A DNA stretch of 62,801 nt, the filler included. It is 8 parts of 8 records of this genome, joined end to end, with 100 filler letters (N's around TTAATTAATTAA, not from the genome) between each part and the next. Parts side by side here need not be neighbours in the genome. Positions count along the whole stretch, not along the records: positions 9,780 to 19,268 come from SRR31147125_85684; 7 more parts are not named here. One strand, 5' to 3'. The position numbers were made by a program, and so were the translations under genes. The notes beneath the pieces were generated by a model. It saw only the letters and a program-made list of their open reading frames with translations, did not search any database and was not told where the DNA came from. Each line of letters begins with the position of its first letter. Position 1 is the stretch's first letter. Shown here piece by piece: positions 1-62,801 of this stretch.

Positions 1-492
1 CTCCATGAATGGAGAGGGGGAGTTTGGGTATGATATTTCGGACTCATTGCTAAATATTTTAAGCTTTTCTCGGATTCGATTTTTAGGCAGCAACTGAGGA
101 TCTGCGTCCCACTTTTCAAAAAACAAATCTCTGTTCAGCATCAGCCTGGCCGGACCTTGTCGACACCCCTGGCGATCAATTTGATCCTGCTCCAGGACGA
201 TATGATGGGCCAGGATATTTTCACGTCCGCTATAATCGGTGCCGGAAGGTGTCACTCTTGAGAGGACGGATACCCACTTGCCATCCATTTGAAACCGGTA
301 GTGGCTGTACCTTATCGGATTGTTTTTATAATGAACATGCCCTAAAGGGAATAGGGCCGTATATCCGCTTAAAGACTCGCACAAAGAGATATACCGCTCC
401 GGCATCTCTTCGGTATATCCGACGGATGTAAACCCGGAGGTTCCGCTTTTCACCCCTCTTGGCCGGGAAGTATACACCAGCTCATAAATCAT
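1..492 (-). CDS. GAP1-N2-like protein (GTPase-associated protein 1, N-terminal type 2) of a GTPase-centred ternary conflict system; 3' end runs off the contig
   Basis: Hand-translated, absent from the ORF track. ATG at 492, open to base 1: MIYELVYTSRPRGVKSGTSGFTSVGYTEEMPERYISLCESLSGY...NPIRYSHYRF...VLSRVTPSGTDYSGRENILAHHIVL...LFFEKWDADPQLLP. The ELxYTSxPRG, ESLSGY and DYSGRxNxLAHH motifs match my recollection of GAP1-N2. It lies 44 bp downstream of the GTPase gene. Confidence 0.8.
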   Translation of the reverse strand, partial: MIYELVYTSRPRGVKSGTSGFTSVGYTEEMPERYISLCESLSGYTALFPLGHVHYKNNPIRYSHYRFQMDGKWVSVLSRVTPSGTDYSGRENILAHHIVLEQDQIDRQGCRQGPARLMLNRDLFFEKWDADPQLLPKNRIREKLKIFSNESEISYPNSPSPFME

Positions 493-536
493 TCCGATGT
501 CCCTAAAAAAGATCTCAATTTTTAAAATTTACTCCC

Positions 537-2441
537 TTACGCAGAAGGAATGAGCCCCATCTCCGAAAGAATATAAAGAAACGGTACTTCAACCCATAGC
601 GGATGCACATGGTCTTTATGAACGCCCCTTTGATCCGGCTGATGCCCGATGGCGCTCACCGGCAGATAAATCACTTTTCGGGCAAAGGCCTCGATGGTAT
701 TGATATATTCCGGTGCAAGATCGAAAAATAACGATCGGATATGGAAAGAAACCTGCTGAACGGCGTCCAAATCCAATGCCGCAGCCTCCCCTTTTTTGAG
801 CCACTTGAGGGGCGTCCCTTTTAATGTAAGGCCTTTAGCTTTTAAATGGTCCATCAACACATCGACCTTTGACAGCCCGACCACAATGGGTTTTTCAAAC
901 CGATCCGTTATGCTCAGATCGGTATATTTTCTAATGCGGTCAATGGTTTCGATGAGAATTTTCTGCTGCTGATAGACGGTCTGTACAATCTGATCTTTTA
1001 TCGAGGCATCGATGGCCGTGCCGAACCTGGGATCGGCGGTAGGATCGAACAAAAAGAGATAGCCATGGGCATGGAGCATGTGAAGCGTTCCCGGTTTGCG
1101 GATCCCGTCCTGCCCGGTTTGGAAATGTTCTCCTGCGTTATCGTAGACCGCCAATGTCCGGCTAAGAGACGTCTCTTCTTTGGATAATAAGTTGAACATG
1201 GCCGGTTGGGGCAGAGATAGCGTGATATCATTGATTTTTACCTGTTTGGAGAGACCGTCCGCCTCAATCTGGGTCTTTTCGATCACATGATACTCCACCC
1301 CGTCCACCGGAAAAAAGAGCGCCTCTTCATAGGTGTTGAGCCACTGATTGGTCACATTGTCCACATCTTCAAAGGTGATCCCGAAATATCGGGGCAGCAT
1401 TTTTCTGAGCATCCAGGTGGAACTCGCCAGATAGTAGGATTTCCCGGATCCCGGTGTTCCGATGATGGATAGGAAAATCGGTGTGGTGTCAAGAAACGGC
1501 GTAGGGATCCTCAGGTGACACCTGGGGCATGCCATTTCGGTACAGATTTCCCCCCGGCTGTCCAAGACCCTACGTACGGGCTTGAACTCCCTTGGCAAAA
1601 ATCGAAGGAGGGCTTCACTCCCGAGAACCGGATCTCCCATCAAATCCGGGTGTCTGGAAATGTAGTGCAACTCTTCGGTGGTGAAACGATACCAACAGCT
1701 GGGGCAACGCAGGGTCCCGTTTTCCTCGTTGTCCGTCTCTCCGGAAACCGACGCATGGTATTTTCCGGCGTTTCCGGAGAGATCAACGGCGTCGAAATCC
1801 GTGCCCGCCGATGTACCGTTTAAATCGTCTTTTCTGTTTCCTTCCGTTAATATGCCATGCCCTCCCCCGAGCGCGTAAATCGGATCAAACAGTCCGGGGA
1901 TCTCAAATGCCTTTATCCGGTAATCCTGACCCGAGTGCCATGCATCGTCCAATGGGCGAATCCCACCCTTGCGCGCTTCAGCCAATAGTGCGGATTTCTC
2001 CATGGGACCATGCTGCTCTCCATCATGGAGGTAGTACCACCGGATTTTTCTCTCCCGCCCGACTCTGGTTCTATCGGCCGGGGAAGTCGACTTTATGGGC
2101 GCATAAATCAGTCGAATCCGGACATTGCCGGCACTCAAAGTAAAAAACTTGTCATGCTGGGCTTTGATTTTTTGTTTCTCCAGCGATTCTCCATTGAGAC
2201 GTGTGCCCCCGCCTTCTTCTGATGCATCGGAGAGATTATAGATTTCGAGATATTTTCCGCCGTCAATTAATACAAATTGAATATGGGATTTTGAAACCGT
2301 GGGGTCGTCGATGACAATGTCGCACTTTCCTGAAGCGCCCAATACCACCGGTGAGGTGTTTATGATGTAGGGCTCTGAAGCGTACTTTTCCGACAACAGC
2401 AGTTTCCAGGCATTTTGAGATCGATTGCGTCTATTCAGCAT
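537..2441 (-). CDS. FHA + GYF_2 + Zn-ribbon + TRAFAC GTPase (double-GTPase / DO-GTPase2-like) protein
   Basis: FHA-like N-terminus (LGASGKCDIVIDDPTVSKSH...GTRLNG); GYF_2 (WYYLHDGEQHGP...AWHSG); CPSC...CPRC; G1 GTPGSGKS, G3 DNAG, G4 SKVD, G5 VSA. Confidence 0.8.
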   Translation of the reverse strand: MLNRRNRSQNAWKLLLSEKYASEPYIINTSPVVLGASGKCDIVIDDPTVSKSHIQFVLIDGGKYLEIYNLSDASEEGGGTRLNGESLEKQKIKAQHDKFFTLSAGNVRIRLIYAPIKSTSPADRTRVGRERKIRWYYLHDGEQHGPMEKSALLAEARKGGIRPLDDAWHSGQDYRIKAFEIPGLFDPIYALGGGHGILTEGNRKDDLNGTSAGTDFDAVDLSGNAGKYHASVSGETDNEENGTLRCPSCWYRFTTEELHYISRHPDLMGDPVLGSEALLRFLPREFKPVRRVLDSRGEICTEMACPRCHLRIPTPFLDTTPIFLSIIGTPGSGKSYYLASSTWMLRKMLPRYFGITFEDVDNVTNQWLNTYEEALFFPVDGVEYHVIEKTQIEADGLSKQVKINDITLSLPQPAMFNLLSKEETSLSRTLAVYDNAGEHFQTGQDGIRKPGTLHMLHAHGYLFLFDPTADPRFGTAIDASIKDQIVQTVYQQQKILIETIDRIRKYTDLSITDRFEKPIVVGLSKVDVLMDHLKAKGLTLKGTPLKWLKKGEAAALDLDAVQQVSFHIRSLFFDLAPEYINTIEAFARKVIYLPVSAIGHQPDQRGVHKDHVHPLWVEVPFLYILSEMGLIPSA

Positions 2442-2471
2442 TCTCTTTTCCGTGCGTTCCTATGGTTGCTT

Positions 2472-3902
2472 TTAACCCTCTTGGGCCATGGCCTTAAATC
2501 GATCGGATTCTTCGCCATGGCCTTGATGGGCGTAGATATCGGCCACCCGTCGGTAATAGCCGTCCCTGTTTTCCGGATCTTCCTGTACCAGTTTCAAATA
2601 GATTTCAACAAGTTCGGTGGTTCTGACACCCGCGGCAAAACCGGATTCGGCAAACCCGTGCCGAAGCGGAAAATCAGGCATTCTGCCGCATCCGCTGCAT
2701 TGTTGCATCAAGCCGCCGTAAATGTCCATGGCCTTTTCGTAGGATGCCATGGCCTGGTAAGTTCGTGCCAGTGATCGCAGTAACAGTTCTTTGATCTCTT
2801 GACGATCTCTTTTTTCACATGCCGAAGGCGCTTGTTTCTTTCCATCATGGGCGGATGGAACGGATTCGTCCTCATTCCTTTGCAGCAGCCTTAGATAGTG
2901 TGCTTCCGCCCTGGAATAGTCTCCGGATTGATAATAGGTTTCCCCCAGTAAGAGGAAAGGGATGATGGTTGTCTCCAAGTTTAGGTTTTGAGTGATCCCA
3001 TCCCTATCTGTCCCATCATCCACTGCAGTGCCCTCCACGCGCTCGTCATTCACATTCACTACAGGAATGCTCAAGAATTGATTGAGAAATGCTTCCGCAC
3101 CTTGATAATCTTCCTCAGCCCAAAATGTCTCACACATGATTCGAGCCCCTTTTTCAGATCCGGGAAAATCATTCAGATACATTTTTGCATATCTTTTACT
3201 GTCCTCGTAGTCCCCCATATTCAGACAGCAGAGCGCAAGCTCCATGGAAATATGGTTTGGATGATTATTGTCCAGATTCATTTCCAGTGCCTCGAGTAAA
3301 TGATGCCGTGCGGTTTGAAACTCACCTTCATTCAAGGCCACATACCCTTTTTTGAACGCGTCCCCATAAGTGGCATATGCCTCCTGTTCCGATTCATCCA
3401 ATGTACTGCAAATCGCAAAAAAAGTTTCATCGATGATTTCATCGGAATCATGGACACTATCAACGTGTTCTCCCCCGTCAATATCCATTTCACCGGATAA
3501 TTGATCTTTCTCCGACGAAGGAATTCCGTTGTGCTTTTTTCCTTTCCCGGATTCAATTTGCTCTTTCAACGTCATGATATCCGATGTGAGTGTGCTATCC
3601 TTTGTCAAATTCAATGCAAGATCCGCAAGACTCGCTGCATCAGCCACGCAATTGAGTTCAACGTATTCATTTGCTTTTGCAAAATGCTCTTTTGCCAACC
3701 CTTCACATGCATTTTGAATTTTTTCATTAATTCGGGCGTCAAACTGATGATCAGCCGATGGCTTTTTCATGTGGCGCTCTTTAGCCTTTTCATATTCAAT
3801 TTTGGCATATCCGAACCTATCTTGGTCAAAGTATTGATCCCCCTTTGTTTCAATATCTTCCGGGGATTTTCCGGTCAAAAAACTAAACAGTCCCATTGGC
3901 AA
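2472..3902 (-). CDS. Tetratricopeptide-repeat protein with a C-terminal CxxC
   Basis: 476-aa ORF with helical repeats (LLLGETYYQSGDYSRAEAHY; LARTYQAMASYEKAMDIY) and CSGC. Confidence 0.75.
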   Translation of the reverse strand: MPMGLFSFLTGKSPEDIETKGDQYFDQDRFGYAKIEYEKAKERHMKKPSADHQFDARINEKIQNACEGLAKEHFAKANEYVELNCVADAASLADLALNLTKDSTLTSDIMTLKEQIESGKGKKHNGIPSSEKDQLSGEMDIDGGEHVDSVHDSDEIIDETFFAICSTLDESEQEAYATYGDAFKKGYVALNEGEFQTARHHLLEALEMNLDNNHPNHISMELALCCLNMGDYEDSKRYAKMYLNDFPGSEKGARIMCETFWAEEDYQGAEAFLNQFLSIPVVNVNDERVEGTAVDDGTDRDGITQNLNLETTIIPFLLLGETYYQSGDYSRAEAHYLRLLQRNEDESVPSAHDGKKQAPSACEKRDRQEIKELLLRSLARTYQAMASYEKAMDIYGGLMQQCSGCGRMPDFPLRHGFAESGFAAGVRTTELVEIYLKLVQEDPENRDGYYRRVADIYAHQGHGEESDRFKAMAQEG

Positions 3903-4157
3903 TGTCGCTCCATTGTTTGTCTCATTGAAATGTATCGAAATTGTTGTAAAACGGTATCAGGGAAGGTGGATTTTGTAAAGATAAAGATCTCTGAATCCAT
4001 TAGGATGGAACTATGTGGCTGGAGAAAAAAAAGCCGATCCTGAAGGATTGTAAAATTGGAGGTTGATTTCTATTGATTCTCCATTTACCACGCCAACCGA
4101 CGCCGGGGCTTTTTTGGATATCGTCCTTGATTTAATCGAAGTGAACAGGCCTCAAGC

Positions 4158-4203
4158 AAAAAAAGAGTGCTTCCAAAATCCAAAAGGATTTAAAAGCACT
4201 CTT
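4158..4203 (-). terminator. Intrinsic terminator downstream of the mini rod-like gene
   Basis: AAGAGTGCTT(4163-4172)/AAGCACTCTT(4194-4203) stem with an inner AAATCC/GGATTT stem, followed by a T-run on the minus strand. Confidence 0.6.
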
Positions 4204-4262
4204 CTTCAAAAGAGACTGGAATGCCGTCTGTCGGTGATGACAAGGTCGGCCGAAAAAACGAA

Positions 4263-4607
4263 TCAAGCGATCATATTGATGACCGTCCCTTTCATCTCAT
4301 CTGCGGTCTGTACCGCTTTGACATTGGCATCATACCCCGACTGAAAATTGATCAAATTTGTGAACTCCGTAGAAAGATCGGTGTTGGAAAGTTCCTGAAG
4401 CGTGCCGTCACTTTTTGTGACAATGGGTCCGGAAGACGTGTTTTGGCTTAACGTCACCTTAACCGCGTCGTTCTCCCCCTCATTCATGTCGGCTCGACTG
4501 CTTTTGAAATCGTTGGATGCCACATTGGCAACATTGTTTGCCGTGACAGCCGTTCCCGTCTCAAAAGCCTGCATGGCCGACGCACTGTTGTAAATTGAAG
4601 ATACCAT
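4263..4607 (-). CDS. Small flagellar basal-body rod/hook-like protein (FlgE/FlgG N- and C-terminal motifs only)
   Basis: ANNVANVASNDFKS N-terminal motif and SNTDLSTEF...YDANVKAVQTADEM C-terminal motif. Start moved to ATG 4607 (RBS AAAGGAG); 114 aa. Confidence 0.8.
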   Translation of the reverse strand: MVSSIYNSASAMQAFETGTAVTANNVANVASNDFKSSRADMNEGENDAVKVTLSQNTSSGPIVTKSDGTLQELSNTDLSTEFTNLINFQSGYDANVKAVQTADEMKGTVINMIA

Positions 4608-4619
4608 GGTCGTCTCCTT

Positions 4620-4712
4620 TTGCAGCAACCCCGCTGCCGTGTCATCCATTGAAATTTATGAGTTAGGCCGGTAGTTTTGCGTCCTTTCCTTTCAGAAAGT
4701 TTGCCTATTTTT
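4620..4712 (-). ncRNA. Cyclic di-GMP-I (GEMM-I) riboswitch
   Basis: Minus strand reads TAGGCAAACTTTCTGAAAGGAAAGGACGCAAAACTACCGGCCTAA...ACGGCAGCGGGGTTGCTG. This contains the GGCAAAC, GAAA tetraloop, GGACGCAAA, CCGGCCTAA and GCGGGGTT elements of the Vc2-type aptamer, and it abuts the RBS of the rod-like gene. Confidence 0.9.
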
Positions 4713-4851
4713 AAAAATAAAGGTTGCTTATCATTCTGTCAATTGAAATATAGACATTTCAACTGAATGCGCCGGCTCAATACCGGATGATTACACCTGA
4801 CGATTCCAAATATATTTTCACGGATCGCTATCACCCCTGAGGAGCTCTTCC

Positions 4852-5947
4852 ATGAAACCGAGTTTTAAACCGATACTATCACTGATGGTGGGTATACTCA
4901 TCACCCTTTTTTTCTCTCACTGGCTTTTAAGAATGTCCCTCTCCATGACCTTCGACATTACTTTTCCACCATTGATTACCTTGGCCTGATCCCGCCTCTT
5001 CTGCTGGTGGTCCTCACCTTTGGAGTTCGATCCATTCGATGGTATCTGCTTTTGGAAAAACGGCTTCCATTACCGCGCTGTTACCATTACCTGATCAGCG
5101 GATTTATGCTCAACTGTATCCTTCCCGCCAGAATGGGAGAAATTGCACGCCCGTTATTGGCAGGGCGGGAACCGGGCTGCAACGTCCCCACAGCCATTTC
5201 CTCCATTGTCATGGAGCGTCTTTTCGATATGCTGACTTTGATCTTACTTTTTTACGGATTGATTCACTTTATTTCCATTTCCGATGATCTCACATACAAA
5301 ATGGGACAGTATCATCTAAACAAGACTCTGTTGATGGATCTCATCGGCAGCACATTAACATTGGCTATTATGCTTTTTTGCATCATGGGTTTGATGGCCT
5401 ATCATCGATCAAGACGCTTTTTATTATTCTTGTTAAACAAAATTGATGCCAAATTTCAAAATGCCATGCCACGTGAAGCGACAACTTCCAACAGAGTCGT
5501 TAAAGCATCTCAAACGCTCTTTCGGTACATCACCATCTTCATTGAAAAATTTGCCGCCGGCACCCAATCCATCAATAGTTTTCAAACCTGTTGCACGGTT
5601 TTCCTTTTATCCATGCTGATATGGATGCTTCTAGGGGGATCCTATCTCCTCGTGGCCCGTGCGGTTCCGGGAATACCGCTGAATTTTTCGAAGCGACCTT
5701 TACAATGATTATTATCTGTTTTTTTATCGCCCTACCGTCGGCCCCCGGCTTCTGGGGGGTGTGGGAAGCCGGCGGTATCTTTGCCATGATGATTTTCGGC
5801 ATGGAGGGAAGTGATGTATTGGGGTACCACCTGATCAACCATGTCGTTCAACTGGCCCCTGTCATGGTCATGGGATTTATCTCTGCATGGATGATCGGAT
5901 TTTCCAAACTGATTCATACATCCACACATAAAATGGAGACGAAATGA
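4852..5947 (+). CDS. Lysylphosphatidylglycerol synthase TM-domain (flippase-like) membrane protein, split by apparent frameshifts
   Basis: GFMLNCILPARMGEIARP, MERLFD and LPSAPGFWGVWE motifs spread over ORFs 5007-5708 and 5591-5947; ATG 4852 with a GAGGAG RBS. Confidence 0.75.
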
Positions 5948-6014
5948 ATTGTTTCCCATTGTTCCCACCGAACTCTTAAGGTATATTTAAACAATTGGTC
6001 CAATTTTGTTTTAA

Positions 6015-6119
6015 AAATACAAAGGAATTGACGGCGTCACCGTCCATGAGGTGGGATTGGTGTTCAGCAAGGCATCGCGCAATCTGATCACGCGTTGCCC
6101 CTGTTACTCATATCCATGA
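6015..6119 (+). pseudogene. C-terminal remnant of an AAA/PD-(D/E)XK paralogue
   Basis: Translates KYKGIDGVTVHEVGLVFSKASRNLI...*, versus KYRGIKGVIVHEVGLVFSRKLRNLL at the C-terminus of the next gene. Confidence 0.75.
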
Positions 6120-6174
6120 ATGGAAAAGGCATAATCCAACCAACGAACATTTGCATATGATAAAGGAAACAGCC

Positions 6175-7734
6175 ATGAAAAACCTACCTCTGGGAATCAG
6201 CTCGCTGGCAACCATGCAGTCCCAAAATATGATCTATGTGGACAAAACAGAGATCGCCTGGTATCTGGTCAAACAAGCAGGCCGATATTTCCTTTCCAGA
6301 CCCCGACGATTCGGTAAAAGCTTGTTCGTTGATACCCTGAAAGAGATTTTTGAAGGTAACGAGGCTCTGTTCAAAGGACTTTTCATTCACGATAAATGGG
6401 ATTGGAATGAAACGTATCCCGTCATTAAGATCGACTTTTCAGACGGCACGCTTCAATCCAGAGACAATTTGGACAAACGTATTTTCGAAATCCTTTTTGA
6501 GAATGCCGCCCGACTGGATATCGACCTGACCAGAGGTAAAAGTATCCCCGGAACGTTTGGAGAGCTGATACGGTCTGCTGAAAAAAAACATGGCAATCCC
6601 GCTGTGGTGCTGGTAGACGAATATGACAAGCCGATTTTGGACAATATCGAAAAGCCTGATACAGCAATCGAAATGCGGGAAGGCCTGAAAAATCTCTACA
6701 CCGTCCTCAAAGGACAGGACACTCACCTTCAGTCTGTCTTCATGACCGGCGTAAGCAAATTCTCCAAGGTGAGTCTTTTCAGCGGTGCCAATCAACTCAT
6801 CGACATCACACTCAATCAAACCTTTGCCACCATCTGCGGATATACCCATGAAGATCTGAAACAACATTTTCAAGAGCACCTGCAAGGGGTTGATTGGGAT
6901 GATATTCAGCAATGGTACAATGGCTATCGATGGCTGGGCTCTATGCCTGTCTACAACCCATTTAATATTCTGCTTTTTATCAAAAACAACAAATTTTTCC
7001 GCAACTATTGGTTTGAAACCGGAAACCCCAGCTTTCTCATCAAGCTTTTTTGCAAACACCGTTATTTTCTGCCCAGTCTCGAAAAACCGGTGGTCACCGA
7101 AGAGATATTGGACTCTTTTGACGTGGAAAAAATCAACCCACTCACCCTACTCTTCCAAAGCGGATACCTTACCGTGGCAGCGACCTTTACCCGCCGTCAT
7201 CGCTTGATGTTTCGACTCACTGTGCCCAATCTGGAAGTAAAGATCGCCCTGAACGATCACTTCATCAATGGATACACCGATCTGGTCAATGAAAAGATCG
7301 GCATCCAGGATCACCTTTACGATTGCCTGGAGTCCGGAGATGTCAACGGTATGATCGGCGTTATTCACCGACTCTTTAAATCGATCCCCTGGCGTAACTT
7401 CACCAATAACGATCTGGCAGACTATGAAGGGTACTATGCGTCGGTGCTCTACGCATTTTTCAGCTCATTGAATGCCGAAGTCATCCCTGAAGATATTGAC
7501 AATCACGGGCAGGTGGACATGACCGTCACGCTGGGTAATCACATCTATGTCATGGAGATCAAGGTGGTGGATAAGGATCGTACGGATGAAACTGAAGAGA
7601 ATCCGGCATTGAAGCAGATCCGGGAAAAGGGGTATGCCGACAAATATCGGGGAATCAAGGGCGTTATCGTTCATGAAGTGGGGTTGGTGTTCAGTAGAAA
7701 ACTGCGAAACTTATTAAAAAATGATGGCGCGTAG
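6175..7734 (+). CDS. AAA-ATPase-like protein with a C-terminal PD-(D/E)XK nuclease domain (PDDEXK_9-type)
   Basis: LPLGI, YVDKT, SRPRRFGKS, LVDEYDKP, WYNGY, YNPF, YWFETG; nuclease GQVD...MEIK...ALKQIREKGY. Confidence 0.92.
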   Translation: MKNLPLGISSLATMQSQNMIYVDKTEIAWYLVKQAGRYFLSRPRRFGKSLFVDTLKEIFEGNEALFKGLFIHDKWDWNETYPVIKIDFSDGTLQSRDNLDKRIFEILFENAARLDIDLTRGKSIPGTFGELIRSAEKKHGNPAVVLVDEYDKPILDNIEKPDTAIEMREGLKNLYTVLKGQDTHLQSVFMTGVSKFSKVSLFSGANQLIDITLNQTFATICGYTHEDLKQHFQEHLQGVDWDDIQQWYNGYRWLGSMPVYNPFNILLFIKNNKFFRNYWFETGNPSFLIKLFCKHRYFLPSLEKPVVTEEILDSFDVEKINPLTLLFQSGYLTVAATFTRRHRLMFRLTVPNLEVKIALNDHFINGYTDLVNEKIGIQDHLYDCLESGDVNGMIGVIHRLFKSIPWRNFTNNDLADYEGYYASVLYAFFSSLNAEVIPEDIDNHGQVDMTVTLGNHIYVMEIKVVDKDRTDETEENPALKQIREKGYADKYRGIKGVIVHEVGLVFSRKLRNLLKNDGA

Positions 7735-7801
7735 TGGGGCATCAGCATCAAATGAACAGTCCGCCCTTGCCTTCAGGAATGTCTTGGGCACGACAACAGC
7801 A

Positions 7802-8569
7802 TCATGGAATGTCCCGTCGCTCAAAAATGATGATCGCCAACATCAGAATCACTGTCGTATAGAGCCCGGCATATAGTAATGACATGAAAAATTCCGGCAG
7901 TGAGATTCCTAAATTGTGAACGACACGGGCTTTAAAATTGAGATTTTCAAGATTTGGAAACACATAGTAGAGTCCTTCGGCAAATTTCTGAAATGCCACG
8001 TTTTCTCCACTTTCCGCCAACATTTTTAAATCTTTTGTCAGATGCCCGATAATAAAGATACTCAGCGTAAACATCCCGCTCAAAAAAGAAGAGGCAAACG
8101 TCGAAAAAAGAAAGGCCACCGCCAAAATCAATTGCAGCTCAATATGAATCGGAATAATGGCGTAGAAGAGAGACAAAGGAACTTCAGGGACATATTGATA
8201 GCTAAGAATAAAAAGCAGTATCGTCATCACCCCCACTTCAATTGCAATGGTCAAACTGAGTCCGCAATATTTACCGATTAAAAATTGCCATCTGGCAATG
8301 GGTTTTGACAGAATCACGTAAATGGTCTTTTTTTCCATCTCTTTGTAGACCATCCCTATCCCGACAAATATGGCAATGAGCGTCCCGACAATGGAAATGG
8401 AGCCAAGCCCGAAGTCCTTGATAATTTTTACCGGTTCTGCGAGGGTCAAATTGCCGAGAATCATGGAGAAGGCAAGTAAGATAACGGCGAAAAAGAGCAA
8501 GCTGTAAAAAATTCGATCTCTGATGGATTCACGAAATGTATTGAGTGCGATGGCGACAATTTTATTCAT
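7802..8569 (-). CDS. ABC-2 type transporter permease (PilI/XapB-like)
   Basis: IALNTFRESIRDR, EKKTIYVILSKPIARWQFLIGKY, multiple TM segments, FERRD end. Confidence 0.85.
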   Translation of the reverse strand: MNKIVAIALNTFRESIRDRIFYSLLFFAVILLAFSMILGNLTLAEPVKIIKDFGLGSISIVGTLIAIFVGIGMVYKEMEKKTIYVILSKPIARWQFLIGKYCGLSLTIAIEVGVMTILLFILSYQYVPEVPLSLFYAIIPIHIELQLILAVAFLFSTFASSFLSGMFTLSIFIIGHLTKDLKMLAESGENVAFQKFAEGLYYVFPNLENLNFKARVVHNLGISLPEFFMSLLYAGLYTTVILMLAIIIFERRDIP

Positions 8570-9537
8570 CGGATCGTTTCCTTCTGTCCGGTGCTTTTGA
8601 TGTATATCTCTTCTAAATTCTTCCTTCTCGGTCCAAACGAAATCAAATTGATATTCTGCTTTTTCACGTCATCGATCAAGGCATAGGCCGTCTCTTGATT
8701 TGAAGTCGTCAAAATGACCCGGTTTCCGCTCTTTATCGTCTCAAAATCCTCATTCAACATGACCAAACTTTGTTCCGAGAGTTGAAAATCGTCCGCATGA
8801 CAAATGATTTCCCAATAGTTATCATCCCCACTCATCATATCTTCAACATCAATGATCTGCTTCAACTCTCCTTTGGCAAGAATACTCGCTCTGTCGCATA
8901 TCATTTCAACATCGGAGATAATATGGGAGGAAAAGATAATCGTCTTTCCCTGCTCACGGCATTTGAGAATGATATCCCTCATATTTTTTCGTCCCATGGG
9001 ATCGAGGCCGGACATGGGCTCATCCAATATCAGCAATTTTGGATCGTTTATCAAAGCTTGTGCAATGCCGACTCTTTGAAGCATCCCTCGAGAAAATTTA
9101 CGCAACTGTAAATCGCGGGCATGTTCGAGCCCAACAAGGGATAGCAGCTCATCGACACGTTTTTTTTTCGTTTGGGTATCCATGTCGAACAGACCGGCGT
9201 AAAAGTTGAGAGACTCTTGGGCAGTGAGATAGGAATAAAAGTAAGGATTTTCCGGAAGATACCCCAACAGACTTCTGTTACGAAAATCAGAGGCAGGCTT
9301 TCCCCAGAAGGTGATCTCTCCCTGGTCGGGATGAATCAAGCCGAGGATGAGCTTGAATGTAGTGGTTTTACCGGCACCGTTGGCGCCGAGATACCCAAAT
9401 ATTTCCTGATCAAATATTTCAATGTTTAAATTTTTGAGAGCAACAAATTGCTTACCCCAACCTTGTTTAAAACTCTTGCTTAACTTTTTTATCTTGATTG
9501 CCGGCATTTTACTCATTTTATATAGACTATTTTCCAT
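8566..9537 (-). CDS. ABC transporter ATP-binding protein (PilH/XapC-like)
   Basis: GANGAGKTT, FSRGMLQR, LILDEP, SSH; overlaps the permease by 4 nt. Confidence 0.92.
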   Translation of the reverse strand: MENSLYKMSKMPAIKIKKLSKSFKQGWGKQFVALKNLNIEIFDQEIFGYLGANGAGKTTTFKLILGLIHPDQGEITFWGKPASDFRNRSLLGYLPENPYFYSYLTAQESLNFYAGLFDMDTQTKKKRVDELLSLVGLEHARDLQLRKFSRGMLQRVGIAQALINDPKLLILDEPMSGLDPMGRKNMRDIILKCREQGKTIIFSSHIISDVEMICDRASILAKGELKQIIDVEDMMSGDDNYWEIICHADDFQLSEQSLVMLNEDFETIKSGNRVILTTSNQETAYALIDDVKKQNINLISFGPRRKNLEEIYIKSTGQKETIR

Positions 9538-9679
9538 TTTTTTCTATAACTTCAATTTGCAATTGGCTCTCATTGTTTATATAAAGCTCCAAGTGTCCCC
9601 CTAAAGTTGAATGAAAAACGGAATGATCAATCCAATCAATATAATAGTTTCCTTCTGGAAAATTATCAGGAATTTTTTT

Positions 9680-9779
9680 NNNNNNNNNNNNNNNNNNNNN
9701 NNNNNNNNNNNNNNNNNNNNNNNTTAATTAATTAANNNNNNNNNNNNNNNNNNNNNNNNNNNNNNNNNNNNNNNNNNNN
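9680..9779. other. Artificial contig linker
   Basis: N44-TTAATTAATTAA-N44, with stops in all six frames. Confidence 0.98.
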
Positions 9780-10845
9780 TTTTTCCAGCGGTATTCCCCA
9801 TGCAGCTTTTGTATTTGACTTGCATTCCTGCGAAAGACCTGGGGAACCTACTGGTTACCTCCAGAATCTTTCTCGTCACTTCAAGACAAAAACAACACTG
9901 CCCCACAAACACATATTAAAAAACATTACTTCCGATTCCATCTGAATCCATGTTTTTTAAAAAGTGTTTTTCCCCTACCCTTCTGAATGGGATTTGCTTT
10001 AGTTTGGAACCGGTGGTTGATTAGTTTGTTTCGCGCTGCAAAATTAGTAAGCCATCAAAACATCAATGGATAATACAGAGTTTTTGAAATAATCTCCACC
10101 CTCATTCTTCAGGTAGTATTATACCAAAAATCCATTGCCATTTTTCAATACACTTCCTGCATTGCCCACGAAATCAATACTAAAAATTGGCGTGCCACAA
10201 GCCGAAAGAAGTCCCAAGGGCATGGGCAGGAAATATGTGCGATACTATTACTACAGCACGGGAGGCAGCTATCCTGCTTATTGCTCCATCTGTTCAATAT
10301 GGGGAATCATTAACAGACATTAAAGCCAGTTTCATGGACTTTTCATGTGATAATTTTTCTGCTTCTGTCGGTGGTTTTATTGGAGAACGTTGGATTTCTA
10401 CTAAATTTATTGTTGTTAACCGGGTAAATGGCGTGGTCATTAATCCGAGAATCTTCGAACTAAAGGAAATTTATAGTCAGGTTAAACAAATGGTGCTCGC
10501 CGGTTCGTTCTTACCTGTAAATCATATTGCATTACATTACTGCCATCCAAAAAATAATTATAATCAGAAATCACTTTAGCAATTAATAAATTTATTCTAA
10601 AAATGCGATTGCGTTATATTGTCTTTTTTGAAAGGATAATTTGATTATTCAATGAGAACTTTGTTTGTGGTGGACTGCAATTCTATGCGTATCACTCCAA
10701 AATTTGATAATGGTATTTATTCAAACATTTACATTGGGAATAATACTAATTTGTTTTTTTGTTGTTTTAATCAATTACGGTGATAAAAGCGTTTATGATA
10801 GAACCTGAAATTATTAAAGCTTCCTTGATTGGTCTGAAATAGTTA

Positions 10846-10868
10846 CGTTGCTATGTGGTTACTACCCC
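10846..10868 (+). repeat. 23-bp direct repeat, copy 1 (copy 2 at 14734-14756)
   Basis: CGTTGCTATGTGGTTACTACCCC versus CGTAGCTATGTGGTCACTACCCC, 2 mismatches. Confidence 0.65.
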
Positions 10869-10903
10869 CTCTTGAAATAAATGGTGTTAATTATCAATGA
10901 CAT

Positions 10904-11937
10904 TTATAATTTTACAGCCCGATCCCCTACCCTCTTATATCCTAGTTCTCTTAAAAGTTTTTCGATGGGGACGGACTGGTGCGCAGCAATTTCTTCTACA
11001 GTTTGCATCGGAATCGAAACTTCTGGTTTTAGAACCTGCGATTGATTGATTTTTAAAGAATGATCTTCTCTTCTGGTTTTCTTTAATTCGGCTCGTAAAG
11101 CCCTTTCCCCTTTCTGGACCAACTTCCGTGGGGATGATGTGTTTGTGTATATTTTAAATAGAACGGCTTGAATCTTTTTTCCTTTTTTTATGATTTTGCA
11201 GCTAATGTAAAGATCTGTTTTTTCATTAATCTCTGCGATTGTACCAACTCCTTTGGCTTTGCCCTGCTTATTTAGTCTTACTGTTGGTAAATAGTGAATC
11301 CCTCCTCTTTTTTTCAAGCCCCAGTATATTTTTTAAGATATTTCTGTTGGCATCTTTATTTTTCTGTGGATTATAAGAAGTAGTTGTTTCATTAAAAGTT
11401 AATTCTTTTATTTCTTCCAAACTTAAGACATACTTAGAAATAAATTGGGATGAAGCATTTTTTAGAATTGGATAAAGCCAGAGAGAATAATTGTTACTCA
11501 GTTCTCTGTAATAATGCGGATAAAGGGTACAATACCTTTATTAGGTTAAAGAGGTATCGCTTAACATCGTTATTGAACCTGAATATTGCTGAGTAAGGAT
11601 TGTCTTCCTTTATTTTTGCCACGGCAAACAACGATAACTTTCCCCAGTGTTTTTCATCCTGTCGGTATTCCAAAGTACTCTTCTTAATACGTGATATGGT
11701 ACTTCTTAAAATATCATAGCGTCTGTTGTTGGTTTTGTTCAAATTGAGAAGGTTGAAAAGAAGATCAAAGGGAATTTGCCATTCCGGGAATTTGGCTTCG
11801 TTGCCTTTAAGACGGGACGCTAAGCTAAAAAGTAATTTTCGACTATATATATCTAGTTGGAACCGATAGTCGCTCCCTGAAAGCTGACCAGTAATTCCTG
11901 GATTCCACTTATCTGAAGATGTATCAATATATGCCAC
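10904..11937 (-). CDS. Rep_3 (RepB-type) plasmid replication initiator, split by apparent frameshifts
   Basis: ORFs 11494-11937 (YSRKLLFSL...RYDILRSTISRI...FRFNNDVKRYLFNL) and 10904-11317 (EINEKTDLYISCKIIKKGKKIQAVLFKI), bridged by a third frame (NYSLWLYPILK...LSLEEIKEL), give a typical Rep_3 winged-helix pattern. Confidence 0.8.
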
Positions 11938-12265
11938 TTATATAAATTAGTATGTAAATGCCTAATTTCTACCAGTTTTTCAATGATATAAGAGTCCGTT
12001 AAATATACTAAAAAGTAATTAAAACTAACACATTTGCTTTCTTATCTGTTAGTAATTTGTCCATATATGGCCTTCTGAAGGTGCATGGATAATGAAATTC
12101 GTCTGCATTAGTCCGATAATTATACTAATATTAGCTAAAGACGAGATTTTTCTTTCTCCAGAATAACATCGTGAAAGGAGGAGTTAACGTTGGTTCCCCG
12201 ATGTCGAATAAGGTTCCCAATGAGATAAATTTTCATATTGGCAGATGATATAGATTATTGCAAAC

Positions 12266-12293
12266 TGTCTCAATAATTATAAATTTTACGAAC
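12266..12293. promoter_or_regulatory. Tn3/gamma-delta-like res site I (resolvase crossover site)
   Basis: TGTCTCAATAATTATAAATTTTACGAAC: 28 bp, central TTATAA with AT exactly in the middle. The reverse complement resembles Tn3 res I; 110 bp upstream of the resolvase-like gene. Confidence 0.7.
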
Positions 12294-12403
12294 TACTTCA
12301 TTGGCCTTGTTTTTAATGGTTGTGTAGTTTCCTTTATTAGTTAAATTAATTAGTTTTGTAAATAGAAATAATTATTCGAACATAAACGTTTTTAATCAAT
12401 TCA

Positions 12404-13042
12404 ATGGATTTTGGCTATATAAGAGTTTGTTCCAATTTGGATGATGCCGGTCTACAAATCAAGGCATTAACCAAGGGTGGACTTGAGAAAAAGAATCTTT
12501 TTCATGATGTTGCCTCTGTAGCAAAATCTAAATGGCCCGAATTGGATAGATTACTTGCAAATGTGAAAGCCACAGATAGAATTTTCGTTTGGCGTTCAGA
12601 TAGAATAGCGAAGTCTCTTCCACATTTTATCTGGCTTGTTAATTCTCTTCACAAAAAAGGAATTTCCCTGATTAGTCTTTCGGAGCCATTGATAAACACT
12701 TCATTGGAAAATCCGGATGCCAAAGTTATTACAAACATACTGAATTGGTTCGAAGAATTTGAGCAGAATCTGCACCAGGAGCAGAATAACCATAACGAAA
12801 ATGTTTCTCGTAGAAATAAATCAAAGCTTGGCAGACCCAAAGGGGTATCATCGGAAACCATGGAAAAATATCATCGCGCTAAAGACATGTATGATAACAA
12901 GGACTATACTGTGAAGGAAATATGTCGAATGTGTAAAATTTCAAAACCACGTTTTTACGCAATACTTAAGGAGCAAAGAAATCAGCAAGAATTATTAAAC
13001 CTATCAAATCTCAAATTAACTGAAAATGCCGACAAACACTAA
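12404..13042 (+). CDS. Serine resolvase-family protein with substituted catalytic residues and a C-terminal HTH
   Basis: GYIRVCS (canonical GYARVST), VWRSDRIAKS (canonical DRLGRS), LGRPKG, and HTH TVKEICRMCKISKPRFY. Confidence 0.85.
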   Translation: MDFGYIRVCSNLDDAGLQIKALTKGGLEKKNLFHDVASVAKSKWPELDRLLANVKATDRIFVWRSDRIAKSLPHFIWLVNSLHKKGISLISLSEPLINTSLENPDAKVITNILNWFEEFEQNLHQEQNNHNENVSRRNKSKLGRPKGVSSETMEKYHRAKDMYDNKDYTVKEICRMCKISKPRFYAILKEQRNQQELLNLSNLKLTENADKH

Positions 13043-14222
13043 AATAAGTTTACCGCAAATTGGAGATGAGCATCTTTTCCGGCTGGATAAAAATGTGGCT
13101 CATAATATTCGTGATTTTCGTGCCTATGATGAAGATAAACATATAATAAAAGCTCTTATAAGTTACTTTAGTTTTAATCTGCAAAAAGATTTGTTTGGTT
13201 ACGGGACTTTGGATCCACATCATTTTGCAAAGACTATGGGCTTTTCTCCGAACTACCTAAGGTCAAAACATCCCAATCCTGCATCTTTAAGGGACATGAA
13301 CGAGAAGGAAAGAATGGAAGTTTACAAGGCACAGGATGATTATCCCGAGTATAAAGAATACCGGGTGTTTGATTCAATTCTGGAAAATGCACTTTATATT
13401 TTACGCTATGAACGTATACGCTATACTTCAGCAGGGGTAACTTTTAAGAAAGAAAAGGATGAGTTTGTAAAAATTTCCCTAAACGAAGTTCAATTCCTTT
13501 CAGAATTATCTATCGTTTTTCGAACAGGGCAACGCGGAAGGAGTAAAATCTTTTATACATACAGGCTAACAGATAGTTTTGTAAATAACATCAGTAATTA
13601 TTATTTAAAAAGTAACACAGAAACCTTAAAAAAACTAAGACAACCTGGATTGGACGAACTGTATCTTTATCTTAAAAACCTGATGACTACCTTTGCTATA
13701 AAACAGACCAATAGAGGTTTTTCAAGTTTTTCTCTTCTTTGTGAACTGGCAATGATAAATGATGCAAGGCCTCCCCAGCGCAAAAAGAAATTGAACAGGG
13801 CGTTTATTCGAATCTCCGAAACTTCAGAGATTATAGTAAAACTTAACTGGCACAAAGAAGCGGGAGCAAAATATTATTACCTACCTGAAATTGAATTTGA
13901 TAAAGTACAGGTAAAAGAAATAACAAATAAAGATAATGCTGTACTTGAACGTAAGAAAATTTTCTCACAAAATTTGAATTATGAATTTTGTTTGGCCTAC
14001 CGGCGTGAGGTTTTTGTTAATGACCTGGGGCAACCTATAGAACCTGACAAACTATTGGATTGGATGAAACACAAGAGCCATGAAGAATTGCTGATTTATT
14101 TTAATATGGCAGTGATAAAAACGTTCCGGAAACTTGGAGATGCGAGATATGGAATGGAGAGGGAATTCTTTTCAAAGTTAAGTAAAGGGGCAACACTATC
14201 AGAGGTTCTTACTTTTAAATAA
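13026..14222 (+). CDS. Hypothetical 398-aa protein, probable divergent winged-helix replication initiator
   Basis: Long ORF directly upstream of the iteron-like array. The C-terminal half (ELYLYLKNL...FSLLCELA...KKKLNRAFIRI...VKLNWHKEAGAKYYY) resembles a Rep WH2 domain; function inferred from context. Confidence 0.55.
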   Translation: MPTNTKISLPQIGDEHLFRLDKNVAHNIRDFRAYDEDKHIIKALISYFSFNLQKDLFGYGTLDPHHFAKTMGFSPNYLRSKHPNPASLRDMNEKERMEVYKAQDDYPEYKEYRVFDSILENALYILRYERIRYTSAGVTFKKEKDEFVKISLNEVQFLSELSIVFRTGQRGRSKIFYTYRLTDSFVNNISNYYLKSNTETLKKLRQPGLDELYLYLKNLMTTFAIKQTNRGFSSFSLLCELAMINDARPPQRKKKLNRAFIRISETSEIIVKLNWHKEAGAKYYYLPEIEFDKVQVKEITNKDNAVLERKKIFSQNLNYEFCLAYRREVFVNDLGQPIEPDKLLDWMKHKSHEELLIYFNMAVIKTFRKLGDARYGMEREFFSKLSKGATLSEVLTFK

Positions 14223-14466
14223 CCTTATAGGTGGTGCTTCAATTTTTTGAATAAGTTGTTATCATTCTGAAGACATACATATCCTAGTTTAATTGAGGAT
14301 GATATTTCATAGTTGAGTTTAAAACGCCTAAAGTTGGCCATACCTTGCATGCCAAGGATTAAGTCTTAACCTCAGAGGAATTACTAATTCGCCTAAAACT
14401 GACCATCGTTATAAAAGAAATTAAGGAGAGACTGCACGGAGACTACTAGGCTATTGCCTTTTAATC

Positions 14467-14475
14467 TTATCCACA
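14467..14475 (+). promoter_or_regulatory. DnaA box
   Basis: Perfect TTATCCACA within the repeat region; a one-mismatch box TGTGGATAT lies at 16414-16422. Confidence 0.55.
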
Positions 14476-14733
14476 GCATTTGAAAATTATATTCTTTCTA
14501 TAGCTATGTTTGCTTCGATAAACCTATTTGGCCTAAAACTGACCATACTCCTTAAAAAAAGATAGAAGGATACCATTTAGGCTCAGTGATCGCATAGCTG
14601 TGATTTTTGCAATCTTTCCAATAACACTCTGATATTCAATAAGTAGTTTTATGATAAAAGTGATTAACACTCAGAATTAATCATTTTTTTAGATACCATT
14701 AAATCAGCTTGTTACATGAATGTTTTCCGTTTT

Positions 14734-14756
14734 CGTAGCTATGTGGTCACTACCCC
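14734..14756 (+). repeat. 23-bp direct repeat, copy 2
   Basis: CGTAGCTATGTGGTCACTACCCC, matching 10846-10868. Confidence 0.65.
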
Positions 14757-16039
14757 ATTTAGTTAGCCTGATATAATTTCTCAGATACAATGTTAAAAAG
14801 TTTCTTTTACTTTTTTCATCATTGCATTGAATATAGTTTTATTAAACGCCTAAAACTGACCATAGCAAAAGAAGGCTTCTCGAACTTGTTTATGATTTAT
14901 GATTAGTAGGGGGAATACTAGTCGGCTTCTTCCCTAAAAACCCTAAAACCGGCTGTAATACATGTAAAGTTGTCAGGTAAAGTGTTTAATACGTAATTGC
15001 TAGAGAAAGAATTGTTGCATTTTAATTCTTTCCGCCTAAATCTAACCATCCAAAAATCTATAATGTAATCGCCTAAAGAAGACCATACCATAATTGATAT
15101 TACAAATCAACAGAATCCAATCTATTTGATGCCAGATATTTAAGTGCTTGTTTTTTTCGCCTAAAGTTAGCCATGCTAATAGGTTTTCTGGCAGAAATAA
15201 TCTTGGTTCATTCTATCGCCCAAAACTGACCATACTTAAACAGTTGTATATATCGCCTAAAACTGACCATAGTTGATATTGGAAATCAAAACGACTTAAG
15301 CTCCTTGATATTCAACCATATAAATGTTTGTCCTTTAAGGCTAATTTTAACAACACTTAGGTAGTCGTTATAAGAATGAGTTTACTTCATATTTTCGCCC
15401 AAAATTGGCTATTATTTCACAATGAGCTTGCAAAATGCAGATTATCATCTGCTTCTGACAATCTGTTCCCGGCGATTGCGGCCTAAAGTGAGCCATGCAA
15501 TTTAGGCACTCTGTGCCTATCTCAAACACTTGGAACGAAAACGCCTAAAACTGACCATGTCTTGTTCAATTTGTGTAAGGTCATTGCAATCAGGATAATA
15601 CTTCGTTATGAAGCTTAAGACACACACCGGTTTCTTATACTTAAGTCTTGCAGTAAATGTATCAGCTAATAATTGGTTGTACGACAATATTTATATGATT
15701 TTCTGGTTGAAACAATTAATTATTTCGTTTATAACGCCTAAAACTGACCATAATTTTGCGTTTTGTCCGCCTAAAACTGACCATTCCTTTGGGTAAGTAT
15801 CGCCTAAAACTGACCATGAAAGAATATCATAACGCCTAAAACTAACCATGTCTCGCTAACTTAATGCCTAAAATCGACCACACTTCGTTTCATAATGCCT
15901 AAAGTTGACCATGGAGCGATACTATTCCGCCTAAAACTAACCACCTTTGCCTTATTTCGCCTAAAACTAGCCATACTGTAATCGTTTTTTAGATTGAAAA
16001 TCAAGGTGTTATTGGCGACAAACGCCTAAAATTGACCAA

Positions 16040-16165
16040 CTTATATTATAATAATTATATACTATTATATTGTATCCGTTTTTAGTATTCAATACCTTTT
16101 GCAATATACTAATAGATATTGTTATAAACCAATATCTGCAATAATCAAAAAAACGGATTAATTAT
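16040..16165. other. AT-rich tract (candidate DNA-unwinding element of the origin)
   Basis: TTATATTATAATAATTATATACTATTATAT... immediately after the last phased repeat. Confidence 0.55.
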
Positions 16166-16638
16166 TCCCCCAATACCCCCAGGGGATTTTAATATGGCGT
16201 CGTTCCGACAGGTATTACCCCCTCCCGTCCCCCAGGGAGCAGATTTATACCACTCAACTCAATTCTCTGCATATTTACTTTTATGTTTTTAACATAATTT
16301 ACATTTTGAATAAATCTAATTCTTTTTTTAAAATTGGTTAACTCTTAATTTAGATTACTATAATCCCAAAAACTATCATCTACATTTATCAATTTAATAT
16401 TGACACCGTTGTCTGTGGATATCTAATCTCAATCGAAGATTTAATATTTATCGATTTTATGTATTTTGTAAATAAATAAAAATCGACATGTCTGGAAAAC
16501 AGATTGTTATTGATATGTTTTTAAAATAGAGCCATGTAATACAATGATAATCAGCAAATAACAAACACCTTAATAGAATATAATACGTTTGTTAAATATT
16601 ATAATTATATATATATTTGGCATATAGATTGTTTAGGT

Positions 16639-16868
16639 ATGAAAACAGTATCATTAAATATAGATGACCCAATTTTTGCAGAAACAGAAAAAATACTGGA
16701 GTCGGTAAACAAACCACGTAATCGTTATATAAATGAAGCAATCGCGTACTATAACAGAATACAACGTGAAGCTATACTGGAAAAAAACTCAAAAAAGAGT
16801 CTGGTTTAGTTAAAAATGATTCAATGAAAGTGCTTAAGGACTTTGAGGAGATTGATTATGTTGATTAA
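16639..16868 (+). CDS. RHH-like antitoxin of a PemK/MazF-type TA pair (frameshift at the A8 run near 16780); absent from the ORF track
   Basis: MKTVSLNIDDPIFAETEKILESVNKPRNRYINEAIAYYNRIQREAILEK / LKKESGLVKNDSMKVLKDFEEIDYVD*; overlaps the toxin start. Confidence 0.7.
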
Positions 16869-17205
16869 ACAGTTTGATATTTGGATCGCGGACCTAAATC
16901 CGCAGATTGGAGCTGATGCAGGAAAAATAAGGCCTGTTCTAATTGTTCAAACAGATTTAATGAACAAAATCCCCCACCCTTCCACCCTCGTATGCCCTAT
17001 GACTACAAACGTTAAAAAAGGTTCGGAAATTTTACGAGTAAACCTTAAAAAGGGAACTGGAAATCTTAATCGGTCTTTTGATGTCATGATTGACCAAATG
17101 AGAGTTATAGATAACAATAGGTTGAAAAAAAGAATGGGTGTTTTACCTGATGATTCGGTAGAATTGGTAAAAGAGAATATACAAATCGTTTTGAACCTTA
17201 TATAA
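16858..17205 (+). CDS. PemK/MazF-family endoribonuclease toxin
   Basis: DIWIADLNPQIG...GKIRPVLIVQ...VCPMTT...DQMRVIDNNRL. Confidence 0.9.
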   Translation: MLIKQFDIWIADLNPQIGADAGKIRPVLIVQTDLMNKIPHPSTLVCPMTTNVKKGSEILRVNLKKGTGNLNRSFDVMIDQMRVIDNNRLKKRMGVLPDDSVELVKENIQIVLNLI

Positions 17206-17279
17206 AGCAAAGGAAGGAAAGTAAGAGCTAAAATACCTCTCCCCTCCTATTTATAATTAATTTTCTTACGAAAGGCAAT

Positions 17280-18044
17280 ATGAAAAAAAGTAAAAACTTA
17301 GTTATCACGAATTTCAAAGGCGGTACTGGCAAAACCACCACGGCAGTTAATCTCTCCCATGGACTCGCAGACCGGGGATTTAAGGTACTGGCTATAGACC
17401 TGGACGCTCAGTCAAACCTTACTGACTTAATGGGACTTACCGGGGTATTAACAGAAGAGGATTGTATTTCAAATTCGTTAAGAGATAAACAAGTTCCTGT
17501 TACTGTAACAAATGTGAAGGAGAACCTTGATGTCATCGGAACTCACAACTCGTCAATGATAGGTATTGAAACCGAACTCCAGAATATGTTAAGGCATGCT
17601 GATAGACAACTCGACCGCTGTATTTATCCGTTCTATGAGCAATATGATTTTATTATTATGGATTTGGCACCATCTCTAAATGCACTAACAATAAATGCTT
17701 ATACAATTGCTGATCGTCTTATCGTTCCTATTGTTTCAGACTATCTCTCTTTGACCGGATTTTATGCTCTGGAAAATCGACTGAGCATCGACCTGGAACT
17801 CAACATTACTGATGTTATAATAACCAAACATGAAGCCAATACCGCACTTGCACGAGAAGTTCATGATGAACTTCTATCTAATAGAGCAAGTGTATTATTA
17901 AATTCGATTATTCCTAAAAATGTATCAATAACGGAACAGGGCGTGACAAAACAATCTATTTTTGACTATGCTCCAAAGTCAAAAGGTGCTGAAGCGTATA
18001 ATAATTTGGTGGATGAACTTATAAATAGAATGAATAATGACTAA
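17280..18044 (+). CDS. parA: ParA family partition ATPase
   Basis: NFKGGTGKTTT, IDLDAQSNLT, DFIIMDLAP, SKGAEAY. Confidence 0.93.
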   Translation: MKKSKNLVITNFKGGTGKTTTAVNLSHGLADRGFKVLAIDLDAQSNLTDLMGLTGVLTEEDCISNSLRDKQVPVTVTNVKENLDVIGTHNSSMIGIETELQNMLRHADRQLDRCIYPFYEQYDFIIMDLAPSLNALTINAYTIADRLIVPIVSDYLSLTGFYALENRLSIDLELNITDVIITKHEANTALAREVHDELLSNRASVLLNSIIPKNVSITEQGVTKQSIFDYAPKSKGAEAYNNLVDELINRMNND

Positions 18045-18924
18045 GAAACTTGGACTATCAAGAGGGCTTGGACAATTTCGGGAGGAAATTAAAGAATTGG
18101 AAGTGCTGCCTGAATTGGAGTCGCTAATTCCACCTCTTTCTGAGGATGAAAAAAAACTTCTGGAGGAATCTATTGTCAAGGATGGAATAAGAGAAGCTCT
18201 CGATGTATGGCCAAATGACGATAAATTGTATATCGTTGATGGACATAACCGATATAAAATTGCAAAACGGAAAAATATCTCTTTCAAAACCAAACAGCAT
18301 AAGTTTGGCTCAATTGAAGAAGTGAAAGAGTGGATGCTTCGTAAACAATTGGGAAGACGTAATCTTACTGATGCAAACAGAACGTATCTCATTGGTTTAT
18401 TGTATAATAGTCGGAAATCATCACATGGCGGTCGGAGAGATATTCAAACCAAGGGGCAAAATTTGCCACTTGATGAGAATGTTCAGAAAATAGGTTCTAA
18501 AACTGCTGATATTATAGCTCAGGAAACAGGTACTGCACCCAGGACAGTAAGAAATGCCGGAGAATTCGCACAAGGATTGGAGAAAGTTGATCCTGAACTT
18601 AAAAAGGATATTCTTGCAGGTAAAGAGAAAATTTCAAAGGCGGATATTCAAAAATTATCAAAGAAGAAACTGGATAAAAAAATTTCCAGTGCAGAAGAGA
18701 TTAGGCAGCAAGTAAACAATGAAGATTTCCCCAAGGAAGATGGTGTTAAAAAAAATAAAAAGGGAGCCAGTTTAAATCGCAAGAAACAAGAGCAAAAACA
18801 CTTAAAGCAAGCAAACGATATTGCAGTTCTAATAAGGAATTTTAAGAATGATATATCAGATGGTTACTCAGACAATTTTAAAACTGAATGCCTTGATATT
18901 CTTAAAAAGGAGCTCGGAGAGTGA
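18037..18924 (+). CDS. parB: ParB-like partition protein
   Basis: LGLSRGL N-terminus, LEESIVKDG, IVDGHNRY, QLGRRNL, HTH TADIIAQETGTAPRTVR; overlaps parA. Confidence 0.85.
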   Translation: MTKKLGLSRGLGQFREEIKELEVLPELESLIPPLSEDEKKLLEESIVKDGIREALDVWPNDDKLYIVDGHNRYKIAKRKNISFKTKQHKFGSIEEVKEWMLRKQLGRRNLTDANRTYLIGLLYNSRKSSHGGRRDIQTKGQNLPLDENVQKIGSKTADIIAQETGTAPRTVRNAGEFAQGLEKVDPELKKDILAGKEKISKADIQKLSKKKLDKKISSAEEIRQQVNNEDFPKEDGVKKNKKGASLNRKKQEQKHLKQANDIAVLIRNFKNDISDGYSDNFKTECLDILKKELGE

Positions 18925-18939
18925 TATGAATATTTAAAG

Positions 18940-18984
18940 ATATTGGTTTTCAAGTGGCAATATTTGCCACTTGAAAACCAATAT
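18940..18984. repeat. Perfect 21-bp inverted repeat; candidate parS site and/or terminator
   Basis: ATATTGGTTTTCAAGTGGCAA-TAT-TTGCCACTTGAAAACCAATAT; the core recurs inside parB at 18450-18473. Confidence 0.75.
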
Positions 18985-19268
18985 TGAAAGGAGAAGAGTC
19001 AATTTATCAGTCTTCGTTATGTATGATTAGAAAATGGTGTATGAAGAATGGATTTCTGATAAATCTGATTCTGGTTTTCTGCAAGGGCTTAGAATTATTA
19101 ATGTCGCAATTGGCCTTTTCTATGTAGTGATTACATAAAATTGCCAATTAATCCTTGTGGGAAGCAGGGGAAACAAAGTAGGAGAGAGGATAGCTGATAT
19201 TTTTAGAAATAGGATAAAGCATTTCAAAAAAATCAACTTGCCCACTAAAACGAATGGAATTTTGAAAA

Positions 19269-19368
19269 NNNNNNNNNNNNNNNNNNNNNNNNNNNNNNNN
19301 NNNNNNNNNNNNTTAATTAATTAANNNNNNNNNNNNNNNNNNNNNNNNNNNNNNNNNNNNNNNNNNNN
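19269..19368. other. Artificial contig linker
   Basis: N44-TTAATTAATTAA-N44. Confidence 0.98.
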
Positions 19369-19391
19369 AATGTTACAAAAAACTGTCCGAA

Positions 19392-19652
19392 CTATTGATA
19401 GTAATTGAACTTTGGGGAGGTGTCCGCAAACAGAGCGGTTTCAGCCGGATCCAATACTTTGATGCCCTTTCCGATTTGTGCCTCTGCATCGGATAGAAAG
19501 ATGGCCTCTTTGTCTTTTACCAGCTCCGATATGCCCACCACATGAAGGGCCTGACCTTTGGTATCTGTTTTATCCACCCGTCGAACAAGCCATTCCGCAT
19601 CCCGGACTTCAATTCGGGCACCCGGTGTCACCTGCATCAAGTGATGCACCAT
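19392..19652 (-). pseudogene. N-terminal fragment of an SNF2-type helicase of the kind found in restriction/defence loci
   Basis: PGARIEVRDAEWLVRRVD...GISELVKDKEAIFL...VLDPAETALFADTSP, then a stop after about 86 codons near the contig end. Confidence 0.6.
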
Positions 19653-19986
19653 ATCTGTTGCTCCAGTTTCAGATTGAATATAAAGCCGATCGTTATCACT
19701 CCGGCAACGTCGGCGCATCTATTGTTACTTACTATTCCAAATTACCAAATTGAGCATCTATGCGATTGCAATGGAATTGTCAAGCCGTAAGCGTGTGCTT
19801 ATTTGGTAAAGATCCGGAATTTTCCGTCCTTTTGGATGGTGACCCCGCCGTCCTGATTGGGTAGCATGACCCCGATGAGATGTTTACCGCTTTTTATCCG
19901 GAGCGTTTCACAGCCGTGGAACCGGATGAAAAGCACATGGCGTGCGGGGTGTCCCCGCCTTAATGGTTTCATGGGAAGGAGAGTCA

Positions 19987-22692
19987 ATGATGGTTTCACT
20001 CAATAGGGCCAATGGTTTTTTTGAACAGCTGCCGCAACGGATTCGTAACAAACGCGTTGTCATTGCCCTGCTGATTGTCGTGAGCACGATGATCGTGGGG
20101 TATGGCATGAAAGGGGTGGTGATCGATGAATCCCTGACCAGCTACTTTCATCAGGACGATCCCGTTAAAAAAGCCTATGACCGGTTCCGCACCGTTTTCG
20201 GCGGAGATGAATACCTCTATGTGGTGTATCGCGCCAAAGACGGCGATATTTTTTCAAAGGACTCATTGAATGCGTTGAAAGGGATTCACGATGACTTGAC
20301 CCGTTATCGCTCGGTAGAAGGAGCGCCGGAGAATATGAGTGCGGCACACAAGGAAGGGAAGCTGTCGAAGCACCCGCTGGACCATATCCAAGAGATCAAA
20401 AGCCTCATCAATGTCCAGTACATGGAAGCCGAGGACAACACGTTGTTTTCCAGAAACTTCATTGGCGAACGGCTTCCCACCGATGCGGCGCAACGGGAGG
20501 GGTACAGAGCCAAAGCCCTGGCCCACCCCGACTATCCTCTGATCTATCTTTCCAAGGACTCCCAATATGGGGGGATTGTGATTCGTACCGATTTCAATGC
20601 CGAAAAAACAGGGGCTCTGGATGCTGATGATTCGCGGGATATCAACGGCGGCCGTTTAGAGGATCAAAGAGCTTCGGGCACTCGTTTCGATGATGATGAT
20701 GATGACCTCTTCGAGGATGCGGAGATAGTCGGCACCCCGGTGGAGAGCGGCACCAATCATCCCATCGTCGAAAATCGCAAGAAAGGCCTATTGGACAAAG
20801 ATGAGAGCGACGAACTCATTTCGGCAGATATCAATGAGTATCCGGTCTTTATGACGGCGGTGAGAGACATCATCAATCAAGAGAGTTATACCGATGCTTT
20901 GGAGTTTTATCCGGTGGGCCAGCCCGCTTTTATGGATTTTTTTGCCGTGGCCGTGTTTCAGGATATGGGAAAATTGATGGGACTGGTACTGCTGCTTATC
21001 GTTGTCATGCTCCGGATACTCTTTCGATCATTTGCCGCTGTGGTATGGCCCCTTCTCATCATTGTCCTGACCCTGGTCTGGACGTTGGGAATTGTGGGGT
21101 GGTCCGGCATTGCCATGTCCGCCATGATTCAGGTGATCGTGTTTCTTTCTCTTGCCGTGGGGATTGCCGATACCGTTCATATCCTCTCCGGTTATATTTT
21201 TTTCAGAAATGGCGGTTTGGCCCACCGAAACGCCCTCGATGCCGTCATGAAAAAGTCGGGCCTGGCCTGTCTTCTGACCAGCGTGACCACGGCAGTCGGC
21301 CTTCTGGCCCTCACCCTGGTTCCATTGAAGCCCATTGCCGTGTTCGGTCTTTTTGCCGCCCTTGCCGTGTTTCTTGCATTTTTTTTCACGGTGTTACTGC
21401 TTCCGTTACTGCTGGATTTGTGGGCGCCTGTGACCGCTTCTTCCGTTGAAATAAACCCCAAAAAACATCTCATCCTCCAGGGCATCAAAAAGATAGAGCA
21501 CTGGGGACTGTCCTATCCATCTGCAATCATCCTCGTCTTTGCCGTGTCCGGCGTGTTTCTGTTTGGGGGACTTTGCCAACTGAAGGTGGACTCCAACTTG
21601 GTGGAGATCATCAAAGAGGGGCTTCCGTTGCGGCATGCGTATCAGATGGTTGACGCGCATATGGGGGGCTCTTCCAATATGGAGATCATGCTCGATTTCG
21701 GCACAAAGAATGCCTTGAAACGGCCTAAAGTGCTTTTTGCCATGGAAGCGCTGCAGCAATTTCTGGAGGGAGACGAGACAACCAAAATCGTCAAGACCCA
21801 CTCCCTGGTCAACGTGGTGAAAGATGCGTTTCAAACACTCAATGAAGATCGTCCCTCCATGTATAGAATCCCTGAAGATCCCGGGATTCTGGAGCAGGTG
21901 CTCTTTCTTTTCGAGAATGCAAACTACAAGGATCGGAAACGGTTGGTCACCGATGATTATGCCAACGCCCGGATCGGAATCAACGCCGTAAATGTCGGGA
22001 GCATCGAGTCCATGGCCATCATGGAGCGGGTACAGGGCTTTATCGACAAGCGATTCGGTAATTTGAAAGCGGAGTTTCCCGAATTACAGGTTACATTGAC
22101 CGGCGGAGTGCCGCTAATGGCCACCATGCTGGACTACATCGCCTGGGCTCAGATCAAAAGCTTTGGGCTCGCGTTGCTGGTCATTTCCGGAATACTGCTG
22201 CTGGTGTTGGGTTCATTAAAAGCCGGAGTGGCGGCCCTTGCCCCCAATCTCTTTCCCATTCTCACCTCATTCGGACTCATGGGCTACTTCGGTATTCCTC
22301 TGGATGCCGATACCTTGCTCATCGCCCCCATCATCATCGGTATTGCCGTGGACGATACCATCCATTTCATGACCCACTACAGGCTGGAGATGGAGAGCTC
22401 GGGAAACATCACAAAAGCGGCAATCGATGCCGTCCGGGAAGCAGGACAGGCCATCACCTTCACCTCATTGATTCTGTCCGTCGGGTTTTTGGTGTTCATT
22501 CGATCCTTTCATAACGGGTTGAGCCATTTTGGAATTTTCGCATCCATCGCGATTACGGCCGCCCTGATCTCCGATCTTCTGTTGCTTCCGGCGTTGTGCC
22601 GGGCCATGAACATCGATTTCAATTTGAAACAGTCACCGTCACATTCAACTTCGCTGATCACCTCTAAAACAGTGCTGGGGTGGGGGGGATGA
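19987..22692 (+). CDS. MMPL/RND family transporter
   Basis: Two TM bundles with AVGIADTVH and IGIAVDDTIHF motifs, FGGDE, large periplasmic loops; start probably ATG 19987 (GGAGAG RBS). Confidence 0.9.
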   Translation: MMVSLNRANGFFEQLPQRIRNKRVVIALLIVVSTMIVGYGMKGVVIDESLTSYFHQDDPVKKAYDRFRTVFGGDEYLYVVYRAKDGDIFSKDSLNALKGIHDDLTRYRSVEGAPENMSAAHKEGKLSKHPLDHIQEIKSLINVQYMEAEDNTLFSRNFIGERLPTDAAQREGYRAKALAHPDYPLIYLSKDSQYGGIVIRTDFNAEKTGALDADDSRDINGGRLEDQRASGTRFDDDDDDLFEDAEIVGTPVESGTNHPIVENRKKGLLDKDESDELISADINEYPVFMTAVRDIINQESYTDALEFYPVGQPAFMDFFAVAVFQDMGKLMGLVLLLIVVMLRILFRSFAAVVWPLLIIVLTLVWTLGIVGWSGIAMSAMIQVIVFLSLAVGIADTVHILSGYIFFRNGGLAHRNALDAVMKKSGLACLLTSVTTAVGLLALTLVPLKPIAVFGLFAALAVFLAFFFTVLLLPLLLDLWAPVTASSVEINPKKHLILQGIKKIEHWGLSYPSAIILVFAVSGVFLFGGLCQLKVDSNLVEIIKEGLPLRHAYQMVDAHMGGSSNMEIMLDFGTKNALKRPKVLFAMEALQQFLEGDETTKIVKTHSLVNVVKDAFQTLNEDRPSMYRIPEDPGILEQVLFLFENANYKDRKRLVTDDYANARIGINAVNVGSIESMAIMERVQGFIDKRFGNLKAEFPELQVTLTGGVPLMATMLDYIAWAQIKSFGLALLVISGILLLVLGSLKAGVAALAPNLFPILTSFGLMGYFGIPLDADTLLIAPIIIGIAVDDTIHFMTHYRLEMESSGNITKAAIDAVREAGQAITFTSLILSVGFLVFIRSFHNGLSHFGIFASIAITAALISDLLLLPALCRAMNIDFNLKQSPSHSTSLITSKTVLGWGG

Positions 22693-23600
22693 TGCTGATG
22701 GGTGCGTCCCTTTTGGGAGGGATCTGTTTTGTAAATGATGCTTTCGCAAGCAGCCCGAATGTAACAAATACTGTGAGGGCAAAGGACGGCAACGCTGCAA
22801 GGGAGATCATCCGGCGCGTTCTGGATCGAAATGACGGAACAACCGAAATCGGACGAATCACGCTGTCCACCTGCTCGGTCACCAAAAAGGGAAACCGTAT
22901 TGTCTGCTCATCCGATCCCAGAGTCAAACGGATGGATATGATTCGAAAGGATTACGGCCCCCGTGAGAAGGATCATAAAAGCGTCACCATTCTTGTCGAA
23001 CCGGCCGGAGAGAAGGGAATCGGATTTCTGCAGTACGATTATGAGGCGTTGGAAAGGGAGACCGACCAGTGGCTCTATCTTTCAGCCCTTGGAAAGGTCA
23101 AACGGATCGTTTCCGGGAATGAGAACGAACCCAAGACCGGCAGTTTTTTCGGTTCGGAGTTCAGCTATGAAGATATGGAAAAACGTCATCTCGACGACTA
23201 CACCTACAAGATCCTGGGAGAAGAGCGCCATGCCGGAGTCAATTGTGTGGTGATCGAGGCGCTCCCGACACCGGTGAGAGCGGAAAAAAGCAACTACTCC
23301 AAAGCCCTGGAGTGGGTGGATCGTCAACGGGATATGACTCTGAAAACCGTTCTGTACGATCGTCGGGGGAGAAAGATCAAAAAGGTGTACTATCGAAAGA
23401 TACAATCGGTCGACGACATTCTGGTTCCCATGGAGATTGTGGTGCTGAACCTGGAGAGCAGACGGAAAACCTCCATGCGGTATGAAGAGATTGCCCTCAA
23501 CGTTCCGGTGGATGATCGGTTTTTGACCCAGCGGACGTTGACGGATGGGGCATATCGGGAAACATCTCTGGCAACGTATCGCTCACACTATGACCAATGA
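22680..23600 (+). CDS. Outer-membrane lipoprotein-sorting (LolA-like) protein
   Basis: Signal peptide; DQWLYLSALGKVKRI and SFFGSEFSYED motifs. Confidence 0.85.
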   Translation: MGGMMLMGASLLGGICFVNDAFASSPNVTNTVRAKDGNAAREIIRRVLDRNDGTTEIGRITLSTCSVTKKGNRIVCSSDPRVKRMDMIRKDYGPREKDHKSVTILVEPAGEKGIGFLQYDYEALERETDQWLYLSALGKVKRIVSGNENEPKTGSFFGSEFSYEDMEKRHLDDYTYKILGEERHAGVNCVVIEALPTPVRAEKSNYSKALEWVDRQRDMTLKTVLYDRRGRKIKKVYYRKIQSVDDILVPMEIVVLNLESRRKTSMRYEEIALNVPVDDRFLTQRTLTDGAYRETSLATYRSHYDQ

Positions 23601-25344
23601 GCGTGATCTCCATGATGCGCTTGTGGGGAGGGATCGGAATCGTTTTGTGTCTCTTTTTCCATCCGGGATGGGGATCGGGACGGGGCGTGCCGGGCGGGTG
23701 TGAGACCGGCGTGTGTCAAAGTCGTTTCGATACGGACGATGGGCTGGATTCCTTTGATGGGGATGCATGGGAAGAATTCCAACAGGACGCATCTTTTCAG
23801 TCCGATGAACCGGATGCAACAGATGGGAACAGATATGAAAAAGGGAGGGGGCAGAAAAAAATCGACATCGACCCCCATGAATCGGAATACGGGGGAAAAG
23901 GGCGTCAAAAGCCATTGAATGATCAGAAAAAAGGCAATGCATTCCTCTCAACATTGCTGGAGGATTCCGTCTTTACCTTGGGCTATCAACTGTCCCATGG
24001 GGTGGATGAAAATGCCTCACTCATCACCAACAGATCTTTTATACGCCACCAGTTTGAACGGTTGATTGCCGGTCGCTTGTTTTTCAAATTCGACGGAAAG
24101 CTCTCTTTCTTATTACCGTCGGATCATGGGGTCGATGCCGATGATGCAAACGGTACGGGCAACAGCCATTGGAAGCGTCGCGGAAGGTTCAGAGAGTGTT
24201 ATCTTCAAGGGGGTACCGATCTTTTTTCCCTCAAAGTGGGAAAACAGATCGGTGTCTGGGGAAAAGCCGACACCGTGGCCGTGACGGATATTCTCTCGCC
24301 GAGGGACAGATCGGAATTTATCTTTATCGATCTTGAAGATTCACGGTTCGGCCAATGGATGATCTCCGCCGATCTTTACCTGGAGGTGTTGGATCTGTTT
24401 CTTTTTGTCTCCCCATGTCCTGCTGTTGACGATGCGCCGGATCGCGGGACCCGATATTATCGGGGGATGTCGGATGAATTTTTCATATCAGGCGTAAATA
24501 CCGTCCCGGACACGGATTCGATCCTACAAGATCAATTGTTCGGCTCGCCCTATCCATTGCAGTTTCAGGATGATCGACCGGAGTGGGGCGATGTTGAATA
24601 TGGGATAAAATTGGACAAGTCATATGAAAAAACGGAAGTCTCCCTGATGGCCGGTCGGTTTTTTTCGAATTCCGCTCTATTCGAGTTTGATGGAAGGGGG
24701 GAGAGTCGACAAGGGAAAAAAGCGCAAGGGAGCCGTTATCGGTATGGTGACGATAATCGTGATGATGGATGTTTTGTTGATCTTAGTGACGGTGCGGAAA
24801 AAAAGGCCCGATCATGATGGAACGGTATCCTCAATACACCATGATCGGCGGTGCCATATCCCATGCCCTTGACAGTGTCTTGTTAAAAGCGGAAGTCGCC
24901 TATAAACATCGGTTGCCGTTGCAGGGAACCGGAACCAATGAAAATAGCGGGGATCCGTATTTCATTGACAGGGCGGCAGTTTGGGATATGGCGGTGGGCG
25001 TCGATTTCAATGCCAACGATCGTTACCATCTGACTGTTGAGATCTCCAATCGTCATATTGGGGATTTTAATGAAGAGATGACTCTCGTTCGCCGAAACAG
25101 CAGCTCATGTTACACCACCTTCACCAAAGCGTGTTTCAATGAAATTCTGGAGCTGGAATATGATTTTTATTACCATTTTCAGGATCGAAATCGGTTTCAT
25201 CAGTTCCATGTCGCATATGATCTGACCGACACCCTGAAAATAAAAACCTCATTGGCGCTCTTCCATATGGAGAACGAATCATCCGCTTTGGGGGCGTATG
25301 GCGGGGAAGATCGTTTCACCCTGGAAATCCTCAAATTCTTCTAA
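23597..25344 (+). CDS. Outer-membrane beta-barrel protein (DUF1302-like), split into two ORFs near 24814
   Basis: RECYLQ...LKVGKQIGVWGKAD...DILSPRD; the second ORF continues the strands and ends in FF; typical third gene of MMPL/LolA-like modules. Confidence 0.7.
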
Positions 25345-25371
25345 GGGACTCCGCAGCTTTTGATTTACCAC

Positions 25372-25471
25372 NNNNNNNNNNNNNNNNNNNNNNNNNNNNN
25401 NNNNNNNNNNNNNNNTTAATTAATTAANNNNNNNNNNNNNNNNNNNNNNNNNNNNNNNNNNNNNNNNNNNN
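25372..25471. other. Artificial contig linker
   Basis: N44-TTAATTAATTAA-N44. Confidence 0.98.
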
Positions 25472-26006
25472 AGCACCCATTCTGCCCGTTCCACAGGAGC
25501 CTGGTCGAAACCGTCAACGCAAACACAAAACAAACAGGTCATTTAATAATCGACAACCTACGCAATGGCCCCCCAATGCGTATGGCGCTGGGTGCCCGGT
25601 ATCCGCAAGGACCGGGAGGCAATTGGATGGTCTTGACAGCACCCAGCGCATCTTCCCCACCATTACCAAATAATCGCGGTAGCCGACTGCAGCAGCCGCC
25701 CCTTGGTTTCCTGGATCGGATACTCTCCACTTTTTCGATATTATCGAGTTACATTTTCGAAAGCATTGTCAATCCAACCCACACAAATGTAAGCATCTCG
25801 ACATTCAATTCCTGATCACGCGTCGACTCATCGGAGCGATGCTTTTCACGACCATGGCCAGCTCCGACAATCGCCCATGGCCCGGTTAAATGCCGGTTTC
25901 TGTAAGGACGACCAAGACTGCAAATGAATATTGTGCGCATTGATTTTAAATGTCACGCGACGTCCTTGTATAGACTTCCGGGCAAACAAGCAGCAACTCC
26001 ATTTTT

Positions 26007-26022
26007 TGGTACAAGCCTTGCT
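26007..26022 (+). promoter_or_regulatory. Sigma54 (-24/-12) promoter
   Basis: TGGTAC-AAGCC-TTGCT with correct GG-N10-GC spacing, about 90 bp upstream of ATG 26111. Confidence 0.7.
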
Positions 26023-26110
26023 GTGTTAGGTAATCGACCATCGAATGGAGGATCGCAACACCACCCAACACCGGACCTTGCCTAAACCTGAGCGAGCCGA
26101 AAGGAGTCCC

Positions 26111-26398
26111 ATGACCATCGGAAATGCGTTAACCTTTATCAAGCGGGGCCAGACAGACGCATCATTGCGCGCACGCCTGAACACCGCCAACACGCCTGAC
26201 GAACTGAATGAGATTCTATCCGCGGAAAAGATTACCTTTTCCGCCCATGATTTTGACGAAGCGTTCCACCATCAACTCACCGAGTGCCAGGAGGAAGAGG
26301 AGGCGGATCAACTCAAGGAATTCAAAATGTGGTGGGATCTTTTATCCCAATGCCTTAACCCCGCCGCCTGTGATAACGTATGCGGCAGTTGTGGATAA
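26111..26398 (+). CDS. Nif11-like domain protein with a Cys-rich tail
   Basis: MTIGNALTFIKR..DASLRARL..TPDEL..I..EKITFS Nif11-like pattern; ends CLNPAACDNVCGSCG; RBS AAGGAG. Confidence 0.7.
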   Translation: MTIGNALTFIKRGQTDASLRARLNTANTPDELNEILSAEKITFSAHDFDEAFHHQLTECQEEEEADQLKEFKMWWDLLSQCLNPAACDNVCGSCG

Positions 26399-26481
26399 AT
26401 GCCATTGAAAGCCAACCATTGTTTATGCGACGCTCAGCATTCAGCCTAAAGTCAAACACTCCCGGTGGAAAAGGAACACCC

Positions 26482-26730
26482 ATGAAAAAGGCAACCCTCG
26501 AAAAAATTTTTGAATATGCATCCATGCCACTACACGGTACTCTGTCACGCAAGTTGAGGAAAGACATCAGCTGTCAAATCAATGAAGAAAAAATATACGT
26601 CAAGGCAACTCTCTTCTTGGGTGAGGAGTTTGTACGCATCACCGAAACCGAGGCAGGCAAGACCATCAACACCTATTATGATTGGGAAAGTATCGCCTCC
26701 GTCCGAACGATTGCCAATCTTGGAGAATAA
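26482..26730 (+). CDS. Small hypothetical protein (82 aa)
   Basis: MKKATLEKIFEYASMPLHGTLSRKLRKD...NTYYDW; RBS AAAGGA; globular-looking sequence. Confidence 0.7.
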   Translation: MKKATLEKIFEYASMPLHGTLSRKLRKDISCQINEEKIYVKATLFLGEEFVRITETEAGKTINTYYDWESIASVRTIANLGE

Positions 26731-26932
26731 TCGTATGGACCATCTCCAAGCCTCAAGGCGTCATATTGTGAAACTTTGCATGGCCGTCAAGTTGTTTCCG
26801 TTTGGCCAGATTCAGGAGCCGGTCATAAATCGACTGGTAGATCGGCTGAACCACTTTAATCGGCATCGGGCCATGGTGATGGCTACCCGTCACCATGGCC
26901 CATTCACATACGAATTGCCGGCAGCTTATCCC

Positions 26933-27178
26933 CTACTTAAGTTTGTCCAATAACCCAACCGGATCAACACCGGGTCTGGCAAAACTCTTGGGGTCAACCC
27001 CGTCACCAAGTGAAAATTCATTGAGCACTTTGATAAAATTTTCCGGTTGATCCAAGCGCTCCAGATACCACAAATCAGAACACAGTTTATTCATCACGCT
27101 GTGGCCATGCTCCGGGCACCCGGTGTCACCGCCCACGTAACCCAGCGCCATGCCGTCCCAGTTGCCGGTATTGAGTCA
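26933..27178 (-). pseudogene. C-terminal remnant of a second FmdE-family gene
   Basis: LWYLERLDQPENFIKVLNEFSL...FARPGVDP parallels LDYLDQPERFVSTAVTFDL...AGRNP at the end of the upstream FmdE gene. Confidence 0.55.
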
Positions 27179-27184
27179 TCCGGT

Positions 27185-28183
27185 CTATTTTTTAGTGAGT
27201 CCCACAACCTCCCAGGGGTTGCGGCCCGCCTGGGTAATCGTTTCATAACGGTCCTCGTCCAGATCGAATGTTACGGCCGTCGAGACAAACCGTTCCGGCT
27301 GATCCAGATAGTCAAGGGCGGCCAATACCATGGCGGCCTTGGGCGTGTCTTTGGGCGACAAGGCGCGCAAGGGGTCGAAGCTAAAGCTCAAGGCGGCGCC
27401 TCGGCCACGCTTTTGCTTGGCATCCCAGACCAGCACCATGCCAGCCGGATTGGCAATCGTGATCTGCTTTCTTTGATCATCGGAAAGCGGTTTAACGATC
27501 AAGCCCTTCTTGCCGGGAGTGCAATCCATGACCACCTGAAAAGCGTCTTCCTTGCACCACACCGGACAGGCAACCACGGTATAGCGCTCATCCTGTTTTA
27601 GCGGAAAATGATCGAGGATATAATGCGCCATGAGATATCCCGAAGTCAGCCCGGGGCAGATATGGTTGTGCAGTTCGGCACTTTTCAAAAAGTCATACGG
27701 TCCATCCTTGGCCCACACGTTGGCCATGGAAGCCAGACTGAATATGTCTCGACCGGCCTTTAGTGTTTTAGCTTTTTCCCAGAAAGTTGGCTGAGAAATC
27801 ATGGCCGGTCCCATGTTAAGGGAGTCGATTTCCCAGTTGTTCTTAATACGGCTGAAGATAGCCGCGTTGCCATTTTTCTTGTGAAAAAGCATCAACCGTA
27901 AGGGGTGGGTCCGAGGTCGTTGAAAAAACAGCAGGTTGCCCTTGCCTACCGTGCAACCGGTCTTCTCCTGGGCCTGATCCAGCCATTTGAGCGCGCTGGT
28001 GTCATCCGCCTTGACATAAGGGGCGTCGGTTAGAATCAGCAGATCAAGATCGCCTTTGGATACCTCAAGCGTCTGCATGGCCTGTGAAACCATGGTCTCG
28101 AAAGTGTCGGCCAAAACATGACCACGAAGACCGACAGTCAGCAAAAGGGCTATCGTAATGCCGATACGAACAAGTTGTTGCAT
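27185..28183 (-). CDS. FmdE-family metal-binding protein (secreted)
   Basis: Signal peptide MQQLVRIGITIALLL; ELHNHICPGLTSGY, PVWCKEDAFQ, CTPGK; RBS AAGGAG. Confidence 0.85.
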   Translation of the reverse strand: MQQLVRIGITIALLLTVGLRGHVLADTFETMVSQAMQTLEVSKGDLDLLILTDAPYVKADDTSALKWLDQAQEKTGCTVGKGNLLFFQRPRTHPLRLMLFHKKNGNAAIFSRIKNNWEIDSLNMGPAMISQPTFWEKAKTLKAGRDIFSLASMANVWAKDGPYDFLKSAELHNHICPGLTSGYLMAHYILDHFPLKQDERYTVVACPVWCKEDAFQVVMDCTPGKKGLIVKPLSDDQRKQITIANPAGMVLVWDAKQKRGRGAALSFSFDPLRALSPKDTPKAAMVLAALDYLDQPERFVSTAVTFDLDEDRYETITQAGRNPWEVVGLTKK

Positions 28184-28359
28184 CCTTTTCTCCTTCTTTA
28201 GGCATAAGCCAAAATTGATACTACGATGTTGTACCGTCTGATGGGTGGCAATTCCATTGTCTGCCGACTGGCGAGGTCGAACTAAGCATGTATAGGCCGC
28301 CCCCCAATCCATGTGTTTTTCTCCATTATTCGTTAACTTGAGAGCCGCGGAAAATCGGA

Positions 28360-29650
28360 TTAGAAGCGGAACCTTAAAGTCGCTTCCACGGTACGATCAG
28401 CAGCGGCAAAACCGGAGGTGTTGTAATAGGTCGCATTAAGCAGGTTTTTCACATAGACACTCACTGCCACCTCTTCCAACATTCCCTTTTTCTTCCACAA
28501 GACCTGATCAATACCTGCATCGACCGTGTGGTAGGCATCGATTTGCACCTGCGCAAAGTCCCATACATCCTCGGCGACCTCCTCTGAACGCTCGGTGACC
28601 TCGTCGCTTTGATAGTGGTAGTCCAGCATCAGTTCGGTAGTGTCGAACAACTGATATCGCAAGCCGGCACTCATGCGATGCTCGGCCCGCTGATCGAGCT
28701 CGGTCTTTCCGGCGTGCTCGTCTCCCTGGCTGTCGAAATCCTGCCACGAGTAAGCTAAATAAAAGGAGAGTTTTTCCATAAGATGCCCGCTTAGCTCAAC
28801 ATCCACCCCATATCGATACACCTCTTCCAGATTGAGCTTGTAATCACTGAAACGCAATCTGCCAGCATCTCCACCGGAGTATTGGGCGTATGTGCTGTTG
28901 GTGGCGATAAAATCCTCGATATCGTAAAAGGAGAAATCGATGGAAAACTGGATATCATTGAACAGCCGACGGTTGAAAATCAGATCGTAGCCAGGCAGCC
29001 ATCCCGTCCAGCCGCCAGGTGGCAAACGATTTGGGGATAAATTCATCCCAATCACGCTCGATGTAGCGATCTAAAGAATTGTTCCACAGTGTTCCACCGG
29101 ACTCATTGCTCACCCAGATCTTGACTCGTTCGTAACGCAGCCCCAGGGTCGGGCCTACATTGTCCAAGATCCCCCATATTCTCGTAATAGGCCCGTTGGC
29201 GATTGTCTTTGCCTTTGTACGCTCCCAGTGACAATTTGCCGATGGGCTCGGTTGTTCAAGGTCCATTCGATAGTGGTAGGATTCACCGTTCCAGGTTGGA
29301 TCCTGATACGGGTCGAAGGCACCGTTTTCCGTTGCTGGATAGCTACTGTCATAGTCGCCGTCCGCTTCCCCTGGATTGTTGACCGGCGGTTGTCTGTCGG
29401 TATCACTGCCCGAAGCGCCGATGGCCGCGAATCCATCGGCGGGCAGCAGATAGCCGAAAAATCATCGACGTCGATGACGATTTTTGAGGGGCTGAGTTCG
29501 AGCCCCGGCATACCGTCTTTTCCCGAGACCACGATGTCTTCAAGCTTCCTGACCGATCCCGAAGCGGGATCCCGAGTCTGCTCCAACTGCCCACCCGTTT
29601 CGGATTCCGCATCCGCCGATCCACACCGCACACGCACCAAACCCTCTCAT
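28360..29650 (-). pseudogene. TonB-dependent receptor remnant with internal deletions and frameshifts
   Basis: TonB-box-like LEDIVVSGK, middle fragment TLGLRYE, C-terminal VKNLLN...EATLRFRF, in several frames within only 1.3 kb. Confidence 0.75.
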
Positions 29651-29688
29651 CGCCTGATCTCCTCCCCCTCGTCGCTTGCCCTCATGCC

Positions 29689-29740
29689 AAAAATAAAAAG
29701 CCACGAAACCGGGGATATTGGGTCCCCCGCCTTCGTGGCT
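29689..29740 (-). terminator. Terminator/attenuator-like hairpin in the leader of the TonB receptor remnant
   Basis: AGCCACGAA...TTCGTGGCT stem followed by TTTTATTTTT on the minus strand, about 40 nt before the start codon. Confidence 0.6.
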
Positions 29741-30190
29741 TAAGTGGTGAACGAATTTTAGTGTTTGATGAAACTATTGATATTAATGGATTGTCGTAAA
29801 ATCATGGCACCTTCATGGTACCGGATACGTTAAGTGATCTAACAAAAAATGAGAATTAACCCAATACTAATTAGCAGTCAAGGAAATAGTTCACACTTAT
29901 TACCGGATAGGCGCCAATGGACAAAATGCTGCCTCTTTTGTTTCTATCTGGTTCCGGTTATTTATCGCACGCCCGCGATCGGTATCCGCCTGACCATCGG
30001 CGCCCTGGCCCGAGGAGTGCTGATGCGGTTTGTCATATAGGCTGCTCAATGCCGTACCGAAGCCATTGCACCCGCCGTTTTCGCGGGCATTCCCGCGAAA
30101 TCAAGGGTTCGTTTCTGGGGCAGCTTGATATAAAAAATCTTTTTTGCTAAGGACCGTATCATCCCAAGGTCTGATTAGGATAAAGCAACC

Positions 30191-32542
30191 ATGGCTCCCA
30201 ACAAAGCACAGAAAAAGAAAACCAAGCGAAAAACCAAGCTGCAAGCCCGCCGAAAAGCCGGGCATGCCGAGGCGCGCCTGGAGAAGGCGGAATTTTTTGC
30301 TGGCGAAGCCAACTGGTACAAGGATCAGGGTAATTTTGATAAGGCATTGCATTTTCTAAAAAAAGCGTTAAAGCTCACCCCAACCGACGTCGACTATATC
30401 AGAGCCCTGGTCTACTTGGGATTTCAGATGGATGATCCAGAGGTACAGTTCGATGGCCTTGTGCGGTTGCATCACTGCAATCAGATGGACGATCTGCTCC
30501 TTCCGCATTTTGTCAACCTGCTGGTCGATAAGGAGGACTTCGAACTGGCCATCCAAACGATCGATCGCCTGATCGTTCGGCTGCCCTCCTTGAATATCAC
30601 CAATAAGCGCAAGCTTGGCCGCGATGTCAAAAACAATCGGGAATATTGCCAGTATCGGTTGCAGCAGGCCGGACAGGTTCCATCCTCGACACCCCAAGCG
30701 TCATCGCGTACCAAGAAGATAGCCAGGCAGAAACCGTCGCAAAACGCATCTCCGGCAACCGGACCCAAGCCGGCGCAGCCGAAACCGGCCGCGTCAAAGC
30801 CCTTGGCGCCGGAGATTCCCGTAGCCGTCATCATCAACCTGGATTCTTTCCAAACACCGTTATCCGCAGGTGTCGCATCAACCCACGCGCAGTATGAGAT
30901 CGCCCTGGAAGCCCAACGCATCCGGTTCAGGGAATCCTTCGATAACCTGATCTGTTTGCCGATCCTGCAGAACATCCAATCGTTTTGGCACCAGGAGGAA
31001 ACCGCCCGCAAGGTGTTGAAGACCCTTCGCGGACGAGCCCTGTTGTCGGACGAGGTTGGACTGGGGAAAACCATAGAGGCCTGCGTGGTCCTGAAGGAGT
31101 ATATCCAGCGTGGCATGGTTAAAAGCGCCCTGATCCTCACCCCAGCGCCGCTGGTCAGCCAGTGGCAGGAAGAGCTCAAAATCAAGTTCGATCTTTATTT
31201 TCCATCCACCGATGACCCGGATTTCCGCAAACCCGATGAAACGTTCTGGAATCAGCCGTTTGTCCTGGCCTCCATCAACCAGGCCAAATCCAAACGTAAC
31301 TTCGATACCGTAATCCGTCGTGAATATGACATGGTGATTGTCGATGAGGCCCATCACCTGAAAAACCGCAACACCCTCAATTGGAAGCTGGTCAACGCGC
31401 TTAAAAAACGATTCCTGCTCCTGTTGACCGCCACGCCGGTGGAAAACAATCTCATGGAGCTTTACAATCTGATCACCCTGCTCAAGCCGGGCCAACTCAA
31501 GACGGCGTCGGCCTTTCGCGAAGCGTTCATGACCCGGGGGGATCCCACCAGCCCGCAAAATCGCAGCCGGCTCAAGGAACTGCTGGGACAGGTGATGATC
31601 CGCAACACCCGGGCGGTGGCCAAGATCAATATCCCCCCACGCTTTGCCGAAACCGTGCGGGTCGATCCCACCCCAGCTGAACAAGAGCTTTACGAGCGCA
31701 TCAGCGCATTGGTGCAATCCATCAAGCAGACAAACGGGACTGGCCACAAACTCCTGCTGAGACATCTTCTGGCCGAAGCGGGCTCTTCTCCACGGGCAGT
31801 CGAACTGACCCTTTCGCGCATGATAGATAAAAATGAATTGCTGCTGGATCACGAAAAGCAGATACAGGCGATTCGCAATTTGACCCGCTCAATGGGAGAC
31901 ACTCGAAAAAACAAGGTTCTACTCAAACTCATCCGGAACACGCCGGGCAAAAAGATAATTTTTGTCAAGTACATGGGCACGCTGGAACATATCACCGATT
32001 TTTTGGCCTGGCAAAAGATCCCCCATGCGTTGTTTCATGGCCAAATGAGCAACCCGCAGAAGGATGCACAGATCGCGCAATTCAAGGATGCGGCAACCGA
32101 TCTTCTGGTTACCACTGAAATCGGTGGCGAAGGGCGTAACCTCCAGTTTTGCCACCAGATGATTAACTATGATCTGCCCTGGAATCCCATGAAGATCGAG
32201 CAGCGCATTGGCCGGATCCATCGCATCGGCCAGGACAAGCAGGTGAAAATTTACAACCTGTGCGCAGCCAACAGTATCGAGGATTATATCCTGGAGATCC
32301 TGGACCGCAAAATCAACATGTTCGAAATGGTGATCGGCGAAATAGAAATGGTGCTGGGCCGCATCAGCGGTGAGAAGGATTTTTCCGACCGGGTATTCGA
32401 TATCTGGATGCAGGCATCACTGCCGGAAGAGCGCCAAAAAGGATTCGATCAGTTGGCCACGCAGCTCAAACGCTCAAAGACCCGATACCACACCACCAAG
32501 CAATTAGACGAAAAACTATTCGGAGAGAATTATGAGCTCTGA
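30191..32542 (+). CDS. SNF2-family helicase (YqhH-like) with an N-terminal TPR region
   Basis: SDEVGLGKT, DEAHH, LTATP, GGEGRNLQ, YDLPWNP, QRIGRIHRIGQ. Confidence 0.92.
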   Translation: MAPNKAQKKKTKRKTKLQARRKAGHAEARLEKAEFFAGEANWYKDQGNFDKALHFLKKALKLTPTDVDYIRALVYLGFQMDDPEVQFDGLVRLHHCNQMDDLLLPHFVNLLVDKEDFELAIQTIDRLIVRLPSLNITNKRKLGRDVKNNREYCQYRLQQAGQVPSSTPQASSRTKKIARQKPSQNASPATGPKPAQPKPAASKPLAPEIPVAVIINLDSFQTPLSAGVASTHAQYEIALEAQRIRFRESFDNLICLPILQNIQSFWHQEETARKVLKTLRGRALLSDEVGLGKTIEACVVLKEYIQRGMVKSALILTPAPLVSQWQEELKIKFDLYFPSTDDPDFRKPDETFWNQPFVLASINQAKSKRNFDTVIRREYDMVIVDEAHHLKNRNTLNWKLVNALKKRFLLLLTATPVENNLMELYNLITLLKPGQLKTASAFREAFMTRGDPTSPQNRSRLKELLGQVMIRNTRAVAKINIPPRFAETVRVDPTPAEQELYERISALVQSIKQTNGTGHKLLLRHLLAEAGSSPRAVELTLSRMIDKNELLLDHEKQIQAIRNLTRSMGDTRKNKVLLKLIRNTPGKKIIFVKYMGTLEHITDFLAWQKIPHALFHGQMSNPQKDAQIAQFKDAATDLLVTTEIGGEGRNLQFCHQMINYDLPWNPMKIEQRIGRIHRIGQDKQVKIYNLCAANSIEDYILEILDRKINMFEMVIGEIEMVLGRISGEKDFSDRVFDIWMQASLPEERQKGFDQLATQLKRSKTRYHTTKQLDEKLFGENYEL

Positions 32543-33599
32543 TCCGAAGCATGCCCTTGAGCTGTTTGTCGAACGTTTTTTTGCATCCCAGGGTGCGGTT
32601 GTCGAAAAACGGGGAACCGGCCTGGACGTGCTCGCACCTCGGGAACTGTCCCTGCGGATCGGAATCCCGGACTATTGCCACCTGACCGTCGATGGTGATT
32701 CACAGGAAGGCTACAGCGCCAACTATGGATCCCCGTTGCTGGAAAAAATCACCCAGGCTGCCGGCGAGCAAAGTCCCCTTACCGTGGTCCGTCTCCGTTT
32801 TCACTATCTCAAGAGTCAGGGGTTCGACCGCTTGGTTAAGGATGGGTTCACCTTTCAGGGTGCCATTGTGCAAGTGGAAAACACCGCCGAGGTGCTCACC
32901 GAATACTTGCTGTTGACCTGCCGTTTTCTGGCCCAAAGCGATGAGCAAAAAGAAGGTCTGCTTCCCCTGGCCTTCAATTTGGAAACCGGTGCACGGGTTG
33001 GTGATCTTGAATCCATGCTGGATACCACCGAAAAGGAGTTTGTGCCGGATGGCCCATGCAGCCCATTTGAAGGGGAGAAAATCGATGCCATCACCCAATG
33101 GGTCAAACACCAGGCGCCCACCTTGGTAGAGGATCGGATTCAAGCCTTCCGCGACAGCATGAACCGCCGGTTCAGCAGGGATGTGGCCAACCTGGAGGCA
33201 TACTATGCCGAACTGAAAGAGGAGATGACCGAGAATTTGAATCGCTCCGGCCTGTCCAAGCAGTTAATCGAGGAGCGGAAAGAAAAAATTGCGCTGATTC
33301 CCGAAGAAATGGCCAAAAAAGACGACCTGTTCAAAAAATACAGCATCCGCGTCAAGCTTGAGCTCTGCGGCGCCATGCTGATCCGGACGCCGGCCGTCAA
33401 GCTGTTTGGCAAAGCCACCATCGGCCGCCGTAAAAAGGCCGTCGCCTTCTTTTACAATCCCATCGGCAAATCCATTGACCCCCTGGTTTGCGACGGTTGC
33501 GGCCAACCCGCAACCATCATCCACTTCTGCGACCGTCTGCATTTGCTGTGTCCGGGATGCACACAGGAATGCCCCGCCTGCGCCTCCGGTTCAAAATAG
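32532..33599 (+). CDS. YqhG-like helicase partner with a C-terminal Cys-rich Zn finger
   Basis: Overlaps the helicase stop; YGSPLL, coiled segment LEAYY, and CxxC...CxxxHxxCxxC...CxxC tail. Confidence 0.65.
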   Translation: MSSDPKHALELFVERFFASQGAVVEKRGTGLDVLAPRELSLRIGIPDYCHLTVDGDSQEGYSANYGSPLLEKITQAAGEQSPLTVVRLRFHYLKSQGFDRLVKDGFTFQGAIVQVENTAEVLTEYLLLTCRFLAQSDEQKEGLLPLAFNLETGARVGDLESMLDTTEKEFVPDGPCSPFEGEKIDAITQWVKHQAPTLVEDRIQAFRDSMNRRFSRDVANLEAYYAELKEEMTENLNRSGLSKQLIEERKEKIALIPEEMAKKDDLFKKYSIRVKLELCGAMLIRTPAVKLFGKATIGRRKKAVAFFYNPIGKSIDPLVCDGCGQPATIIHFCDRLHLLCPGCTQECPACASGSK

Positions 33600-33628
33600 C
33601 CGGCCATCTAACCCTCGGCATGCCGCAG

Positions 33629-33720
33629 GACAGGGTGGGCATCGCCCACCATGCGTTCGATTTATTTATGATTTGCAATTATAATTACCTCCCTGCAATG
33701 GCGGGCAATGCCCGCCCTAC
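33629..33720. repeat. Inverted pair of GTAG-family REP elements (REPIN-like)
   Basis: CAGGGTGGGCATCGCCCACC (33631-33650) and GGCGGGCAATGCCCGCCCTAC (33700-33720; reverse complement GTAGGGCGGGCATTGCCCGCC). Confidence 0.7.
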
Positions 33721-33900
33721 CGGCGAATGATGGTGGTAAGGCAATATGGCTCTGGCGGTTGAACGATGCCTTTTTTACCGGATATGAATCGACGGATGAC
33801 CAGCTTAACCTGTGGTCGCTCCTATCCTCCGAATGCATTCCCATTCCGTTGAGAACCAAAAAGGAATTCGCAATCGATGATCGTTCAAAGCATACTGTAT

Positions 33901-34692
33901 TCAGGGGGATTTTTCGACCAAGGGCTCAGGAATAATCGCCAGGGCTTCGCGGATGTGCTTGATGAAAATATCCACGATCGCCTGATGTTTGCCCAGCCCG
34001 TTTTCCTCAACCGTCACCTCGAGGCCGGCATCCAAGCACGCCCGCTTCCAGGAATCCTCGTCCCCGGCAATATCCTCCTGTAAATGGACGCCGGCCACCA
34101 GCATCAAGGGCATGAGGTGAACACGCGTGGCGCCGGAGCGGAGAACTTCCTCGATCGTTTCCTCCATGGCCGATTCCCCCTCGACAGTGGTCACATGCAC
34201 GTTGGCGCCGGACATCCGGATGACCTGCTGCAGCGCCGGATAGGCGGTCCACGCCGGATGATCGGTGCCATGGCCCACCAAAACGGTCGCCGTCCCGTTA
34301 TCGGGCATGCCATTTCTCAATATGGCTTCGTTAAGCTCCCGATAATCGGCGGGCGATGTCAACAATGGAAGCCCCATGCTGGTGCGCAGGGCATTTCCCT
34401 TTACTTCGTCAACCAGACGGTAGAACTCATGGCCACTGATAAAATGCATGCTCTGCACAACGGCCCAGGCATGTCCCTGCCCAGCCAGCGCATCCAGGAC
34501 CTGAGACGGGTTTTTCATGTTGGCCCGGTGCTTTTTCCTCATGTGCGAGCGCACCATCCGGGAGGTATAGGCCCAACGCACCGGATGGTCCGGGAAGGCG
34601 CGTTTGACGGCAGCGTCGATAAAGCTGTATGTATCCAGCGCCCGGGAGGTGGTGCCGAAAGCGGCTAAAACGATGGGAGTGTTGGTGTTCAT
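33901..34692 (-). CDS. cbiK: Sirohydrochlorin cobaltochelatase
   Basis: LAAFGTTS, WAYTSRMV, GHEF, VGHGTDH, PLMLVAGVH...D, SWK. Confidence 0.88.
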   Translation of the reverse strand: MNTNTPIVLAAFGTTSRALDTYSFIDAAVKRAFPDHPVRWAYTSRMVRSHMRKKHRANMKNPSQVLDALAGQGHAWAVVQSMHFISGHEFYRLVDEVKGNALRTSMGLPLLTSPADYRELNEAILRNGMPDNGTATVLVGHGTDHPAWTAYPALQQVIRMSGANVHVTTVEGESAMEETIEEVLRSGATRVHLMPLMLVAGVHLQEDIAGDEDSWKRACLDAGLEVTVEENGLGKHQAIVDIFIKHIREALAIIPEPLVEKSP

Positions 34693-34768
34693 TGGACAGT
34701 CCTCCTGAAGAAACGGTGATCGGTTGCAGGTCAACGGTGATCAGTAAACCGTTAAGTGTGAACCGTTT

Positions 34769-35828
34769 TTAAAACGTCAGATTCAATCCGGTCAGGAACC
34801 TGAATCCGTCATCCGGGTATCCGTAGTGAACCTCGTAGCGCTTGTCAAAGAGATTTCCCAGGTTGACAAACCACTCCACGGCAATGCCCTTGACGGAAAA
34901 GGGTTGGATGGCCTTGAGGTCCACGGTGGCATAATCATCGAGCCGTTGTTCCTCGCGGTTTTGCGACTCGCTGTACTGCTTGGCGCGATAGCGCACCGTC
35001 GTCTCCAGTCGTGTATCGAGGGGTTTCAAGGTATACTGCAGTGACAGCTTGAGTTTCACCCGCGGAGTGTAGGGCAGTTCATTGCCGGTTGCCTCGATTT
35101 CCGAATCCTGGACAATCGCGCTGGCATCGGCGGTCGGCCCCGAATCGAATCCGTATTTCCAGGCGGCTTCCACCCCATGTCGCCAGCTGCGATTGGCGTT
35201 CACCGGGCGGTAGATCAGGTCGTCGCCCCGCTCGTAGGTGATTGGGTCACGGGTATCGGATCGAAACAAGGTAACCACAAACAGGTGCGACTTGCCCTTA
35301 CGGTATTCGCCTGACAGATCATAGGACCAGATCTTCTCCCCGTCCAGATCCGGGTTTCCGCGAACCTGATCGATACTGCCATGGCTGGGCTGGTAGAGTT
35401 GCCCGAAGGTGGGGATGTTCACCGTGTAGCCGGCATTGGCCTTGAGGGCCCAGTTCTTGGCCAGGCTGTAGCGCAGCCCGCTGGAAAACCCGGGGTTCAC
35501 ATCGAAATCGCTGGTGTAATCGCCGCGCAGGCCGAAGGTCACGGAAAAGGCTTTCCAATTGCGGTCCGCCTGGGCGCCCAGCCCGGCGGTGGTTCGGTGA
35601 TGGGTGCCGGAAAGGGTGTGATCCACATCGTCACGCTCAAGGATGCCGCAAAGCTGCAGGCCCCAGCGGTCTTCCTCGTCGCTCCAGTTGCTTTCGCCCT
35701 TCATCCCGAATTTCTGGTTGTCCAGGGTGGACACCAAACCGGACTGGCTCTCGTCTTTCAAATCGATCACGTCTCCGTACAGGTTCAGGGCATAATCACC
35801 GGCCGAGCCGACGATGCCACTAAACCGG
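34769..35828 (-). CDS. TonB-dependent receptor, C-terminal part (5' end off contig)
   Basis: GLRGDY, PTFGQLY, GNPDL..E, NLFDKRY...GLNLTF. Confidence 0.88.
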
Positions 35829-35928
35829 NNNNNNNNNNNNNNNNNNNNNNNNNNNNNNNNNNNNNNNNNNNNTTAATTAATTAANNNNNNNNNNNNNNNN
35901 NNNNNNNNNNNNNNNNNNNNNNNNNNNN
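35829..35928. other. Artificial contig linker
   Basis: N44-TTAATTAATTAA-N44. Confidence 0.98.
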
Positions 35929-36306
35929 GGGGGGATGTGGTAGGTTTCTGAACGGATTATTTCACGAAAATTATAAATTGCCCTTTAAGAAAAAGCGTGT
36001 CATTTCCGAGGTCTCTTATCGGGAATCCAGGGGAGGTGGTGATAATTTAAAATCCTTATCGATTATATTAGTTATTGAGTAATAAATAATAGTCTGGATT
36101 AACTCGTACTTTAAGATCATAAGGCGCTGATTTTAAAATGATTAACAATGTATGCTGTTTTTTACTACATTTATTGAATAATGCATTAATTTATGATGAA
36201 ATATGGGAACCTCTGGAGTGCTCTTGTTGTTTTATATTGTGAATGTCAAAGAGAGTACGACATTCATTATTTGCTTCCAGTTCTTCCCATACACCTTCAT
36301 TAATAC

Positions 36307-36338
36307 CCCCGGGCGAGTTTTCGTCCGGGGTTTTTTTT
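36307..36338 (+). terminator. Strong intrinsic terminator with no convincing CDS upstream
   Basis: CCCCGGGCGA-GTTT-TCGTCCGGGG followed by T8. Confidence 0.8.
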
Positions 36339-36570
36339 GCTATAAAAATAATATCATAGACACAAAATATTTTGGAATGATATTGTTATTTTCGGGATCA
36401 GTCGGTAAATTATACTTGAAAAAAACAAAAAAATTTATAAATTAGCTTGCTTTTTTTTCAGGATAGAATCTTACGTCTTTCAAACAGATCATTCCTGTTT
36501 TTAAGAAATATTTTCAAACCTTATATACTAATCTTCTCTCAAAAAAATAACCATTGCATGGAGATAGCGC

Positions 36571-38742
36571 ATGAAAGTGGCCATCATCTACAACAAGGAC
36601 ATGTCCGGTGTCATCAATGAATTTGGTATGCAAAATAAAGAGATTTATAATCCCAATACGGTGAAACGGGTATTTGAGTCATTGGAATATGGTGGTCATA
36701 ATGTTGCCATAATTGACGGAAATATGCGTGTTATAGAAACGTTGCAGGAATTCATGCCACGGGTTATGGAAGGTGAACGAATGGGTATTGTTTTTAATAT
36801 GGCCTATGGTATCCAGGGAGAGAGTCGGTATACGCATTTACCAGCCATGTTGGAGATGCTTGGAATCCCTTATGTTGGCTCAAGCCCTGCTGGTCATGCC
36901 CTGGCACTGGATAAGGTATTTACTAAAATCATCATGCAAAATCATGGTATCCCGACTCCTAAATTTTGGGTTTATTCGGATGCCCAGACTGATATGTCAC
37001 TGGTGGAATATCCGGTTATCGTCAAACCTAAAATGGAATCCGTTTCTTATGGTTTACAGATTGTTCATGATGAATCGGGATTACGAAAAGCCGTAAAATT
37101 TATAATTGATGAATTTCAACAACAGGCACTTGTGGAACAGTTTATTCGGGGAAGAGAATTTTGTGTTGGATTGCTTGGAAATAACACTCCAGAGGCTTTT
37201 CCACTTCTGGAAATCGACTTTGAGGATGATCCGGATGGAATTCACAGTTTTGAAGATAAAATAAACAAGCCACGAAAAAAGATCTGCCCGGCAAATTTAT
37301 CAAAGGAACTATCGGATGAAATAGTTCAATTCAGCATTAGAGCTTTTAAAGCGCTGGAGTTGCGAGATTTTGCCCGTGTGGATATCCGTGTCGATGAAAA
37401 CCAGAATATTCATTTACTGGAATTAAATTCCATGGCCAGTCTTGGACCGACAGGTTCTTATGTTCGTGCTGCACAGGTTGCGGGATATGATTTCAGATCA
37501 TTGGTAAACAAAATGCTGGATGTGGCCAGCAAACGATATTTTGCTACGAATGGAGTACCTGTTCAGAATGGAAGTGAAACAAAACCTCCCCAAAAGAGGG
37601 AAACAGTGCATGTCCGGGTTCGGACATTTTTGAGAAACCGGCAGGAAACGATTGAGAGTATATTACAGAAAATGGTCAATATCAACACCTATGTTCGCAA
37701 TGTAGAAGGCGTAAATGATCTTTCACGATTTATTATTCATTATCTCAGTTCTCTTGGATTTAAACATCAGGTATTTCCGCAGGTTGATATCGGTCAAATA
37801 ACTCTTTTAGACAATTCGCCGGATGATCACTTTGATGTGCTTTTGTTAAGTCATTTGGATAATTTAACGCCATTTTCCAACCATATTTATTATGGCGCAA
37901 GTGAACAACGATTGTATGGATCGGGTATCTGGACCCATAAAGGTGGTCTGGCCATCATGATCGCGGCATTACAAGCCTTAAAATATATCAGGTTGTTACG
38001 CAAACTCAAGATTGGAATATTATTAACCAGTGATGATAGCTTACAGGGACGATTTGCAAAAAATATTGTTCAGCAAATGACCTCTCGTGCGGACCATGTC
38101 ATAGCTCTAAAGGGTTCCTCTTTGAACGGAACTGTGGTGACGTCTCGATCAGGAGCGGCTGTTTACCATTGCCGAATGAACGTGGTTAATCCTGAAAACG
38201 CTGAAGATATTTCACACGCTATGAATCTCTTTTCCCGCGCTGTGACTGCCTGGTCAGGTTTATCAGATGCGAATAGTGGGCTCGTGGTCGTACCCAGTGA
38301 GGTTTCTATGCGATCCAATATTACCGATCTTTCAGCAAATGGAGAGGTTCATCTCAGTGTACGATTTAATGATCCGGGACAAATGCAGAGCACAAGTCAT
38401 AAAATTCGTAATTCTGTTCCCAGGAAACAGCGTAAAAGGTTCCATGTTCAAATACAGGGAGGCATGCGTCGTCCACCCATGCTGCGGACTGAAGGCATTG
38501 AGTCTATGTGGCTAATGGTGAAACAAATCGCTGAAAAACTGGATATTCGACTCACAGAAGAGCATCGATGGAGCTCCTCTGATATTTGTTTTGTGGATCC
38601 GAATATTGCAAAATTGGATGGTCTCGGTCCCATTGGTGCGGAACCACAAGGAAAGGAAGAATATATACTGCGTCATAGTTTGTTGGAAAGAGCTACATTA
38701 CTAGCCATGACGCTTTGCGAAATTGCGGCAATGCACAAGTAA
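36571..38742 (+). CDS. D-Ala-D-Ala-ligase-like ATP-grasp protein fused to an M20/M25/M40 peptidase-like domain
   Basis: LEMLGIPYVGS, LDK, VIVKP, VEQFIRGRE, ARVD, LELN; C-terminal LLSHLD, GSGI..KGG, DGLGP. Confidence 0.85.
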   Translation: MKVAIIYNKDMSGVINEFGMQNKEIYNPNTVKRVFESLEYGGHNVAIIDGNMRVIETLQEFMPRVMEGERMGIVFNMAYGIQGESRYTHLPAMLEMLGIPYVGSSPAGHALALDKVFTKIIMQNHGIPTPKFWVYSDAQTDMSLVEYPVIVKPKMESVSYGLQIVHDESGLRKAVKFIIDEFQQQALVEQFIRGREFCVGLLGNNTPEAFPLLEIDFEDDPDGIHSFEDKINKPRKKICPANLSKELSDEIVQFSIRAFKALELRDFARVDIRVDENQNIHLLELNSMASLGPTGSYVRAAQVAGYDFRSLVNKMLDVASKRYFATNGVPVQNGSETKPPQKRETVHVRVRTFLRNRQETIESILQKMVNINTYVRNVEGVNDLSRFIIHYLSSLGFKHQVFPQVDIGQITLLDNSPDDHFDVLLLSHLDNLTPFSNHIYYGASEQRLYGSGIWTHKGGLAIMIAALQALKYIRLLRKLKIGILLTSDDSLQGRFAKNIVQQMTSRADHVIALKGSSLNGTVVTSRSGAAVYHCRMNVVNPENAEDISHAMNLFSRAVTAWSGLSDANSGLVVVPSEVSMRSNITDLSANGEVHLSVRFNDPGQMQSTSHKIRNSVPRKQRKRFHVQIQGGMRRPPMLRTEGIESMWLMVKQIAEKLDIRLTEEHRWSSSDICFVDPNIAKLDGLGPIGAEPQGKEEYILRHSLLERATLLAMTLCEIAAMHK

Positions 38743-38980
38743 AAACGTGGATCTTGATTTAAATTGTTGCAAGAGTTAGGATGGATATCTATAAGTGTTT
38801 AAGAATGCCTGGATGGAACATTTAAAACGAGTTTTGAGTGGTTTTAATGCAATATAAGTTTAATTAGATGATTTTTAATTAATTGATTGGCATATCATAA
38901 ATGGAATTGTATCTTTTAAAACATGATCTGGATCCTGTGTTGCAGTTGTTTTAAAAATTTATTTAACCAGGAGAATAAAG

Positions 38981-41247
38981 TTGCGATTATGTGATTTGAA
39001 ATTTAAAATTCTATTGCTCATCTTTACATTCGGTGTTTTTTATTCTGCCCAGTCTCAGTACAAATTACCAGGATTGCTTTTTGATGATGTGAAAACGAGT
39101 TCATTTGTGAGTCAGGCCGTATCGGTCAAGAATCCGCCTTTGCTTGATGGCGAGGTACTGAGTGATTCTATCTGGATAGATGCTCCAGTCATTTCCGAGT
39201 TTTGGCAAACCACGCCGAATGAAGGTCAACCTGTCTCTGAACGGACCGAGGTTCGAATTGTTTACACTAGCGACAAACTTTATGTTGGCGTTGTTTGTTT
39301 TGATCGGGAACCTGAAGGAATTATAATTTCCGAAAATCGACGTGATGCTTCGCTCGATGATTCGGATAGTTTTCGTATGATTTTTGATACCTATCAGGAT
39401 CGACAAAGTGGATTTATTTTCGGTACTAATCCAGCCGGTATAGAATATGATGCTCAAGTGACCAATGAGGGGCAAGGTACCCTTAGTGCGGGCCGGCAGC
39501 GAGGTGGTGCAATCGGCGGTTTTAATATCAATTGGGATGGGTCCTGGACAGTGCATACCCGCCTGTCTGAAATTGGCTGGAGTGCAGAATTTGCCATACC
39601 TTTTCGTACTTTACGATTTGATCATGGAAAAACGCAAACCTGGGGTATAAACTTTCAACGTAACATTCGACGTCGTAACGAGGCCGCTTTTTGGGTGCCA
39701 TTACCACGACAATTTACCTTACAACGCGTCTCATTGGCAGGGACACTCGTCGGTTTGGAAATACCTGATCAACGCAATTTAAAAATTGTACCATTTTCGG
39801 TTGGACAGATTAAACGGGATTTTATAACAAATCAGGTCACAGAAAAGGAGGGAGAGGTCGGTGTTGATATCAAGTATAGTTTGACACCCAGTCTGACAAT
39901 GGATGTGACTTTGAATACTGATTTTGCTCAGGTTGAAGTAGATGAACAACAGGTCAACCTGGATCGATTCAATTTGTTTTTTCCTGAAAAACGTCCTTTT
40001 TTTCTGGAGAATGCTGGTTTGTTCTCTGTCGGTAGTCCGGAAGAAGTGGAACTCTTTTTCAGCCGTCGAATCGGCATAGGCCCTGATGAAGAGATTGTGC
40101 CAATTTGGGGGGAGTTCGATTGTCTGGCAGAATGGCGAATACCAATATTGGTTTGCTAAATATGCAAACACAGTCACTTGAGGGAGTGACGAATGCAAAT
40201 AATTTTACGGTTGCCAGAATAAAACAGGAATTCCCCAATAGCCGTTCGTCAATAGGTATGTTGCTGGTTAATCGCCAGGGAACAGGTTCTGATTCTCCTG
40301 ACAATAATTATAACCGTACTATATCTGTGGATGGACAATGGGGTATCGGTTTGTATGGGCAGGTGTCTGGTTTTCTGGCTCGTACCTATACACCGGGAGT
40401 GACTGAAAAACAACACGCATTCAAGCTGGATACACGATATAACAGTCGAGCCTGGCAAATTGGTGCAGGTTATACAGAAGTTGGTGACGGATTTAATCCT
40501 GAGGTCGGTTTTTTGCAGCGAGACAATGGTTTCAGGAAACCGGATTTTTTGATCTTATACCGTTATCGACCGGATGATTTTTTGGGATTCCTTGAGCTAC
40601 GGCCGCACATTTCCTATTATGGCTATTGGAATATGGACGATTTTTACGAAACCGGTCGCTGGCATATTGACAATCACTGGGAATGGAAGAATGGCTATGA
40701 GGTACATACAGGGGTTAATTTGAGGCACGAAGGTGTTATAGAAGAGTTTGAAATTTCACCGGATATTTATATGCCAGTTGGATCTTATGATTGGACTGAA
40801 GCACAGCTTGTTGCAAATACAAATCTGGGCGCTCCAATAAGTTTTCAAATCAGGGCTTTTATAGGTGGTTTTTTTGATGGCCACAGAGTTTCATTAAGTC
40901 CGGGCTTTAATTTTCGCATCAGTGATACTTTTAATACGGAAATCGATGTGATTCGTAATGATGTAGATCTTGCCGGGGATAAGGATTTTGTAACAAATTT
41001 GTTTAGAGCCAGGATTTCTTACTCCTTTACACCCAGGATCTATTTACAAAGTTTGATACAATACAACGATAGCGATGATATCTGGGCATCAAATCTAAGA
41101 TTAGGATGGCTGGAAACGGCGAACACCGGGCTTTTTATTGTTTACAACGAAACACTCGATACGGATGGAAGTCTTTTTGGATCGTATGCAAAGAATAACA
41201 GGAGTTTTATTCTTAAATATTCACGTATGTTCGATGCATTTCGTTAA
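38981..41247 (+). CDS. CBM9-like/DUF5916 outer-membrane protein, frameshifted near 40105
   Basis: WSAEFAIPFRTLRF, NTDFAQVEVD, FPEKRPFFLEN, FFSRRIG; continues GGVRLSG... to FILKYS. Confidence 0.85.
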
Positions 41248-41320
41248 TGAAGAGGGGAGTGACCGCACGATAATCTGTTGCCCTTTATTTTAAATCTGCG
41301 TCCCAAATTGAAATTTGGGA

Positions 41321-41420
41321 NNNNNNNNNNNNNNNNNNNNNNNNNNNNNNNNNNNNNNNNNNNNTTAATTAATTAANNNNNNNNNNNNNNNNNNNNNNNN
41401 NNNNNNNNNNNNNNNNNNNN
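41321..41420. other. Artificial contig linker
   Basis: N44-TTAATTAATTAA-N44. Confidence 0.98.
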
Positions 41421-41790
41421 AATTGTCCAGGCCCTGCGCCATTTTGCCACATTCTGCTTTGGTGATTTTCTCTTTCGGCGCCATATCCGGCTGGAACGGA
41501 CCCTTGAGTTTTCAAGCCCCATCTACCGCCTGGAATTGGGCATGGTGGGCCGGCTCTTTGCCCAGGATCCGGCCCTATACGCAGAAATCATCTTTGCCAC
41601 GCCCGAGCGCAGGCAATTGCTCAGGGAGTATATCGCGTCCTTCAGCCGGCACCTGGACATGCTGGAAACCTGCGACAAGGCCGGGTTCATTGAGCAGTTC
41701 AACCGGGTGGCCCAGTGGTTCGGTCCCTTCAGCGGCCAGGCCATGCGGGAAAGCACATTTATCATCGACAAGCTTATCGAACGGTTCTAA
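41421..41790 (+). CDS. tyrA: Prephenate dehydrogenase (TyrA) C-terminal part
   Basis: VQALRHF...FSSPIYRLELGMVGRLFAQDPALYAEII. Confidence 0.85.
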
Positions 41791-41910
41791 TCCGGTCCGG
41801 TAACGCCCCGGCAATTGTTTTTAACAACTAACATTTACTTTCAAGCCTTCTGTATTATCTTTATCCCATAGCCTGAATATTTACCCGACAGCATACAGGA
41901 GGTTAACGCC

Positions 41911-42234
41911 ATGAATACCCATATGCCGAATTTGGATCCCGATGGATACCTGGTGGATCCGGACACCTGGACCGAAGAAATCGCATGTGCCCTGGCCGAT
42001 TTGGAAGGGGTCTCCAGGGAATGCCCCTTGAGCCCCGAGCGCATGAATATTTTAAAGTTCGTCAGGTCCTATTATAAAGAATTCCAGGCCTTTCCCATTG
42101 TCCGGGCCGTGTGCAAAAACCTGGGTCAGTCCAAGGCCTGCCAGTACGAACAATTCCCTGACCCCATCACTGCATGGAAAATCGCAGGCCTGCCCAAACC
42201 CACCCCGGAGGTGCTGGCCAAAATCAGGCATTAG
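41911..42234 (+). CDS. TusE/DsrC-family protein lacking the C-terminal cysteines
   Basis: LDPDGYL..W, FVRSYY..F, KIAGLPKP, but ends AWKIAGLPKPTPEVLAKIRH. Confidence 0.85.
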   Translation: MNTHMPNLDPDGYLVDPDTWTEEIACALADLEGVSRECPLSPERMNILKFVRSYYKEFQAFPIVRAVCKNLGQSKACQYEQFPDPITAWKIAGLPKPTPEVLAKIRH

Positions 42235-42433
42235 CCTGTTCAGCCCGGATATCCGGGTTAGGTGTCAGGGGTCTGCCTGGACATCTGGACAAACTCAAGG
42301 ATCTCCTTGAGGACAAAATACCGGGTCATGGCACCGGCCAGTTCCCCGGGCGTCGGGGCCTGGCCGGTGGCCTTGGTAATATAGTCCTCGATTTTTTTCA
42401 CCGCCGCCTCTACCTGGGGATGAATATTCCGGG

Positions 42434-43802
42434 TCATTGCTCCTCCTGTTCGTATTGTTTCAGTTTTTTGAGCAGGGTCTTTCTGGTAATGCCCAGCCGC
42501 CGTGCCGCCTCGCTCTTATTGCCCTGGGCCGCTGCCAGGGTGGAAAGAATGGCCCGCTTTTCAACATCGGAAAGGCGCTGGTTTTCCAGGCCCCGGGCCG
42601 ACGGCGTTTCATCCTGGGACTCCCTGAAATAAAGGAAAGGTCCCGGCTCCGGATATAATCGGTCCGGGCCATGACCACGGCCCGCTCCACGGTATTCATC
42701 AGCTCCCTGACGTTTCCCGGCCATTGGTACCGGATCAGGGCATCCATGGCATTGGGGGTGAACCCCTGGATGTCCCGCTTATTCTTTTCTGCAAAAGGGA
42801 AAGAAAATGCAGGGCCAGTTCAGGGATGTCCTCGGGCCGCTGCCCCAGGGACGGGATATTGATACGCACCACATTGAGCCGGTAATAGAGGTCCTCCCTG
42901 AAAGTCTTTTCAGCGGCCATGGCCTTAAGGTCCCGGTTGGTGGCGGCAATAACCCTGACATCCACGCCCATGGTTTTGTCCGATCCCACCGGGGTGATCT
43001 CCTTTTCCTGGATCACCCGAAGCAGCTTGGCCTGCATGGCCAGGCTCATCTCGCCGATTTCATCCAAAAGAATGCTCCCCTTGTCCGCCAGAAGGAATTT
43101 ACCCTTCCGGGCTTTATCCGCCCCGGTAAACGCCCCCCGCTCATGGCCGAAAAGCTCGGATTCCAGCAGAGTCTCGGTAATGGCAGCGCAATTGATGCGG
43201 ATATACGGCGCCTTTTTTCTCCCGCTGTTAAAATGGAGGGCCGAGGAGACCAATTCCTTTCCTGTTCCCGATGCCCCGGTCACCAGCACATTGGCATCTG
43301 TGGGCGCCACCATCTGGATGGTATCGATCAGGGCCTTTATTGCAGGGCTTTTGCCCAGGATATTCTGGCCGGCGCCTGAACCGGCCAGCTGTTGTTTTAA
43401 AACCCGGTTTTCCGACTTAAGGTGCATCCGCTCAAAGACCCGTTCAATGGTCAGGCGGAGCTTATCAAAATCCAGTGGTTTGGTCAGGTAGTCCCAGGCC
43501 CCGACTTTAAGCGCCTTCACCGCCGTATCCACAGAAGAATAGGCCGTCATAATGATCACGGGCAGGGCGGGATTATAGATATAGATCTCTTCCAGGGCCT
43601 CCATTCCGGACATCTTCACCATTTTTAAATCCATGAGCACCAGGTCAAAGGCCTGGGCTTTCACCATCCCCACGCCCACATCCCCGTCATGGGCCAGCTG
43701 GATATCATATCCCCAGCCGCCCATGAGGGTCTTGAGCATGGTGGCGTGGGCCTTATCATCGTCCACGACCAGTACAGATCTCATATCGCTTCCTTTTATC
43801 AT
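42434..43802 (-). CDS. zraR: Sigma54-dependent response regulator (ZraR/HydG-like), frameshifted near the 3' end
   Basis: Receiver VVDDD/LMD, GASGTGKE, ESELFGHERGAFTGA, REDLYYRL, WPGNVREL, HTH NKSEAARRLGITRKTL over three frames. Confidence 0.85.
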
Positions 43803-45635
43803 TGGATTTGCCCCGCCGGGGGCCGGCCTTTGGCCTCACCCGCAGCCCGCCCGTCCAGGGGCAGGCGCACCATAAAGCAGCTGCCGCGTCCCGGCTCGCT
43901 TTCCACCCGGATCTCCCCGTTGAGGTTTTCCACAATTCTGTGGACAATGGAAAGGCCGAGTCCGGTGCCCTCGGGCCGGGTGGTAAAATAGGGATCGAAA
44001 ATCGCATCCATATCCTTAGGGAGAATACCGCATCCCGTATCCCTCACCCGGATCTCCACAAAGGTGTGATCCCGGATCTCCCCCACCTCCACCCCAAGGC
44101 GCCCCCCTTGGACATGGCATTGACCGCGTTCATATACAAATTGACCAAAACCTGGTTCATCCGGTCCGGATCCGTCAGGATCTCCTGCGGTCCGTTAAAA
44201 TGGAAACCTTCGGGGTAATGGATTTCTTTTCCAGATCATGGGAAACCAGTCTGAGGGAGTGACGAATCAGGGGGGCCAATGCCACGGTGCGGAGCTCCAC
44301 GGCCATGGGTTTGGCAAATTCCAGAAGCTGGGTAATGGACCGATTGATCCGTTCCACCTCCTGGACCATGATTTTTGCGGTTTCGGCATCCCCGGGTTCA
44401 TTCTCGTACCGTTTGGCAAAATAGGTGGCAAAGCCCTTGATGGAACTTAAAGGATTGCGGATTTCATGGGCCACCCCGGCCAGTTTGCCGATGGCGGCCA
44501 GACGGCGGTTGGTTTCCACCTCCTGTTTCAGGGCCTTGATCTGGGTGAGATCCCTGAATAAAAAGACATATCCACGGATCTCTCCCTCGTCATCCTTGAT
44601 GGGGGAACCGGTCATATCCAGGCGCAGCTCCATGGCCGTTTCGGCCCGCAATACCACCTCCCGGGATACTGCCGCCCCGGTCCGGGCCATCTGTGAGGCC
44701 AGACCGATCATCTGGGGATAACCGGTTTTGGGAAGATCCCCCAGGATATCCCTGGCCGCACGGTTGGCCGATGTCACCCCATAATCCAGGTCCAGGGTGA
44801 CCAGGCCTGAAGGCATATTCTGGACCACATTGTCTGAAAAAGCCTTGACCCGCTCCAGGGAGGCCTTGGCTGAACGAAAGGCCTGGAAGGCTAACAGGGC
44901 GATGATGCCGGCGCCGCCCAAAATGAAAAACAAAATACCCTGGCCGATGATGGCCCGGGTGGTCCGGTTCTGGAATTTTGCCACCTTGGCCATGGAAAGC
45001 CCGGCAAATATAAAATGATCCCTGAGTTCGAAAAAACCGGGATCCCCGGCTCCGGCACGGTGAATACCAGACGCGGCAGAACATGACCCTGCCGTCCCAT
45101 TGTCCCGGGACCAGCCATGCCCCCCGTCCTTCATGTGGCGCCGGTGCATGCCCCCATGGCGTCCCCTGAACCCCGACTTCAAGGGGACAAAACGCTTATA
45201 GACCTCAAGCACCTGATCCGGTCCGGTATTCCGGTATCGGCTGGCCACACGGAGGGGCTCTTCAGGCAGGGGGCCTAAATCATCCCAGTCCTCCCGGATC
45301 TGCCCCACACGGGTTTCATCGGTGTGGGCAAGAATCTTTCCCGTGGCATCGGTGATCATGATATAGGCAATATCCGGCTGGACCGCCGTTTCCACCAGCA
45401 TGGCCTGAATCCGCCGGATTCCCCACTGCATGGTCAGCATCCCGGTCCGGGTTCCGGCTTCAAAGGTGCGGATCAGGGATGTGCCCCTGACCAGAGACCG
45501 CTGCCGGATATGCTCTTCCTGTTTTTTCATCCGGTCCAGGGTCATAAAGGTAAACACCGGCAGAAGGATCACCAAAACCCCCACCATCATCAGGGGCGAC
45601 ACCAGACTGGATATGTTTTTATTCATCAATTTCAT
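43799..45635 (-). CDS. zraS: Sensor histidine kinase (ZraS/HydH-like), frameshifted near 44100-44200
   Basis: LIRTFEAGTRTG, PAS region, AHEIRNPL, DTGCGI, FDPYFTT, GTGLGL. Confidence 0.85.
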
Positions 45636-45983
45636 AGGACACAGGTTTATGCAAATCCGATACCGTATATTTATATTACAAGAGAACCGCCGCCCATACA
45701 CCTGGATAGACGCAATCCCAATTCCCTGTTTACTATTTATCCTTTACCCCAGACCGGGTAATAAGTATACACTTTACGGAAAATGGGCGGCCCAATCTCC
45801 CACTGCCCCGGGATGAAAGGCCCGTTTACAGGCGCTGTCCCGTGGGCCTGGGTATTTTTTATACACCCGGACAGCCATCCGTGTAGAAAATAACCAGGGG
45901 AAAACCGGGAAAAATCAATCCCCAGACAGAGGAAAGAAAAAATCCCATGATTTTTCAAGTACTTAGCACTTACATTCATTCAT

Positions 45984-45999
45984 TGGCACGCCCCTTGCT
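45984..45999 (+). promoter_or_regulatory. Sigma54 promoter for the zraP-like gene
   Basis: Perfect TGGCAC-GCCCC-TTGCT. An imperfect inverted repeat at 45847-45898 is a candidate activator site. Confidence 0.85.
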
Positions 46000-46071
46000 C
46001 TAAAAATCACCAGCAGCAGACCGGTCAGATCTAAACCAGATAAACCAGAAAACAATTAAGGAGACATACCC

Positions 46072-46578
46072 ATGAAAAAAACCCTTATCACCATGACCGC
46101 AGTTTTAATTGTCGGCCTTATGGCTGCCACCGCCTTTGCCTGGGGACACGGCAAAGGAAGACACGGAAACTGCCCCGGCCAGGGCAGGGGCATGACCGCC
46201 AACCTGAGCGAGGAACAACAGACCCGGCTTGCAGAACTGCGCCAGCAGTTCATCGACCAGACCTATGAGACCCGGTCCGCCATGATGACCAAACACCAGG
46301 AGTTACGGATGCTCATGGAAACCAGCGCGCCGGACAGGGATACGCTCAAAGCCCTTTCCGAAGAAATCATGACCCTGAAAAAAGAATTGGCGGACCAGCG
46401 CATCGACTATACCCTTAAGGCCAAAGAGATCGCCCCTGGACTCAAATTTACCGGATTCGGCCGCCACGGCGGATGTGGCAGATTCCGTGCCGGAGGCGGA
46501 TTCGGCAATTGTGACGGCACCGGCAAAGGGTCCGGTCCCTGCACCAACAACGGCCAGGGCCAGGCAACGGTCCAATAA
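46072..46578 (+). CDS. zraP: ZraP/Spy/CpxP-family periplasmic protein
   Basis: Signal peptide, NLSEEQQ, PD...ALSEEI, Gly-rich tail; divergent from zraSR. Confidence 0.8.
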   Translation: MKKTLITMTAVLIVGLMAATAFAWGHGKGRHGNCPGQGRGMTANLSEEQQTRLAELRQQFIDQTYETRSAMMTKHQELRMLMETSAPDRDTLKALSEEIMTLKKELADQRIDYTLKAKEIAPGLKFTGFGRHGGCGRFRAGGGFGNCDGTGKGSGPCTNNGQGQATVQ

Positions 46579-46811
46579 GCCCCCTGCCTGTATTCATCGG
46601 TTCCACATGGGCACCCGGGAATCCCGGGTGCCTTTTCCCTCCCAGCCTGTACTCCCCTGCCCCGTTAAGCATCCCCTGGTATACGAGTTTGAAACAGATA
46701 CCACATCCGGGTTGACAAAGCCTCGCTTCAGGTTTATTAAAGTCTACACACAAAATAAGCCTTATCTAACATAGGATACAACAACAGCAAACGAGAGGCA
46801 TGAAATAATAC

Positions 46812-47616
46812 ATGAAGCAGAATCTCACCGGGGTATCAGAAACCCTTCTCATCCCGTTATGGGCCAGAAGCGTGGAAACAGAACAAAAAGATCCCATACT
46901 CAAAGACAGTGTTGCCCGGGACATAGTCAACAGCCTGGACTATGATTTCAGCCGGCTTGACAATGCCTGGAAATCCCAGGTCGGCTGCGTGGTCCGGGCA
47001 TGGATCCTTGACAGGGAGACAAAAAATTCATTGATCAACACCCCAACGGGGTGGTCATCAACCTCGGCGCGGGCCTTGACAGCCGGTTCTACAGAACGGA
47101 CAACGGGTCCATCCTCTGGTACGACCTGGACCTGCCCCAGGTGCAGGACCTGCGGGCCCGGTTCATGGACCAGACAGAACGGAATCGGTTTATCTCAAAA
47201 TCCATCCTTGATCCCGCCTGGGCAAGGGAGGTGGATGCAGAGGAGAGGCCCGTGCTTGTCATTGCCGAAGGTCTTTTCCCTTATTTTGAGGAGAATGAGG
47301 TAAAATCCGTTCTGGACACCATTGCCACAGCCTTTCCCGGCGCCAGGATGCTCTGTGAAATGATGACGCCCCAGATTGTTGCCATGGGATCCAAACATGA
47401 TGCCGTATCCGACTTTGATGCGGTGTTCAAATGGGGCATCAAAAGCGGCAGGGAATTTGAAAAACTGGATACCCGGATCAGGTTCAGGGCTGAATGGAAT
47501 TATTATGATTTTTCCGGCCAAGATGGCGCTGGATGGGCATTCTGGCGCTCATTCCCTGGTTCAAAAACCGGTTCAACAACCGGATTGTCCATCTTGAGGT
47601 GGCAGACAGAGGCTGA
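46812..47616 (+). CDS. Class I SAM-dependent methyltransferase (LCM/TcmP-like), frameshifted twice
   Basis: VSETLLIPLWAR, VINLGAGLDSR, WYDLDLP, IAEGL; third frame ends NRIVHLEVADRG*. Confidence 0.85.
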
Positions 47617-47638
47617 AAAATCAAATCATTCCGATGGG

Positions 47639-47734
47639 TCACTCTTTTTCCGGGACCACGGGATTTTCCAGCACCCCGATTCCCTGAATTTCCACCTCAA
47701 CCCGGTCCCCGGGCGTTAAATACACCGGGGGATT
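47639..47734 (-). CDS. C-terminus of a fumarylacetoacetate hydrolase family protein (partial)
   Basis: NPPVYLTPGDRVEVEIQGIGVLENPVVPEKE*. Confidence 0.75.
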   Translation of the reverse strand, partial: NPPVYLTPGDRVEVEIQGIGVLENPVVPEKE

Positions 47735-47735
47735 C

Positions 47736-47835
47736 NNNNNNNNNNNNNNNNNNNNNNNNNNNNNNNNNNNNNNNNNNNNTTAATTAATTAANNNNNNNNN
47801 NNNNNNNNNNNNNNNNNNNNNNNNNNNNNNNNNNN
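47736..47835. other. Artificial contig linker
   Basis: N44-TTAATTAATTAA-N44. Confidence 0.98.
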
Positions 47836-48595
47836 CCAAGTCCTCGTCGGGCTACAAGAATTCGTTTGATTGTGTTCGACGTGTATACAGAGAAGAGGGT
47901 TTACGTGGACTCTGGAGTGGTGTGACTGCATCGTATTGGGGTGGGATGCATGCGCGGCGGGAACGCATTCTTCTTGGGAAGACTGAATACCCCAATCCCC
48001 CTCAGGCACATCAGAGACCGTACTCTATTTTCTCATGTACGAACGTATGAAGTCTTGGATTGCCAGGAAGGCACACAAAGAGAAAGAGGGTGTGTGTGAG
48101 AGGATTGTGTCGCTCCATTGTTTCTTCATTCTCCTGCTGGTTGGTAGATGTTGGACCGATTGAATTGTTTGCGCTTTCAGGAATCTCGAAACTCGTGGCG
48201 ACCGTTGCCACCTATCCCCATGAGGTTTGTGTGCTTTGCAGTGCGTGGTGATAAGGAGAATTCCCATCTGGAATGTAGGTTGCGCGAACACGTCTTCGTG
48301 AGCAACGTTCCCAGGCGAATCGCCCCCGGTGTGTTGATTCGAAGAATGAAGGGTACGATGGTACTTATGCGGATCATCTAGGAAATACACGGGATTCTGG
48401 CAGTGTTTGCAACGCATGACCAGAGAAGAAGGTACTCGTTGGTATAGTGGGTTGATGGATTGGTTGTGTGATCAACGTTGACAAGGATGGCGAGCACTGT
48501 ATGCGGGGATCGGGGCGCACGTTACACGTGTCGTCCCCAATACGGCCATCATGTTCCTATCCTACGAGTACTTGGTTCGGTATATGACAAGATGA
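47836..48595 (+). CDS. Eukaryotic mitochondrial carrier (SLC25; Rim2/SLC25A33/36-like), 3' part, with 5 short GT-AG introns
   Basis: Hand-spliced: [42 protein letters not shown].../[23 protein letters not shown].../KYTGFWQC...[30 protein letters not shown]...*. Confidence 0.85.
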
Positions 48596-48657
48596 TGAAG
48601 ATGATGAAGACGATGAAGCGAATACATCCCACGATACTCCTCCTTCTGGCCCCTGGA

Positions 48658-50549
48658 ATGGCTTCGGCAGGACTTAAGGGGCTTTTGGGAAGCACACTTC
48701 TTGCTCCTGATGGCAATCTCGTCAGTACAGACGTGCTGGGCCATCCGGACGGCATTGTACGCCAAGGGGTCTCACACACACACACACACACACCCCACGC
48801 ACCCCCACACCCTCACACACAAGCCCAGGGCCTCTATTTTTCCGCACACTGGTGTCCACCGTGTCGTGGTTTCACGCCTCGTGCCATTGAGTCCTACAAG
48901 CAGCTCAAGGAAGAGGGAAAGGTTCATTTCTGCACATACACACCTCCACACACCCTCTTACACATATTGATTTGTCTATAGAAGTTCGAGGTCGTGTTCC
49001 TATCGTCAGACCGTTCTGTTGACGAATTCAAGACATACTTTGGTGGGTGAGGATGGTTTGGATGGAAGATTGTAACAAGGAGAGGACAACAAGCGTCCAT
49101 GCCTTGGCATGCCTTGCCTTGTGATACGGAGGAAAGCAAGAAGAAGATCCAAATCTTGGCCAAGAAGTTCCGCATTGCTGGAATTCCTACCCTGGTGATG
49201 GTTGATGGAAATGGAAGGCTGCTGACACGTGAAGGGTGCACAGCATTGATGGATGTGGGTTGTGGGTTGTTCGTCTGTTGTGTAGCCCCCCTTCTTCTTC
49301 TTTCTTCACAGGATCCCGACGGAAAGAACTTTCCGTGGCGTCCCAGATCCCCCTGGGAAATCATCGACGGACCTTTGGTGGACAACCAGGGCAACGAAAC
49401 TCCTGCACGTGCCCTGCGTGGGCATCCCTTTGGTGTCTACTTCAGGTGAGCGTAAATTGGAGTTGGATGTGTTGATTCCATTCCGCCTAGTGGTCATTGG
49501 TGCGCACCGTGTCGTGGATTCACACCCAAGCTTGTAGAGACATACAACAAGATGAAAAGCAAGGCACGATCTAGACTATCTGCATGTGGAGGATGGTGCA
49601 CTTACTGGATTACGGACAGGAGAAGGATGCAGAAATTATCTTCTGCAGCTCGGATCGTGAAGAAACAGCGTTTCAGGAATACTTCAAAGAGATGCCATGG
49701 AAGGCATTTCCCTTTGGAGATTCGCGCATACGCGAGGTACGCAAGAAGTGCACGCGCCAATGACCCTCTGAGGAAAGGTGACCTCTCAGCTGGCTCGTGC
49801 GTTCGGTATCTCTGGCATCCCGGCTCTCGTGACCGTGGATACGGAGGGCAAGATTGTGACAAAGGAGGGTCGTCGAGGCGTCATAGAGGATCCAGAGGGG
49901 GACACGTTCCCGTGGCCGGATCCTCCTGTGGTTTGTAACAAGAATTCTAGCGCTATACGCATGACGCCATGTTTGATTAGGGTGTCATCTCTCAACTATC
50001 CGCACAATGCATAGGAGACGTTCCGACCATGATGATCTTGCTGGAGACGGCTTCCGAGGAGAGTGTTCATAAGATCATGCCGGTATGTCCTGTCGTGTGG
50101 GTCGATTGACTGACTCCCTATCAAGGTAATTCACTCATTTGCCGAAAGCACCCTTTTGGAGTCTCAGGAAACGGGTAATCTACCGAAAATGCAATTTCTG
50201 AAGGTTGTGCACAAAGCGCCATCACTCCTGTTCATTGTTTTGTTTCTCTCTCTCTCCCTCAGGCCCCACCAGGATCCTCAAGTGATCTTCTCACACGTAT
50301 TCGCAGTATCTTTGATCTAGGCACGAGTTCTCCACACATTGTCTTGCTGGATCTTGCGGAAGTGAGTGGTTTCCTTCCATGGATCCACCTGATCTCATCA
50401 AACGAATTGTATAGGGCAAGAAGTATCCCTATGAAGGGGATGTGACGGAAGAAGGACTCGCTACATTTGTCTCCAGCTTCGAAGCGGGAACTCTTCAAGG
50501 CGTGGAATTGGAGGTGGGCAGCCCTGTGTCGTCTCGCTTGGATCGATGA
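48658..50549 (+). CDS. Eukaryotic nucleoredoxin/tryparedoxin-like multi-thioredoxin protein, multi-exon; 3' end approximate
   Basis: [17 protein letters not shown] and [16 protein letters not shown] domains, [20 protein letters not shown]; exons separated by introns of about 50-70 nt. Confidence 0.85.
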
Positions 50550-50689
50550 TAGCTCATCCTCTTAGTCCCCATGAGGCATTCCTCTTCCCCTTGTTGCCAC
50601 GTATCTGTGGGGTGTGGAAGGTCGTACACGCACGGGCACACTCCTATTCACCCACCCACTACGCTTCATCCACCCACACCACACATCCC

Positions 50690-53600
50690 ATGCCGGGCAC
50701 CATCAAAATCCGTGTGGTAGAGGCACGCGACCTCCCCGTTATGGACCGGAGTAGTGAGCTCACGGACGCCTATGTGGAGGTGTGTGGGATGGGAGGTGGT
50801 GGTTTGCACAACCAGGGCCCTGCCCAGGGGTCCACACACCCTCTCTCTCCTTTGGTATGGGAGGGAGGCGTGTGGAGGTGTCGTCGTTTCTATCGTTTCC
50901 ATCGGTTTCGTTCCCAATGACGTTGCCTGAGTAGATTCGCTTCGCCGACACACCACCTCAACGAACAGAGATATGCCGGAAGACGCTTAATCCCGTCTGG
51001 AATCAGGTCTTCCGTATTGAGGTACACGACGACTGCAACGTTCAGGACCATCCTGTACAACTAAGGCGCGCACACACACACACACGCCTCCTCCCTGGAT
51101 CCCCTTCCTTATTGTACCCATCTATACAGGGTGTGGGACTATGACATTGTGTCAGCCGACGACGTGTACGTGATGTGTGGTGTGACGTGTGTACTCGGAA
51201 CCCACTCTCCTTGTTTGTAGGATTGGCATGGTGATCGTAGATCTCAATGGTCTCATTGATCCCGATGGCCCTGCACAGATCCAGGGCTGGTTCCCGATCT
51301 TTGATACGATTCGAGGTGGGTTTGAGGGAGTGATGAGGACGGACAAGAATGAGAACGTTTGTGGCAAGGTCTTCGTGGCGAGTTGCTTGTATCCGTGAAA
51401 GTGGATTTCTTTGGGGATGTCAATCCCTACAAGGAGTCGTCTGCTGGAATTCGCTTATACTCTGGTGTGTGGGGGTGTGGCACATCGACCTTTGCATTGT
51501 CTCTCATTGCGCCCTCTCTGATGTGTAGCATCGCGCATTCCCGTGGGATTGCAACTAGAGGAAATCCGTGGATTCGTTGAAGAGCTTGTGGTGACGCAGG
51601 ACCCTGAATATGCGTGGGCAGACACGTTTCGAACCGCGCGTACCTCAAATGAGGCTCGCCGTCTCCTTCTTTACAAGCTTTCCGGGTTCATTACGCATGT
51701 TTCTTGTTGTGTATCCCAAACGCGCTCATTTCTTCTGTGGTCCCAGACAACTACGCCGTCAGATCGGCTGGAAAGTTCTGGAGCTGGGATGCAATGCGGT
51801 TCTGGGGTATCAACAAGGGTTTGACCTGGAAGGAGAGGGCGGCATTGTTGCCAGATGTTATGGAACTGCCTGCAAGCTCAGAAAGGTCCGTGAATGGATG
51901 GCTTCGTGTCTGTCCTTGACAGCCATGCATAACAGGACGGGGAACTCTTTTCATCACCGACATCGGCACCAGCAGCCTTGCTTGCTGGCGCGGCTGGGGC
52001 ACACACCGACGCCGTTCTCCCATCGCCTACTGATGAGAGCAATTCGGCCAATCCTACTCCCACAGGCGACCGTGTGTGGGGGGGATGTTGGTGACACGAG
52101 GATGTGACCATTCGCTCGTGTACATGCAGCACGCTGGCAGAATCTGGCACCGTCTCGGCCTTCTAGGTCGATAGAAGAGCCCACAGCTCTTCGGAACCGA
52201 ATCAAAGCGATGCAGATGAACGATGTGGCGTTGATGACACTGTGTCATTTCCCCAGTTCCGTATCCATGCGGATCGGGGGTGTTGTGGCGGTGTGTAGTA
52301 AGACGAGTGGTTTCATTTTGAGAATGTTGACTCCTCTTCAAGGCACGTGCGGTGAAACTCCTCAAAGGAACGAGCGAGCAGATCGTCCATGATCAGTGAG
52401 TGTTTCCTTCTTGTTTCAGAGTGTGTGGAAACTCAATTTTGGGGCAGGTGGTGGACAGAACTTCGAGAGGAAATACGAGCTCATGCTCGCTCTCTCGGGT
52501 GTCGTCAAGTAGTGGGCTACAGTGAGACGACCGCGATTGAGAAGAATGGTATGTGTGTCACTGTGTACGCTGCTTTCCCACTCGGTTGTTGTTTTCACCA
52601 GATCTCATTGTCCTATCCTGTTCGGGAACGGCGGTGAACGTAGATATACGGTCCATTGTGGCTGAGAAGCAAGATGCAAAGTCGAGCCGAAGTCGAAGAC
52701 GAAGGAGAAGAAGGCGAGTCTCCATGCAAAGTTTGTGCCTTTCTTTTCTTGTGCGATTCCTGTTCACCTCACAGCGATTGATACAGCATTACCATGCTCT
52801 TTGTGTCACGTTCCCTATTCTACACAATCCCCTCCGCTTCGTATGCAATTGCAGTCTTGCTTGTCATGTGGCAAGCGTTGTGTCCCCGAAGTCCTGCTGG
52901 CTACCATTGAAATCCCTGATGGGGTATGATTGACTCCCTTCCCATGAATCATCTCTTCTCTGATCATGTTGCAACAGCTTCAAACAGTCGGCACAGGAGA
53001 ATTGATTGAAGCTCGTGTGTGTCGTTCCAAACGAAAGGCTCAGGTACAAGGGCTTGTGCCAACACATCCATTGTATTGATAGCAGCATGGTACAAAGGGT
53101 GAAGCCAATGCCACCTCTGTGAATGAAGCCATCCCGTTTCTTGAGTACGACGTTCATCGGCAACTCATGTACAAGATGAAAGTCCACGTGCGACTATGGA
53201 AGAAACGAGAAGGTTCCCCGCCTGTTCTCACAACCCCTTCACAGGGTCACAATGCTGCGTTCAATTTGCGAATCCAAGTGACAGTTGGAGAGACACTCAT
53301 TATTGGCGTCGCAACGGCCACGGGGGTATGGATCGCCCCCTTGTCCGGCCTGCGTAATGATGCGGCACAGGTGAATCTTCCGTGTCTACCCGTTGCGCCC
53401 ATGCTTCATCTCACAAGAACTGTGGATGGGACGGACAGCACACTGGCAAGCCTTGAAGAACAAATTATGCACATTGCTGATCTCCACGTACGCTCCCCCG
53501 ATGCATGTTGTGCAGTCAATCTCACTCATCCCGTCAACGTAGCGTGCCAAACAACGAGAGCAGGAACTGTGCGTATCCGATACATACCATTCGTATGGGT

Positions 53601-54577
53601 CTTATCCTCCCCCTTCCAGCGATCGCAAGCTGTGGACTCGATCAATGACTCCAGAGGTATGTTCCCGTTGTTGTGAAGTAGTAATAGGATCTAAACGCAT
53701 TCTTCATACCCTAGGCGGAGGCAGGGCACGAGGAGGAGGAACTAGTGCAATTCGGGACTCCCTCATCACATGGAGAGGGCGAATGGAAGTTGGTTGCCCA
53801 GGAGTTGTTGTCCCACCCCTTCTTATCGAACATTGTAGGGCGACATCCGTAGAACGGAGATTCGGCACACAGCGAGGTGAGAGTCATCATGAACTTATCG
53901 TTGGCCTGCCACGAGGTGGTGAGGGTGTCTCTGAGACCGCGGAGGCCTCTGAGACCAGCATTGAGATCCCATCGGTATCCGTGGATGTACCTGAGCGTTC
54001 GGTGCTGGAGCAGCCCAAACCCGGACGCGTTGTGTCTCCCAGCCAGCCAAGCACAAAGGACGATGCTGGAGAGAGCAGTTCCTCGGAAGGGGAGAGTGAG
54101 AGGTGTGTTTGTAGAGGGTCCGATCTCCCGCAGCCGTTTGAAGCCCTTCCACCAGTTCGAGTGGTTCAGACTTTGACGAAAACCTAGAGCAATCAGACTT
54201 GCAGAAGGCAACCGTCGTTGTAGAGGTGCGTATGCCTTGTGTTCCTGCACTGGGGAGGAGCGTGTGTGATTGTGACCAAGGTGGATGACGAGACGGACGA
54301 AGAGATCATGTCCCTTCTAATCGAGCCTTCTCCTCCTGAGGGTGTTGCCTTGCTTAACACAGAGGTCCGCGCAGTTGTCTTCCCTTTCCCCTTTTCTCTG
54401 ACTCTTGTTCCTCTCCAGACCATCCCTGGGATCTGCAGCGATCGTTTGTCCACCTTACAGCTTCTGACGGCAATCTCACGAACACGGTGGAGTACCATGC
54501 CACGGCGCCTCAACCAACACCTAGCCAAGGCGTTCCACGACCTCTACCGTCACGTCACCTTTAAGGTACCCTTTTGC
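50690..54577 (+). CDS. Eukaryotic C2-domain-containing protein 5 (C2CD5/CDP138)-like, multi-exon, 3' end off contig
   Basis: MPGTIKIRVVEARDLPVMDRSSELTDAYVE...KTLNPVWN...GWFPIFDTIRG...GFVEELVV.QDPEY...LGCNAVLGY...WWTELREEIRAHA...PFLEYDVHRQL. Confidence 0.85.
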
Positions 54578-54677
54578 NNNNNNNNNNNNNNNNNNNNNNN
54601 NNNNNNNNNNNNNNNNNNNNNTTAATTAATTAANNNNNNNNNNNNNNNNNNNNNNNNNNNNNNNNNNNNNNNNNNNN
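54578..54677. other. Artificial contig linker
   Basis: N44-TTAATTAATTAA-N44. Confidence 0.98.
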
Positions 54678-55411
54678 AAAAAGTTATGGCAGCAGCAAAG
54701 ATACTGGAACTATGTGATCAGTTGAACAAAACGCCAAAGCATCTTTCAGGCGGACAAAGACAGCGTGTTGCAGTAGGGCGGGCTATTGTAAGAGATCCTA
54801 AAGTGTTTTTGTTTGATGAACCTTTATCTAACTTGGATGCAAAGCTTAGAGATACAATGCGTCGTGAACTTAAAATATTACACAATACACTTAAATCGAC
54901 GATTGTATATGTTACACATGACCAAATAGAAGCTTTGACACTTGCTGATCGAATTGTTGTTATGAATGATGGTGATATTCAGCAAATAGGAAAACCAATT
55001 GAACTTTATGATTCACCTGCAAATTTATTTGTGGCTAGTTTTATTGGTTTACCAGCAATGAATCTTTTAAAAGTTCGTGTTTTAGATGACTTATCCGTTA
55101 AAAATGGTGAGATAGTTGTTGAAGTCAGCGAGAATCAAAAAAAAATATTGAAAAGATACAAAGGCGAAATTGTGCATATGGGTATTAGACCTGAAAATAT
55201 TCATCTTGGAGATGAAATGAAGTTGAGAGTGCGCACTAATGAAAACCTTGGTCAACATACATTGATTAACGGTAATATTGGAAAAAAGCGTATAACGTGT
55301 AAGTTAAAAGGTTGGTATAATTACGCTATGGGTGATATGATTGGTGTAAAAGTCGATAGAAATGAACTGCACTTTTTTGATAGTAAAACCGGTATAGCGA
55401 TAAAGGAATAA
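54678..55411 (+). CDS. Sugar ABC transporter ATP-binding subunit (MsmK/UgpC-like), 5' partial
   Basis: LSGGQRQR, FDEPLSNLDAKLR, VTHDQ, GIRPE. Confidence 0.92.
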
Positions 55412-55413
55412 TA

Positions 55414-55970
55414 ATGATGAAAGAATTTTTTTGTAAACAGATTGTAAGCCTAAAGAGAGCTCCGCAGCGTATACCTTTATTTGTATTGATTATTTGCTGT
55501 ATCATCTATACATTTAGCTTAACAGAGCATTCAAATGCATCGATGTATGTGAATTCAAATATAATCGCTTTATATGTATTTATTATCACACTGACTTCTA
55601 TGCTGACGATTTTTACATATATAAATGCATATCCGAAAGGCAAAAAGAAAACAATGATGGTTGTTTTGGCGGTTATTTTAATTTTAGTTCAGCTAGTGTT
55701 AGAAGCGATATACTTGAAGATTATGTTTTTGAAACTTTGTATCGTGCAAACCCGGTTCCAATAACAAAAGATATTGCAGCTTCTATGAATATGACGATGG
55801 TGCATGCTGGCTCATTGTTGGTTGCTTTGTTGTTTATATTCTTAAAACCTGTATTTCATAATATCATAGTAAAGATAGATACATCAATTCTAGATAAAGA
55901 AGAATCGAATATTGAAGATGACAGCTCAATTTTTGATGAATTTCCTGATGAAGATGAGTTGGATTTTTAA
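55414..55970 (+). CDS. Hypothetical membrane protein (frameshift near 55730)
   Basis: Two overlapping hydrophobic ORFs in the operon. Confidence 0.65.
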
Positions 55971-55982
55971 TCGGATAAATTT

Positions 55983-56495
55983 ATGGACAAAAATCAAGTA
56001 ATTGTGAAAAAAAGAAAAAGAATGCCTGCGTGGTTAACAAGCATATTAATTAAAGCTTGGTTTGCAGGTGCTGTATATTTTTTTATTGGATGGGGTTTGT
56101 TTATCAATAGTATTGATCAGCTTGATGTTACCATTGTTCTAGGTATTGTGCTTGGATTAGTGTACGATTTGGCTGTAAATAGAATCTTTTTGAGTATGGA
56201 AAGAGGCGATAAACGATATCATGGTTTTATGATGTTCCCCAAAAGAGCATTTTATATACTTTTTATAAATATATTATATGGAATACTAATCGTTTTTGCT
56301 GTAGCATATACCTATCATGTTATTAATATTATAGCAATAAGAGCATACGTACTTAGCGAAACTACCGTTTCTTTAGGTGTTGAACCGATTCTATTTGGTC
56401 TGTTTTGTATGGGCTATGATATGTTGTTTTTACAAATCAAAAAAATAATCTCACACATTTTTAATAAAAAAAGGAAGCCAATCAATGAAAATTAA
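55983..56495 (+). CDS. Hypothetical membrane protein
   Basis: 170 aa, about 4 TM segments, coupled to the GH28 gene. Confidence 0.7.
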   Translation: MDKNQVIVKKRKRMPAWLTSILIKAWFAGAVYFFIGWGLFINSIDQLDVTIVLGIVLGLVYDLAVNRIFLSMERGDKRYHGFMMFPKRAFYILFINILYGILIVFAVAYTYHVINIIAIRAYVLSETTVSLGVEPILFGLFCMGYDMLFLQIKKIISHIFNKKRKPINEN

Positions 56496-58043
56496 AAAAA
56501 TCTTCGTTTCATCATGTTCTGCTTTTTTTGAACTGGATAATGATGAATGTTATTATGCACCATCTGAATATAATATATATTTAGATGGTAAAATGCTTGA
56601 CGATAAGCATAAAAAGAATACATTTTCTCTTTTTAATTTGTCTCCTAGTACTGTGTATCGTGTATCTACATCATTGGGTAGTGAAGAAATTAGGTTTGTT
56701 ACGGAACAAGAGAGCTGTGCTATCAATGTTTGCGATTTTGGTGCAAAGGGTGATGGGGTAACCGATGACACAAATGCTATACAAATGGCAATATTAACTT
56801 GTCCAGAAAATGGTCGTGTTTATATTCCAAAAGGGATTTATTTAATTAAACCAATCGTATTAAAAAGCCATATTACATTAGAAATCACGGATGATGCATT
56901 GTTAATTGGAAGTAAAAAGGAAAGTGATTACAATATTTTACCAGGTCTTGTGCCAAGTGGTAGCTGTGAAAATTGTGTGGAATGTGTAAGTTGGGAAGGC
57001 TGTCCCGTTCAATCACATCAATCACTTTTATCAGCATATCATGTGCAGAATGTCAATATTGTTGGCAAAGGTAAGTTAGATGGTAATGCGCAAAATTCAA
57101 CATGGTGGATTAACCCAAAAGAAAGAAAGGTTGCAAGACCAAGAATTTTGTTCACAAATAATTGCAGCAATATTAATATGCACGGTACTAAAGTTATGAA
57201 CTCAGCATCATGGAACTTACACCCTTATAAATCTAAGAAAGTTGGGTTTTATGATATCAAGGTTTCAGCACCAAAGGACTCACCAAATACGGATGGCTGT
57301 AACCCTGAGTCTTGTGATGAAGTTGAGATTATTGGTTCGCGTTTTTCAGTCGGAGATGATGCGATTGCAATAAAATCCGGCAAAATGTATGATGGAAAGA
57401 GAGAAAATATTCCAGCAACACGCCATACGATTCGTAACTGCTTAATGGAGTATGCACACGGTGCAGTTGTTCTTGGAAGCGAGATGAGCGGTGGAATTAA
57501 ACAGCTGGATGTTTCTTCATGTTTGTTTAAAAATACTGATCGTGGTTTGCGAATTAAAACTAGAAGAGGTAGAGGAAAAGACGCAGTTGTTGACGGTGTT
57601 ATCTTTAAACGCATTAAGATGGAAGGTGTGTTGACACCTTTGGTAATAAATATGTTCTACTTTTGTGATGCTGATGGAAAAACGGATTATGTTCAAAATA
57701 AGCAAGAATTAAAATTGATGAACGCACCCCGTATTTGGGAAGCTTTAGATTTGAAGACATGGTGTGTGAGAATTGCGCCTGTTCAGCAGGTTTTTTTTAT
57801 GGATTACCTGAACAGCCGATTGAAGAAGTTGTTATCTCGGGTGTTTTATTCACATATAAAGAAGATGCAACAGAAAGTATGCCTGCAATGATGTCTGATA
57901 TAGATAATTGTTGCAAACAAGGACTTTACTTTAATCATGTAAATAGTGTTATATTGGATCGAGTAGAAATTGTTGCCAACAACGGTGAGAAAATACAACT
58001 TAATAACGTTGTTAGTTATAAGGAGAATAGGGATGAAAATTGA
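56485..58043 (+). CDS. GH28 polygalacturonase with an N-terminal Fn3-like domain (frameshift near 57710)
   Basis: FGAKGDG, PNTDG, GDDAIAIKSG, HG, RIKT. Confidence 0.92.
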
Positions 58044-59163
58044 TATTATAGATCGTTATGTAGATCGACTATTGACTGAATCGTCACCAGAATGCCCTTT
58101 GTGGAACATTGAAAGATGCAGGAACGGTGAAAAATCAAAATGGAATTATATTGATGGTTGTATGATGATGGCACTAATTCGCTTATATAATACAAAAGGG
58201 GACAAGCGGTATATCAGATTTGTACATGACTATTTGGAAAAACATGTTGAAGAAAACGGCGACCTTTTGGGTTATCAACTTGAAACCTATAATCTTGATA
58301 ATATATTTAGCGGAAATTCTTTAATTGATGTATATGGCTTATATGAAGAAAAAAAATATAAAAAAGCAATGGAGCTACTTAATAAGCAATTAAAAGATCA
58401 CCCAAGGACAAGTACAAAAAACTATTGGCATAAACTAATTTATCCAAACCAAATTTGGTTGGATGGATTGTATATGGCACAGGTATACCGTGCGCGTTAT
58501 GGGAAAATGTTTGGTGATAAAAGTGTATATAATGATATTTATATGCAGTTTAAAAATGTTCGAAAGTATATGTTTGATGAACATAAAAGGCTATATGTTC
58601 ATGGATATGATGATAGTAAAGAAGTTTTTTGGGCAAGAGAAAACGGTCAGTCTAGCAATATCTGGTTGCGAGCAATGGGATGGTATGCTGCTGCGATTGT
58701 TGATGTTTTAGAAGCGTATCCAAAAGAGCGTAAAAGTGAAGTGCTTTGGTTTGAAGAACTTTTATGTGAATTATTGGAAGGTATTTATCCGTATTTGGAC
58801 GGTGAGTCTGGTATGTTTTTACAAGTAATTGATTATCCAGCTGAGAATGGAAACTACCCAGAAACCAGTGGTAGTTCGTTGGTAGCATATGCGATGATGA
58901 AAGCTGCTCGTATGGGGTATGTTGATATTAAATGGTCAAAAAGAGGTGAATGCATTTTTAACAGCATTTGTGATCTGTATTTGAAAGATTTTGACGGTGA
59001 TTTAAGTTTAGATGGGATATGCTTAGTGGCTGGATTGGGACCTGCTGATAACAAGCGAAGAGATGGATCTTATGAATACTATATATCAGAACCGATTGTT
59101 AAAAATGAAGCAAAAGGTATAGCACCATTTTTATATTGCTATTCAGAAATTTTATACAAGTAA
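58033..59163 (+). CDS. GH105 unsaturated rhamnogalacturonyl hydrolase
   Basis: WNYIDG, NLDN, WHK..YPNQIWLDGLYM, WLRAMGW, ETSGS, VAGLG. Confidence 0.92.
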   Translation: MKIDIIDRYVDRLLTESSPECPLWNIERCRNGEKSKWNYIDGCMMMALIRLYNTKGDKRYIRFVHDYLEKHVEENGDLLGYQLETYNLDNIFSGNSLIDVYGLYEEKKYKKAMELLNKQLKDHPRTSTKNYWHKLIYPNQIWLDGLYMAQVYRARYGKMFGDKSVYNDIYMQFKNVRKYMFDEHKRLYVHGYDDSKEVFWARENGQSSNIWLRAMGWYAAAIVDVLEAYPKERKSEVLWFEELLCELLEGIYPYLDGESGMFLQVIDYPAENGNYPETSGSSLVAYAMMKAARMGYVDIKWSKRGECIFNSICDLYLKDFDGDLSLDGICLVAGLGPADNKRRDGSYEYYISEPIVKNEAKGIAPFLYCYSEILYK

Positions 59164-59181
59164 AAAGTAAGTGGGTGAAGA

Positions 59182-60126
59182 ATGGATTTATTTTTGTCAT
59201 CATCAAAAGCAGTTTTTACTTTGTTTGTTATTTTATTGATGGGAATTATTGCAAAAAAGCTTTCTATTATCAAAGATGGAGAACAAAAAGGTATTAACAG
59301 GCTTTTTTCTAAAGTTGTTATGCCTTGTTTTATTTTTACAAAAGTATATAGTGGTGACCTTAAAAATGGATTTAGATTAGATGTGACAATATACATCCTT
59401 TCTGTTGCTATAATAATATTCACAGTTCTTTTAGCTATTATATCCAAATTAGTTAAGGATAAAAAAAGGCAAACTGCTATACTTTTGTGTACATGTAGAG
59501 CAAACACAGCGATTTATGGTTTCCCGTTAGCTGCAGCTTTAGTGGGTGAGGTGCTGGCATATGATGTTATAATTATGTTGTCGCCATTTGTACTTTTGCA
59601 AAATGCTTTTGCATCTATGGTTTTGGAACGACAAGCGGGACAAGAAAACGTAAATTCCTTAAAGATAATTGGAAAGGCGTTTAAAAATCCATTGATTATT
59701 GCAACACTGTTTGGGCTTGCTTTTCAACTTCTGTCCATTAAAATACCGGATATTGTATTTTCACCGCTTGAATCAGTTGGCTCTATTGCAATGCCATTAT
59801 CATTTTTGTTATTAGGCACAACTTTTGAAGTGGCTAAATCATATATCAATAGAAAAGCGATTATTTTAAGTGTTTTGACTAAATTAATCATTATACCGAT
59901 AATCGGTGTAGGTATTGGTTTGTTTTTATTTGATTTTAAAGGAATTGTTTTGGTTACTTTACTTTGTTGTTTTGCAACTCCGAGTTCAGTGAGCTCTTAT
60001 CCGTTAACTGCGGCTTATGGTGGTGATGGTGTTTTGGCTGGTGAGATTATCACTTATACAACGGTGATTTCATTGATAACTGTATTGCTTATGGTTTTCA
60101 CATTAAACATGATGAATGTTTTATAA
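59182..60126 (+). CDS. AEC family transporter
   Basis: N...GFPL, KNPLIIA, KLIIIP, multiple TM helices. Confidence 0.88.
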   Translation: MDLFLSSSKAVFTLFVILLMGIIAKKLSIIKDGEQKGINRLFSKVVMPCFIFTKVYSGDLKNGFRLDVTIYILSVAIIIFTVLLAIISKLVKDKKRQTAILLCTCRANTAIYGFPLAAALVGEVLAYDVIIMLSPFVLLQNAFASMVLERQAGQENVNSLKIIGKAFKNPLIIATLFGLAFQLLSIKIPDIVFSPLESVGSIAMPLSFLLLGTTFEVAKSYINRKAIILSVLTKLIIIPIIGVGIGLFLFDFKGIVLVTLLCCFATPSSVSSYPLTAAYGGDGVLAGEIITYTTVISLITVLLMVFTLNMMNVL

Positions 60127-60151
60127 AAATATATAATTTGAGGTTTTAACT

Positions 60152-61438
60152 ATGAAAAAGAAGAAATTTGTTCAAGTAGGCACTGGTGGTCGTGCAAGGA
60201 TGTTTTATGAATCGATTGCTACAACATATAGAGACACTTGCGAGCTTTTGGCGATTTGTGATGTAAGCAAGCAACGGATGGATTATACTAATAAGATATT
60301 GGCAGACGAATATGGATATAATAATTTACCGACATATCATTACACTGAGTTTGATAAAATGATTAAAGAACATAAACCCGACTATGTAATAGTAACATCT
60401 GTTGACCGTACGCATCACACATATATTATAAGAGCTATGGAGCTTGGATGTGATGTTATAACTGAAAAGCCGATTACGATTGATGAAAAAAAAGCACAAG
60501 ATATTATTGATAAAGCGAAAGAGACAGGAAGAAAGATAAAAGTTGCATTTAACTATAGATATGCACCTTATAATACCAAAATTAGAGAGATAATTGAAAA
60601 TGATGCAATTGGAGATGTATTTTCTGTTCACTTTGAATGGCTAATGAATACAGTACACGGTGCTGATTATTACCGCAGATGGCATAGGAACAAATCAAAC
60701 AGTGGAGGATTATTAGTCCATAAGTCAACACATCATTTTGATTTGGTTAATTTTTGGTTGGGAGTTAAGCCGAAAGAAGTTTTTGCATTTGGTGAAAGAA
60801 ACTTTTATGGCATAGAAAATGCAGAAAAACGTGGTGTGAAAGATTTTTATTTTCGTTGTCATGAAAGTGAAGCGGCAAAGAATGACCCGTTTGCAATAGA
60901 TATGCAAAATAATGAGCAGTTAAAAGCGCTATACTTAGATGCAGAAGAAGATAGCGGATATATCCGGGATTTAAGTGTATTTGGTGATGGGATTAGCATA
61001 GAAGACACAATGGGGGTTCTTGTTAAATATGACAGCAACGCAATGCTAACTTATTCACTTAATTCCTATATGCCATGGGAAGGATTTAATGTAAGCATCA
61101 ACGGATCAAAAGGCAGAATAGAATATAAAGTAGTTGAGAATGTTTATATAAATGCAGGTGGTGAATCTGAATTGGAAGGTGCAGCTGAGTCTCATAACAT
61201 TTTTGTTCATCCGCTGATGGGTGATTCTTATGAAGTGGAAGTTATAACAGGAGAAGGCGGACACGGCGGTGGTGACCCTGTTATGCTAGAAGCTCTGTTC
61301 GGAAACCCTGACCCTGATCCCTTCAAAAGAGAGGCAGACCATATTCAAGGTGCTATGTCAATTTTAACTGGTGTGGCAGCAAATAAATCCATTGCCAGCG
61401 GCAGGGCAATAAAGATTGACGACTTAATACGGTTTTAA
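60152..61438 (+). CDS. Gfo/Idh/MocA oxidoreductase (YteT-like)
   Basis: VGTGGR, EKP, FNYRY, HGADYYRRWH, HKSTHHFD, GHGGGD. Confidence 0.9.
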   Translation: MKKKKFVQVGTGGRARMFYESIATTYRDTCELLAICDVSKQRMDYTNKILADEYGYNNLPTYHYTEFDKMIKEHKPDYVIVTSVDRTHHTYIIRAMELGCDVITEKPITIDEKKAQDIIDKAKETGRKIKVAFNYRYAPYNTKIREIIENDAIGDVFSVHFEWLMNTVHGADYYRRWHRNKSNSGGLLVHKSTHHFDLVNFWLGVKPKEVFAFGERNFYGIENAEKRGVKDFYFRCHESEAAKNDPFAIDMQNNEQLKALYLDAEEDSGYIRDLSVFGDGISIEDTMGVLVKYDSNAMLTYSLNSYMPWEGFNVSINGSKGRIEYKVVENVYINAGGESELEGAAESHNIFVHPLMGDSYEVEVITGEGGHGGGDPVMLEALFGNPDPDPFKREADHIQGAMSILTGVAANKSIASGRAIKIDDLIRF

Positions 61439-61446
61439 GGGATAAG

Positions 61447-62501
61447 ATGAATATGGACAGAAATGCAGTGCCATTATTTAGAAAAGGCGATAAAGAAAAA
61501 TCATGGGAAACAATTCGAAATAGAATCATCAATGAATTCAGTGAAAATGTGTATGGGCATTCACCTAAAGCACCGGAAATAGTAGAGGGACATATTTTAA
61601 AAACCGATGCTATCGCTTTTGCTGGAAAAGCCACGCATCAACGAGTTGATATCAAATTTGATACACCAGATGGAATATATAGTTTTCCTGTGGACTTTCT
61701 TGTTCCTAATATCGATAAAAGTGTGCCATTGATTATATTTCTTTCCTTTCATCATTACAAAGAATCATATGAAACACCTATTGAAGAAATAGTAGACAAT
61801 GGCTTTGCACTTGCAATAATCGATTATCAAACGATTACAAGTGATGATGATTCTAATACTGGACTTGCGAAGCTATACCCATTCAAAAAAAGAATAATGA
61901 TTGGGGGAAAATTGGAATATGGGCGTATGCGGTTAGTCGTGTTATGGATTATGCATTAACACTGCCGCAAATTGATGAACAGCATATATTATGTGCAGGT
62001 CATTCCAGATTAGGCAAAACTGTGCTATGGTGTGCAGTTTTAGATACACGTTTTTGGGGTGTATTTGCAAATAATTCGGGTTGTAGCGGTGTTGCTGTTT
62101 CAGTCGGAAAAAAAGGTGAAAGAATAAAAGACATTTATACCAAGTTTCCATATTGGTTTTGTAATAATTACGGAAAATATATGGATAACGAAGATAGTAT
62201 GACATTTGATCAACACCAACTTGTGGCATGCATGGCACCAAGACATTTATATACCTGTTCTGCTGAAGAAGATAGCTGGGCTGATCCAGAAAGTGAATAT
62301 TTATCCTGTTGCTTGGCTACGGAGGCATATAAGAAAATTGGGAAAACTGGATTAATCGGTGAAAATAGAAATCCATGTGTTGGGGATATTTACCATAAAG
62401 GTGAAATTGGATATCATATGCGAAAAGGTGAGCATTTTTTAAGTAGATATGATTGGGTTCAGTTAATGAAATATGCAAAAAAACATATGTATCATGATTA
62501 A
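61447..62501 (+). CDS. CE15 glucuronoyl-esterase-like alpha/beta hydrolase (frameshift near 61890)
   Basis: GHSRLGK nucleophile motif, SGCSG, GE, WF, DQHQL..APR, D.WADP..E, GEH. Confidence 0.85.
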
Positions 62502-62801
62502 AAAGTTAGATTACTGTTTGAAACTGAGAACTTAATTGTGTGATATCAATCTAATTAAATATAGGTTTAAACTACTGATAATCATAAAGATAGGCGAAAA
62601 TAATTAGTAAAAAAGTTTTATAAAATTATGTAAATTGTGGTGACATTGTATGTATATTTGATTTGCAATCATTATATGATTATTTGTTAAAATTGTTTAT
62701 ATAATTTGTGCTTTATCTAATAAATATAAAATGAAAGAGATGGGATATAATATGAAGAAATCAAAGCAATTGAGGAAAATGAATCTTGCGGCTCAACTTT
62801 T

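Follow-up and report, generated by a model that had tools for sequence, protein, structure and literature searches.

A probable iteron-type plasmid replicon with an uncharacterised winged-helix initiator family in Bacteroidota

In this study, we identified what is very probably the basic replicon of an iteron-controlled theta-type plasmid, located on a 9.5-kb contig of its own. The contig is one of eight in the 62,801-nt stretch of DNA analysed here (the window), in which 100-bp linkers, each of 44 N, TTAATTAATTAA and 44 N, separate the contigs. These linkers, as well as a frameshifted Rep_3 gene described below, are absent from the first-pass annotation. We regard the locus as an iteron-type theta replicon with an uncharacterised initiator family because of the fold of a 398-aa protein, the co-occurrence of its gene with a repeat array and the co-variation of the two. 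The first-pass annotation proposed a highly divergent initiator and a theta-type origin in which phased iterons and an AT-rich tract are accompanied by additional scattered iterons, and our results support that proposal. Its term "undescribed system" was too strong, since the kind of replicon is already well known and it is the initiator family that is uncharacterised. The suggestion of a chromid is without support because the replicon occupies its own 9.5-kb contig among joined contigs of mixed taxonomy. The contig and the gene are as follows.

9780..19268, unstranded: replicon contig, 9,489 bp, GC 34.4%, with an artificial 100-bp linker at each side
13026..14222, + strand: rep, gene of the 398-aa putative initiator (P0001), with WH1 at residues ~17-197, WH2 at ~198-292 and a family-specific helical C-terminal domain at ~293-398

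P0001 was described as an orphan, a label that is wrong because the protein has 230 homologue clusters at E<=1e-3, of which 173 reach <=1e-10 and 37 reach <=1e-30. Nearly all of the named relatives belong to Bacteroidota, and every one is annotated as hypothetical. The open reading frame is full length, with residues 5-397 aligning to a 400-aa relative. No match to P0001 was found in Pfam (0 families at E<=0.01), NCBIfam or PHROG. The AlphaFold2 model, built from a 110-sequence alignment, has a pLDDT of 94.4 and a pTM of 0.91, and the domain limits given above were taken from the secondary structure of this model. In a Foldseek search of the PDB, 25 matches were obtained at E<=0.001, and all 48 listed rows above rank 50 are Pi (2nra), RepE (1rep, 8ac8, 8aan, 2z9o) or RctB (5tbf, 5ubf), with a probability of 1.00 in most rows (0.97-0.99 in a few) and TM-scores by target of 0.32-0.58. 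Replication initiators were again top-ranked in a viral structure library. Judged from the predicted model, P0001 shares the tandem winged-helix (WH1-WH2) fold seen in Pi, RepE and RctB, initiators that bind iterons, as the first-pass annotation had anticipated. The C-terminal helical domain (~105 aa) has no structural match in the PDB.

At the sequence level the relationship is remote. The family profile retrieved no initiator from PDB sequences even at E<=10. When the Rep_3 HMMs were run against 110 family members, Rep3_N touched one (E 0.0015) and Rep3_C two (best 0.0047), all of them weak. In the ESM Atlas, whole P0001 led to Rep3_N clusters at 0.91, and its C-terminal part gave weak leads (0.78-0.82) to Rep3_C and L_lactis_RepB_C clusters that are below the evidence level of the tool. 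Membership of Pfam Rep_3 (PF01051/PF21205) was considered and rejected, as P0001 does not reach the HMM cut-off.

The gene is followed by an array of a 17-mer, CGCCTAAAACTGACCAT, present in 21 copies, all on the + strand, between 14325 and 16039.

14325..15558, + strand: scattered tier of 12 co-oriented iterons, unphased, spacings 37-317 bp
15735..15974, + strand: phased block of 8 iterons, spaced 33, 33, 32, 32, 31, 32 and 30 bp (mean 31.9 bp, ~3 helical turns)
16023..16039, + strand: terminal iteron, 65 bp (~6 turns) past the phased block and directly adjoining the AT-rich tract

With up to three mismatches allowed, 17 matches were found, on the + strand only and all within this span; shuffled sequences gave a mean of 0.10, and none of 100 shuffles reached 17. 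No such match lies outside 14325-16039, and no iteron-like operator was found 5' of rep or 5' of the recombinase gene, whose end overlaps rep. The four weaker copies are at 15158, 15396 and 15865 (four mismatches each) and at 15480 (six mismatches, marginal). Seven of the 21 copies are perfect, four of these in the scattered tier; those at 14530, 15217 and 15833 have one mismatch, that at 15033 has two, and the six weakest have 3-6. The description of 21 co-oriented 17-bp repeats over 1.7 kb thus held, and the spacings claimed for them were exactly reproduced: start to start, 65, 140, 317, 186, 37, 88, 59, 37, 142, 84, 62 and then 193 bp in the scattered part, and 33, 33, 32, 32, 31, 32, 30 and 65 bp in the last nine copies. 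Information content is limited to the 17 bp, with none in the spacers, and is concentrated in two blocks one helical turn apart, so that the bipartite iteron reads CGCCTAAA, 3 bp, GACCAT. GATC is absent from the consensus. For an iteron replicon at least three helically phased, co-oriented direct repeats are expected; here there are eight at 30-33 bp and one at 65 bp. Typical Rep_3 iterons recur at ~22 bp, or two turns, although this is no formal criterion, and the mean period of 31.9 bp does not match that value.

The DNA around the array (14223-16638) is non-coding, as had been claimed, and its longest open reading frame is 62 aa. In this stretch the Rfam scan gave no match below E=0.69, no tRNA and no terminator-like sites were found, and promoter-like sites were no commoner than in shuffles. 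These results bear on the reading that a transcript of the array is processed into small RNAs, CRISPR-like or of another type, which the regular repeats and variable spacers might suggest. CRISPR-type arrays have repeats of at least 23 nt, often palindromic, spacers of at least 26 nt, and cas genes or a known RNA family. Here the repeat is 17 bp and non-palindromic, the spacers are 13-16 bp, there are no cas genes and no Rfam match, and the phased block shows no unusual folding energy on either strand (z -0.81 and +1.09). A processed RNA array is therefore almost inconceivable, and this candidate was rejected.

The iteron reading is further supported by what lies beyond the last copy. The 100 bp after it are 81% AT, compared with 61% for the neighbourhood, which bears out the statement that the array adjoins an AT-rich tract. 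The small features of the region are listed here.

16040..16160, unstranded: AT-rich tract, candidate DNA-unwinding element, 6-30% GC in 30-nt windows
16161..16240, + strand: short C-rich island containing two C-tract repeats of 24 nt, 46-66% GC
14467..14475, + strand: DnaA box with the perfect consensus TTATCCACA, no more frequent across the window than chance predicts
16414..16422, - strand: DnaA-box match with one mismatch, at chance level
15999..16011, + strand: IHF-type consensus match, 24 bp upstream of the terminal iteron and within the 65-bp gap

Both of the DnaA boxes noted earlier exist, but the whole window has 26 such matches against 17.3 +/- 3.5 expected; since they are at chance level, they provide no evidence for an origin. 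Among the loci compared, a perfect DnaA box lies within the array only in the window and in L004. The IHF-type match was scored against the consensus WATCAANNNNTTR, and the motif was partly defined after inspection of the gaps.

The association of gene and array was then examined in 18 full-length places (the window, L001-L014 and L016-L018). An array of at least five co-oriented repeats lies beside the rep homologue in 16 of them; at L011 and L013 no array was detected within the locus DNA examined. At least two consecutive spacings of 31-33 bp are present in 14 of the 16 arrays, and the exceptions, L016 and L017, are phased at 21 and 29-30 bp. The same or similar repeats are found where the proteins are 57-100% identical (L004/L005, L006-L009, L016/L017 and L003/L018), and the repeats are unrelated in protein pairs at <=40% identity. 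On this comparison of sequences, the repeat co-varies with the Rep protein, the outcome that the first-pass annotation had named as a check. The common layout runs from scattered copies through a phased block and a 50-76 bp gap to a last copy and AT-rich DNA. In all 15 arrays measured, the AT content of the 100 bp beyond the array is above the locus mean, and in 11 of the 15 it is also higher than in the 100 bp preceding the array. Genes of a plasmid backbone surround the relatives, among them those for ParA, toxin-antitoxin pairs, toprim proteins, MobC/NikA and ArdC. A relative is present on six complete Bacteroidota plasmids, in all six labelled "hypothetical protein", and the annotation of the complete 82.8-kb Alistipes plasmid names no further protein as an initiator.

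The remaining genes of the contig raise three alternative explanations.

10904..11937, - strand: Rep_3-type initiator gene, broken (Pfam Rep3_N 1.2e-12, Rep3_C 4e-7; WH1 in ORF 11494-11937, WH2 in ORF 10904-11317)
12404..13042, + strand: serine-recombinase (resolvase) homologue, 212 aa (Pfam Resolvase 4.7e-20), its end overlapping the rep start by 17 nt
16639..16809, + strand: 56-aa ORF, presumed antitoxin, 5' of the toxin, no family match
16843..17205, + strand: PemK/MazF-type toxin of a type II toxin-antitoxin pair (Pfam 3.8e-26)
17280..18044, + strand: ParA partition ATPase (Pfam AAA_31 4.3e-38, CbiA 4.1e-19)
18037..18924, + strand: ParB-like protein, weakly supported (PHROG ParB-like families 3.5e-5 and 2.5e-4, no Pfam match), overlapping the parA end
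18450..18473, unstranded: imperfect palindrome copy within parB, candidate centromere site, resembling the palindrome at 18940..18984
18940..18984, unstranded: perfect palindrome with 21-nt arms just 3' of parB, candidate parS or transcript-end hairpin

Because the Rep_3 gene extends over three reading frames, it must contain at least two frameshifts. Rep_3 proteins are the classic iteron binders and this gene lies 2.4 kb from the first repeat, so the iterons might belong to it, leaving the 398-aa protein with another job; a Rep3_C-only fragment near the family member in L002 points the same way. However, L002 is alone in having a Rep_3 match (ORFs from 17 loci scanned with Pfam, L018 left out), no initiator is named in the L018 annotation, and the 398-aa family is present at all array-bearing loci. 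In addition, no repeats adjoin the Rep_3 gene, the recombinase gene and rep stand between it and the array, and the predicted model of the 398-aa protein shows the initiator fold. The assignment of the iterons to the Rep_3 gene is thus highly improbable.

The frameshifted Rep_3 gene and the recombinase, in which a Cys is aligned at the position of the nucleophile Ser (consistent with the earlier wording "dead resolvase"), mean that the element could be decaying or that the assembly is error-prone. The replicon might accordingly be of the iteron type but an inactive relic, either a decaying plasmid fragment or integrated elsewhere; no terminal overlap was found in the 9,489-bp contig (9780-19268), and the mismatches in the six weakest repeats would also fit decay. 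We consider this unlikely, because rep is full length compared with its relatives, because seven perfect iterons and four more with one or two mismatches persist across 1.7 kb of otherwise unique non-coding DNA, and because the ORFs of the toxin, ParA and the ParB-like protein are open. The layout is also the same as in relatives on complete plasmids.

The toxin-antitoxin pair and parAB had been reported previously. The pair and ParA were recovered by Pfam, whereas ParB is weakly supported. Centromeres with many direct repeats are known (F sopC and R1 parC), and parA and parB lie 1.2 kb downstream of the array, which might therefore be not an origin but a partition centromere recognised by the ParB-like protein nearby. 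This is very unlikely, since 9 of the 15 array-bearing relatives (L001, L003, L004, L005, L007, L010, L014, L017 and L018) are without ParA in the locus examined, yet each has a rep homologue adjoining the array. The AT-rich tract adjoining the array and the tracking of the repeat sequence with the Rep protein also argue against a centromere, for which the separate two-copy palindrome at parB is the better candidate.

An origin served by P0001 resembles several known systems. RepE of mini-F (ori2 and the incC iterons) and Pi of the R6K gamma origin, the best Foldseek matches, are likewise two-winged-helix initiators acting at co-oriented direct repeats that adjoin an AT-rich unwinding element, and further sites outside the origin serve in copy control, the role of the F incC iterons. 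P0001 differs from them in its sequence (~10% identity, no profile-level match), in its size (398 aa against ~250, with an extra ~105-aa helical domain) and in the period of its sites (~32 against ~22 bp), and its two iteron tiers are both found to one side of rep. The Pfam Rep_3 families (PF01051 and PF21205), among whose members lactococcal RepB carries a C-terminal domain of its own (PF06430), are of the same fold class, but their HMMs miss P0001. RctB of the Vibrio chromosome 2 origin, whose domains 2-3 (5tbf, 5ubf) are among the top fold matches, is also larger than a minimal initiator and has a C-terminal extension, origin sites and outlying regulatory sites. However, RctB has four domains and ~650 aa, and it acts at methylated GATC-containing 11/12-mers, 39-mers and crtS, whereas the present replicon has no GATC in its 17-mer and no chromid context. 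An RctB-type secondary-chromosome initiator was rejected on the length of 398 aa, the 17-mer without GATC and the 9.5-kb contig.

The 21 sites exceed the 3-7 per origin given for classic plasmids in the available part of one source (PMC4980987). The long period and many copies had been presented as unusual and are not unprecedented: the accessible portion of another (PMC9412624) lists iterons of 37 bp x 24.3 copies for the IncN RepA replicon and 36 bp x 10.4 copies for IncR RepB, and as far as that portion goes they are a precedent for a period of three turns or more and for more than ten sites. Those replicons have other hosts (Enterobacteriaceae) and proteins and, in the same portion, arrays reported as tandem units; in the present array conservation is limited to the 17-bp core, and unphased copies form a separate tier. 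In the available text of an initiator phylogeny (bioRxiv 10.1101/2024.09.03.610885), 24.2% of plasmid winged-helix initiators are without any Pfam domain and most Bacteroidota plasmids fall in clades A and H. The P0001 family probably sits among those clades, and that text describes no origin layout or iteron period.

From this organization we infer iteron binding, a melting site, copy control and the activity of this particular copy. The 398-aa protein would be the initiator, each winged-helix domain reading one half of the bipartite 17-bp iteron. The eight sites ~32 bp apart would align the bound monomers along one face of the DNA; helical phasing is required for cooperative Rep binding, according to the part available of PMC4980987. 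The ninth site, six turns on and against ~120 bp of 80%-AT DNA, would mark the place of strand opening, which a host bending protein in the 65-bp gap may aid. The grip of the initiator on the melted strand may also contribute, as shown for RepE, which in the accessible part of PMC10602881 binds iteron dsDNA and unwinding-element ssDNA together. Loading of the host helicase and then the replisome would follow. The 12 unphased upstream sites might hold copy number down as an initiator sink or pairing partner, and the plasmid would be stabilised by MazEF-type addiction, ParA/ParB and the separate palindromic centromere candidate.

The textbook picture of iteron replication is unchanged by this replicon. 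Annotation of the modules by which Bacteroidota plasmids replicate is poor, and P0001 is recognised by no family library scanned. Naming the family (230 clusters) together with its origin layout may allow the recognition and typing of Bacteroidota plasmid contigs and provide minimal-replicon candidates for genetic tools. The family would also be a natural test of the coupling among iteron spacing, initiator size and cooperativity. More tentatively, and with considerable doubt, the family might have an origin geometry of its own, with one monomer per three turns, a C-terminal domain that fills the extra turn and makes neighbour or pairing contacts, the unphased tier serving as an intrinsic copy-number sink, and a conserved site of bending ahead of the lone iteron adjoining the melting region. 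If this is true, the family would represent a phylum-wide replicon type of Bacteroidota, distinct from the two-turn Rep_3 model, and could readily supply vectors for hosts lacking them.

P0001, the 398-aa product of the rep gene, is most likely a replication initiator, and the 17-bp repeats downstream of the gene would be its iterons, as judged from a predicted fold and from the layout of the locus. The replicon contig (9780-19268, 9,489 bp, GC 34.4%) is organized as follows.

First feature of the contig: unassigned 130-aa open reading frame
10904-11937, - strand: gene of Rep_3, a Pfam initiator family, spread over three frames, 1 kb upstream of rep
12404-13042, + strand: serine-recombinase homologue, its stop overlapping the rep start by 17 nt
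13026-14222, + strand: rep
14325-16039, + strand: iteron array
16161-16240: C-rich island (46-66% GC) with two 24-nt repeats bearing CCCCC tracts, 3' of the AT-rich tract
3' of the array: 56-aa open reading frame and PemK/MazF toxin gene
3' of the toxin gene: ParA gene, then a ParB-like open reading frame
18450-18473, within parB: imperfect copy (88-92% similar) of the next palindrome
18940-18984, right after parB: perfect palindrome with 21-nt arms

A search of the window with the 17-mer CGCCTAAAACTGACCAT returned 17 matches with at most three mismatches, all on the + strand and all inside 14325-16039, against a mean of 0.10 in shuffled sequence. Seven copies are perfect. Weaker copies at 15158, 15396 and 15865 (four mismatches each) and at 15480 (six mismatches) bring the total to the 21 counted in the first-pass annotation, and the spacings were identical to those reported there. 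Information content is confined to the 17 positions and falls into two blocks, CGCCTAAA and GACCAT, with about one helical turn from centre to centre; the spacers between iterons carry none. Copies 1-12 form a scattered tier with spacings of 37-317 bp, which are not multiples of the helical turn, and the next eight form a phased block with a mean spacing of 31.9 bp. The terminal iteron lies 65 bp past this block and abuts the AT-rich tract described previously, which measured 81% AT across the 100 bp after the last copy. No operator-like iteron site was found upstream of rep by the 17-mer search of the window, a possible point against the proposed origin. A 44-nt repeat (15087-15130 and 15266-15309, 73% identical) directly follows the iterons at 15070 and 15254 within the scattered tier. 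It contains TTGATATT...AAATCAA and could be a second motif of that tier.

P0001 had been described as an orphan, a description that did not hold. HMMER, run in full against 1.84 billion representatives, gave 230 homologue clusters at E<=1e-3, 173 at E<=1e-10 and 37 at E<=1e-30, mostly of 360-480 aa. A word-indexed search gave 27 proteins, the best 63% identical to P0001; none had a precomputed Pfam domain, and the sole name given was 'hypothetical protein'. The closest relatives (P0152, P0002 and P0153-P0158, 59-63% identity) are known as proteins only. P0001 itself had no match in Pfam, NCBIfam, PHROGs or PADLOC, apart from NCBIfam noise at E 0.011 and 0.058. The AlphaFold2 model, built from a 110-sequence alignment, reached a pLDDT of 94.4 and a pTM of 0.91, and Foldseek against the PDB returned 25 matches at E<=0.001 with a sequence identity of about 10%. 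The anticipated winged-helix structure was borne out: among the matches listed, all above rank 50 were iteron-binding initiators, including Pi with iteron DNA (2nra), RepE (1rep, 8ac8, 8aan, 2z9o and the RepE54 co-crystals) and domains 2-3 of RctB (5tbf, 5ubf). Replication initiators also ranked first in a viral structure library. The nearest ESM Atlas entries were Bacteroidota clusters automatically named 'Replication initiation protein' without a Pfam family, and clusters of Rep3_N, the N-terminal Rep_3 domain, were also returned, at 0.91. By fold and layout, P0001 would share the working mode of RepE, Pi and the Rep_3 class, but its sequence profile places it outside Pfam Rep_3. Rep3_N was weakly touched by 1 of 110 family members and Rep3_C by 2 of 110, and the family profile matched no initiator among PDB sequences at E<=10. 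Residues from about 293 to 398 make up a helical domain, which was modelled by itself from 10 sequences with a pLDDT of 87.8. This domain had no Foldseek match in the PDB at E<=0.001 and gave sub-threshold leads only in the ESM Atlas.

The surroundings of the relatives' genes were compared at 19 places, the window and 18 loci (L001-L018); L015 is cut at its contig end, which left 18. An array of at least five co-oriented repeats adjoined the gene at 16 of these, 11 times downstream of it and 5 times upstream. No array was found in L011 or L013, a possible point against the proposed origin, and L011 also lacked a match to the iteron of L010, its 82%-identical relative. At least two consecutive spacings of 31-33 bp occurred in 14 of the 16 arrays, and those of L016 and L017 mixed spacings of 21 and 29-30 bp. 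The places are not all independent, because L007, L008 and L009 encode identical proteins to which that of L006 is 90% identical, L004 and L005 are 77% identical, and L003 and L018 agree in both repeats and spacings. About 11 lineages are independent, and three-turn phasing was seen in 9 of them. The check for co-variation of repeat and protein, suggested earlier, was positive: repeats were common or similar where the proteins were 57-100% identical, and at an identity of up to 40% they bore no relation to each other.

In the layout that recurs, a scattered tier leads to a phased block; after a gap of 50-76 bp, close to 5, 6 or 7 helical turns, comes a last copy, which AT-rich DNA follows. A + strand match to an IHF-type consensus lies about 20 bp before the last iteron in the window (15999-16011), L003 (6647) and L018 (5648). 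The strict pattern occurred 3 times per 1,006 bp of gaps versus 17 times per 149.5 kb elsewhere, a 26-fold enrichment; a relaxed pattern, chosen post hoc from the gaps, adds L010 (2592) and L014 (6269), and the distances to the last iteron are then 19-24 bp. The Saccharicrinis locus L006 carries 25 iterons upstream of rep (2628-3700), most of them grouped by threes, at spacings of 35, 45 and 89, into six higher-order units of 169 bp, and this array is recently amplified.

If P0001 is the initiator, one monomer would bind each bipartite site with one winged helix per half-site, as inferred from the fold together with the spacing of one turn between the conserved blocks. The unphased tier would serve copy control as an initiator sink or pairing partner. 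Scattered iterons have such precedents in P1 incA and F incC, and the role proposed here is an analogy with them, not a result. Monomers bound at three-turn intervals would share one face of the DNA, and cooperative binding of Rep requires such phasing (PMC4980987). The position of the terminal iteron against the AT-rich tract would fit the RepE model of origin opening, in which the initiator grips the iteron duplex and the melted strand of the unwinding element simultaneously (PMC10602881). It may be, as a speculation, that the extra C-terminal domain accounts for the extra turn per site.

The array region had been thought to lack a credible open reading frame, and the longest in 14223-16638 was indeed 62 aa. 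Within the array stretch there was no credible Rfam match, no tRNA, no terminator-like site and no excess of promoter-like sites over shuffles, and the phased block folded as RNA no better than shuffles on either strand. Both DnaA boxes reported earlier are present, but such boxes are not above chance (26 in the window versus 17.3 expected) and give no evidence for an origin. An apparent enrichment of DnaA boxes across the loci (25 versus 16) was rejected because the iterons of L003/L018, L007, L009 and L014 themselves fit the relaxed pattern. Short GC-rich islands at a comparable distance after the AT-rich tract were also seen in L010, L012 and L016.

The flanking genes were largely as first annotated. 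The proposed dead resolvase is consistent with a Cys aligned at the nucleophile Ser of the recombinase homologue. In this protein a Lys also replaces one conserved Arg and the HTH is intact; it may be retained to regulate the rep operon by binding DNA. The claimed toxin-antitoxin and parAB genes were recovered in part, as a PemK/MazF toxin after the 56-aa frame and as ParA, the partner of the latter being a ParB-like frame. Both palindromes, which differ from the iterons, are candidates for parS; that at 18940-18984 could instead be a transcript-end hairpin. Because the Rep_3 and recombinase genes are broken, the element may be in decay or the assembly may contain errors, a possible point against an active replicon. 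No repeats were found near the broken Rep_3 gene. In a Chryseobacterium plasmid (L002), a 184-aa fragment with Rep3_C only (7151-7705, - strand) adjoins the family member. With a degraded Rep_3 gene next to the family in both instances, one replicon may have replaced another.

Relatives were found by tblastn in 6 of 72,556 plasmid records (Alistipes, Chryseobacterium, two Tenacibaculum, Dyadobacter and Pontibacter), all annotated as hypothetical, and in none of 50,697 phage records. When two more family members served as tblastn queries, the plasmid search returned the same two records only, and 13026-16430 had no megablast match among plasmids. A scan of species-representative genomes, queried with the 25 closest sequences, added 12 loci, all from Bacteroidota but one, a 5.5-kb contig binned with an Oscillospiraceae MAG. 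Neighbours at the loci (ParA, toxin-antitoxin pairs, toprim proteins, MobC/NikA and ArdC) are those of a plasmid backbone. A Pfam scan of 17 loci (L018 excluded) matched Rep_3 in L002 only, as the fragment. The complete Alistipes plasmid has no second protein named as an initiator in the PLSDB gene table, which is incomplete, so that this observation is weaker than it appears. Among the three identical Saccharicrinis/Plebeiibacterium loci, two have an IS66-family transposase upstream of the array: L007 (316-1671) and L008 (1513-2868, with parA on its far side from the array). Their contigs are 294 kb and 476 kb long, and thus the replicon is also found on very large molecules.

Rather than a single molecule, the window is a concatenation, either a bin or a draft. 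Its eight contigs (5.4-10.4 kb, GC 34% to 55%), in which many genes at contig ends are cut, are joined by seven artificial 100-bp linkers, each of 44 N, TTAATTAATTAA and 44 N.

9680-9779, 19269-19368, 25372-25471, 35829-35928, 41321-41420, 47736-47835, 54578-54677: linkers

One of the other contigs carries an incomplete sigma-54 regulator gene 80% identical to Desulfobacter proteins, and another a GH88 enzyme closest to MAG proteins named Eubacteriales, Firmicutes, Defluviitaleaceae and Faecousia. The neighbouring contigs are unrelated to the replicon contig, and therefore the flanks are uninformative on the host and lend nothing to the suggested chromid. The replicon contig has no terminal overlap, and may or may not be circular.

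The long period and many iterons, initially regarded as unusual, have precedents in the arrays of IncR (36 bp x 10.4 copies) and IncN (37 bp x 24.3 copies) listed in PMC9412624. A preprint states that a quarter of winged-helix initiators are without Pfam domains and already places Bacteroidota plasmids in the phylogeny of these initiators (10.1101/2024.09.03.610885). In a literature search with most subscription journals and older papers outside its range, we found no account of the P0001 family or its origin, nor of iterons in Bacteroidota plasmids. We regard the P0001 proteins as a real and coherent family of uncharacterised initiators, whose origins have a three-turn geometry throughout the family. 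Such a family and its origin are unsurprising in principle, and their description helps annotation and vector building.
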